From: Girardia tigrina
Taxonomy: Eukaryota
DNA: 63,283 nt
Direction of reading: 5' to 3'
NCBI GenBank assembly: GCA_001938485.1
Contig: MQRK01168947.1
Coordinates: forward strand, 1-63,283
Made by a program: the position numbers and the translations under genes. Shown here in pieces: positions 1 through 63,283 of the stretch. Positions within the stretch are counted from its first letter, which is position 1; every line of letters starts with the position of its first letter. Below the pieces are notes generated by a model. That model was given only the letters and a program-made list of their open reading frames with translations. It was not told the origin of the DNA and ran no database searches.

Positions 1-104
1 TTTTTAATTTTTAAAAATATTTAACAAGCAAATTAATATAAAAATATTTTACCCTTTAAATTAAAAAATAATAAACTATTCAGGCGAGATAAAAAATTAA
101 AATT

Positions 105-1107
105 AACCCCTCATAGGCAGCATGCGGTAGAATTTCCCATTTAAGTGCTTTCAACGTGTTGTTTACTTGTTTTGCAACATGTGGCCGAGCATTGTCATGG
201 AGCAAAATCACTGTGCACTGTTTGTTGGTTGGAATAGGACGTTTTTCCTTCTATGCATCGTTCAATTTCATTAACTGTTGTTGGTAACGTTCTGCATTAA
301 CAGTTTCATTCGAATTCAGCAGCTCATAGTACAGTACACCTTTCTGATNNNNNNNNNNNNNNNNNNNNNNNNNNNNNNNNNNNNNNNNNNNNNNNNNNNN
401 NNNNNNNNNNNNNNNNNNNNNNNNNNNNNNNNNNNNNNNNNNNNNNNNNNNNNNNNNNNNNNNNNNNNNNNNNNNNNNNNNNNNNNNNNNNNNNNNNNNN
501 NNNNNNNNNNNNNNNNNNNNNNNAATTGAATATCAGTAATCGACTTTCAATGTTGGCTTGATTCAATTCATGTGGTATCCATTTTCCTTCTTTTTGAATC
601 ATTTTCATAGCATGTAGACGTTGACTTATGGCTGCTTGAGTAGCATTTAACTGTTTTGCAAGCTCTTTCTCTGTTTGAGTATAATCTCCTTCAGTTATGA
701 TTCCAAATCTTCATCTTCGAATCTTTTTGGTTGACCGGAACTTTCTTTGTCACTTACGTCGAAATCTCCACTTTTGAAACGTTTATACCAGTTCTCGCAA
801 GTCTGTTAAGTTGGTGCATGTTGACCATAAGTTTCTTTAAGAAGCCGAAAACTGTCTGCAGCTTTTTTCTTTTGATTAAAGCAAAACAGTAGTGCTTCCC
901 GCAAATGCTGTTTTATTGGTGTGAAAGTTGACATGCTAAAACGTGATTAAAAATATGTTTATGACGCATTTAAGGTCAATGACCTACTTAATTTTAATGC
1001 CTCGATTTCAGCACTTTAAAAATCTGTACGTACGACTGTAAAATAATGCTTATTACAAAACTTACACCATCTCTTAGAAATTCCAAAAAACTAAGTTATA
1101 CACCTAA
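105..1107 (-). mobile_element. Decayed mariner, Mos1/mauritiana-like, 3' truncated
   Basis: ATG at 934: MSTFTPIKQHLREALLFCFNQ...WYKRFKSGDFDV...GKWIPHEL. Terminal TTAGGTGTATAACT next to TA; stops and frameshifts present. Confidence 0.9.
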
Positions 1108-2289
1108 TATATATATATATATATGGACAAAAAGTTTTTTCAAAAAAAGGGGCATTTTCTACTAGTTTTAATGCATTTCTGTACGTGTGATTGAATGGGA
1201 ATTTGAGCGGAGAGTACTGGTTTGTCTGAATTCACGCCAGTACAGAGAGAGGCCCAAGATTACGATGTTTACACGTCTCAGTTGTAAGGACAGATCGGGT
1301 GTACTATCAAATATCGAAATGTAAAGTATTGAGTATGACACGAGAGATCCAAGATACATCAAAGATCCTTCAGTGAATTCACTAGAGTGGGGTCAGTGAT
1401 CCTCAGTAAAGGTAAAATTTCATATACAGGTAAATTAATTATTAATGAGTGACCTGAAGATGACGGTTGATACTATATATTTAAATATATTTTTTAATGG
1501 ATGAATTTTGTTATTTATACATAAAATTTATCTTTATATATAAAATTATAGAATATTATTTTTAACAATGGTTATAATTTTTGTCGGCTGATTTTAGTTT
1601 CTTTTCATCTTTACAAAACTCATAAAGTTACTATTACCAAAGTATTGTTTTCATTATCTTTTCAAAAAAAATATTTATATTATTTATATTTTATTATTAT
1701 ATAACTGCTTTTTATAATTAAACAAGCAATTACAAAAAAGAAAAGTAAAATGTAATGTATAAAAAAACTTCTAAATAATAAAATACAAAAAAAAATATTA
1801 TTCATTTAAATATTATTATAAAAGAAAAAACATTCTTAAAGAAATAGTTTTTATCCAAAAAAAACATAGATATAAATGCAAAAATTAAATAATTTATAAA
1901 AAAAATAAATATAAAATTATTTCCTAAAACTCCATCAAACTCTACGAGAAATTAACTCAAAATTTGATCAAATAAAAACTCATTGTAAATTAATTAAAAC
2001 AAATCAGTAAAAACTATTTTAAAATTAAAATATAAATATTTTTTTTAATAAAAGAAAGAAAAGAATTTTTTATTATTTTTCAATTTCTATTGTAAATAAA
2101 AAATATTATTAATTTTCTTTGGGATTTTTTCTTGAGGCTTTAAATGAAACATTTCTTTGATTTAATATTTTTAAAAGGATAAATGTATTAGTGAATGTAA
2201 AAAAATATAAATTAAAATATTACTTCTATCAAATAGAACTAAAAATTCTGAAAATATAAAAATCTAATGTTTATTATTTGTATTTTAAG

Positions 2290-2559
2290 ATCCCCCAATT
2301 ATTCAAAACATGCTCTCCAATATAACAGTCGCGGCTCATTTGAGGAAGCAAATTCATTTGTCTTGTATTGCTACTGGAAATCCTAAACCAAAAATATTCT
2401 GGTTCAAAATCGTTTCAGGAAAGCAAGAGGTCTTGTTGACCCGGCAACCGTCGTTTAATCTTCATATACTGTCGCAAAATGATTACGGAGAATATCAATG
2501 TCACGCCGTATCTTTCGGTTTTGAAACTGCAGTGAAACGTGTTCTCGTGGGGGTTCCAG
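2290..2559 (+). CDS. Exon of Ig-superfamily cell adhesion gene (Kirre/NEPH/IrreC-like), one complete Ig domain
   Basis: Acceptor ttttaag| and donor |gtaaaa; 270 nt, phase 1-1. Encodes PPIIQ...LSCIATGNPKPKIFWFK...DYGEYQCHA, with the Ig C/W/DxGxYxC motifs. Confidence 0.93.
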
Positions 2560-4019
2560 GTAAAATAATAATTTATTATAAGTTATTTATAAATTTAACT
2601 GAAAGTAAAAGATTTGAATTTTATCAAAAGAATATTCAAATTATAAATCTAAATTTAATAACAAAAACTTAATTTAAAAAGACAAATAAAAGAAAAAATA
2701 CTCAAATTATTCTTAAAAATCCAAACGCTATGATCTTACAATTCAAAACTGATAGATCAGTCATTTCAAAAGATATGTCGGCAGTGCTAAAGTCATACTA
2801 TTATTAAGGGTACAAAAGTTGTATAATAGTTGTAATGAAAAACGAGAGCGAGTGGGTCTCTATCTTCCATTATCTAAATAAATTAATAAACACAAAAATA
2901 ATCTGCAAAATTTATTGTTTAGAATGATCAACATACGGTTGTTTCANNNNNNNNNNNNNNNNNNNNNNNNNNNNNNNNNNNNNNNNNNNNNNNNNNNNNN
3001 NNNNNNNNNNNNNNNNNNNNNNNNNNNNNNNNNNNNNNNNNNNNNNNNNNNNNNNNNNNNNNNNNNNNNNNNNNNNNNNNNNNNNNNNNNNNNNNNNNNN
3101 NNNNNNNNNNNNNNNNNNNNNNNNNNNNNNNNNNNNNNNNNNNNNNNNNNNNNNNNNNNNNNNNNNNNNNNNNNNNNNNNNNNNNNNNNNNNNNNNNNNN
3201 NNNNNNNNNNNNNNNNNNNNNNNNNNNNNNNNNNNNNNNNNNNNNNNNNNNNNNNNNNNNNNNNNNNNNNNNNNNNNNNNNNNNNNNNNNNNNNNNNNNN
3301 NNNNNNNNNNNNNNNNNNNNNNNNNNNNNNNNNNNNNNNNNNNNNNNNNNNNNNNNNNNNNNNNNNNNNNNNNNNNNNNNNNNNNNNNNNNNNNNNNNNN
3401 NNNNNNNNNNNNNNNNNNNNNNNNNNNNNNNNNNNNNNNNNNNNNNNNNNNNNNNNNNNNNNNNNNNNNNNNNNNNNNCATAGATGGACACGGCCCAACT
3501 GCAGGTTATCATAGGATCTGACATGGAACTCTCTTTATGTAAAGAAATAAATGTAAACATCTTCTGAGATTAATTTTCTAATTATTGGTTGTTGCTTCGG
3601 TGTAATCTGAGGACAATTTGTACAATTAGAACAAAGTACAGATGGTTCACCGCCGATAATCACACATTTAAAAACAACAACCGTCGGAAATCCAAGAGGA
3701 ATTAATCGGTTTGACTTTGTTATTCTTGTCAAAACAGCTCTTTTTGAATTCAAATCCACTTGAAAATTGTCNTCTACGATCCCATGAACGACGTCGAGCA
3801 TATTGTACGCGGCAGTTGACTCCAGCGAATTTAATTGAATTGATTAAATTATTAATCAATTAATTATTTAATATGTATATATATATACACACACCATTAA
3901 TATATATATACATATATACATATTTTGACTAAAATGTAGGATCACTACAATAGTATTTGTTGTACAAAAGTGCACACAACAAAAGCGGGTCGACAAACAC
4001 ATCGTCACATCACATTGAC

Positions 4020-4246
4020 TCAGTCCTTCCTCAGCTCGTACCGCATCTCTTTGACACCGTCCTTGGTGATCACCCGCATGACGAGCGCGTCCCCGCAGTG
4101 AATGTCTCTCTCGGCCGCGCTAATAATCACATCTCTCACGAATGAAATGGCCTCATCCAGCGGAATGGATGCCTTCTCGACACCAGGCTGGTTGTTCTTG
4201 TTGATCTGGTTGTCGAGGAAGGGCTGCAGGATGGCGCCAGCGCTCC
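4020..4246 (-). CDS. PSMB1: Isolated terminal exon of proteasome subunit beta type-1 (beta6); GC-rich, probably foreign
   Basis: GSAGAILQPFLDNQI...ISAAERDIHCGD...ITKDG...LRKD* is the recognisable beta6 C-terminus. Acceptor tttccag at 4247; no upstream exons recognised in the window. Confidence 0.88.
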
Positions 4247-4530
4247 CTGGAAATGGGATGGAAAACTCTCTCAAAGTTGAGGAGCAAAATAATAATAAAA
4301 TGATGATAATATTGAGAACGTATACGTCTAAGATCCGTTATTCCTAACTGTGGAGAATTAGCGGCCGAATTAACAGACTTTGTTTAACTGAACTGAAAGT
4401 CGCAGACACTTTGAGTGCGCTTGTATCGGTGATCAATAAATTTTGTTTTGTTCTTTACATTGGTTACATCACTAACGTCAACGCGCGAGAAACAAACATT
4501 AAACAATCGCACATTTAAACAATCCTCCAC

Positions 4531-4885
4531 AAAGGGGGATCGCATTCATGTTTTTGAAAAATTATTATTAATTCGTTAATGCTTAAACTATTTTTGAAAT
4601 ATAAATTTAATAAATGCTTTTCAAAATTTTTATTATTAATTCGTTAATGCTAAAAAATATATTTCTAATATTTAAAAGAAAATATTTTAAAAAAACAGAT
4701 TAATGTCAATATCAATCTGAATGCCAATAATTATTTAATTTAATGGACCAAAAGATAAAAAACACAAATTTATTATCAATTAAACATTTATCCAAAGGAC
4801 ACAATGTAAAAAGACTTAATAATAAAACATTTTCAAAAATATTTATTAAATTTATATTTCAAAAACATTTATGCAATCCCCTTTT
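4531..4885. mobile_element. MITE with short TIRs
   Basis: aaagggggatcgcat ... atgcaatcccctttt flank an AT-rich non-coding interior. Confidence 0.55.
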
Positions 4886-5012
4886 AGCGCATTTGTCGTG
4901 GTACCTTCATACAAAGATGTTTTTTAGCAGTTTGATTTTAATCTAACAAAGGCAGTACTTTAAACTCTTTGCATTCTGTTAAATATGAGTTCTAAAATTA
5001 TTACAAAATTTT

Positions 5013-5580
5013 ATTTCAATAAAACATGTATAACAAGAAATAGGTCTCAAACGACCAAAGAAAACGGATCCCTTTTGACTACAGCATCGATAAATGTTAA
5101 TAGTTTGATTCTGTTCCAGGATTGAGTTGATTGAAGCTTCCGTGGAACTAGAGCATGGGTTGAAACTGTTGATGTTGTGTTTCGCCCATGTCGATGTATT
5201 TGATATTTGATATTACACATCGTCTTCGAAGGTTGTTGATTGCGATGTCAAACAGCTTTAGATCTTGGAGCACTTCATCATTCTTCTTTAGCCAGGAGCC
5301 GAGACAACCAACGACTATTGTCCCGAGATGCACACCCCAACTTGGGCACTTCGCTTTAGCTTCGGTTTCGAGGGATTCGTATTTTGTCTCATTAAGCTCT
5401 CTGGCTGACTTTAGAATCTCCGTCTCATCGTATGACATCTTGGTATTGATTAGCCAGTGTTTTTGATTTGCAGATCGATTCTTCTGCTGGATGATGAAAA
5501 GTTGCTCTGTTAATCCGTCAATATCTCGTAATAGGGAAGTTCAAAGTCTATTGCTTATCTTGTGGCGAAGAGATTCAATC
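5013..5580 (-). mobile_element. 3' end of RLE-type non-LTR retrotransposon (NeSL/R5-like): restriction-like endonuclease and 3' UTR
   Basis: HWLINTKMSYD...ETKY...TIVVGCLGSW...N matches the RLE C-terminal motifs. The 3' UTR ends near aataaa. Confidence 0.8.
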
Positions 5581-7171
5581 TTTGAAATCAAGGTCAAGAC
5601 ATATTTATTTAACGAAACTAAGATACTTCGTAACGCCTAATCTGTCACGTTTTTTTTATGGATGTGCATTGACCTAATAAAACATTAATAACCGTAAAAT
5701 TGTATGTTCCACTCTCATGCATCAGATGCAATCACATCATTATCAACCAGTAACAAACACTAGTCGTATTTTTGTTTTGTTTAGAATAAAAATTGAAAAA
5801 AAAACCAACACAAACAGAGATAAAAGCATTTCGCCGCATGGTAAATGAGCATCTTAGGGAGTTTGATATTGGATGGGTACCTTTCGATTCGATCTCAAAA
5901 CATCTTGTAGATTGAACCACGGAGTCCTTAAAAAGTATTTTTATAAATATTAAATTTTTAACCTCTTAAACTTTTAAAAAGTTTATTTTATCAATTTTAT
6001 CTGAATACCTCTTATCAATAGTACCCTTCTCGATAGATCTTAGTACCTTGTTTAAATACAGCAGTAGAAGGTGATTGAAGGTAACTAATGTCTAGAATAT
6101 CTCTTGGGTAGGAAGTATTTGCTTTCAATATGTTATTTATATATTGCCTTTGAAGAATTTTCTGGAAGAATTAAGACTCCTAACAGAATTAAATTGTATG
6201 AAAAAGTGTCATTTATGTATTGATGAAGCTGAATTAGAAAGTAATTTGATGAAGAGGTCAAAATAGATAAAATATAATTTATTAAATTTTAAAAGAAAAA
6301 CGTTTGTTTGTAATAAATAATAATTGTAATAATAATTTGTAATAAATATGTTTGTAATAATTCTAAATAATAAATTATTGTTACAAACATTTAGTGATTG
6401 AAAATTTTAAATATGGTTTTATAAAAAATAAAAGTTCATCTCAAGAAATTATTTTAAACTAATTAAAATTAATAAAAAAACGGATATCTTATAAAAATTT
6501 AAAAATTTCGTTACAAAAACAAGTTTAAATAATAATAAATACATTATTATATTAAAAATTTTAAATAATTAATTTTAACAATTTTTTAATTTATTTAAAA
6601 AAAATATATTTATTAATTTATTAAATAATTGATGTTCATACTGTTAAAAAGACGTATGTTTTTTTTCAATTTATGTTAATTATATTTTTTCGATTCGATT
6701 TAAGTATAAAATTTATATGCTATTATAATATACAAATTAAAATTTTATTTCGTTTTTAATAACAAAATTAATTAAAATGTTTTCATTTCAAATAAATTTA
6801 TTTTATGTTTTGTTTTAATTGATCGATGAATATATTTGTTTTATTGTTTTATAGATGTAGTAATAAATATTATATAAAAAACCTTTAAAAACTATTAAAA
6901 CTCCAAAATAAAATTGACAAATAAAAATTTGATTCTTCCGCGGTTTCAATAATAATAAATGAAAAGAACATTTACTGTTGCAATTATTTATTTTTGTTGG
7001 AGAAAATATTAAATATTTATATATTAATAAATAAAATTAATATTTATTATTTAAATATAAAAGAAAAGTTTATTAAGAAGCTGCCATTTTATTTAATTTT
7101 AAAAAATTAAAAAATAATGGCAAATTATGTTTATAAACAAAAACACGCCATTTGTTAAATTTATTTTTTAT

Positions 7172-7209
7172 GACAATTAATTTCGACGGTATAACCGTCA
7201 TCGTCAGGT
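7172..7209 (-). ncRNA. Minimal type I hammerhead ribozyme (PLE-associated)
   Basis: ac-CTGACGA-T-GACGG ttata CCGTC-GAA-ATTAAT-T-gtc. The 5' edge abuts an N gap. Confidence 0.8.
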
Positions 7210-7597
7210 NNNNNNNNNNNNNNNNNNNNNNNNNNNNNNNNNNNNNNNNNNNNNNNNNNTCATCGTCAGGTCTCAAGAAAAAAATGAATTTTAAATCTGC
7301 TTATATAGGCAAGCAGTGATTATGTCATCAATGGATTATTATGTCATCTAAACACGCTTAATAGGGTTTTCGAAAGACGCGTTTGCAGATTAATCTTAGG
7401 ATCTAAAGATCTGATATAAAGTGCTTCACAGGCCACCCTCTCCCAATAGTTTTTTTAAAAATCTTAGATCCTAAGATTAATGTGCAAACGCGTCTCTCGA
7501 AAACCCTATTAAGCGTGTTTAGATGACATAATAATCCATTGATGACATAATCACTGCTTGCCTATATAAGCAGATTTAAAATTCATTTCTTTCTTGA

Positions 7598-7636
7598 GAC
7601 CTGACGATGACAGTTATACCGTCGAAATTAATTGTC
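7598..7636 (+). ncRNA. Minimal type I hammerhead ribozyme
   Basis: gac-CTGACGA-T-GACAG ttata CCGTC-GAA-ATTAAT-T-gtc. Stem I gac/gtc, palindromic stem III, one mismatch in stem II. Confidence 0.78.
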
Positions 7637-8754
7637 ATAAAAAATAAATTTAACAAATGGCGTGTTTTTGTTTATTTAATTTTATATAAAAATTACTTTG
7701 ACATGAATTTTTTGCATTTATTTTTATTATTTTTTATCTTTTTTGATATTTAGTTAACAAATATTAACATATTTTGTATAATTATTTTAAAGTATTAAAA
7801 TTATTATAATGATAATTGAATACAGTCCATATTGATTTATCACAGTAATAATATTATTTATTTATTGTTCAGTTGAAATGTGACACTATTTCCTTTGTGT
7901 TCGGGATTCAAATATTATCTTTATTATTATTTATATTTAGATTCCGTGCCTATCCATATCTCTATCTGGAACTTGGAATGGCAATTTCTGTTAATTTTTA
8001 TCACCGATGTTTGGTTATTGTGTATAAGTGATATTTAAATACGAATATTAAATAATTAGATAAAAATAAATAAAATAAATGTTAAAAATAACAAATAATT
8101 AAAATAATAAAATTATTCGATTTGTTTTATGATGCGATTTGTCTGAATGTATGATGTGGTGTTGTGATTTACGAAATTGTGACAGGAAAATGTGTTTTTG
8201 AATGAAAAGTAAATGTTTTCAATTAATCGAATCGTTTTTTAAATATTACTAATTTTTTGTAATCATTCAAAACATTATCAAATGTCCGAAAATTATCAAA
8301 ATGTCCAATTGTTTAATGATGAGTTATTTTCAATGCAACTGTTCAATCGAAAAATGATATTGTTGATTTAAATGAATCATTAGACAATGATTCAAATAAC
8401 ACAACCAGTGAGATTTTGCTTAATTCGATGTTGAAAACAAAAGAATTGAATGAATTATTTGAGAAAATATACAATTCCGAGGCGGTGATCGGTAAATACC
8501 TCAAAAATCTCGAACAATTGGAGAAGATATTCAACAAAGCCAAGAATGAATTGGACGAAAGAAATTTAAATGAATACATTCTTATTAAAATGGGCCCAGC
8601 ACAGTCACACCAAGATCAAGATCCGATCGAAAATTATATTGCGTGAGTCTGCTACCTCCATTCAGTTCTCTGAGCAACTCGATAATCGAACGGAACGATT
8701 TGATATGTGAAATAAACATAAAAGAATATTATTTCTTAGGTTTGTTTTTAGAGT

Positions 8755-8900
8755 CATGGGCAAATTTTATTCATCAAAAATTGACTTGCTAATTACGTTC
8801 ACACTTGCTCCTGTATCTAATAAACAGTCTTCTGTAATGTATTGTATGTTTACTTTTACGCTTGGTCAACCTTTCCTTTTATTGTACCGAGAATAAAATT
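8755..8900 (-). mobile_element. LTR retrotransposon (Gypsy-like) aspartic protease fragment
   Basis: Minus strand reads DCLLDTGASVNVISKSIF, the retropepsin DTG motif. Confidence 0.7.
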
Positions 8901-11099
8901 TTAAATTGTATTAATGTGTGAATGTATGTGTAAAACTAGGCTAACTGGTCAACTGCAATTCAGCTACCAATAAGTCTAGTTTTATCTGTAAAGAAATAAA
9001 TAAAAAAAAACAATAATGACAATAAAAAATATATTTAATACAACCAACCACTAGAGTTATCGCCAGATAATAACAAATTCAATCCAAGATATTTCCATTG
9101 TTATAATTGAATCCATCATTTGATTTTATATTATCTTTCAATTGATAATATTATTTAAGTTTTTTCTTTATACAATTATAAACATAACACAAACAAATCA
9201 CACAATAAACACAGTTGTTTCCAAACACCAATATATACAAACAAATACACATATTTCCAATTTAATTCTTTCATCCACTTCAATGTAGACTTGATTAAAA
9301 CCCATACAACTAAATAAATTTGTAAAAGGTGGATATATGTGATGGAAACACTACAATACAGACAATCCGACCAAAAGCAAACACACTGACAGAAGAAAAA
9401 TATTGACCAATAATATCGAAAGATATTACAGTATGAATGCAGTATATTGAATCAAGAATGTTGAATTTAGAATGGTGATTCTCCCACCCAGATTGAAATT
9501 AGTTTTTTTGTATTTACGGTAATTGACTATTCGAACATTATGAGGGGTTAATTTAAATTTTTATCACACCTGAATAATTTATTATTTTTTTAATTTAAAG
9601 AGTAAAATATTTTTATGTTAATATGCTTATTCAATATTTTAAAATTAAAAATGATATAATAAAACAACTATTAAAAAATCAAAAACTTTTTTGAAAATAA
9701 AATATTTTTTAATGTGTTTTTAAATATTTTAAAAAAAATTTAAAAGGATATAATAAAAGAAAATCATAAAAAATAAAATATCTATGATTTAAAAAATAAA
9801 ATAAAATATAAAATAAATTAACATAATTAAAATAATAATGATCTGGAGTTAAAATTTTTGAAATTAGTAATTAGGACAATCTTTGTCAAAGCTTTTGAAC
9901 AATTGCATCCGTCTAATTACTTAATGGCTTTAATTTTATAATTTGAGTAAATACTTATTCCACATTTTATTAGTTAAAATGAAATATAATTATTTTAAAA
10001 ATAATAATTCAGTTTATTTATTAAAAATTGTAAATAAAAGTAATCAACTTATTTTAAATTTTACAATTCTTTTAAATTATAAATAAATTTAAACATTACA
10101 TATTTTTAGATAAGAATAATTAAAATATTAATCATCCATCTGGGTAGCAGAGCCACAATTCCAAATCAACACACAACATTCAAACTCGAAACATCACAGA
10201 CATCTTTACTGAAATCATTTTTTCAAATAATTATCTTTCTATTTTTTAATTTAATTTTTAAATTTAAATTCCGTTTGAATAATTTTGATCATAAAACACC
10301 TAAAAATATTGATCGACCTTCTCGGTAGGAGAGGAGCGACACAAAAACAAAACAAAATTTTACACAAAAAAAACCATAAATAAATAATATTTTTTACAGA
10401 ATAATCAATAATATATTTCTCCATCAAAACAATCCTTAATTTTATAATTAATTTAATAAAATAAAACTATTTTTACTGAATACCTGAATATTTTATGACC
10501 AAAAAAAGGTTTTAATAATAATTATATATAATTTAAAGTTGATTAAATTGAATTTTAAATACATAAAATTTATTTAACTAATTTGTAAACAAATTTTAAA
10601 GGTAATTTAATATGAATATATAAAAATAATGGAAATTTAATGAATTAAAATTTATTTTTATTGAGATCGCAATGAGAAATGAATGTTATTATTCTCCCAT
10701 CTGAATTATTATTTTAAAATTATCCAAACACTTTCGGGAATCATAAAATAAATAAGTGAAACAATTCGATTCTCCTCTCTTCCAAACATATGTTTCCAAT
10801 TCGAAAAGAAAATATTGATTTTGCTGTGTCTTATCGATTTTGTTCGGTAATGCTCACAAATATTAGTTCACAATTAAATAGTTCAAAGGTTCAATTTTTT
10901 TCATCAAAAGTTTCCATTTTAACCCATAGAAAATCAAAGAGTTTCTTGTTATTAATTATTTTTAGTAAATAAATCATATAATGTTTTTCTTTTTAATAAA
11001 TATTTGACAATGATGAGAGTTTGCTTTGAATTTAAGAATACAAGACATCAATTATCGAACTGATAGTTATGTATGAATTATTAATAAAATAATTTTTAA

Positions 11100-11370
11100 T
11101 AAAGAGTTAGCAGAGAAGCTTAATACGTCACAATCAACTGTTTACCGCCACCTAGAGAAATTGGGGAAAGTGAGCATACTAGGACAATGGGTACCCTATA
11201 ACCTGAGTGAACACAATAAAGCGGATAGGATCTCGATTGCCGCATGTCTCCTCTCAAGAGAAAAAATGAACCTTTTTTGAAGAATATTATCACAGATGAT
11301 GAAAAATGGGTCATTTACGAGAACATCGTCCGTAAAATGCAGTGGCTCAATAAAGGCCAAACACTTTAGC
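11100..11370 (+). mobile_element. Mariner transposase fragment
   Basis: LGKVSILGQWVPYNL...IITDDEKWVIYEN, matching the WVPHEL linker and the first catalytic D region. Confidence 0.8.
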
Positions 11371-11989
11371 TACATTTTGTTTGCGTCATTAGGAGACCTG
11401 TATACCATTTACATCGCTTAGTTGCTACTTAATTTCATCGAAATCAATTTGCCTCAAAAACAAAATCTTAATCACACTACAAATTTCAACGTAAGATGTC
11501 ATGCTGAATATAAAATTTGAAAAATATATCTACAGAAATAGTCAAACGTTAAAATAAGTTCCATAAATCTTATCAATATATATATGTACTTCTTTCATAT
11601 AGAAAATTCAGGCTCATACGTCAATAATTAATTTACTAATCTACGGGCCTTTTGAGATCACTATTTATTCCGTTTTGATATTGCGGAAAGCTTTCGTGAA
11701 ATAATCGATATTATTATCTAAAATACAAAACTTTGGAGTAAAGAAAATTCCTGCATTTCAAAATTCATTTGTCAGTAACAATATTACATCGTTGCCGCTG
11801 ACTTCAAGATAAAAAGTAAAAAGGATGATAATGCTTGAACATTGACTTTAGGGCAATGTGGCCTATTTACAAATTATTCATGAGACATCCCTCCCAATAA
11901 CTATCGAAATAATCAAAGAATCTTGAAAATATCTTTTTATTAAATATTCATTTTGCAATATTTTTATCAATATTACACTTAGTATCATT

Positions 11990-12760
11990 TCGAATATGTT
12001 CCTTAATTAGTTTATACAGATGATCATAGCAAAGCACTCTCCATCACACTTTTTAGGAATATTAAAAGATGAAGACTTTTGCTAGATTTATTCATAATAA
12101 AATTATCCGTACTAAATGACTGTGATGTGACTTTAGAATTCTTGAACTTCTCAAAATACTGCTAAATTTCCAAAGAAAGAAAAGAATCGCCAAGAGACTA
12201 CTGTTGGGTAGTTTCCACACTAAAAGGATCAAAACATGAGGACGAAGGGGAAGTTCTAAAATTATAAAAACACCAATTTCAGAGGGATTTAGAAATATTA
12301 ACAATGTAATCTAAAAAAAGTATCAACAATGTTAGAATAGTGTCAGAGACATCAAAAGTGAGGGAAATGAATGTGCATTGGAAGCTAATCTTGCAAATAA
12401 ATTTAAAAGTCGCGGGTTTCACATCTCTTACTTACATTCGAGAGACAAATTATCAACTCATAACACAGATTAGTGAACATTCACATCCACGGCGATCTAG
12501 TATAGTTTAAAATATGAGTTTTCTATTCTTCAGACTAATTTCGATTCACATTATGAGAGGTTATATTGTGAATCATTGTTATTCAGGTACTATAACCATT
12601 TGATTAGCATCCAAAATGAAAATAGTTAAAATTAATTAACTTTTTGTCCAATAAAATCAATCCAAAATGTTTTTAATCTTATGTTTAACCAAATAAATTA
12701 AACAGTATCAAATAGCTGATGATGATCAATGCTGATCGAAACCTGTTTGATATTAATAAT
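11990..12760 (+). mobile_element. Decayed Penelope-like element (GIY-YIG remnant, degenerate hammerhead near 12715)
   Basis: YIRETNYQLITQISEH and NFDSHYERLYCESL, then CTGATGA-T-GATCA atgc TGATC-GAAAC. Confidence 0.7.
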
Positions 12761-13231
12761 TTTCTAAAAAGATCTTTATCAAATATTTATTCAATTATAT
12801 TTATAAAAACTACAATACTTTAAAATCAACTTTGGGCGACATTTCGCCCGAGGATCATATGAGAGGATCGTTAAGGTTTTATTATTATATTTTATAAGTG
12901 TGTATATTGAAAAATAATCTATAATGTTAAAAATCTCATTAAGCTTGTTTATCCTTGTATTGTTTAATTGATGTGAAATCTAAATTGCAGAATTTTTGTT
13001 TTAATCAATCATAATTTATAAAATAATATCGTTTTGTTAAAACAAAATAAAACAAATAATTAATGATCATGGAATAAGTATTCTTGAGAAAAGGAAATGA
13101 GTAAAGAAAAAATAAATCGGTTTCATATTACTTATTAATTTATTTATTTAATTTTATTTAATTATTACGATTTCTAAAAAATCATTATTTTTTAGAATCA
13201 AAGATTTCTTATTTATTTCTTAAAATTTTAG

Positions 13232-13379
13232 GACCTCCAAAAATATTTGGCAATCCAAAATTATTTGCTGAAATACTAAAACCAATAAAGTTGGTCTGCA
13301 CAATCAAGTCGTTCCCCGCTCCAAGCTCTAAGCAGGTCATATGGACCCGGAATTATAAAGTTGTAAACTCACCAGACAG
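13232..13379 (+). CDS. Next exon, first half of membrane-proximal Ig domain
   Basis: ttttag|...|gtaact, phase 1-2. GPPKIFGNPKLFAEILKPIKLVCTIKSFPAPSSKQVIWTRNYKVVNSPD; in frame with the 2290-2559 exon. Confidence 0.9.
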
Positions 13380-13574
13380 GTAACTGAAAGCTTATTTTAT
13401 AATTTAGCCCTTGAATGTTTGAAATGATTTTGTTATTTTCTCTCATTATTATGCATACTTCTACATGCAAATGTGGAATATTGTGCTGTTGATGAAATTC
13501 TATTTGGAATCAATTTAAATGTTTTGTTCTGATTTTAAAGAATAATTTTAATCAACAGATAACAATTTATTGTA

Positions 13575-13824
13575 AAATAAAGCATGACTTCTTAGAGTAA
13601 TAAATAGCGTTTAGCTAAATGAAATGGAGCAATAACAGGTCTGTGATGCCCTTAGATGTCCGGGGCCGCACGCGCGCTACAATGGCAGTACCAGCGAGTT
13701 TTATTCCTAGCTAGAAATNNNNNNNNNNNNNNNNNNNNNNNNNNNNNNNCAGGAATAGTGGATTGAAATTATCCCACTTGAACGAGGAATTCCTAGTAAG
13801 CGCAAGTCACTAGCTTGCGCTGAT

Positions 13825-13870
<46 letters not shown>
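13575..13870 (+). rRNA. 18S rRNA 3' fragment (non-functional insert of about 300 bp, contains a gap)
   Basis: Universal SSU motifs ATAACAGGTCTGTGATGCCCTTAGATG and CCCTGCCCTTTGTACACACCGCCCGTCGCTACTACCGATTG. Both flanks are non-rDNA. Confidence 0.95.
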
Positions 13871-14111
13871 CACGATTCTCGAATGTATTTGAAATGTTTT
13901 TATACATTTATATTTATACATTTTTATACATTTACTAAAAGAATTCCATTTCCTTTGCAGTTCAAAAATCATAATTAATGTTCTAGAAAATCGTTTGTCT
14001 CCCTGCATGAAACTTAATTTTTTATTCCCAGCATTTAATAATTGATTTCTGTATATAACAATGTATATTTTTAAAAAATAATTTTGTTAAAGCTTTTTTA
14101 AGAAATCGATT

Positions 14112-14152
14112 ATTGTACATGTTTCGAAAATTCTTACTTTATCATCAGCAAT
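14112..14152 (-). ncRNA. Partly degenerate minimal hammerhead ribozyme
   Basis: attg-CTGATGA-taaagtaagaattttc-GAA-ACATGT-A-caat. Stem I attg/caat, GUA triplet, weakened stem II. Lies 3' of an inverted GIY-YIG piece at about 14330-14480. Confidence 0.6.
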
Positions 14153-14499
14153 TATATTTACTAGTTACTATTTTAATTTTACTTTTATTTATTATTTATT
14201 TATTTATTTAAAAAAATATTTATTTATTTATTTAATTTGAAATATTATTGGATAAAAATTGCTAAATGCTTAAAAGATTTTAATTAAAGATTTTAAGATT
14301 TGCAATTGCTTTACTTTTTCAATTTCGAATGTTTATTAATGGGCTGTAGTGCATTAAAATGATTCACAAAACTGTCGCTCAAAGTCCATCTGTAAAACAG
14401 AAAACTCATTCTTTGAAATAAAATAAATTCCTTTTAGCTGTGTAACCAATGATTAAGAACCTCACTCGACCTCTGCCGGGATCATAAATTGGAGGAGAC

Positions 14500-15200
14500 A
14501 GAAGAAATTTGAGAACATGAAATGACACCAGTGCAAACGTTTTCAACAAATAACACGGAAAAAAGAGTCGTAGAAAACCTCAACATTCCAGGCAACCAGT
14601 TTCAATCCGTAACGAACCCCCACTATCTTACGGCGGTAGGGAGAGCGATAGATACTGAAGAAACACATCTGACTTTTAGGATTGCAGATCTTACTGCAAG
14701 AGAAGAGTTCAGATGTCCCTTTTGCGGTTGTACGAAGTCGATGAAATCAACCAAAGGCATGCAGAACTTTGGATATACATCCCATGGCTAGTCATTTCTT
14801 ACAGGAAAGCCGAAAAGATCTCGGAGACCGAAAATATTTGACCTTATAGGAGGCTTATCTGGAAGATTATAGTGATTCTTTAGTTCGGGTGGACCCTCTA
14901 ATGAGCCTAGAGACTAAATACCATTCGAAAGAGAAGGGATACCCACATTGGAGAGACAAATCGTGATCTCAAAACCCGGATTACTGAGCTTACACAAATG
15001 AGTCGATCGAGTAAGGTTCTTGACTATTGGTTATGTTTAAAGAATAGAACCTCATTCATTTCAAAAGGTGAGTTTCCTGTTCTGCAAAAGGAGTTCGATT
15101 CACATTACGAATGGCATTTTTGTAAATCTCTACTAATAAGACACTCAACCCATCAATTAACATTCAGAATGGGCAAAGTAAGGTTATTTCAATACTTGAA
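14500..15200 (+). mobile_element. Chimeric retroelement: C2H2 zinc-finger N-terminus joined to PLE GIY-YIG 3' end
   Basis: FRCPFCGCTKSMKSTKGMQNFGYTSH, followed by HIGETNRDLKTRITE...FDSHYE. Homologous to 52470-53420. Confidence 0.72.
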
Positions 15201-15239
15201 TGATTATGTAATCACTTACGTAAGTCTAATCGAAAACTC

Positions 15240-16770
15240 TTAATAGATTAGTTGAGAGTGCTGTTTGAACATTGATTTTAGGATCACATGATCTTATCAA
15301 CAATGCTTCACATGACACTCTCTCCCAATAATTTTTAAAATGCTTGCACAAAATCTTAAAATTTTTATATGTATATATATTTCCTTAGGAAGTTTTAAAA
15401 AGATTAAATTATATTTATTTACACTAGAATTTTAAAAATAATAATGGTAGGATAGTATTAAAATTCTTGAAAGCTCTGTGAATCAAAAGTTAAGGTACAT
15501 GATTTTCTAATTTTTTGATGTCATTTGCTTTACCTGACAAAAATATAATATATGTGTGTGTGTGTTAAATAGTGACAATTGTTGGTAATTTTTCGATATC
15601 ACTTCGGATAATACACATTATTTATAAATAACATAAAAATAAATTTTGAATCTAAATATTATAAAAAATATTCGTCACAAAATTTAGAAAATTAGTTCAG
15701 CATTGAATATAATTTACAAAACACGAAACAAATAATATTTCTTTTTGATTAGATACCTCAAAAATTATTATTAAAGAAATTTTTTCAGAACTAAAATTAA
15801 TTAATATTTATTAAATTTAATGCATTATTAAAAAATAAATAATTAATAAAATACCAATTTTAGGATAATTATATTATATAAAAATAAACTTTATTCATTA
15901 AAAAATATATTTTAAGTCAATATATTATGAGGATCAACTGTCATCTTTAGGTCACTGATTAATAATTAATTCACCTGAATATAAATGCAAAAATAATGAT
16001 TATAAAAGTTATTGCAATAAATTACGCTAATCGAAAATTTTCAATAAGTTAGTTGAGACTTCCTGTTGAACATTGATTTTAGGGCAACGTGACCTAATTA
16101 ACAATGCTTCACACGACACTTTCTCTTAATAACTATTAAAATACTTATACATAATCTTGAAATTTATGTTATTTTAATGTATATTTTAACATAAGACATG
16201 AATGACGTTATATTCTTCTTAATATATAAGCCGTAGCAGTTGATAAGAATTCAGAACTGATGATGCCATAAAAAGAAAATTTGTTTTCAATAAATAAAAA
16301 TGACAATAAATAAAATTAAAATGACAGTCATTCAAATATATCTGGCATAGAACTCATTACATTTATATTCATAAAAAAATATCACAACACAGTGTTAAAT
16401 GTGTACTTGATTTATTACTGAACATATTTCGAATTTTACGAGATCGTGATATAACTTCTAAATTGAATTCATTGTTTGTTGCTTTTAATAATGTATTTTT
16501 AAAGTTTTAAATCCTTCAGAATATGGTACAAAAAAGGCAGATTAATGATATCTAATGATATTTCAATTTATTTCTTAGAACCATTAGGAGAAGCAAAAAT
16601 CTGATTTTTCGAACAATCTTTAAAAATTACCTTATCATCTGTTTCCTTCATTAATTTCACAAAAACAGTCCGGTGAAGCTTATACGCATTTATATACAGG
16701 TGAATTGATTATTAATTAGTCACCTGAAGATGACGGTTGATCTGTCTAAATATATTTTAATAGAGGAAGT
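15240..16770. mobile_element. Cluster of decayed PLE 3' ends with degenerate hammerheads
   Basis: Minus-strand YWERVSCEALL-type tails at about 15260-15335 and 16060-16135. Inverted gacctgaagatgacggttgat-type copies at about 15920-15957(-) and 16720(+). Confidence 0.65.
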
Positions 16771-17399
16771 TTGTTTTTATAAAAAATTTTCATCTCGATG
16801 GAGCTTATCAATATATTATAGATGTTCATTATTTTTATCTTGGTCATTTTTTATTAATAACATTCATATATTATAAAAAATTATAACTGTTTAAAAATAT
16901 TGTGTTCTATGTCTAATGATTTAAAGAATATAATCAAAAAGAAAACAATATATTTTTTAAAATAAATAAACATAATTCTTATAAAATATATATTCCATAT
17001 TACAGAAATATACCGAAATAGCAAAATAAATATAATTTGTCTGGAAATAAATTGAGTGTTTGGTATAAAAATACATTAGAAAAAATGCACCTTATATTAT
17101 CAATGTTCATTGCTTTTTATTATCAATAAATAATTATAAAAATATTATTTATATGTTAAGATCTATACAAAACATCTTCAAATCTTTAGACAGAATGATC
17201 CTTAATAAACAATTGAGACATTTTTTTAAATAAAAAAAACTTCTAAATTTTATTTGAATTTAAATTATAACTAATATTTTTTTCTTTAAATTAGGAATAT
17301 TATTAAAAATAGAAAATATATAAAAATAAAGACTTAAGATTTTTTTAAATGTGAATTTAGATGTAGCATGTTACAATTAATAATACTTTGAAAATACTT

Positions 17400-18750
17400 C
17401 TTGGGTTACAATGTTTAAAATGCATTGATGATAATAAAAAATTGGAATTCTTTCACCAAGGAATATATACAATCACCAAGTTGAGAGGATCATCAGATAT
17501 CGATTTCCCATCCATCGCCTTCTTGCAACAGAGACGCTTCCACATCAAACTAAATAGTTCTCCGTCCGCTATAAACTCAATCACCGAATTCAAGTTCAAT
17601 GGATAGTGACCTTGTCGAACATAATTTAATTAACTAGACGAACGCCTTTCAAATTATATTTATGATAATATATTTCGACGCTTTTACAGCAATCCTAAGA
17701 TCACTGATCATTAACATTTTTACTGAAGTTTTGTTAATAAGACGTGATAATCAAATCAAAGTTCAAACGGCACTCTTAACCAATTTGTTAAGAGCTTTCG
17801 ATTGATTTTACACAATAAATAACATAACCATCCATTTCACATGTACAAGCAGTAAATAATATTGATAAAAATAATGAAGAGATTGGTAATGATCAACATG
17901 ATCTTGAAGTCAATATTATTGATTATTTTGACAAAATCGGAAGTGACACCACCTCTCAATTTGTCTAATTAATTATTTGATGGAGCAAAATATTTTCTTG
18001 ACATAAAATTTTATAGTTCGTATGTAGAACATTAATATGTTTTCCGACATCTTTATATGAGTCGAAACTTAAGTCACTTATACTTCTTAACGCATACTAA
18101 ATTTACATATATCTAATTAGTAATTACATATCCATAACTTCTTCATCTTTGCTACAAACAAACAATTCCAAAACGGAATCAATTACATAAAAAAAGATGG
18201 TTCAACTTATGAAATCTGAAGGTTTATTGACTACCAAAAATCATCAATGTTCCATCATCACCCGGAAACATCAAAAGACTTGCGGGAAGATATCATAAGA
18301 TGATATAACTAAATATCAGTCTACAGAAATGAGAAAAGAATCGAAGATGATAACGCGTTCTTTCCGAAGATGCTCCTCGTTCAGGACAGAAATACTATTA
18401 AGCTGATGAATTTACTTATTTATTATACCATGAATAGTAAAAAATAATAATTTATAAAGAAAAATATCTTGAAGTTTACAAAATCAATAAAAAATATTAT
18501 TATCAAATTATCGTTGATGGATGTAATTTAAAATATATTAATTCAAAATATATTTGAGAATAAACTCCCAATCTTACGGAAAACCAAATCTTATAACCAA
18601 AGCAAACGTCCCGAAGATTCAACTGATTCCAGAAACTCAAATATATTTAGATTTATCCTGCTGAAATTAATTTCATCATCGATCATTAGTGTAAAATATT
18701 TTAACTATTAGTAGTACTGTTGGTTTCTAGATTTTTGATATTTGATTATA
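17400..18750 (+). mobile_element. Highly decayed PLE ORF (N-terminus to RT)
   Basis: Frameshifted PNLYG.P.S.N near 18570 resembles the PLE RT PxLYGLPKxHK motif; otherwise weak. Confidence 0.4.
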
Positions 18751-18754
18751 TATA

Positions 18755-19984
18755 TAGAATGTTCCAAAAGTTATGGGTGGAAATTATTTTGAATGCATAT
18801 CTGACAAAATAAAAGAAAATGAAATGTTCATGGTACAGCTGTATCTGCCAAAATATAGAGAGTGTTCGGAATGCGACCACATTTGCAGTTGTTTTTCCTT
18901 CAAGGCGGTTCACTGTTTAATCAACTCATACGCTGCATGGCATGCTCTTTTGATCATGTCCTGTGATATTTCTTCAAAACTGCACTCGATCTCGTCTCGG
19001 AGCTCAGCTTTGTGCGGTACACATGTTCCTTCAGGTAACCCCAGAGGAAGGAATCACACACAGTTAAGTCAGACGAAGGCGGGGGAGGTTCTCCAGTGGA
19101 CCACCTCAACCGATCCACCGCTGAGAAAACTTTTAGTCGAGCCAGCTGCGTACTGAAACTACGTAATTGGCAGGAGCCCCTTCATGCAGGAAGGTAAGCC
19201 TCTTGTATCTCACATAAGGTCACACAACACAGTACATCAGCATTGACGGGACCATGATAGAAGTTAGGTCCAAGACACTCGCCGAAGTTACTTCATACCA
19301 CACCATAATTCCCTGGCGATGGTTTAGAATCTTCACTTGAATGTGTGGATTCTTTGGATCCCACCAAACATTGTTGTGTCGTGGCACTGCTCTACATAAG
19401 TTAAACAAATATTCCTCTGTCCACATTATGTGGTTAATTAAATGAGGCTCGGCGTCGAATCTCTCCACAATCGTTTCGGAAAACTTTTCTCGCCTATTAA
19501 AGTCGCAATTGCTGAGCATTGGTTCGAGTTGCGGACGGAAGGGCATAAGATAAAGTTTCACAAGTGGTGTTATCTCGTTCGTGGAAGGTCAATAGCGGCT
19601 ACGCCACAAGACACAGACGTTGAAGGATCTGCGGCGACAAACTTTGAACTCGTTCGAGCCGGCCAGGCCTTGTAGATGTTCCTGGGCGCCTTGACCTGGG
19701 GAAATCTTCAACGCTTCCAGTGTACTGAAATCGCCCAAACACTGCATTGATTGTTGTAAACTTAGGAGGTGAGATAGCAAAATGGAAATGCCACAGTCTT
19801 CGTACCTCTTCATGATTCTGTAATTGTGCAAGGGGGAGTACCATTTTATTTCACTCCTGGAGAGGACATCGTGTCGAGATTTCATTAATCTTTAAAAAAA
19901 TGAGAATAGTCAGTGTTAAAACGTAAATATGAATTTCTGAAGATATATTAAAATAAAAATCTCCGATTATTTTTGAACACCCTA
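18755..19984 (-). mobile_element. Tc1/mariner superfamily element, DUF4817/rosa-like, full length but decayed
   Basis: Imperfect TIRs (tagggtgttcaaaa / tagaatgttccaaaa) in TA context. RFQYTGSVEDFPRS, HIMWTEEYLF, HNNVWWDPKNPH, RWIG.GG. Confidence 0.85.
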
Positions 19985-20189
19985 TATATACACAGTAGTT
20001 ATGTAAATAACGAACATAATTATGTATATTTGTTTTATTACTATTAGGTCGTCAAGTATTACATTTGTAGAGCTCAATTCAAGGTTCATTGATAATTTAC
20101 CAATACAAATATTAATGTCATTCATCATAGTATGTACCCATTTTATCGATATACTTTTGACAATATGGCAACAGTTTGTTGATGCCATT

Positions 20190-21400
20190 TGAATAAACCT
20201 TTTGTGGGCGCGAATCTGTAAATTCTTGGTAGGCCATTTTCACCGCTTCTTCATTATTGAATTTATTTTTTATTGAAAAGAAGTTCAAATTGGGAAAGAC
20301 ATGGTAGCTAGTTTGGCTAGTTTTGGTGTGTAAGGAGGATGATGCAGAAGTTCAAACTTAAGTTCTTGTATTCTTGTCATGGTCTTAAGTGCAGTATGTA
20401 TTTTTGTATTGAATTGGAGAAAAATGGGAGCCGACCTGTTTATTTGGCTGTTTTTCTTTGAGTTTCCGTATATATCGTCCAATTGGTGTCAGTAGACATC
20501 TGTTGTTATCGAAAAAACCAGGTTTCATTAAGTCATATATTATGCAAGAGCACCAAAAATTCTAGATCTGATTCTTTTGATAAATGTTGAGCTTTGAACT
20601 GTGTTTTAGTGCTTCATTTGTATCAACCCATCCTGCTAAACGTTTGTGATTTTCATATTGGATCCACTTTTCATCACAAGTGACGATTTGATTGAAAAGG
20701 TGATAACATTTATAACGAGAATGCATCATAAATCAAGCCTCTAAATGGTTTTTTTACTTTTCATTAAAATGGTGTGGAATTCAATTATCTATCTTTTTCA
20801 CATAACTAATTTCAACCAAGTGATAGCTTACTGAACGTTTTCCATTTTAAAAAAAATCGGATCTACATTTCATCACAAGGGATAATTCGATTATAGAGGG
20901 GATCACATTTCTACTGAGAGGGCCTCATAAAACAAGCATCCAAGAGCTCTTCTTTCTGTGTTTCCTTCCACTCTTGTGGAAATCACTTATCCGACTTTCC
21001 ACTTACCAATTTTAGTAAATTGATTAAAAAATATTTTCTTTGTAATAGTAAATATTTGCTAGAAATCAAGAGCACCTTGTGATTAATCCGACTTTACATT
21101 TACATTTAGTTCTTCATTGTCTACGTGCACTCCTGATTGACCCCGAGACTAACTATTTAGGTTAAGAAAAACTTTCAAGAATTTTCAGAAGCGGTTTTAG
21201 AATGTTTCGGATGGTTTTGCAAGATTTTCGGATGCTGAGGCTACTCGTAAAAACTCGTACTTCATAATGATTCGAATTTCAGTCTTTTCCATTGTTTAAA
21301 ATACTGATTATTAAAACAAGTTACCAATAATTTTAATTAATGTATTCAATAGCCAAAAACAAAAAAATAACTGAGCAACAAAATGTCAATTAATTGTCAA
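20190..21400 (-). mobile_element. Decayed mariner, apparently two fused or nested copies
   Basis: MEKTEIRIIMKYEF start, IVTCDEKWIQYEN, HPPYTPKLA. The linker region occurs twice. Confidence 0.8.
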
Positions 21401-21654
21401 ATAATAACTATTTTTATGAGGGGTTAGTTTTAAGTTTCACCAAAATAGTTTATTATTTTTTTTAATTTGAAAATTTAAAAGAAATAAAATAACAATTAAC
21501 ATATTTTAATAAAAGTTATAGAATAAGTTAAATAAATTTTAATTAACGGATTAATATTTTCAGAAATAATTTTTTAATAAAATGGTTATTGTAAATTTAA
21601 ATTAATTAGTTTTATGATTAAGTTTCATAAGAATGTAAAATTTGGTTACATTAA

Positions 21655-21800
21655 AAATTAGTAAATTTTTTTGTAAAAAAAATAAGATTATTTGAGATTT
21701 AAAAATTGTAAAATTTTTTGTAAAAAAATATAAGATTATTTGAGATTTAAATATTGTAAATTTTTGTAAAAAATATGTAAGATTATTTGAGATTTAAATT
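21655..21800 (+). repeat. Three tandem copies of a unit of about 45 nt
   Basis: ttgtaaaaaa..taagattatttgagatttaaa repeated three times. The homologous repeat near 34280 has a single unit. Confidence 0.85.
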
Positions 21801-22769
21801 TTCTTATATTTTCAAAATTTAATCGAAAGAATTTAATGAACTAATTTTGGGCGAAATAATTGAAGTAACAAGAAATTTGTTTAAGTATATGAATTGTGAA
21901 TATTAATAAATTTTTGTGGTGTTAAATTATGACTTTAGGAAGTGATAATAATGAAAGTGGCATAAACGCTACTTACAATTTGAATTTATTGTAATCATTT
22001 CTACAAATTTCATACTTGACAACCTAATATAATTAATAATTTAGAGCATAGCTTATAACAATATATCTATTAAAAAATAAGATGATATAAAAATAGGATA
22101 AATATCAAATGCTGGAGTCAAAAATTATCTTTCCTAAATGAACATTTTTGATTTCAACAAGTGAAAACATTTCCCTTCCTAAACGAATCTTTCTCCTGTA
22201 ACTTATTCAATTAAAAAAAGCGAAATAAATATAAAATTTCTTCTTCTAAGTGGAAAAAGATGATTACTGAAACACAAATAACGAAGAGCATGTTATTTGA
22301 TAAATCATAAAAGAAAAAAAATCAGTTTAATTTGTTTTTTTGTTTTAAAAAATATTTTTTACAAAATGCAAATCAGTTGCAACATTCGCTCTTCGTGCAG
22401 GAAATATGAAACTCTTAAAAGAAAATTTTCATTTTAAAATTTCACAAATTTGCAATAATTTTTCAAATGGATTATTCTTCACGTTTAAAACAAAAAACAA
22501 TTTTTTCCTTCATTCATTCACCATATTTGACTGAGATTTATTTAATTGTTTACTCTTATAAATATTTTACATATCAATTACATTTAGCTAGAAAGGCAGG
22601 TAGTTTGCAAGACGGTTACGTTTGTTGTAAATTTAATTAATATTATTTTTAATTAACAACATTATTTCAGATTATTTAATGAAAAATTAATATCACACTT
22701 AATAATGATCGGAGAATTAAACAAAACAGAAAATAAGTTTTGGAATATTATTTTATTTTAATTAGATGT

Positions 22770-23045
22770 AAAAGACGTTCTATGCTACTGCAACACGTAG
22801 TGTTCTCATTATTCTCTATTTCGAGTGTATAAGTAGGCAAGTAACCTGGTGGCGTTTATCTCATCTCCAGGTTTGGATGGCCGTTGGCTCCAAGGAGTTC
22901 ATCTGTTCTTTGCCCAGCTTTGTTTTTTATCCTGTTGAGTGTCCAAAAACCCGGTTTAGTTGCCAATATTCCGACCACGGGACAGGTAGAACAACTTTAC
23001 TTGACACCTGTTGTGGACATGCTTGCCTGACCTGATCTGACTATT
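22770..23045 (-). mobile_element. 5' end of RTE-like LINE (5' UTR and start of APE endonuclease)
   Basis: Structured GC-richer UTR, then MRTLRVAVA*NV, resembling the APE start LxIATWNV (TGG>TAG). Homologous to 41857-42040. Confidence 0.6.
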
Positions 23046-23275
23046 AGGTTTATTTATTATTTGGTTATTCGTCAAGTACTTTTCTTCATTTTTATTGCCC
23101 CTAGCTTTATGAAATTTCAGTGGAGCACTTATTCTCGTAGGTATTTCAAAATTGTTTTGTGATATTACAATGTATATTTATTGTACAGTATATAATATTG
23201 TATAGAAACCTTTGTTTAAAAGATTACCATTCATAAATTTATATTTAGCATACTTTACGCATATATAAATTATTT

Positions 23276-23570
23276 ACATGGTGTACTCATTAAGTACCCG
23301 GAATGAAGTAGAAAAAAACAACATTGGTGTGTATGTATAAGTATTTATTTTTCAATATAGGACCTACCGATCTGTACAAACGTTTTCCAGCGTCCTATAA
23401 GCTCCAAGAAAGCATTTTCGTAGAAAATGTGGGATTTTTTTCTACAGGACTTCTTGCTAAAACTCTTTTAATTCTGTTTTTCAAGCGAAATGTCTACCTC
23501 ATGGGGGTTTCGTGAGATGGAGGAAAGAATAAAATCACTCAGAGCTATTCCGGTGAATAGAAAGGGTCTG
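23276..23570 (-). mobile_element. Mariner 3' fragment with TIR
   Basis: PFYSPE motif followed by the C-terminus; terminal catggtgtactcattaagtacccggaat next to TA. Confidence 0.65.
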
Positions 23571-23856
23571 GAAGTCTGTAAAATTTAATAATATTAATTT
23601 GAACTTAGAATAAATCTATCAGTACTTGAAATGGAAAGTAAGAGTTTTTGATGCATTACTTCCTTAAGATTCTGACTGCAATGAAATTTTATGAGTCTGT
23701 TCAAAGATCTTCTTGGGGATCTTTTAATATGTTCTTTAGAGAGCTGCAGCATCAAGGTTCAACTAGTCGCAGAGTTATTTTTCGGTGTGATGCCAGTACG
23801 TTGACGCTGGTAGTTTCTTTAGATGTCGATGGACAGAAAATTGAGGATACCTCTTG

Positions 23857-26800
23857 CAAAGGCGGCCCTAGAAGGGTGCGGGGGTTTGTGTTTGCAGGGG
23901 GAGGTACGGGGTCTAACGTATGAGGAAAGCAATAATTGACATAATAGTTCTCCATAGCACATAAAGATTAGATATATTAATATATTACAGTTTTTTTCTG
24001 TCAGCATTTTTACGTCTGTAAAATTTTTGATGACACAGTAACAATATTATTGGGGTTAAAGGAAATTATTTATACTTTATAATTTTCTTGTTTTTCTTTC
24101 TTTGGCTTTGTGGCTGTTAATTTATTATTACTCAAAATTTTCCATTATGGGGTAATAAAAATATAAAAAAGTTATCACATTTAATCAAAAATGTTCATTT
24201 TTGGACAAATTAGCATATAATAACTGCTATATATATCAATAGAACCAAAAATAATTACTTATAGTCCTTTAAGAGTTAATGGAAAAAATAGGCTACGCAG
24301 AACTATACTTTTAAGTTCATGAAAAAAATCATCGTAGAAAATTGACTTTCCTCACCGTTTTGCTGGCGAAGTCTTCAATTAAGTCCTTGTATTCTAACTT
24401 AGAAAAAGTGTTTTCTTCTATGGACAAAACAACTAGTCCACACAATCTTTGCTGATGCATTTTTGATCTGAGGTAAGTCTTTAGAAGTTTCAATTTTGAA
24501 AAGCTTCACTCACCAAGGGCTATGGTGACTGGTACAGTTAAAAGAATAATGCAAGCTATTGCAGTGCAATAAATTCCAAACATTCGAAGCACTTTTCGTT
24601 TTTAAATAAATCAATTCCAGAAGCACCTTGGGTTCATCGAATCGGTCCAAGCCGTCCAAATCTCGAAATTCAATATTTGTCAAAACCAAGTCCGAAGTCA
24701 TGTAGTGTGTTTTCAGCTCTTTCCAAGTCATTTTACTAAGTGTTTAATGTTGAACAAAAATCCGAAATTGCCGGAATATTCCTGCAACTGTAGGAAATGT
24801 TTTTTTCTAAAGAGATCAAGACTTGATAAGTAGTCAATAAAAGGTAATCAATGAAAGCATTTTTAGGCTTTCGTTGGGGTTCATTGCAAACAGATTCGTA
24901 GTCTAATTGCCATTTTCTGAAGGCATTGTCAGTAAATAAGATATCGAACCATACGACCATAGCAACCAGGAATTCAAAACTTCCTAATTCATAGTTGGCA
25001 ATGGATTCGGCTTCACTTCTCACTATGGGGCCTTTTGCTGTTTCAGTAACATTTATAATGGCATCGAGAATCTTCATTGTCTGATAGCGTATAGTTTCAC
25101 CGTTTCAATTCAACACTGCCATCTTGTTTCTAAAATTGGTTTTGGTGTTAAATATTGAACCATTTGTTTGAGAATCTTTCATCTATCAGTGCAGTCAGGA
25201 AATATACAATTTGTTGCATCACGCAAAAAATGTCACAGCCCGGGGGTTGCAAAATTGTGTTTTTTACAGAAGAAGACATCTTTGACCCAGGACAATGGAA
25301 TGCTGTAACTAAAAATCTAATTGATATGTTTGTGGAAAAAGCTCCTATGAGGTTATCAAACGAATATCAATTTCACCAAATCAATATTTACGAAAGCTAC
25401 CCAATGGCGAATGTGTCGATATAAGATAGTTAATATATTCCAGAACTAAAGATTCTAACTTTTGATTCTCTTGCAAATTGTGTGGGCTTCCACACAAGCA
25501 AGACAGTAAACTAGCAAGTGAAGACCAGCACCATTGAAGGCACATTTTGGCAGTCTTGAAAGCCCATAAAATTTCTAAAGAACATGCCAATAACTTAAAA
25601 TTGTGGTTAGAGGTGGAGCTGTGGCTTATCACAAGGAACACTTTGGATCAGAAAATCATAGATGGATTTGAAAAAAAAGAAACAACATTGGTGAGCTGTT
25701 CTTTAGCGCATCCCGACTGGTGTCGAATACCTTGAAAAAACAACCTTGGATCACTATTTTGGACATAATGTTCAGAATGAATTAATTGAAATAATGGCAG
25801 CAGAAGTCAGAAAGTGGATAATCATTAAAGTGAAACAGGCAAAATATTTTTCTTTAATTCTTAACTGCACACCAACCGTTAGTCATAAAGAACAAATGAT
25901 TCTTATACTGCGATTTGTTGATACAAATGGTGACAAAGTAAAAGTGTCAGAACACTTCATCGAGTTTGAGGAAGCTGAAGATTCATCTGGAAAGGGATTG
26001 GCAAACACTTTAGTTGATGGACTTGGAAAGTGTGGCTTGAAAATTGAGGATTGGCGGGGTCAAGGTACGACAACGGTGCCAATATGAAGGGTCAACACCA
26101 AGGTTTACAATCCTAAGTTCTAGACATGAATAAGCATGTTATCTACACACCGTGCGAGTGTCTCAATATTGTCTAAGGATAAAAAATTATTATATGATTA
26201 ATGATAGTAATTATTATTGCGAAGAATATTTTAAATTGTTTGAATGTGTAAATGTATGGATGCGGTATGTTGATTTAAGTATGTTGAATTTAGAATGGTG
26301 ATTCTCCCACCCAGATGGAAATTGGTATTTTTTTTATTAAATTTAAAGGATTGACTTTTCGAACATAATTAAAATAATCATTTGATAAGTTCATATTTTT
26401 AATTTCAGAATTAAAATTAAGTTTAATAATTTTTAGTAAAATTTAAATTAAATGCATTTTTAATAATTTGATGATATTTTTTTATGAGAATTTATTGAGA
26501 AAAGGTAAAAATTATTTTTTTTAATTAATATTTTAGAGGTTAAATATTTTATAAAATAACTTAGAAAAATTGTTCGAATAATCATGATTAAAAACAGAAA
26601 TAAGAAAACCAATTAGAACGATGGCAAACGATGAAAGACCTTCTGAGAGTTCTAATGACTCTAAATGTAATTCCAATAAAAATTCAAATGAGACTTGTTT
26701 AAATGTTCTTAATAATTATTATTATTAGTATTAATAATAATAATAATAATAATCGCATTGAAATTACCATTTAAAAATGAATGCCGATATTTTTTATTTT

Positions 26801-26882
26801 ACTTTGTAAAAATAATTTTGTGGTATAAATGTGGGGCCTTGTGCGGCCGCACTTGTTCACCCATCCCCTAAAGCCACCTCTG
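23857..26882 (-). mobile_element. hAT transposon (ZMYM1/DUF4371-like), decayed, with an internal inversion
   Basis: GC-rich ends caaaggcggccctag / ctaaagccacctctg. NVQNELI, YFSLILNCTP, RGQG on +; ETRW and SFSKLKLLKTYLRS (dimerisation domain) on -. Confidence 0.85.
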
Positions 26883-28174
26883 CCATTTGGCTTCGTTAAG
26901 TCAATGACTGCCGGCATATCAATTTATTCGAGTTAAAAGCGGCTGTGAAGGTGTTTAACTTAGTGATTGCATGGAGCTTTTCGGTGTAGTGAGATATGGT
27001 CAGTCATTAAAGAAGTAATCAGTGCAATTAAATTTCTTATCTCCATCAGGAATGTCGATTCGTTGCGTCATGTCGCTGACATCATACCGCGATCTGAGTT
27101 GATTGTCTCGGATCTGAGTGAGTCTCCTCATCGCGCTGACGGCTCACCGAGCGATCATCCCACGACGGTTCCAGTTGACATGGAATTTTTGTCTGAGAGC
27201 GTCGACCTCTGACGAGATTTCAGGACTGTTTTTTGGACCGTTAAGATTCTTCCGGATCTCTGGAAAATGTAGAATGAGACATATGATGTTGTATTTAACT
27301 GCGGTGGAATATTAAATTGTTATTATTCACTTTTTTTTCAAATTTGTCGTGGAATCATTTTCAATGTCTAAAAAATTGTTAATGCGTCTTCCCGTGTATT
27401 TTCGGTTTCAGTGTTTGAACCATATCATATTCTCCTAGTATTTAAGTATTGTGAAACAATACTTATGTAAAGATTAGTAACCCGGAAGCATAGTTCAGTC
27501 TGTTTTATCGACGAAAATGACAATTCCTTTTCAAATATTAGAAGTGAGGGCTGTGAACTTTTGTCTCCTGTAACAAAATATTGAGCATCGAGTGATTAAA
27601 ATAACTTCTATTTTCATTTCTCACAACTCACAACATTTAATAATAATTTAAATATTATAAATATAAATAATAATAAAATATAAATAACAACAATAATTTT
27701 GTGTATTATTATGTTCTCCAATTATCAAAATTTTAACTCATAAATTAAAATGATTTTAATAATTTCAATCATTTAGTTCAATCTGTAAATCGAATTCCAT
27801 AATTCTTTTCAAATAAACAGTTACAATAAAAATTATAATAAAAAAATATAAAAAATTTAAACCACTTTAATGACTTGAAAAAAAGAATAAAAATCGATGA
27901 AACTCAATTTTAAATTATTGATTTATTTTAGAATAAATCTACATTTTATTGTTTAACTCAAATAATTGATTAAATAAATAATTTAATGAACATTTTCCCG
28001 TATTTTAACAAGATTCATTCGATATGCGTTCCGATTTAAAGTTTTATTTATAAACTACAACTTTATAAACTAAACTTTAAATATAAACTACAGTTTTTTG
28101 ATAAATTTTAGTAAAAGTTATTTTGTTTAAAACATAATTATAGGGAAACATATACATTGCAAATCTTGTATATT

Positions 28175-28615
28175 AAAAAGTTTATAAGCGGCAAGCCGCC
28201 CGTGAAAAAAAATTTAAAAACTAGAAATTTTTTTAATTTTTTAAACACTTAACTTGAAAGAAATTCTAATAAAAATTCACTTGTTTTTGCTTGTTTTTAT
28301 TAAAAAATTGTAAATTCGGAGTTTGTAAATTTGTACACTTGAGCTATCTGCATCAATTACCCTTCATTTGTAAATAAATTTTGTTTTTGAAAGTGACTAT
28401 GTCAATTATCAAAACTGACTTCCAGTAAAGGAAGTACCTATTTCCGACGTCGGAACTATCTTACAGGATAGGAAGTGTCTTTACCCTTTAACAAAAAAGG
28501 CAGCTACATTGAATGCATTGGCAATAAAGAAAAAAGTTCATTGTTTAGGAATGAAAATAAAGTCGATCATAGTAAACTTTAAGCGCGATCGACAAACCAA
28601 CAAACAAACAAAAGT
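28175..28615 (+). mobile_element. Helentron-associated non-autonomous element (HINE/DINE-1-like)
   Basis: 5' gcggc aa gccgc hairpin and 3' gacaaaccaacaaacaaaca microsatellite, as in HINEs. Confidence 0.5.
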
Positions 28616-28911
28616 TTTAGTCAAATAATTAATAATTAATAGTATTTCATAATTTTCAATTTAAAACTAAATTGTTACAACCTTTATTTTCAGTTGTGAT
28701 GTTCAACATTTGATCTTTCTATTTATTTAATTTTAATAATAATATAATCTTATATATATTATTATAGTATTATTATTATCATTATGTATTATTATTATGT
28801 ATTATTATCTTCATTATTATTATTATATATTATTATGTATTATAGTCTATTTACAATTACAAGTAGTAGATCTTTGAGCGTGATGTTCAATTGTTTATTC
28901 TATTATATAAT

Positions 28912-29240
28912 ATTAAGTTGGGGAAAAAGAAATCCATTATTTGGCGTGAAATTCAAAACTTTATTTAACATCTTTCGATTGTCCTCTTGGAGTCAAATAT
29001 GCACCATTTTGTTGTATAATTAGTTGCCAGTTTGATGGTAGCTTCATAATGCCTCTCTCGTAAAAGTCTTGGTCATTATTGGCGAAAAACTTTAGTAATC
29101 GATTTTCACAATCTTCTATTGATCCTAATTTCTTATAACTCAGGAAATTTTGCAATGCGAGAAAAAGGTGGTAATCGCTTGGTGCCAGGTCCGGACTATA
29201 TGGTGGATGCATTAAAACTTCCCAACCAAGCTCCCCGAGT
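28912..29240 (-). mobile_element. Mariner 3' end with TIR
   Basis: WEVLMHPPYSPDLAPSDYHLF...FYERGIMKLP...NGAY; terminal ttaagttggggaaaaag. Confidence 0.92.
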
Positions 29241-32200
29241 TTCATTCTTTTGTGATTCACTTTATAATGGTTTAACAAAACACAAAATAGCATAAGCAAA
29301 TAACTATAATGTTAACCTTTGGTTAATAGTAATTTAGAAATCTGCTTGACTTGTTATAGTCTTTTGTCTAAATAATTAAATAATTTAATAATTTAAATTT
29401 AATTTAATAATTTAAATTTAATTTAATAATTAATTTAATTTAATAATTAAATAATTTAAATAATTTGTCTAATTAATAATCAGCGCATTATGTTATTATT
29501 GTAAGAATGTTTGCGTATGAAGGATTTATAATTTCATTTGACCCTATAAACATTTAACTTAATATAAATTAATCAAAACATGACATGGAAATAAGTGTTT
29601 GCGATGCACTGATTTCCTAATATTTTCATTTGTACAATGAACTTTTATGTGTTTTGTTTAAAGATTTACAAAATATATTTTATGGAGGGGTCTTTGGTTG
29701 TCTCCTCCATATTATGTGAGATCCCTGAAAGAGATTGCGGATCCACTGAGATTGCATTAAAATTAACCTGTTTATACCCGAGTTTAAGGGCTGTATGCGG
29801 ACGCTAGTATTTATGGGGCTGCCCGCCACCCGAGTGCCATTCGATATTCCGAGATTGGTCTTAATTTCAACTAGACCGCTGAAAATTGCACCAAACATAT
29901 CACCGTTTGACTGTGATCATATTGTATTGTTGAACTGAAAATTTTGTTGATTGTCTTGAGGTAGTAAATCAAAACTCGTCAAGGTAAAATCAGAATTTAA
30001 TTTTCATTATTGAAATTCCACCAAAATTATTGATAACATTCTTATTCTATTCTATATAGAAAATATTCGTTTCTATATAGAATCTATCAGTTTTTATATA
30101 GAAATGTAAAGTAATTTAGTTAAATCGATTTATAATGAAAAAGATGATTTTTGACCGCAGAGCAATGTAACAAATATTAAGTATTGATTAATACTGAAAA
30201 CGTAGGAAATAAAATAATTTAGCTACCATAAAACTCTTATTGAAAAATTGGACTGAAAGAAAGCAGTGTGAAAGTCTCCTTTTAATGGGATAGAATGACC
30301 AAAAAATAGAATTAAGCTTTATTTGATTGTCTTAGAAGACTCAAATGACAACAATTGTAAAAAAGGAACAAGCATATCGTGTGGGTCAAGGTATTATGTT
30401 AAATTGTAGCTATTGCCTTTGAGAAAAAAAATAAAAATTAATAGAATTTAATTTTAAAATAATATTGTAATGTGCCTTTCTTAAACCCTTCTTACATATA
30501 TTACATATGTATATTTATTTATATTTATCAAATCAATCCAAAATTATCCATACTGTAAACCACTTTATCCTTACTGGTGACAATTATTTTGAAAATAACA
30601 AGTCTTATTATTTCTAATATATAAATATATAAGTAACATTAATATAATAAGTATAATTTATCATAACACTTAAATTTCTTATATGATAATACAAGTAAAA
30701 ATTCAAATTATTTTTGGTTATTATTCGTGAGAATACTTTTCTTTCTTCTCAAATATCTCAAAATTTCGTGTTTCATTTTTAACCAGAGTCAAGTATCAAT
30801 AAATAGACTCTATAAAAGACAGGTCAAAGAAACTCAACAAGAAGATAATCAATAAAATTTATTGTAATCATTGGACAGATTACCTGAGACATTTATTTTA
30901 GATTTTTAATATGTTTATTACTGATTAATGTTATTGTTCTTTTTAGTTTTGACTCAAGTGTTAGGGTCAACCGGGCTCAGAGGGAAGTGACCCATTTGGA
31001 GAAATATATTGCCATTTTTAGAGACTCCCTCTCTCTCCTCTTCCATAGTCAACAAGAAAATTGAATCAAAATCTTTGTTCGAATAAAATCATGCTCACTA
31101 TTCTCGACCTAGTCCATATGAATCTGATAGAACAATTGAAATACATCGCATATTTCATGTGTTGCGTTTGACAAAATCGATCATTAATTAACAATCAAAT
31201 TGACTTTTTTTAGTTAACAAAAAAGTATCAACTCCAAATTCGAAATAAAATCAGATTGGTCTGTATTTTAGTCTTCCTATTAATTTTATATTGTAAATCA
31301 TCATCAGAATCAATCAGCAAACTTGATTCACTTGTACAAGACAAATCAAGTTCCATTTGTTTATATCAAATGGCTCGGAGCGTATTTAGTTTATTTCTTA
31401 ATCACAAAACACGAATGCACGGAAATTCAAATTTTATTTCTTTAACAACCAAACAAAACACACGTCGTTAAGCAACGATTTAGTCAAACAAATTGCAAAG
31501 ATTTTTTTTAAATCACAAAAAAAGTTAATCTTTTAATACAAAAAAATTTTAAAATTGAAAAGTAATTTTCTCTTTCACATTTTTTTTAATTTTCCATTTT
31601 AAAAATTTTTAATTTCTACATAAATCCTTTTCGAAAGATTTTTTTGAGAAATCAATTTTTTTTATTATTCAATTTGGAATAATTATTAAATTAAATTATT
31701 CTTATTCTATTGATATTTATATTTTATTAGTTGAGCTAAGTTCAACAATTAATATTATTTGTTAGCTTTTTTAAAATGTAATATGTAGTAAAAAAATAAA
31801 TAGTTCTTAGAAAATTAATTTTATGTGATGATTATGAATTTTTCTTGAAGAACATTAAAACTTTTACATGTTCTTCTTAATCACAAAACAATTTTTACAT
31901 TTTTTAGGATTCCAAGAACGAGATATTAAGTTTAAATTATAATTGTAACCGTCCCCTGGTTGTTTATAATCTTTTAACAAATAGGAAACACGAACAGAAG
32001 TTAACAGTAAAATACTATAGATTTAAATAATTATTAATCATAAAATAATGATTTATCCAAGGTAATTATGATAAACATTAATGAGAACAAAAGATTTGAT
32101 TGAGGTTCATTCAAATATTTTTCATGTAATAATATCTTTTTTCTTTCTTTAAACTATTGTTTTAGATGAGAATACAAAATTTATTTACAGAAAGTTATTA

Positions 32201-32272
32201 ATGAGAATAAAAAAGGAGGGATATTTGCTCAGAATGCTTTAAAAATTAAAAGGTTAGGTTGAAAATAATAAA

Positions 32273-32328
<56 letters not shown>

Positions 32329-32951
32329 TTATTATTTATATACTATTATATTAAATTTTCATTTATATTATATGCTTCACGACATTAAGTAGTCAAGCGA
32401 AATTAAAAATGACATTTTAAATTAAAGTGAATCGATATATAATATGTCGATCAGAATTATTTAAAATTTAATTTTTATAATACGATTTTATATTTTCTCC
32501 TAAACGAATTACGAAAGCTTGAGTATTTTTGATTACCTGCAATTATATTTCATCAAGATTATTCAAAAAGAAGAAAAGTATTGTCTAAGAATCCTTGAAC
32601 ATTATCGTATTTTAAATCCTGACAATTTATTATTAGTTGCTTGTTCATGAATGCTTGAATTATTTTTTTTCATGGATGAAATCAAGTAAATTTGTAATTA
32701 TTTATTAAATTATTTGGAATGTTATTCGGTGCATTTATTTTTATTATTTTATTTGTAAAAATCGTTGGTGGAAGTTATAGAATTTAATACTGAGATAAAC
32801 TATAATATATTTACCAATTCATACTGATAATATAATAGCTGAACTTTATTAATAACTGAGTGTTTGATTATATATTAATATTATATTTTTTTGAGTTAAA
32901 AAAATATTCACCTTTAGTGTCAACAATTGTGACTACTTGAATATATCTTTA

Positions 32952-32998
<47 letters not shown>

Positions 32999-33003
<5 letters not shown>

Positions 33004-33167
33004 AAAAATAATACCATTTTAATTTTAAATTTTTATTTGAAAACATGTTTCGCCACTTTTGTGGCATCTTCAGTTCTGTAATAATCACAGAACTGAAGAT
33101 GCCACAAAAGTGGTGAAACATGTTTTCAAATAAAAATTTAAAATTAAAATGGTGTTATTTTTGTTTA
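32999..33167. repeat. Palindrome of about 170 bp made of two divergent PLE hammerheads, bordered by (TA)n
   Basis: Arms are reverse complements around position ~33083. Each reads gaa-CTGAAGA-T-GCCAC aaaa GTGG(C/T)-GAA-ACATGT-T-ttc. Confidence 0.9.
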
Positions 33168-33729
33168 CTGACGAAATTGCCATTTGATTTAAAGAAACTA
33201 TATATATATATATATNNNNNNNNNNNNNNNNNNNNNNNNNNNNNNNNNNNNNNNNNNNNNNNNNNATATATATATATATATATATATATAATCTTTTGGA
33301 CAAATAGTAATCAAGATTATGCATTGAAATGTGTTTAACAATATAAAAAAATAAATAAAGTGAGCGAAAACATAGAATTTTTGGAATACTAATATTGATA
33401 AAGTATTATTGAGATCTATTGTAATCTTATTTTTGAGAAAACATTTGTGACAGACTTGACCCCTGTTAGGTGCCAGATGACAACACCCAAGTAACAATTG
33501 TAATTGAATTGGACATTAATAAATTGAAAATCAATTTTAGAGCGACGAATAACGCAAATCTATTAAATTATATTTTTGATCAAAATTCGTAATTTACAGT
33601 TTGACTAAAAATTTTAAATTGTCAATATTTAAATAAAATTGTTATTTTTAGGTTTTTAAAATATTTACATTTAATTAATTATATAGAAAACTTGCGTACT
33701 TCTATATTTACATAAATAGTTCAAAAATA

Positions 33730-34130
33730 GTCCAGAATCCTTGTATATTCGAGAAACAAATCGTCACCTCCGCACTAGAATTGCAGCACATACCCAATCA
33801 AGTAGAAAAAGCTCAAATTTGGACCACATTGTGAAATGTCATGGAACTCAGAGGAGGGTATTTGATAATGATTTTCGGGTTTTGATTAGTAACTTTGATC
33901 ACAACTATGAAAGGACAATTACTGAAGCACTCTTTATAAAGTTTTGTAAACCTAGTTTAAATGTGCAAATTGATTCGTCCAATCATATTAGATTATTTTG
34001 ATGTAACATACTGTGACGTAATGGTCATCTTTCTATATAAACAATAACTTTCTAATTAAATACAGAACTGAAGATGTCACAAAAGTGGCGAAACATGTTT
34101 TCTAATAAAAAAATAAAGTTGAAATGGTGT
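33730..34130 (+). mobile_element. Penelope-like element 3' end (GIY-YIG C-half and pLTR)
   Basis: YIRETNRHLRTRIAAH...ITEALFIKFCKPSLNVQ, followed by a hammerhead and aataaa. Confidence 0.9.
34064..34103 (+). ncRNA. Minimal type I hammerhead ribozyme
   Basis: agaa-CTGAAGA-T-GTCAC aaaa GTGGC-GAA-ACATGT-T-ttct. All three stems form; GUU triplet. Confidence 0.85.
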
Positions 34131-34456
34131 TAGTTGAGTTTCATTTAATAAAAGTTATGAAATAAGTTTAAATAAATTTTAAAATAGATAATTAACGGAT
34201 TAATATTTTAAGAAATAATTTTTTAATAATAGGCTTATAGCAAATTTAAATTAATTAGTTTTTATGAGAAAGTTTTGTAAAAATGTAAGAGTTATCTTAA
34301 AGTTTAAAATTTAGCAATTTTTCAAAATTTAATCTAGAAAAATTATTAGATTAAATTTTGACGAAATAATTGAATTAACAAGAAATTTGTTTAAATATGT
34401 GAATTGTTGATATTAATAAAGATTTTGGTGTTAAATTATGAGTTCTGAATTTGATA

Positions 34457-35950
34457 TAGCATTTCCAGTATCATTATACTTCTTCCATAATTTCTTCTAA
34501 GATGCAGGTTAAATCAACTTTCATCAATAAAAATATTTTTCCTATCATCAACTGAAAATTTGGAAAGGAAATCTACAGCATATACTTTTCTCAGCTCAAG
34601 TATTTCTTCGTCATTTACTCTATCAAGAACAAGACTAATTCTTTTAAGAGTAATTTTTAATTTATTAAGATGTTTCCTAATCGTTTCAACTGACAAACTA
34701 ATTTCAAATATATTCCAAATTTTATCTGTTATTTTTTTCAAGGTAATTGTATTATTTCTTTCAATTAAATTTTCGATAGAAAAGCTGATTTCTTGTGTAA
34801 TTTTTCCAACGCGATTGTTTCTCGTTTCTTACTTCAAGGTTCTTCCTGTTTGTTTGTAGACTCTATCTTTCGAAACCACGGTTTTCTTTATTTTATTTGA
34901 TTTATTTTATCCATTATTTATTTTAATAACTATTGGGTTCTTGCTCAAAAGACATTATCATGAACACAAAAATTTATTTCTATAACAATTTGAATTTTTT
35001 AAACAAATATTTTTTGAGGAACTTTTGTACTTTCTTTTTTACACAACCAATATAAATAAAAATAGATATAAATAAAAATATGGTTAGTATATTTTTTACA
35101 AATTAAAATTCTATATTTCCTTAATAAAAAAATATAGTAAATTAAAATTTTGTCACAAAGATTTTGTTGCGTCTTTTATTAATTTTTCAATTTATGGTAC
35201 ATTTAAATTTTCCTGTTTCTCAATTACATTTTTCAAAAAAAATTAAAATCGTATTTTTTTATTTAAGTCGATTTAATAGTTCTACAATTATTTTTTACTT
35301 CCAATTTTAATTTCCGCAAAAAAATATAATTACATTTTCCGAAAAATTATAATTACATTTTACAAAAAAAATATAACCACATTTTAAATTTACTTTGATT
35401 TAAAAGTTAACAAAATGGTTTAGTTTACTTTTATTTCGCAAATAAATATCAAACTTAAATTACTTTTTATTTTATTTCAAATAAATATTTCCATCAAATT
35501 TGAAATTAACTTTTTTTACTTTATAATAAATCTTTACATAAATCTTTTAATAACCCTATCATAAAATTTATTTTATTTCTTACTTAAATTAATTTTTTTA
35601 CATTAAATTTCTGAAAATCTTATTTTATCATATTTATAACAATATTTTACGGAATGTAATTGCCTGTTTAATAATTTGATAAAAATACAAAAAATTTATA
35701 TTTTATCAACACTCCCAACAATAACAATTATTGGGTTCGTGATTAAAGTTCAAAGTCATAATTTGCAAACTTTATTTCTAATACAACTTTCATTACTCAA
35801 ACAAATTTATGAGTAACAATATTTTAATTACATAACCAAATTTTGAAACTTTAAATATAAATAATAATATCGATGTATATATATATATATATATATATAT
35901 NNNNNNNNNNNNNNNNNNNNNNNNNNNNNNNNNNNNNNNNNNNNNNNNNN

Positions 35951-35998
<48 letters not shown>

Positions 35999-36621
35999 AT
36001 TTTATTCAAATCATATTTTGTTTTAGTTTTGTTAATTTTTACAATGTTTATTAATTTAGAATATAAATTTAGATCTTTAAAATTATTTTAATGGACTTGT
36101 CTTGTAAAAATTCAATTATAAATAATTTTTAATGAGAATTTCCGTTGACAATTAAATTCAAAAAAACATTATGATTTTTATTTTAGAACTTGATTTTAAA
36201 ACATTCAATAAATTAAGTGTTACAAGATATTTCAAAATTTCTTTACAATATTCTTTTACTCTGAACCTGTTATTTTAATTGTGATTTTTTAAACCTATTT
36301 TTTTATAAAAGGTCTTTCGATTTAATTAATAAAATATTATAATTACACTATACTTTTTATAAAACTTATTTCATTTTAATTAGTAAAAATAATATCTACA
36401 AACTTAAATTTTTTTATATATAATTTCTTTCAAAAGTTCTTTAAATTTAATTAGTAAAATAATATTTTTAATTTATCTCAAATATAATATGATTTTTAAT
36501 TTAAAAATATCCAAAATTTTCAGTTTATTACAAGGAACCTTTAACAACAATAGAAAAGCTTTTAATTTTATTGAAAAGTCGTAAATGATAATTGAAGTCT
36601 TAAATGATACTGGAAATGCTA
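34457..36621 (-). mobile_element. IS630/Tc1-like element with TIRs and TA TSD, internally deleted
   Basis: TIR TAGCATTTCCAGTATCATT at both ends with TA duplicated. Transposase piece SVETIRKHLNKLKITLKR...IFIDES. Confidence 0.8.
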
Positions 36622-37076
36622 TAATAAGGAAAGTGGCATAAACGCTACTTTCAGTAACGATAAAAAATAATTCACAAATTTTTAAAAATATCCAAAACTA
36701 ATTTTATTATGTTGACACTCAAGCAAAGTGCCTATTCATGCCTTATTCTGTGTACGATTTCACAAAAAAATGTTGAAACACAGAGCTAAGAGCACTCAGC
36801 ACCAATTGTTTGGTTTCTTTGAACTCACTCGTAAAAAAAATAAATTTTGAAGAGTGTAATAAAGAATGAGTGTAAATCGAGGTCACTTAAACCTTGACAT
36901 TAGTTTATTTATAAATATTTTGTATCTTTTAAGTACAAATTTTATAATTATCATTAATATTAAAGATTATCATGTCAAACACTTTTCCTCATTATTGGAA
37001 ATATGCTTTAATATTTTTATTTTAGTAATATTTTAAAGGATTTTAAATTTCATTTAAAAATAAATAAATATTTTAG

Positions 37077-37225
37077 AATTATAACCAAAACCGAGTGGAT
37101 TCCCGGAGGCGTCATTATGTCCCTGATCATAGTTTCCGTATCTTATGATGACTATGGATCATATAATTGTTCTGTATTTACAGAATATGGCAGCGATTTC
37201 TTTTCTATTACCCTCTATCAATCAG
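37077..37225 (+). CDS. Exon, second half of membrane-proximal Ig domain
   Basis: ttttag|...|gttaat, phase 2-1. RIITKTEWIPGGVIMSLIIVSVSYDDYGSYNCSVFTEYGSD completes the DYGxYNC motif typical of Kirre/nephrin-family domains. Confidence 0.9.
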
Positions 37226-37668
37226 GTTAATAATTTTTTTGAATATTATGTTGTAATAGTTATCATATAATATTATTTTAGTGAAATAGTTAACAGATCA
37301 ACAGTACTTCTGTGTTCTGGGAACCTACTTTTAACAATAAAAAATAAATAAATCAAGATAAAATAAAGTTGTAATAATTATAAAACTATAAACGGAAAAG
37401 ATTTTGGTATGAATTTTGAATGGATTCTTTGGATAGATAACCGGAAAATAATTCTGCGATTGTTGTGTTAGGTTAGATTGGAAACTGCGATATATATAAA
37501 TATATATATATGGACATAAGGACTACAATATTTAATATAGTTATGTCGAACTATAAAATAGCTTTGCTTCATATCCTGACAATTTTACAAACGTTGAATC
37601 CCGAAATAATTAGAGTCCTTGAAAGCCACCCATAATAGTACAATACCTTGTTTATTAAATTTTATAGT

Positions 37669-37728
<60 letters not shown>

Positions 37729-37778
37729 NNNNNNNNNNNNNNNNNNNNNNNNNNNNNNNNNNNNNNNNNNNNNNNNNN

Positions 37779-37824
<46 letters not shown>

Positions 37825-38249
37825 AAATACAAGAACTCATGCACCAATTCAATACATCATTTTTGTAGTATTTCCTCAAAATTCGTATTATTAATTAATT
37901 TTAAATCCGTTTTCCTTGTAATAATGTCAAAGTATTAATTGAACCAATAATTGTGTTTGAGATGTGTACCATGAATACTCGGGACGAGACATATCTCTAA
38001 TCTACAATTAAATACAGGGTTATTCATTCATATAAATACCTTTATTCGAATTATGAATACTTCTATTCATCTTATAAAAATTTATTCAAATTAGTTTGAG
38101 CGGCAGCTTGTTAAGGTAATTTGAATAAAACAATTTGTTGGGTGAAAATCTATAAATTCCTTAAAGGCCGTTATTTTGTCATCTTTGGAATTAAATTTTT
38201 TCTATCAATATGTTGTTCAAATTGAGGAAAACATGGTAGAGAGTTAGGG

Positions 38250-39100
38250 CTATGAATGTGAGTATAGATGATGATGTAGTTGCAACTCAATTTTCTGTAT
38301 TTTTGTCACGGTTTTAGATGTAGTATGTGGTTTTGGATTGTCGTAGAGTAAAATGAGAGTCAACCTGTTTACCAAACACGGTTATTGTTTTAGTGTCCGC
38401 ATCATATCCTCCAATTGGTGTCAGTAAACATCTACTGTGATCGACGAACAAGGTTTCAAAAAGTCATCATGAGCTTTTTTCATTTCATTTTAATATTGGA
38501 TCTATTTTTCATCACTAGTGACTATTCCATTATCAAAGTGATCACATCTATAACGAGAAAGCATTATCAAATAAGTATCTTAACACTTTGTTTGTCTGCA
38601 TTTCCTTCAACATATGGGAAATCCACTTATTCAACTTTTCACTTTACCAATTTTAGACAAGTGATTCAACATTATTTGCTTTTTAACAGCAAATGTTAGC
38701 GATAAATCATGAACACTTTGTGATGGGCCTGACTCCAGGGGTAAATTCAGTTCGTCAATGTTTACCTGCGTGCCTGGATGACCCCAAAACTCATTGTTGA
38801 TATTGAAATTTCCTTTCGCAAATTTCCTTAACAAATTTAAGACTGCATGTTGCATTGTATCCGAATAAACTATTGAAGTTTCACATTGTTTTGGGTGTTT
38901 AACTTCCACTTAGGAACTCGTACCTCATAATAATTTGAATTTCTACCCTTCCCGTTTTATAAAATACTGATTATTAAAACAAGTATCAATAATTTGAAAT
39001 AATTTATATTGTTGTGTTCAATAGCTAAGATTCGCACCTATCAAATAAAAAAAATGAGTAACAAAATATGAAGTCATTGTCAAATTATAACTATTTGAAT
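38250..39100 (-). mobile_element. Decayed mariner, same family as 20190-21400
   Basis: Shares the leader aaaatactgattattaaaacaag. KFAKGNFNI...LSKIGKVK and IVTSDEK. Confidence 0.8.
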
Positions 39101-39304
39101 TTATTGTTATCATACTGATTTCATACTTGTAAAATTAATATATACTCAAGTATATATCAGTGTTTCTAAAATGAATAAAATTATTTATATAAGGGAATAA
39201 CCCTGTAAAATTAGTGTTGTACATTTTTTATATCATATTTCATTAACTACTTATTTTAGATCTCTGATTACTACTTTTTTATCATTAATTAACATTAATT
39301 AAGT

Positions 39305-39645
39305 ACAGTAGAAAAACGAAGGACTTTGTGAAACCAAAAGTGTATTTCATTAAACACGCGACAAAGGCAAAGAAATTTACACTTACATAAAAAAAGTAAT
39401 TCTCAAGGTCACAGCTTCTTGGATTCAAAAATATCGCAATAATGACGGAGATCATTTTGAACACCTCTGAACAGCAAGCTTATTTATGTAAATATATTTG
39501 CGTTGAAATTGTATTTATAAGTTAATCAGATTTTTTATTCTACAAATGAACCGAATTATTTGCTTTATCACTGAATTGTTTGCCTTTATCGCGTGTTTTA
39601 TTAAAAATACTTTGGTTTCATAAAATCCTTTGGTTTTCTAATAGA
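39305..39645. mobile_element. MITE with imperfect TIRs of about 65 bp
   Basis: agaaaaacgaagga...cacgcgacaaaggcaaa is mirrored by tttgcctttatcgcgtg...tcctttggttttct. Begins TA-CAGT. Confidence 0.65.
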
Positions 39646-39951
39646 CAACTTCATCATAATTTTAAATGTTTTCAAACATTTCTAATCAATTTCCGGTGGA
39701 ATCTTTTTTTTATTATAAAATGATACTTTTTGACAAGCAATATTTGTCACACTAGATAAAGGATTATCAATGTTAGTTTTTATAAAAATATAAAAATAAC
39801 TCCAATTTCATTACAAATAACAGAGGAAAACTTCTATACATTTCACTTCCAAAAGTGATAAATTTTTGGTTATGAATAAATTATTTAAATTAATAAAGTC
39901 TATGTCGATCTTTATTTTTTAAAGAATTATTTCAGTAAATATTATTTCCAG

Positions 39952-40092
39952 AAAACCTTTCTATGCTCCTGTGTGTGGCAATAGCAATTGTCTTAGCGAT
40001 CATGGCCGTCATTGTCTGTATCATCATTTACGCTATCAAACTAAAAAATACTCGCCAAAAAATTAAATTTTTACAAATTCAAACATTTTCAG
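39952..40092 (+). CDS. Exon, transmembrane helix and basic stop-transfer segment
   Basis: tttccag|...|gtgagt, phase 1-1. ENLSMLLCVAIAIVLAIMAVIVCIIIYAIKLKNTRQKIK. Confidence 0.88.
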
Positions 40093-41742
40093 GTGAGTTT
40101 TACTTGAGTTTCTAAATTATAATAATTATTATTTATTTATTTTTCTAACCTCACAGATTTTTTTAAAATAATGCTATCATGTTTTCACACATATAACCCA
40201 CGGTTCATGTGTGATTTTATCTACGCCGCAAACCACTGGTTTAGTAAAAAAAATGGGGTATACTAAAATTATTTTACTCGAGAAAAACTAACAATTCACT
40301 ATGATAACCAACGGGTAATGTGTGATTTTAAATTATCCAAATGCCTCTTGCGAAGAAAACCTTGTGCTGGTTATATGCTTGAAAATATGGTACTTTAATT
40401 GGTGAGAGAAAATTGTTAATAAGATGAATTGACGAAGATTGGAGGATGTTAGAAAAAAACTTATGTTATCTGTTAGGAATTAAGAAATGTTAGTAAAATT
40501 TTTGATATTATGGTAAATTAAATATATACAAACTAAAATTTAGATATATTAAAATATGTAAAGTTTGTAAAATAAATTTTAAAAATTAATAAGATCTAAT
40601 TAAATATTTAAGAATTAAGAAATTTTTAAAATAAAATATACGTATCAAAATGTAGAAATTTTTAAATGTATAATGGTTTTTAGAAATTAATAAAATTAAA
40701 TTAATGAAATTAAATTAATTAAATTTAAGAATGAGAAAATTTATTAAAGACAAAATTTTTAAAATTAAAATAAAATCAAATATTAATATTATAATTATTT
40801 TTATTTATACCGGTATAAGATTTATCAAACACATTGTTTCTCAAAAAAGAAGTTTGTTTAAGTTTTAGTTTTAAACACATTTTGTATTATAATAAAGTTT
40901 GAATGTCGGAAATAACTTTTAACCATAATTCCGTGGATGTTCCAAGAACATTTAACATTAACATTGTAAAAAATAAATTCCTTCTGCAACTTAATATATT
41001 CCAAAAAAAACATTAATATTTATTTATCTTATAACTGATAATAGATTTTAATTTCATTAAATTTCAATTAAAATACAAAAATTGAAAAATTTAAATTTTT
41101 AGTTGTATATTTTTTAAACTGAGAAATATAAATAAGATTTTTTTTCATTTTATATAATTTAAATAACATTATTTTTTCTTATGTTATAAGAGAAAGAAAA
41201 TTCCGGAAAGAAAAGAGATATTTTACTTGAAAATTTTATTTATCATAAAAGAAATATAAAATAATTCTGTAAGTTAATATAATATATATTTTTAATAATT
41301 TTGTATATAATTTGCTATTGTGAAATAATTTATATAAATCACAAAAAATAATGATAATAACTATTATTATTATTTTGTTATATTATTATCATCATCATTA
41401 TTATTATTATCTTCATTATTATTGACAAAAAAATTAATTAATTTTGATACAAATTGAGAGGTTGTCTTTTGTTGTTAATTAAATGTAATATAATTGGTAA
41501 ATATTATGAAGAACAAAAATGAAAATAGAATAAATAAAATTTATTTTACTTTCAAATGATGTATAAATAAATTATTAAAATAATTTTCAATTTAATTCAT
41601 TATTTTATTTAATTTAATTGATTAATCAAACCAGTGCTAGCACGTGCGTTACGGTGGGATTTTGTATATGATCTCGACCTCAGTGTCACAAGACTGGACC
41701 CATATTTTTGAATTTATTTAAATATGTGTAGGACAGAGTGTA

Positions 41743-42128
41743 GTCAATGGCCGCAGTTGGGTCGCCGCATCTTTTCCGATTTCCGAAATCAAGCAACTAA
41801 CGGCCGCGTTAGTATTTATATGGGTGACCGATAGGGAAATCATGGGGTCGTTGACTATAGACAAGCTGTCTGCTGCAGGTATCATGTAAACTGTAATACC
41901 TGTTCCATGGTCGAATGGATGGCGACTAAACCGGCTCCTTCACCTAGAGTAACCTTGGTGAAGAGGTGTCTGGACACCTTGGAGCCAACGGCCATCCATG
42001 CCTGTAGAGTAGATAGGCGCCACCAGGTTCCTTGCCTACTGACACATTTCTAAATTTGCAAAACCAAGCCAGTATGCTTGTGCATAATTGAGTACACCCA
42101 CGGCCCAACGGTTGCGGTATCAAAAAAA
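41743..42128 (+). mobile_element. 5S rRNA-derived SINE (SINE3-type) with RTE-related body and A tail
   Basis: Head 41743-41856: helix I gtcaatggcc/ggtcgttgac, A-box-like aatcaagc, gttagta, C-box atgggtgacc. Body homologous to 22830-23030(-). Ends in caaaaaaa. Confidence 0.8.
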
Positions 42129-42348
42129 GGACAGTGAATGAATTATTAAAATATTGCTGAGAATGGATTGATATAAATAATTCCATCGTTTAGTCCATGT
42201 TACTTGATCAACATCTCCACAAATGATATTTAAGTCATTAACATTGCGAGAAGATATCGGGAAATTATTAAATTATCCTTTTTTTTCTACATTTTTCTTA
42301 ATCAAAACACATTTTGAATCTGTAATCTTCTTCTCGATATTATTTTTA

Positions 42349-42499
42349 CCCTAATTTACTGCGGATAACCAACGGGTAATACGGTGGAAAAATTCGACTT
42401 TTCGAAAAATTTATGGGTGCAGGTTTTATACTAATCTTGATTTTCAAAAGTAGTTAATGACCAAACATTGAGATACGGGTTATCCGCAGTAAATTGAGG
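42349..42499. mobile_element. pogo/Tc2-like MITE
   Basis: TIR ccctaatttactgcggataacc / ggttatccgcagtaaattgagg with TA on both sides. Confidence 0.8.
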
Positions 42500-42749
42500 T
42501 ATTATTCAAACGATCAATTATCGTTAGAAATCCATAGATTGATAATTTCACTTTCTTTTCTAAAATAATCGGATTTAGTACATTATATAAACAAATTGGA
42601 GTTTTTTTTATTTTTCAATAACCGTTTTTTATCATATTTAATTTTTTTTCTGTCTATATACAAAAGTAATAAAAAATTAACAAATTGCTTTTAAAATAAC
42701 TTTTGACATAAGAGATGAAAGAGAGAAGATATCAACTTAGATGTAAATA

Positions 42750-43170
42750 TCTATTTTTATGACAATTAATTTCGACTGTAACACATTTTGGATTTTATAT
42801 GTTTGTGATATTATTTTGTGATACGAGGTATTTTGTAATAAATCTCCAACCCCATTTGGATTATTTTCATTCTCGTTTATAAATTTACATTTAATGAGTG
42901 TAATGCTACATACATTGGAGAAGCGTCCCGTCATCTGTGAAGGAAAATCTAAGAAGACGGTCGGAATGTAGGTGGGATTAATATTGCAGAACACAGAAAG
43001 AGTTTTGATTCAAACAAAAATATAAACATAAATGATTTTCAAATTCTGTGAACTCATTTTAAGAACTATTGGGAGAGGGTTGTCTGAGAAACACTATATC
43101 AGATCTTTAGATCCTAAGAATAATGTTCAAACGGGTCTTTCAAAATCCCTATTGATCGTGTTTAGATTGT
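42750..43170 (+). mobile_element. PLE GIY-YIG domain with inverted pLTR fragment at the 5' end
   Basis: LVYKFTFNECNATYIGEASRHL...YIRSLDPKNNVQ. Truncated minus-strand hammerhead tail (gacaattaatttcgac) near 42761; same family as 7133-7675. Confidence 0.85.
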
Positions 43171-44039
43171 GTCCAGACACCTCAACACATGACATTTCAT
43201 CATACGACATTTCATCATTCAGTAGAAAAGAAAATAAGAGAAATATCTATTGACTGTTTGGCCAGCCCAGTATAATAAAAATATTTAAAAATTCGTTACA
43301 TGAAATATTATTAATAAAAGTAAAATATTTATGTTAATTACTAAAAATGATTCGAAAAACATTTGTTATTTAAAAACATACTATTTTGAAACAAATAATT
43401 GTACTATCTGTGAGGAATATTTGGTGTGTGGATGTGTTTGTGTAATGTTTGCATGTTTAAATGTTGTGTGTTGATTTCGGATTGTGCCTCTCCTAATCAG
43501 ATGGATTATCAATATTTAATTATAATTATCTTATAATCTGAAACTCACTTATTTAAATTTAGATTTAATATCCAAATTTTTAATTTTTATTATTGCATTT
43601 TTTAAATTATTTAATTGATTTTATTTTTGTAAATTTTTAAATAATTAAAATCAAATTAATGTTTAAAAATGACTATAAAAATATTTTATTTCAGCCAATA
43701 AAATTTAAATTAAATATTTTTAAATAAAATAATCTTCTCAAGTTAGTTCAGATTATAATGAGAGATATTGAAAATTGATTGATGGATCTAAGTGAAAGCA
43801 ATACTATTGATCATCATAAAGATGATAATAAATGTGAATGTAATAAATGTTCTGTCAAATGTGTGAGTTCTCTTAACACTATCAATTATCATATCATTTA
43901 CAAATTATTTTAAGGATTTTTAAATGAAAAGAAAATTATTGGAAAATAAAGTCAATTCTACTACATTAAATATTCATTAAAATAACAATATTATACACAC
44001 TGTCATATTTTACATCAGAACATATGGGAAACGGCTTTA

Positions 44040-44850
44040 GAAATTCCAGTCGATTTACTTTTCATAGTTGTTAATCATCACCTCTAACCTGGTCTTCAGT
44101 TGACGAAATTTTTTCTTTGTCGATATTTCTTGTCCAGATCGAAATTTGATATATAAAGCATTTTGAAATTCAATTTCTTTAATAAATACGTCAAGAAATT
44201 TTCAGATTGTTGGTTCATTGTACATTAAAATAAAGATGTCAAGCTAAAATGCCCACCTTCAACCGCGTTTGTTGTTCTCGATAATCATCAAATATTGTTT
44301 TATGATAATTCCATAATTTCGGTTGAAATAACCTATTCCTCCGGTTTCCATTTATCATTTGTAATCCCCTTATGTACGTATATTCAAAATAGCTTAAAAG
44401 GTCTTTGAAAAAACTTCCCGTATATTCATACTGTTCTGAAACTTTTAAAAATCCCCCTAATACCTCAGATATTGGCATGAGAGAAAGTTCACACAACATT
44501 TTTGTGCAAACGGAAAATTTTTTATTTGTTTCGTAAACAATTTTTAAACCAAGTTCGATAATTTTTCTTAAAACTGACTATAATAATAAGTAAAAAATGC
44601 AACTCGATACATTTACCGTTGGAAAGGAAATTTCGAAAGACTTCATAGCTGCTGTCTCTAAATCAATAAGTATTCTGGTAGGAGAAGCACGTAGAATTAA
44701 AATTTTGAGATTCTCTAACATTTTCCTATAACATTTTTGACTTTTTCCAGGTAACAGTTTGTGTAGAAATAACGAATTCAGTTCCAAAGAAGAATAATCT
44801 AATAATATATATTCTGCTTTGGTCAGCTTAATGAGACTGAATTCAATTAT
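44040..44850 (-). mobile_element. MULE transposase fragment
   Basis: LLPGKSQKCY...ILIDLETAAMKSFEISFP...SCIFYL, YFEYTYI, FQPKLWN. Confidence 0.85.
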
Positions 44851-47800
44851 CACTATCGAGTATAAAACAAAAATAAAACTTAGTCACTAAAATCTAGACA
44901 AAGTTAATGAAATCGTATATTTCACTCTTAAATTTGATGAACTTAGTATCTATGTAATTAAATCCAACTGCTAAATAATAGAGGAAAATAATAAACTATT
45001 CAATAGAATAACTAAACAATAGAATAATTAGCAACTAAATAAAATTTTAATCTTTCAATAACCTCTACAATTGATAAAAAGATGAGTCCGATAAAATAGC
45101 GGGAAAGGAGTACGTGGATTTTAGAGTCAATGCTGGGTGGACACTATGAATAGTTGGTTGGTTAGATGAATATTCTTTGAGCAAAATCAAACGATAGACA
45201 CATATAGAGATAGGCAGCGCATACGTCTAACGGCTAATTCGTTAGTAAGTGTGAAAACCGAAAGTGTCTTCATTTTTTAAAGAAAATTCCACGAATAATA
45301 CTCCAAAATATATTTAGAACTAATAACAATTTAATTGTTTAATTCATCAATTTATAAATCAATTTCATTTTATTATAGGAATTAAATCCTATATATACAA
45401 ATCCTATATACAAAAGTAGGTCACTACAGTAATTAATAATATTAGTTCTGTAATTCGATAAATTGATTTTTTATTTAAATTTGGAATTTTTAATAATTTA
45501 ATAATCCTTAGGATTATTATTACTTACTTCCAAATTTATCTTTCATTCTTCTCACTACATTTCTTCTTTTTCAAATCGGTCTTCTTCTAAAAAGCAAAAA
45601 GTCTTATAATTCGATAAATAAAAAAATATATATTACAACAATAAATAAACATAAAACAGATCATACGGCTCCGAAAACAAAGTACAAACAATAAATAAAA
45701 AAATCACATCACTGCATGAACTAAAAGACTAATAAAAAATAAAAAAATCACATTTGAGCTAGGCAATCAAAGGGGTACCTGTCAAACGAAAGATATGATG
45801 TAAAGCAAAAAATAAAAGTAAAAAAAGGTGAGAGAAACTCACACTACAGTTTGTAACATCAACTTAAAATTATTTAAAAATATCTAAATTTATGTCATAT
45901 AAAGTGTTTTTGAGAAGAATGTTACTACAAATTTGATATGAATAAAACTGCACTACAAAATTATTCTGCTACGTGACCATGCACTAATCAACTAAACTGC
46001 ACGTCTCAAAACTAGTGAAAATGTACTTGCAAACACAAAATCTTGAAGTCGTAACCCACCGATCATATTTTTCAGGCATCGATGCTTCGGAATTCAAATT
46101 ATGATATCAATAAATGTATTGAAAATCCAATTAGTGTTCTTAATACTGATATATTTTGACTTTTTAATTATTCAATATCCGAATATTTAGAGTGGTGTAT
46201 TCTAATATTTAGTACCATTAACTTTTATACTTCTTTGAAATATATTTTAAAACTAGCAACTCTTTTACCTCAATATTAAAAAATGGAAAATACTAATTGT
46301 GTGTTGTAGAACTGATGGAGCAAAATGGGAAAAAAAATATTTCATACAGAAAACTTTAACAAAATGAAATAATCAGAAAGGTATTATCATTACAGTATCA
46401 CCACGAGAATTGATGAATGAGGAAATTATGACTTGAAAGGTTTTTCGAAGAAGAATATATTCCTTTTATAAGCAATAATCTCTCTTAATTTATGATTCTC
46501 ATCACTCACATCTCATTGTTATCGTTGGACACTGTGGGAGTGTATTTCACATTAGTCATAGTACCTGTGGATCAACTAAAAAAATTTTACCACCACTCAA
46601 TATTTTTGTGAAGTGTGAGGGAAAATTCGGAATGTTGTAAGTTTGTTATTGTATGCTGTTTAGATTGGTGACTCTCCTACTCAGTTGGGATAGATATGTT
46701 ATTGATTAATTATTTAAATCTAATGAAATTATTTTAATGAGATCAATGTTTAAATACTAATTAATTAAAAGTTTTAAAATTATAAATTTTATTAATATTT
46801 TTAGTAATATTTTTTAACTTATTTATATTTTTTTAACTTATTGAATTTAATATAGTTTAAAAACTAATGTTTGTTTAAAAATTACTTAATGCATTTTTAT
46901 CGAATAAAAATTTTGAGAAATTAAAAGTTAATATTATTCTTATTTTATTAATTAATTTAAAGATTTGAATTTAGCTAGAAAAAACATATTAATCAAGAAT
47001 TATGCTTCCCGCAAATTGTGCTTCCGACAATGAATCTGACGGATTAAAATTTATAATATTTTACGAAATGATTTTGAAAATGAAAATTTAAATTTAATAA
47101 ATTGATTTTAACAATAAATTTAAAAAAATTAAAAATTTTAATTTAAATTTATAAATTAAATTTTTAAAAAAATGATAAATGAAGTTTGCCGAAACGATCA
47201 AATTAAAGAAAAATTTGTTTAAATATGTATATTATTGTCATGAATAAATTTGAGTTAAAAATTCACTCAGATTTTAAAAATTCAAATAATGAATTTCAAA
47301 AGCATATATGCTACTAAGGCTTATAATAGTTTTTGAGATATATTATTTTCATTAAAAAAATACATGTATTATTTGAACCCATTGTATAAACTATTTTATA
47401 AAATTTTCCAGAGAAGTTATAATTTTGTATAACCCTCTTTATTTAAGCGAGAAGTACAGAAAGTTTAAGGTATTCTAACAACTTTATAATACTTTTATAG
47501 AAAGATAAGCATTGCTTATATTTAAGATTTCATCTATTTTTGCAAAGATTATTGAAAATTAATTAAAATATAATTAAAACTTTTTAGAAAATTATATTTA
47601 ACTTTTAAGAATTTCAAATATTTTTCTTTTAAGAATACTGAAATGTCAAATTTTTTTGTAAAAATTCATAATTTTAATTGAGACAACAATTGAGACGTTA
47701 ACTAAATTGTAAAATAATTTACAAATTCATCGTTGCCTCATTTATTTAAAAATTAAGTTAAAACAGACTAACCGTGATTGATTGCATTCTTATCCTGATT

Positions 47801-47963
47801 TCCTAATTTAAGAATAATAATAATATATAGTTGCGTTTGGCTTACCACCCATTTGAATACTCGAGTCCATCGTTTATTTAAAATCGTTTATTTAATGCCA
47901 ACTGCTAGAAGACAAGGTTTCACTCTTCAATATTTTTTTAAAAAAACATACATGCACACATAA

Positions 47964-48010
<47 letters not shown>

Positions 48011-48419
48011 AATAAAAGGAGAATCAAAGGATAACTCTGTTCTCGACCCCATAATAGATAATAGAAAATATCTAAATTTGTTGATTGCATAATATTTCAT
48101 TTAATTATCTTTTTTAAAAATGACGTAAACCAATGATAAAATACAATTTACAACGAATATCAAGTTGATTTGAACACTTCGCGCAGCTGATTATTTAAAC
48201 AACTACTGAAATTATTATTATTTTTTGAGAAACATTTTTTTCAGTTTTAATGCTTTTTTATTTGATTTATTCTTTTAATTTAATTGAAGTTTTTCTCTAC
48301 AATTTTCGATTATTTTATTTTTTTTAATTTTTATATAGTAATTTTCAATTTCTCTTAACTCCTTCAACACATTTTTTTATTTAAGTAATCTATGTAATAT
48401 TTTGTAAATACGTTTTGTA

Positions 48420-49000
48420 AAGTTTTCAAATTGAAATGGTTTCTATGTATATAGAGGATAATATTTTTTGCCACGAATATACCTAACTTCACAATCAAGA
48501 CCCAGGAAATACTTCAGGCCAGAGCAGTTCCAGAAAGGTTCATAGTAAGGTGGAATTATTCATCACCATGTGCAAAAAGTTTATCCAGTTTAAGAACGCC
48601 TGAGAAAGTATTAAACCTCTTCTAATGAAGCACTACTTTATGATGAACTTATCAAAATATACTAAGAAGTGGAAAACAACATCAACTGGTGAAATGAATC
48701 GTGATGTAATCTATTGCGTAAAACCCTGCGACAACCCTTAACAAGTTGCTTGAGAGTATCGTTTCAACATTGCTGTCACATCTGTACACAATTCCACGAA
48801 GGAGGTTAGAGAAGCATCGCTGATCATTAGAAAACTTATGAAAATGTAACTTGAGTATAAATAATTTCAAAATTCTGTGTCAGCATTTTAAAAAGTATTG
48901 AGAGAAATTTGGATGAAGCTTTGTTAATAAGATCTTGTGATTTTAAAAGCAATGTTCAAACTGAACTACCAAACAATTTTTAAAAAGTCTTCGAATAATT
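48420..49000 (+). mobile_element. Decayed PLE RT C-terminal region
   Basis: RWNYSSPC-like and LLMKHYF-like remnants of the PLE RT C-terminus; heavily disrupted. Confidence 0.4.
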
Positions 49001-49094
49001 TGAAGCACTAGAATTCATAATTGTTATTTCCACATACATTATCAGTAAAAATGCTAAAAATCAGTAAAACCATCGAAATATAGAAAGTGCTACA

Positions 49095-50503
49095 AAAACG
49101 ACATATTCAAGACTTTAAAAAATTTATCTATACAATAATTTTATTTACTTGAAGAAAAAATAAATATAAATATAAACTTACATATTGTAATGATTTTGGA
49201 AATCATTACAATATATAAGTTTATATTTATATTTATTTTTTCTTATTCAATGTTTTAAAGCATAATGCGGCAATTAAGCAAGGAAGAACGAATATTTGGG
49301 TGCAATATTATCAATTATCAATTATCATTTGAATTGGAAAGGTAACCCGATATCAATATGTTATGTCTTCGATTTTATCGTCATTTCCAAAAAATAGCGC
49401 CTACTGTTAGAAAAATTCATTTATTGATATAAAAGTTTCAAGCAACTGGATGTGTTACTAACTGTAATAAGGGGAGAAATCGTCCTCCGAAAACTGTAGG
49501 AACAGGTGATAACATGAGTTTGGCAAAGCGTCACTTCATTCCACGTCCGATTACTAGCATCAGACAAGCGGCCTCCCACCTAAAAATTAACAAGTCGTAC
49601 TTAAACAGATTACTTAAATCTAATCAGATATGTCCATACGGAACTCAAACTGTGTTTAAGTTGAATGAAAATGATTTTGAAGAATTTATTGAATTTCGTA
49701 GCCCTACATTGCGTATGACACAAGAGAACTCACAATTTCTGGTTAACTTATGGATGTCGATAGTCCACTTCTATGTTTTCAGAATACATTAACAACAAAA
49801 TATGAGATTTTAAGGCTCCACCATGCATATAACAAATTATGTGCAAAAATCGTTGAAATCTACTTTTGTTACTAGATGGGTAGCTACCACTAAACATGGA
49901 TTGATTGTCGCCTATTTTTATGAGAATGCTAGTAGACAACATGTTTCTGTTGCATCATTTCGTTCTGACGAAATGATAAATAATTTTTTGTATACCAAAT
50001 CGGATTAACTTTCCCGGTGTTCACATGAACCATCAATGGTTTCACTAAGATGGCGCACCCTCGCGTACCGCTCAAGTCAGAATGCAATGTCTAAATTATC
50101 ATTTTCAACATCACCTTATTTTAAAGCGTTCCAACTTCATTTGACCAGCGTGATCGACTGGTTTAAGTAACATAGTCTTTTTCCTCTGGGAATTCTTAAA
50201 GAATCGAATTTGTAAAAAAACTATTGTAACTACCATTGTTTTCAAAGATTAAATAAGAACTGAACTAACCAATATTGACCAAAAGATTATAAACTCTGCT
50301 TTTATAAGCTTCAGAAGACATCTACAGGAATGCTCTTTCAATGGAGTCCATCATATTCAAAACACATTTCACCATCTTCCTAATGCCTGTTCATTTCCGT
50401 TGAATCATTACAATATGTAAATTGGAATCCTATGTTTGATTTTTTCCAAGTAAATAAAAGTATTGTATAGATAGATTTTTTTAAGTCTTGAATATGTCGT
50501 TTT
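49095..50503 (+). mobile_element. DUF4817/rosa-like Tc1 element with TIRs of about 105 bp
   Basis: aaaacgacatattcaagactt...catattgtaatgatt is mirrored at 50403-50503. KFQATGCV, SIRQAASHL, WFH*DGAPSR, FFLWEFLK. Confidence 0.8.
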
Positions 50504-51132
50504 TTGAATATATTATCATAAAATATTCTTTGAAATGGTCTTTTTTATAATAAATATTAGGAACACCAATTTTACTTTAATATTTGTATTAATATTACAA
50601 GTTTGATTGACCTCAGGACAATCTGTGTCAAAACTTTTGTTCGATCGCATTCTAATTAATTGATTAATGACTTTAATCATAATATCGGAGTAAATGGAAA
50701 TTACATAAATTGGTAAAATATTTATTCTATTTTTTATTGGTTAAAAATGAAAATGAATATTAATTTTTTAAAAAAATTTAATTCAATTTATTTATTTAAA
50801 AATCGTAAATAGAATTAATCAATTTATTTAAAATTTTATAATTATTTCAAATTAAAAATAAATTTAAAAATTACCTATTCTCAGATAATAAGAATTAAAA
50901 TATTAATCATCCATCGGGGTAGGAGAGACACAATTCCAAATCAACACACAACATTCAAACACAAAACATCAAACATTCCAAATATTCCTCACAAATAATA
51001 AATATAAAAAATTATAAATAAATTTTCAAATAAATAATAAATTAAAAATATCTAGACAAAAATTAATAAAAAAATTATATTATTTTTTTAGAAAATACTT
51101 TTTTAATAAACATAATTTTTACTTTAATTTAG

Positions 51133-51272
51133 GTTATAAATCAGAAATTCCAATGAAAGAAACGTTTAGAAACGATCAGTTCTATCTGTCCCCCTACGAA
51201 ACAGTCAAATCGAAATCTTGTAGAAATGCTCTTGAACCATTTATCGACAATGTCACAAAAAAAGAAAACACG
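51133..51272 (+). CDS. Probable cytoplasmic-tail exon
   Basis: aatttag|...|gtaaat, phase 1-0, open frame (YKSEIPMKETFRNDQFYLSPYETV...) compatible with the TM exon. No homology check possible. Confidence 0.65.
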
Positions 51273-51840
51273 GTAAATGGAAATTAATTATCTTTTTTGT
51301 TGCAAAAAAACAACAACATCACATAACGATTTTGTAAGAGAAACGAAATCTTGATTAAAAAAAATGAAAATGACACTTGAAAACAATTATTCGAATTTCA
51401 AAAGCCATTGAATTCTTGAAACTAGAATCGATATCGTTCAATTGCTATTAATTACTATTTAAATTATTTTTTTCTTTAACAGTTTAATTAAACCAATTTA
51501 TGAATACCAAAAAATAAACGGAAAATATTTCTTTCTCTTGTTTTTGTCAGAGAGAAAACGTTGGAGGACAAACGTTTTTTACTCTTGAATATTCTGTCAA
51601 AAATATATTTGTTTTCTGATTTCATTTGATTAAAATAAATATTTTTTTAATTTTTGTCGTCATAAAATTTTATATTTTATTTATATTTTTATGTTTTGAT
51701 TAAAAATTTAATTATTATTAAAATTTTTCATTCATTTTTTATAAAAAAATATTAGTAAAAAATAATTTGTTAAAAAATACATATATATATNNNNNNNNNN
51801 NNNNNNNNNNNNNNNNNNNNNNNNNNNNNNNNNNNNNNNN

Positions 51841-51876
<36 letters not shown>

Positions 51877-52469
51877 ATTATTAAACATGTTTCGGAACTT
51901 CATTTTTCAACAATTATAAATAATAATTTATAATGTAATGTGTAAGATAATAAATGTTAATTAATTGGAGATTTTATTAATAATATTACACTTTCTGGAT
52001 TTTATTGAATATTAAAGGCAAAAATAATTTATTTTATTTTAATTTAAAATCCTAAGAATTGGAAAGGACTTACTTTGCATATTTTGAATATTAATTGTGA
52101 GAAATATTTTTGAATGGATTTTATTGTATGTTATTTTATTATTGTGTTTCTCCCACTCATATGGAAGATTGATATTTTAAATATTTTAAAACGTCGGATT
52201 ATTTAATCAATTATTAAAATTTAAACAACCAATTTTAAAATTAAATTAATATTTCATAAATAATATTTTAATAATAATTTTCTTAAAATATATAAATTTT
52301 TTTTTAAATTTAAAGAATAAATTATTTTTGTAATAATTAAATTTTAATTTAAATTTCTTCGAATAATAAGAAGTTAAACAATATTATTAAAAAATTATCA
52401 AGCAAGAACAATGACGAGCTACGCAAGCCATTCAAATTGTGATGCAAATAAATGTAATGAAAACTCAAT

Positions 52470-53420
52470 TAATGTTCTTAATATTAATTAATTGTTTGTA
52501 GTGTCTTATCAATAATAATTCTTAGAGATGTCTCTCATAGTGTCAATCAAATCTCTTCTGTAAAACAGAAAACTCGTCCTATGACATAGAATAGATTCTA
52601 TTTTTGACAGTGTAACCAATCATTAGGGATCTCACTTGATCGGTTTTATTGTGAATGCTCACTAATTCCGGTTTTGAGATGAAGATTTGTCTCTCGAATG
52701 TGAACCTCCCACCCGAAATAAAAAGAGTCATTAGCAGCCACTCGATAGGCCTCCTACGGGGTTGGATAGTTTCGGTCTCTGAAATCTTTTTGTCTTCCCT
52801 GTAAAAAAAGACCCCCATGGGTTCTATCCATGGTTCTGCAAACCTTGAACTGTATTCATAGACTTTGTACATTCTTCAAATGGACATCTGAACTCTCCCT
52901 TTGCAGTTAGATCTGCAATCGTAAAAGTCAGATTTGTTTCTTCAGTACCTATCGCTTCCTCCAACGCTGTCAAGATAGCTGGAGGATTCGTCACTGATTG
53001 AATCTGGTTGCTTGGAATGATGAGATTTTCTACGACTCTTTCTTCTGTTTTATTTGTTGAACTGGTTTGCCTCAACGGAGAAGGACTCAGGAGTAATTCC
53101 AAGGGGATATTTCGAAATGTGTTTACATAGCCAAAGCTCTACAGAATCACGGTTCGCGGGGTCATGACTGGTTCTTTCTAACTAGGAAACTGAACTTTGC
53201 ACATGCACTAAAAGCTAGCATCCTTGCATCTAAAGCCGTGCGAGAAAATTCGTCGGCTCTGTATTGTCTATTTCTGCTTACTACCTGATTCAGAGTCTAT
53301 GACTCACTACCCTGTACTCCAATGCTCGTACTGTAGTCTCAATGATACTCAGTAATTCGTCCAGTTTGTGTAGGCTTGCAAGGGTAGGACAATAAACTGA
53401 TAACTTCCCCAGACAATAAC
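52470..53420 (-). mobile_element. Second copy of the zinc-finger/GIY-YIG chimeric retroelement, with longer GC-richer 5' leader
   Basis: IADLTAKGEFRCPFEECTKSMNTVQGLQNHG, then HIRETNLHLKTGISEH. Collinear with 14500-15200. Confidence 0.75.
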
Positions 53421-54089
53421 TTACAAAGAAGAACATAAACTCTTTTTCGTTTTTTACAAATAACATCCTCGTTGTAAATTATGTGATAAAAACATGAAAA
53501 TGTGACAATTAAGACCTTTTTTGCATTACGAGAAAGAAAATCAGTGAAAGAAATGATTATTTATTTAATAACTAAATTTAACAAATTATAAATAAAACGG
53601 GAAAATTTCATTTTTATTTTTTAACTCTTTATTTAAAATGTATTCCTTAAGAAAAAAATAATTGAAATTTTAAAAGCAATATTTTTATTATTTTTTAAAT
53701 TTATTAACAGCAAATTTTTGAAAATATTATATTTATATATATATATATATATAATAAAATCTTTTAGAGCAATTGAAGGAATCCTCGCAAATGCAAATGA
53801 TTGAAAGCTGTCGAAATCCTTCTTCAGACTTCCGTAACCAAATAATCCGAATCTTTACCCAAATTATAATTGTAATCTTTCCGTCATTTTTGACACAAAA
53901 TATAATATTTTCTTTTGAAAGCGAAATTGATAATTTTTATCATTCATACAGTCAATGTACAGAAATAGTTTTAATATCAGAAAGTATTAAAACATTGAAG
54001 AAGTAATTGTAAACAAATAATAAATTACGAAAACTTATTACATACACACAGATATATTATTATTATAAGTATTATTATTTTTTTTGAAA

Positions 54090-54295
54090 ATAAAAAGACG
54101 CCATTTGACAAAAAAATATTTCTATTGACAATTAATTTCGACGGTATAACTAGCATCGGTTTAACTAGCGACGGTATTGTAGCATTGCATTCATTACATG
54201 TAATTTTATATGCGAGATCCGAACACAATCCAAATGGAGTTGGAGATTTATTACAAAATATATTTTGAATTTTGTATGTTTGCGATATTATTTTT
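54090..54295 (-). mobile_element. Rearranged PLE remnant (GIY motif and degenerate hammerhead)
   Basis: SDLAYKITCNECNAT, then ataccgtcgaaattaattgtc and aaatggcgtc as in the 7.1-7.7 kb family. Confidence 0.7.
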
Positions 54296-55021
54296 TAAAT
54301 TTTATTTTTTAATTATCTGAATAATTACTATTATTATTATTACTACGCTCATTATTTCATATAGTATTAATAGATCAGTCATAATTCTTGCAGTCATTCC
54401 TAATTTTCTCTATATTTTATTTTATTTTATAATGATTTTCGTTTTAAACCTTTATGCTTTGGTCTTGTTCTGTTGAAATTGGTTAAATAATAACCTCACT
54501 GTCACATAGAATTCTTTTTCGTTTTTTTCATCACAGAAAACCTAATTAACTGCTTCTCTTGCTGGATTTCATATAACTTTTCATCTCCATGTTCTTGAAA
54601 TACAAACAATCTACTGGAGTTCATGAAAGGCAATCTTGGGATGATCTATTTTTCAGTTTTCAAATATAACTTTGAAAGCTTTTGAATATTGTTGACTTGT
54701 TAAAACAATTTTTATATGTTTATTTCCATCTTACGGCTTTTTAATTATTTCTTCTGTCTAATTATCGTTCCCCTACTTGATTCACTCCTTTATATTGTTG
54801 GAAGTAAATGTAATGGTCATAACTTATTTTGGATCTTAGAAGTTATTTAAACTTATTGTTTTCATTTTATGTAAGGATAATTATTTTTTAAAATAATAAA
54901 CATTGTTTAGAAGTTAATCGAGTTATAAAACTGGGCTCTAACACAGTATTAAACTCTTATCAAAATATATTAATGCTTATTATAAAAAAAATAATTTGAA
55001 CTACCTTTAATTAATTTTAAA

Positions 55022-55128
55022 TAGGGATGTACCAGAGCCGGATCTTGGATCCAGATATCCGGCTATCCGGCTGCTTTTCAAGATCCGGATCCGGCAGGAT
55101 TTGAAAAATTGGATTCGGTACATCTTTA
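55022..55128. mobile_element. hAT-type MITE
   Basis: TIR tagggatgtacc/ggtacatcttta, internal atccgg repeats, exact 8-bp TSD ATTTTAAA. Confidence 0.88.
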
Positions 55129-55150
55129 ATTTTAAATAAATAAATATATA

Positions 55151-56411
55151 CACCTGCCGCTAAAAGTTTAGCAAATTCATAAAAAAATCACTGATTTGCG
55201 AAAATTTACCTTCTATATAAGTATATTAACAGTATACTTAATGTTTTACATAATTACTGTATGTCAACCAATTATTGCAATGCTATTTTTAGATTTTTAA
55301 GAATTGAAGGTCACACGTATCGTATTCATTATTCATTTCAAGAAGGCTGAAAAAGCAGAGGTTACCAACCAAATCATAGCCCAAATTGTTGCTTCAATCA
55401 CTGTGGTTGGAAGCAAATGAATACTTCTCGTCTTGTGCGAATAAAGCAGTCGATTGTATCACGTACCTTGAAGAAAATCCGAAAACGTGGCAATTTTTCA
55501 TCAGCTATGCGATGTGGAAGGCCCAGTGTGATATCACCACAAACAGATAGAATGATACGGCGTGTGTTAACGGACGATCCAGTGTGGTCAGCCAAAGAAA
55601 TTGTAGAAGAATTACCAAATCCCTCATCTTTTTATACAAACCAACACAGCCTTCACAATGTTTTTGGTTTAATAGGGTGTAGACCAGGAAAAAAACCACT
55701 ACTCTCACAATAATATAAAGGACCGCATCGTTTTTTGTCAGAAGTTTGGCTCTTAGACGCTAGAAATGTAGATATTTTCATCTTGAAAAAAATAAACTCC
55801 ATAAGCTTACGTACACATTGATAACTGTTCAATATTTACATGGTATAATAATGTTTCAGTAAAATTGGGGCAGGAGATTAGTACTTCTTACCTAAGAACG
55901 AAACAATGAAGGTGACAAATTACAGCAGCGTCTGAAATTATCAATGGAATGCCTTGGTTGCAGTCATTTTCAGCACGATGGTGCACTTTGTCATAAGGCC
56001 AGAGTAGTCAAACTGGTTGAATGCTGAAGGTATCGAGCTGTTGTCGTAGCCAGGACAAAGCCCAGACCTAAATCCCATTGAAAATATTTGGATGAAAATG
56101 AAAAGCTGACTTTTAAAAGGGAAGTCTTCTAACGTGAACAATCTGATGGAGATCATCTAACCTAAAGATCACTCGAACTCTCTCATGTCTTTTGTAATGT
56201 AAATGTTCTGTCTGACAGTATGCTTTGTTGGATTCAAGAAATCTTGAAAAATAATGGACACCATTTAAAATACTGAATTCTGCTTGTTGTATTTCAATTA
56301 ATAAGTTGTACTTCATAAATTGTTCTTTGTCTGTTTTGTATTCTGATATATCTTCAGAATTTTGATATTTTTCATATTTGTCAAAATATGCTAAACTTTT
56401 GGCGGTAGCTA
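55151..56411 (+). mobile_element. Tc1 (DD34E-like) element, decayed
   Basis: TIR cacctgccgctaaaagtttagca / tgctaaacttttggcggtagcta. RCGRPSVIS, KKPLLS, FQHDGALCH, PGQSPDLNPIENIW. Confidence 0.9.
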
Positions 56412-56485
56412 TATATATATATATATATATATATANNNNNNNNNNNNNNNNNNNNNNNNNNNNNNNNNNNNNNNNNNNNNNNNNN

Positions 56486-56549
<64 letters not shown>

Positions 56550-57721
56550 CATAGATATAAATGTATGATATTTATCTTGTCTAATCCTATTATCAAAAAA
56601 CATTATTAATAACATATTTACATTTTTAACGAGCAAAATCCTGTTCTTTTTTCATCAGTGATCCGTCAGTCTTCAGGTTGCCCCTAAGACTTACCAATGG
56701 TAGCAGGGTCATGGCATTCATTGTGCATAAGCGATTTCTTATTTATGATTCATTTTATTTTTGCTTGGATCATTTCTTTATTTTTATTTTTCTCTCTCAA
56801 AAAAAGTATTTAATTTTAAATTCTGTAACAAAACAATTTTGTTTATTAACTTTTCCCAATTTCTTCAAAATTTTAAATCGTCAATAAATAAAAATCCTGA
56901 CCAACGATTCGAATCGTTAAGAAACATCAAATCGTCAGCAATAATTCAGGTCGTTAAAATCGATTTTAAGGTTTCAGATTAACGAATAATGTTTAAAATT
57001 TGCTTCAATTGTTTAAATATTGATTTTTTTGTTTATATTAGATTTATTGACTTATAGTAGGTAAAATACTATACATGACCTGATAAATAATTTAATTTAA
57101 ATTTTCAGATTTATAAGTTTATCTTTATATTAATATAGAAAAAAATATAAATATAAATAAAACACTTAAAATAAAATAATAACTATGTTATTATTAGCAG
57201 AAAGTGAATAACGAAAAATAGTTTGTTCGATCACGATAACAGGAATAAGAGCGGATAGAAATTAAAGTTACAAAGATAATTTATTTATTCGAATTTAGAA
57301 TTGTTTTCGAATGTCTGTGTAATGTTCTGAATTGGTTAATAAGAATCTGTAGAGTTGGAATTCGTTTCTTTCTTTATTCCTTTATAATAGAATTTCTTTT
57401 TTTGACAATGATTCGACTTGTAAGAGAAACGATAGTGGTGATATATATCTGTAGATAATTGGGATTTGATGAATACATAAGTAGATTACTGATTCTATAT
57501 TTCAATGTTACTTTCGGTAGGTATGGATCACGGATATGTAAAATAAAGGTAATGGAATCTGATATAAAAAAATTTACAGTATTCTATGCTGTATAATATA
57601 ATTTTTAGTATATAAATATTATAATGATTTTTTTTTAATTTTCTATTTTTAAATCAGCATAGTAACTATTTTCACAATGATAATTAATATAATTAATTTA
57701 CTATAAATAATTTTACATTAA

Positions 57722-57939
57722 CCCTTCGTAACATGGTGTCACAATTCTGTAACAAACCGTTGTAATTCTTACAGGATCTCTAACTATTAACATATCACAT
57801 TGTAAATCACTGTTGCATATCTGTTACACACCGATCTACACAACATCGGTGATTTATTAGTACCTACAGGTGGCGTTGGTGGTAGGATGTTTTTTTTAAT
57901 TTTCAGATAATGTTTTTTAAGGTATTGAGTTATGAAGGG
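57722..57939. mobile_element. piggyBac-type MITE
   Basis: TTAA-CCCTTCGTAAC ... GTTATGAAGGG-TTAA. Confidence 0.8.
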
Positions 57940-59199
57940 TTAATAATATGTAAATATAAATAAATGTAAGAATATAAATTTAAATACGGATATGCATATA
58001 CTAGTAATATATAAAACATGACATAAATATCATATACTAGATAAATAAAAAAGGGCACATGATAAATGAATAATAATAGTTTTTAACATAAATATAAATA
58101 TTCAAGGCATCAGTCTGATGGCGTCAACGAAACGTATAGGTCAACAGGTGAGACAGTCTGACAAAAATTATTTTGATTTGGAATTGTCAGAAAAAAAAAT
58201 AAAATAAAAATTTTTATTTAATTGTATTGGTAAAACACTGACGATACAGTAAGTTTTTATTTATTAAGCGTTATACGTCTTTCTGAAATTATAATCAAAT
58301 CTTAGTTTTTTGGTTCTAGTGTTCTTTTTACTATTATACACTACATATTATAATGTTAATAGACTTCTTAAACGTAAATGAGATACGTTTTCATAGAAAT
58401 ATTGATCAATTTAATCTGAAATAAAAATCAAGGACGATCGGATTTTAAATATGCATTCTTCTTAATTTATACTCCCTCAATCGCAACTATTGTCGTACTT
58501 TTTTGTGGTAGATGGTTATTTTTGTGCTACATTAAAGCTTTACGAATTTCGTCACAAAGTATTTTCCCATATACATATTTATTTCCATGTCTCTAACTTT
58601 TCTCATCCCTTTTCCAAAACATGGTTCATTTTAATTGTTAATAAATAGCCTCAAGTATTTATTTTTCATATTGTTCTTTTAAGTCTTTTCAAATACTGAA
58701 TTTTCTTGAAAACCTTTCATCAACAAAATTATCAAAAACTTAAATTAATAATTTAAATAATATTTTATATTATTATAAATAAATTTCAATTTAAATAAAT
58801 ACAAAGTTATTGAAAATTCTATTCCATATTTTAAAATGTAAACTGCATCTTTACAAAACACATTTTAACAATAAACACTTACAGTGTTTGCCATGTTATT
58901 TTGTATTTGCGACACTTCATTTCGTAATTACTACATTTCATTTTGAAAAGTATAAAAGTATAAATTTTATTAGTAAAAATCATTGTAAATTTGACACTTA
59001 TTTTGGAACGAAGGTAGTACTAGGCAATACAATAAAAATTGTTTCCAAATTATACAAAGTTTAATATTCTCAGGTAATCGTGATGACTGTAAAAGATGAA
59101 AAACGAAAAACGATAATTGAGTCATTCTTAAACAAAAATTCAAAGACTCAGACATCATCAATATTATATATCAAATATACGACTCTATTTTCTATCATT

Positions 59200-59900
59200 A
59201 AAGTATATTTAAATGAAAACAGAATAGATCAAAAATTAAAAGGTGGTTTATGAAAAAAAGAATCTTTAAGAAGAATTTATCGCTGCAATCCAAAGATGGA
59301 TGGGAGACGATTACGGGGTTACCTTACGAGAATTAAAAAATGTTTACAGACGGAATATGATTTTAATATATGCGAAGAAACTATTGAAAGATGCATTAAG
59401 CATTTTAACCACACATTACAAAGAGCGAAATTAATACGTGAAAGAAGAAATACTCAGCAAGCATTAAATCAATGAAAAGAATATGCTGAAAAATATTTTT
59501 CCATGCTTGCTGATATCGATGATACTAAAATATTTTCCTTGATGACGTCGAGTTTAATATCAGAATGAGAACTAGTAGAGGACAATCCTTCAGATGAAGT
59601 CCCGCTACTAAAACAGGTTCCTGGATTAAAATCAAGGAATATATATGTCTGCTGTGCTATGAGTCGTAATGGAATTCTTAAGTACAAAGTTCAAACACGA
59701 AGTTTTTATGCTCTTTTTCCGAATTTATCGATGATTTATTGGTGACGTTTTCAAAATTAAATATACAAAAGACCCTTGTTTTTCTGGATAATGTTCCATT
59801 CCATAAGAATTCAAGTACAAAAGAAAAATTTAGACAGTTAAATAGTGACCTGCTATTCCTTTCACCGTACTCACCATTTCTAAATTCCACTGAAAAAATA
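59200..59900 (+). mobile_element. IS630/Tc1-like transposase remnant
   Basis: DDVEFNI, FLDNVPFHK, LLFLSPYSPFLNSTE. Confidence 0.8.
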
Positions 59901-60372
59901 TATCAAATTTCTTTGAAATTGATGTGATTTTTATGTCTACTTTATTTACTGCTTTAAATGCATTGGGATTCCATGACCATATTGTTTCACTATATGTAAT
60001 CGAAGTCTCAAACGGTGAGTTATACATCTGTTCAACGGTCGGATCCTGTTTTTCATGTTACAAACCCGTTCATGAATGTGAACTCGGTTTAAATTGCAAC
60101 ATTTGTTAATTATACCTATAAAATACATAAGAATATCTTAAATCATTCCTATAGTTATTTGACAATCTTGTTGACCTTTTACTATAAACAAGATCTGTCT
60201 AGTAGCCTCAGATGAAAGCATCTAGAGATCTTGTTGTCTAAGGAATGGAACCAAACTTTTCTGAACCACTTGGTGGAAAACTAATATATAAATATTATGT
60301 ACCTCTTTATTGTCTAATGTGCCGGAGCTTCATTCTTCTTTAAAGTGGTTTGAGATATATTTTCTTTGAGAC

Positions 60373-61692
60373 TAAGGTGTGTCCACTAAAAAAGTGCACA
60401 GGTTTTAAAACCATCAGAACTTTTTAATTAGACCTTCAAATTGACGGAAATCTGAACAAAGACTAGATCATAATAACACAATAACTATTTTATTATATCA
60501 AACTATTAAGGCCATAAGAGTTAGCAAGCATTATTCTTTGTCTAAAATTTGCAAATAATGTCCTAACATATAAATTGTTAAACTGCTTTGCTTTAGTTTT
60601 GATTCTGCGAATCAACTGGTCTTCAGAATCAGCAATCCAACCCTTTTCATAAACCTTCTCCTTTAAATGAGCCCAAAACTTTTCAGTTGGGCGTATTTGG
60701 GGAGCACAAGGTGGATTCGAAGCTTTTTTGACAAATGAAATTTTCTTGTCCTCTAAGCACTTCAGACTTGCTTTGGCATAGTGACAAGAAGTAAGATCTG
60801 GCCAGAAGATGAAGTGACCAGCTGGGTATTTCTCATTCAGATAAGGAAGCAAACGCTTCGTTAAGCACTTGGAGATATAAGTATCCGAATTAGAAGCTAC
60901 AGATTTCCATTTCCTGATGTACAGGTTTGAAATGCCTCATCTGGAAACAGTTTCCCAAACCAAAACTTTTACTGTGAATTTCTCTCAAAATTTAAGGCGA
61001 ATATTATCAGGTACATCACCGAACTTCTTTTGGTCCACATAATAACCCGATGTCATTGCTCCGGTGAGTGTAAAATACTACTCATCATCAAGTACAAAGT
61101 CTGTTTTGGTCTTTTCCACAACAATTTTAGCGAGATTTTGCAACCTGGCTTTCTGGGGAATAATCTGTGTCGGAGTAACCTTTGGGGCTTCTTTCCTCTT
61201 TCGAAACACTATGTTATTAGTCTTGAACATCTTATGCACGTAAGACTTTGAAACATTCATTTCTCTACCTAACTTTCTCACACTTTGTCTAACAGTCAAA
61301 GTTGCACGCTGCAGAAGTCTCTTCCTTTTGTCTGACGTCATTTTAACAGGTTTCTTTCCACTTCCTACTTTTCTTTCAATGCTGCCGGTCTTCTCATAGC
61401 GTTGTAATATTGCATATATACCTCTTCTGGAAAAATGAATACCAGTAAACTTTGTCACAGTCTCATTTTTACTGTGCGTTTTGAAAAAAAATGATTATAT
61501 CTTCATGTCGTTTTGAAATCATTATAATTGTCTCTAAAATAAAACATATTAAACCAAAAATTTTAAATACCTGCTTTACTATTTCTAACCTATTAAAACA
61601 AATATTTAAATTCCAAATTTACGAAATTAAATAATATTACATTAAAAAGTTATGATGGTTTTAAAACTTGTGCACTTTTTTAGTGCACCTTA
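60373..61692 (-). mobile_element. Tc1-like DD37E (TRT-type) element, near full length
   Basis: TIRs of about 40 bp containing cactaaaaaagtgcaca.gttttaaaaccatca. VLDDE, FWPDLTSCHY, NPPCAPQIRPTE. Confidence 0.9.
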
Positions 61693-61749
61693 TAACAAAA
61701 ACTAATCAATTGTTTAACAAATCTTAGGAGTTAGCAGTGATTATTCTGT

Positions 61750-62784
61750 TGTCATTGGATAAGAATGGCTCAAAGTTTTTAAAACTCGAAATTTATTTTC
61801 AAATGTTAATGTTTGATTTAGAATGTACACGTATCACATTTTTATATCTTGATTGTTGGTCATATATGACCAATTTGACAATATATACTTCCATCCGAGA
61901 ACACTATGTTGTCCAAAGAATGTGAGTTGCATTTAAGTTTTTCATGTAACGTTTCACACAGTAATTTTGACTGATTTACCTTTTTAAATAGTATTTTTAT
62001 TTCTATAGTATGGCTATTTGTTATTTTATGGTAATAATTTAGGAATTTTTCTTAATATCGTTAAAATTGATGTAAGGAACTTTGATTTTGTGTGATAATC
62101 TTCTTATGCTGATCTCTTAAGTACTACATCCCCATAATTGTGCTTCCCTAATGTGTAAGATTATTTTTTTTCATACAGAGTAGCAGTTTTAACAAGTTCT
62201 GCAGTTGGATACATTTTGAAAAATAAAATTACGTTAAGTTTTCGGTATCGCAAATTTCATGCTTCGCTTGTCTCCTCTGAACCAACCTTCTTTTTACAGC
62301 AGTAACAACTAAAGTGTGGAGATCAGTATTTGCCTTGGTCTCCAACTGGCATACCAAAGTAAATATTATATGCTGTATTAAGATCTTCGGAAACTTTTTA
62401 ATTAAAGCTAAAAAATGAAATACATTTGAAATTAATTTAAAGTATATTTTTAAAGTATATTTTGAGGTATATTTTTATATTTATTTTGTACTACTGTACA
62501 TGCAGTATAAAATTAATTCAAAACATAACACGTGAATATCTGTGTGACTATTATCGAGCAGAAAATTAAATATAACTTCCAGTGCTGGACTATTCAGGAA
62601 GTTTTAAAAACTAGATTTTTGTGTACAGACTTTTGCACTTTACTGTATACGAAATCGTACACCGTACTGAAAAAAAACAAACTTTTTACTCCAAAAATGA
62701 TTGTTACTAATCGCATTCTACCAGAACAACATGGAAATAACATTCATTTGTTGAACACAAAAACAATATTATTTGTTGTCTAGT
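61750..62784 (-). mobile_element. Chapaev3-like (CMC) transposon, 5' part, decayed
   Basis: YFGMPVGDQGKY*SPHFSCYCC...GWFRGDKRSMKFAIP; terminus CACTAGACAACAA. Family assignment is from recall. Confidence 0.68.
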
Positions 62785-63283
62785 GTAATCAAAAATGAAA
62801 CACTTTAAAAAATTTTATATAATAATTGTTCTTGTGGTAAAATAAGTTTCGTTTATCATTATTAATAACGATACAATTTATATTTAAAATATGCAAGAGA
62901 GTTCTGAATCACTTTGCAATTTATAATTTAATAAATTTAGAATTTTATTTACCTTCTTATTTATTGATTTTTTTATATTTTACAAAATCTAAGATACAAT
63001 TATTAAATATTATATGTTGCCGGAAATAATTAAAACAGTTTTCATTTTAATTTTTATTTTTAAATTATTTTTACTGTCACACGTTCACATTTTTACATTC
63101 TAAATATCTGAGTAGTAGAATGCTCAAAGTTGATCTGTTAAATGGAATTTACTTGAACTCATTTAATTTTGAAAAGATCAACTTTCACTACAGCGACAGA
63201 CGCCATCATAATTTACAATTGCATAAGGACCAATATATTTGTGACATCTTTTACTCAATCCAGTAGAAATAGTTCGATATTGA

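Follow-up and report, generated by a model that had tools for sequence, protein, structure and literature searches.

The window analysed here is a stretch of 63,283 nucleotides of planarian DNA, and its forward strand carries one copy of a short interspersed element (SINE) of composite structure. The copy begins with a short extension 5′ of the 5S +1 position (41739..41742), which is paired in the predicted fold, lengthening the terminal helix, and which matches the common start of full-length copies of the family, (A/T)GTA or TA. The extension is followed by a 5S rRNA-derived head (41743..41856), by a body corresponding to the 5′ UTR and first codons of an RTE LINE (41857..42071; LINE nucleotides 1–268) and by a tail corresponding to the last ~50 nucleotides of the same LINE, that is, the end of its open reading frame (ORF) and a very short 3′ UTR (42074..42121). 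A run of seven A (42122..42128) closes the element, where the LINE instead ends in AAAAGAAGAAG; the distinct 3′ segment and the A-run of the original prediction are both present.

The copy is flanked by a 9-bp target site duplication (TSD), AGGACAGAG at 41730..41738 and, with one mismatch, AGGACAGTG at 42128..42136. This placement is chosen because both copies carry G where the empty paralogues have A, and it sets the start of the SINE at 41739, four bases 5′ of the start first proposed (41743). The flanking repeat suggested earlier as a possible TSD is therefore present, although its length (9 bp) and the start of the element had to be revised. The insertion lies in a low-copy repeat (window ~41600–41729 and 42137–42250), whose right-hand part has 39 matches. 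Of 19 paralogues fetched, 13 are distinct, and all 13 represent an empty site, with the left flank directly joined to the right flank through one target copy. Upstream of the insertion, TTT at −13..−11 and T at −1 conform to the Tn-TA pattern of RTE elements. Flank-to-flank joints and a sharp depth step over 41740–42129 also appear in one further study, in contigs from two DNA runs; these joints do not amount to independent support because one of the runs may be the source sample.

The head (41743–41856) matches the Rfam 5S rRNA family RF00001 over model positions 1–120 with 42.2 bits (gathering threshold 38, E = 6.9e-7), and it can be aligned to the host 5S gene L062. No other Rfam family was detected in 41000–43000 at E ≤ 1. 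The expected pairing into 5S helix I is borne out by the fold of 41739–41860, which contains a 14-bp terminal helix (z = −3.72, with 0 of 200 shuffled sequences as good). Also present are the anticipated type-1 Pol III promoter-like stretches at 41787..41798 and 41817..41834, which we take to be box A and box C, respectively, from the names and positions used in the 5S promoter literature. The window copy has the 4-nt deletion near +10 that is typical of the family and is without a terminator at the end of its head. Within the head, the window copy alone has gained a TTTT at 41772..41775, which is not in the column majority of the sampled copies and is predicted to act as a premature Pol III stop. 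Alignment shows two deletions in the body, of ~10 nt at its start and of 44 nt after 41978, and the copy differs from the SINE column majority by 11.3%, compared with a family median of 6.2% (70 copies). Its 11% divergence, its two deletions and its internal TTTT make it likely that this copy is dead.

The SINE is a short (~440 nt), non-coding, interspersed multicopy element with common ends. Among the best 40 of 3202 first-look candidates from a genome search with the element, 28 of 40 non-self rows span the query from position ≤8 to position ≥369. The aligned copies start with (A/T)GTAGTC or TAGTC and end with GGTACC and about seven A. A 22-mer from the tail has 432 exact matches in the genome, compared with none for the reversed control. 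As 9 of the 24 distinct copies from the whole-element search contain this 22-mer unchanged, a rough estimate is 1,150 tail-bearing copies; the number is better read as about a thousand because the assembly contains duplicates (14 of 90 sampled loci). These 90 loci, out of the 432 tail matches, comprise the 30 returned and 60 of the other 70 listed, 10 being left out as near contig ends, duplicated or already sampled. Of the 76 distinct loci, 2 are LINE 3′ ends.

The sampled copies bear the marks of retrotransposition: a TSD, a simple 3′ tail, 5′ truncation and, at the window locus, an empty site. A TSD of at least 9 nt with at most one mismatch was found in 31 of 60 testable copies, compared with a mean of 3.6 and a maximum of 8 in 60 shuffled pairings, and the target duplications are ~10 bp long. 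TTT occurs 7–13 nt upstream of the TSD in 18 of the 31 copies (18% background), and T directly precedes it in 74% of the 31, with A excluded at that position by construction. Such a Tn-TA signature has been described for LINEs of the RTE clade and for their SINEs (PMC13295347). The copy number, common ends and TSDs sought by genome search were thus obtained. The 5′ flank could be used in 71 copies, which comprise 26 full-length and 45 truncated ones. The full-length copies carry the same modified head, with the 4-nt deletion, the same substitutions and the same junction. Two DNA runs of one organism contain the family; one DNA run of a second organism, of which about 1 in 100 was read, contained nothing on the element, a sample too thin to establish absence.

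Comparison with the 5S genes of the host shows what the head has retained and lost. The host genes score 100–108 bits against RF00001 and have a T run at their end; a second, clearly divergent 5S rRNA type (91–100 bits; L067, L069, L071) occurs beside this main type. The majority head of the SINE is identical to L062 at 104 of 119 positions, the differences being the 4-nt deletion near +10 and 11 substitutions. They are fewer in +50..+97 (3 of 48 positions) than elsewhere (12 of 71), but not significantly so (p = 0.10 by Fisher's exact test), and individual copies show even conservation over the whole head. The terminal T run of the 5S gene is replaced by ACAG, and the family majority contains no TTTT. 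Judged from sequence, the type-1 Pol III promoter boxes are kept in the family and the 5S terminator is lost. The SINE is therefore likely to be transcribed by RNA polymerase III from its 5S head, and with the terminator gone the polymerase would read to the SINE end.

The body and tail derive from a LINE that is found elsewhere in the genome. The original prediction placed this partner in the window itself, at 22.8–23.0 kb on the reverse strand. The sequence blocks said to be common to that region and the SINE do exist: self-comparison of the window found a common block at 22826–22901, and alignment extends it over about 220 nt. A genome search with this fragment yielded mostly SINE copies and two elements that run on into an endonuclease ORF. 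In most of 24 distinct copies of the family to which these belong, the 5′ end is sharply defined; the 5′ ends differ from their majority by 4.6%. Three of 12 copies fetched are complete at both ends, with lengths of 3320, 3232 and, after an internal deletion, 1252 nt; all three are broken, and no unbroken ORF was found among the 12. Pfam identified APE and RVT_1 (reverse transcriptase, RT) domains. Among the matches listed, the closest intact proteins are single ORFs of 950–1030 aa with APE and RT only, and one relative of 1027 aa aligns over LINE nucleotides 274 to 3207; none of the 120 listed bears a clade label. A few bases past its stop codon, the LINE terminates in an AAG repeat.

Positions 120–385 of the SINE majority correspond to positions 1–268 of one such LINE (L146) with 84.7% identity, and positions 387–438 correspond to positions 3175–3224 with 84.6%. 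The tail of the window copy, whose comparison with LINE 3′ ends had been suggested as a check, matches at 80%. Between the body and tail matches to this one natural copy only 1 nt is unaccounted for. By these alignments the middle of the SINE comes from the LINE 5′ UTR and its tail from the LINE 3′ end, which makes it a bipartite RTE-derived SINE. RTE LINEs are about 3.2 kb long and are not known to encode RNase H. The RTE clade has been described as having a single ORF with APE and RT and no ORF1 (PMC13295347). We classify the partner LINE as RTE-type from its sequence anatomy, including the short 3′ end with its microsatellite, and from the insertion signature, the latter measured on SINE copies (18 of 31) and not on LINE copies. 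Since the tails differ (oligo-A in the SINE, an AAG repeat in the LINE) and the SINE and LINE differ by 15%, an older sister subfamily may have been the actual donor. The similar divergences of the SINE and LINE copies (6.2% and 4.6%) suggest that the two were active over similar periods. Two loci, L081 and L145, are copies of the partner LINE in which an internal part is deleted and both ends are kept.

The fragment in the window (22819..23039, reverse strand) is a poorer match to the SINE. It is 72% identical to the SINE majority, compared with 85% for the full-length LINE at both ends, and for this and the reasons below it was rejected as the partner; its identity to L146 is 74–82%. Nor does it run into an APE-like ORF start, as had been proposed: the frame reads MRTLRVAVA*NVFYI*LK*, which may contain an eroded TWNV motif, DNA similarity to the full-length LINE ends at 22819, and two intact related proteins, compared with the window by tblastn, gave no match at E ≤ 1. 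A 26-mer from the fragment, allowing up to 2 mismatches, matched nothing but its own site and a single copy of the main LINE family, so that no close family was found, and in a tree the fragment groups with the LINEs at 96/81. From these comparisons we regard it as a solitary, diverged and old 5′ remnant of a related RTE. Its position 19 kb from the SINE is likely a matter of chance in a repeat-rich genome.

Several other features of the window were observed. An exon-like frame at 4020–4337 on the reverse strand resembles proteasome subunit beta type-1, with matches 45–60% identical across animals, and is possibly a gene piece or a retrocopy. Long inverted repeats at 7260–7610, 32999–33167 and 49152–49244 are probably MITE-like, and transposase-like fragments were recognised by eye at 324–710, 28961–29311 and 60493–61494.

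We consider it highly probable that the element in the window belongs to a multicopy SINE family composed of a 5S head and the first ~268 and last ~50 bases of an RTE LINE, likely transcribed by Pol III and mobilised by the LINE. The proposal that this flatworm element is a SINE3 whose bipartite body derives from an RTE is upheld by the RF00001 match, the dispersed copies, their TSDs, the empty sites and the matches to both LINE ends. That the host is a triclad is seen from a COX1 segment of the assembly, for which the closest named relatives are Bipalium (82%), Obama (78%), Platydemus, Arthurdendyus and Bdellocephala; the COX1 pieces contain frameshifts and may be nuclear copies, but the placement at the level of the order is unaffected. 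Copying into new sites is likely performed by the endonuclease and reverse transcriptase of the LINE. Once Pol III had read through the SINE, whose 5S terminator is gone, the LINE protein would bind the 3′ end common to SINE and LINE and would start priming at a nick that lies some 10 bp 3′ of a run of T. The family itself could have originated by a template switch joining 5S RNA to an internally deleted RTE. Both proposed intermediates do form in this genome, as the deleted LINEs L081 and L145 and the 5S fusions described below exist.

These fusions involve a different group of elements. At least 3 high-copy subfamilies in the genome (the G000 group, with 711 exact matches; L275–L304) are headed by a compact HDV-like core without P4. 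Most copies start at or near the first P1 base, and the ribozyme activity is putative. Near-intact 5S genes are fused to the 5′ ends of HDV-core elements at L082 (C193932), L083 (C46968) and L084 (C224179), that is, in 3 of the 20 RF00001 matches listed; at L083 the element runs by eye into an endonuclease-like ORF, for which Pfam gave no match. The fusions are likely template-switch chimeras, a type of event able to found a SINE3. Targeting of 5S genes by the HDV-core elements was rejected, as a 5S sequence lies upstream in 0 of 30 other copies. Ten of the 30 copies (L276, L277, L281, L284, L287, L293, L296, L301, L303 and L304) occupy the same site of another repeat, whose frame ...CHGCQNLYIGE we take to be the GIY-YIG motif of a Penelope-like element. 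It is possible that the HDV-core elements prefer the endonuclease codons of another retroelement as their target.

The truncated SINE copies are not uniformly distributed in their start positions. Ten of the 45 start at +114..+119, the junction of head and body, with further clusters of 6 at +313..316 and 4 at +244..246; of six start positions assigned by eye, two belong to the junction cluster. None of 5000 uniform simulations reached 10 starts within 6 nt (95th percentile 5). We infer that stalling of the reverse transcriptase at 5S helix I is a likelier explanation of the junction cluster than cleavage of the RNA. It is the simpler account because the terminal helix of the head ends at about +117 in the local fold, a pairing not favoured in the whole-length fold. 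Stalling is also favoured by the other two clusters, as +244–246 and +313–316 lie at or beside predicted stems.

The competing explanation is that the SINE keeps a non-canonical self-cleaving RNA derived from the RTE 5′ end, which would cut its own Pol III transcript near the head/body junction and thereby generate headless copies. Kojima proposed that RTE ribozymes would cut the heads off SINEs and so truncate them at the 5′ end (PMC5786205). An HDV-like skeleton was indeed found with a relaxed descriptor in 6 of 24 LINE and 5 of 29 SINE copies, compared with 1 of 4800 shuffled sequences, but the descriptor was relaxed after the sequence had been seen. The strict descriptor matched 0 of 24 LINE and 0 of 29 SINE copies (of 3 examples that look canonical it recovered just 1), and the window copy is fitted by neither descriptor. 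Moreover, the predicted cut falls 9 nt inside the LINE, whose copies keep those 9 nt, and the headless SINE copies start even further upstream. In the separate, canonical HDV-core group, by comparison, most 5′ ends coincide with the first P1 base or lie a few bases from it. A metagenome pattern scan for homologous 5′ UTRs, in which covariation of the putative ribozyme might be seen, returned none, and the 4 inspected of 8 related loci fetched match either nothing or no more than the 3′ portion of this 5′ UTR. Twister and hammerhead folds were compared by eye with consensus structures and dropped; Rfam gave RF00001 alone in 41000–43000 at E ≤ 1. We consider self-cleavage unlikely. If true, one source gene would yield both promoter-bearing copies and promoterless dead ones, making the SINE self-limiting, and the family would be a natural test of whether LINE ribozymes restrict the 5′ UTR pieces that SINEs can keep.

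The same junction cluster, in excess of all 5000 simulations, could also arise if the amplifying unit were a headless, bipartite, non-autonomous RTE, expressed by Pol II or by read-through, and the 5S head were a passenger or had been repeatedly added by template switching. The headless copies carry their own TSDs, the body keeps the whole 5′ UTR of the LINE, and 5S-to-LINE fusions do exist in the genome. However, repeated capture of host 5S sequences would not give 26 of 71 copies that are full length with the same modified head. Furthermore, the headless copies form no clade (8 label changes compared with a shuffled mean of 9.2, in a mostly unresolved tree) and show both tail variants found in headed copies. 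A headless amplifying unit is thus very improbable. The genome is rich in dispersed 5S copies as well as in RTE fragments, but their juxtaposition by chance has practically no likelihood, being refuted by the linkage of head, body and tail in dozens of unlinked copies, each within one TSD, by paralogous sites empty of the whole unit and by the common ends.

The architecture of this SINE3 with an RTE-derived body is not without precedent. CoeSINE5, SINE-1_Pmo and HaSE3 have been described as 5S heads on RTE-derived parts, and flatworms go unmentioned in the portions of that paper drawn on here (PMC5786205). CoeSINE5 of the coelacanth and SINE-1_Pmo of the python resemble the planarian element in combining a 5S head, a piece of RTE 5′ UTR and an RTE 3′ end; CoeSINE5 differs in its length of 225 nt and in having an internal UTR piece of ~50 nt (RTE-2_MMa 115–166) (PMC5786205). 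The planarian SINE (~440 nt) carries instead the whole UTR from base 1, and, compared by description, it is probably independent in origin from CoeSINE5 and SINE-1_Pmo. HaSE3 of Helicoverpa armigera likewise has a 5S head, an RTE middle, an RTE-shared tail and a partner RTE in the same genome, but there the 5S head is described as having replaced that of a tRNA SINE (HaSE1), and an additional body is present (PMC3272025, PMC5786205). In the planarian SINE the head and the two LINE ends cover all but about 5 nt. Ped-1 is a BovB-derived rodent element with a 5S head. It belongs to the springhare and, compared by description, is similar in being listed as bipartite-RTE (PMC5786205); PMC3272025 refers to a 5S SINE from the springhare. 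A precedent for keeping the extreme 5′ end is the horse SINE2-1_EC, which retains the RTE from base 1 (RTE-1_OAf 1–221) together with the 3′ end, but has a tRNA head (PMC5786205).

In planarians, expansions of SINE/5S alongside LINE/RTE have been reported from automatic annotation of Dugesia genomes, where the main text gives the class label only, with structure, partner and TSD absent (bioRxiv 10.64898/2025.12.11.693146, 2026 preprint). The original view of the family as undescribed thus holds in one respect: no description of the planarian SINE family or of its pairing with the LINE was found in the literature, Repbase and Dfam lying outside the search. It does not hold for the architecture (PMC5786205) or for the class-level report in Dugesia (10.64898/2025.12.11.693146). 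Fish, reptiles, rodents and moths already provide cases of a 5S head on a bipartite RTE body, and the planarian family adds one more example, not a new kind of element.

The accepted view of SINE function is unchanged by this family. Its interest lies in providing a fully resolved SINE3/RTE pair in a planarian, where the literature search gave just a class-level label, and in extending the combination of 5S head and bipartite RTE to another phylum, probably by independent origin. The Tn-TA insertion signature is likewise extended to a flatworm element, and the plausible intermediates found in the same genome, deleted RTEs and 5S sequences fused to element 5′ ends, are useful for studying the birth of SINEs.
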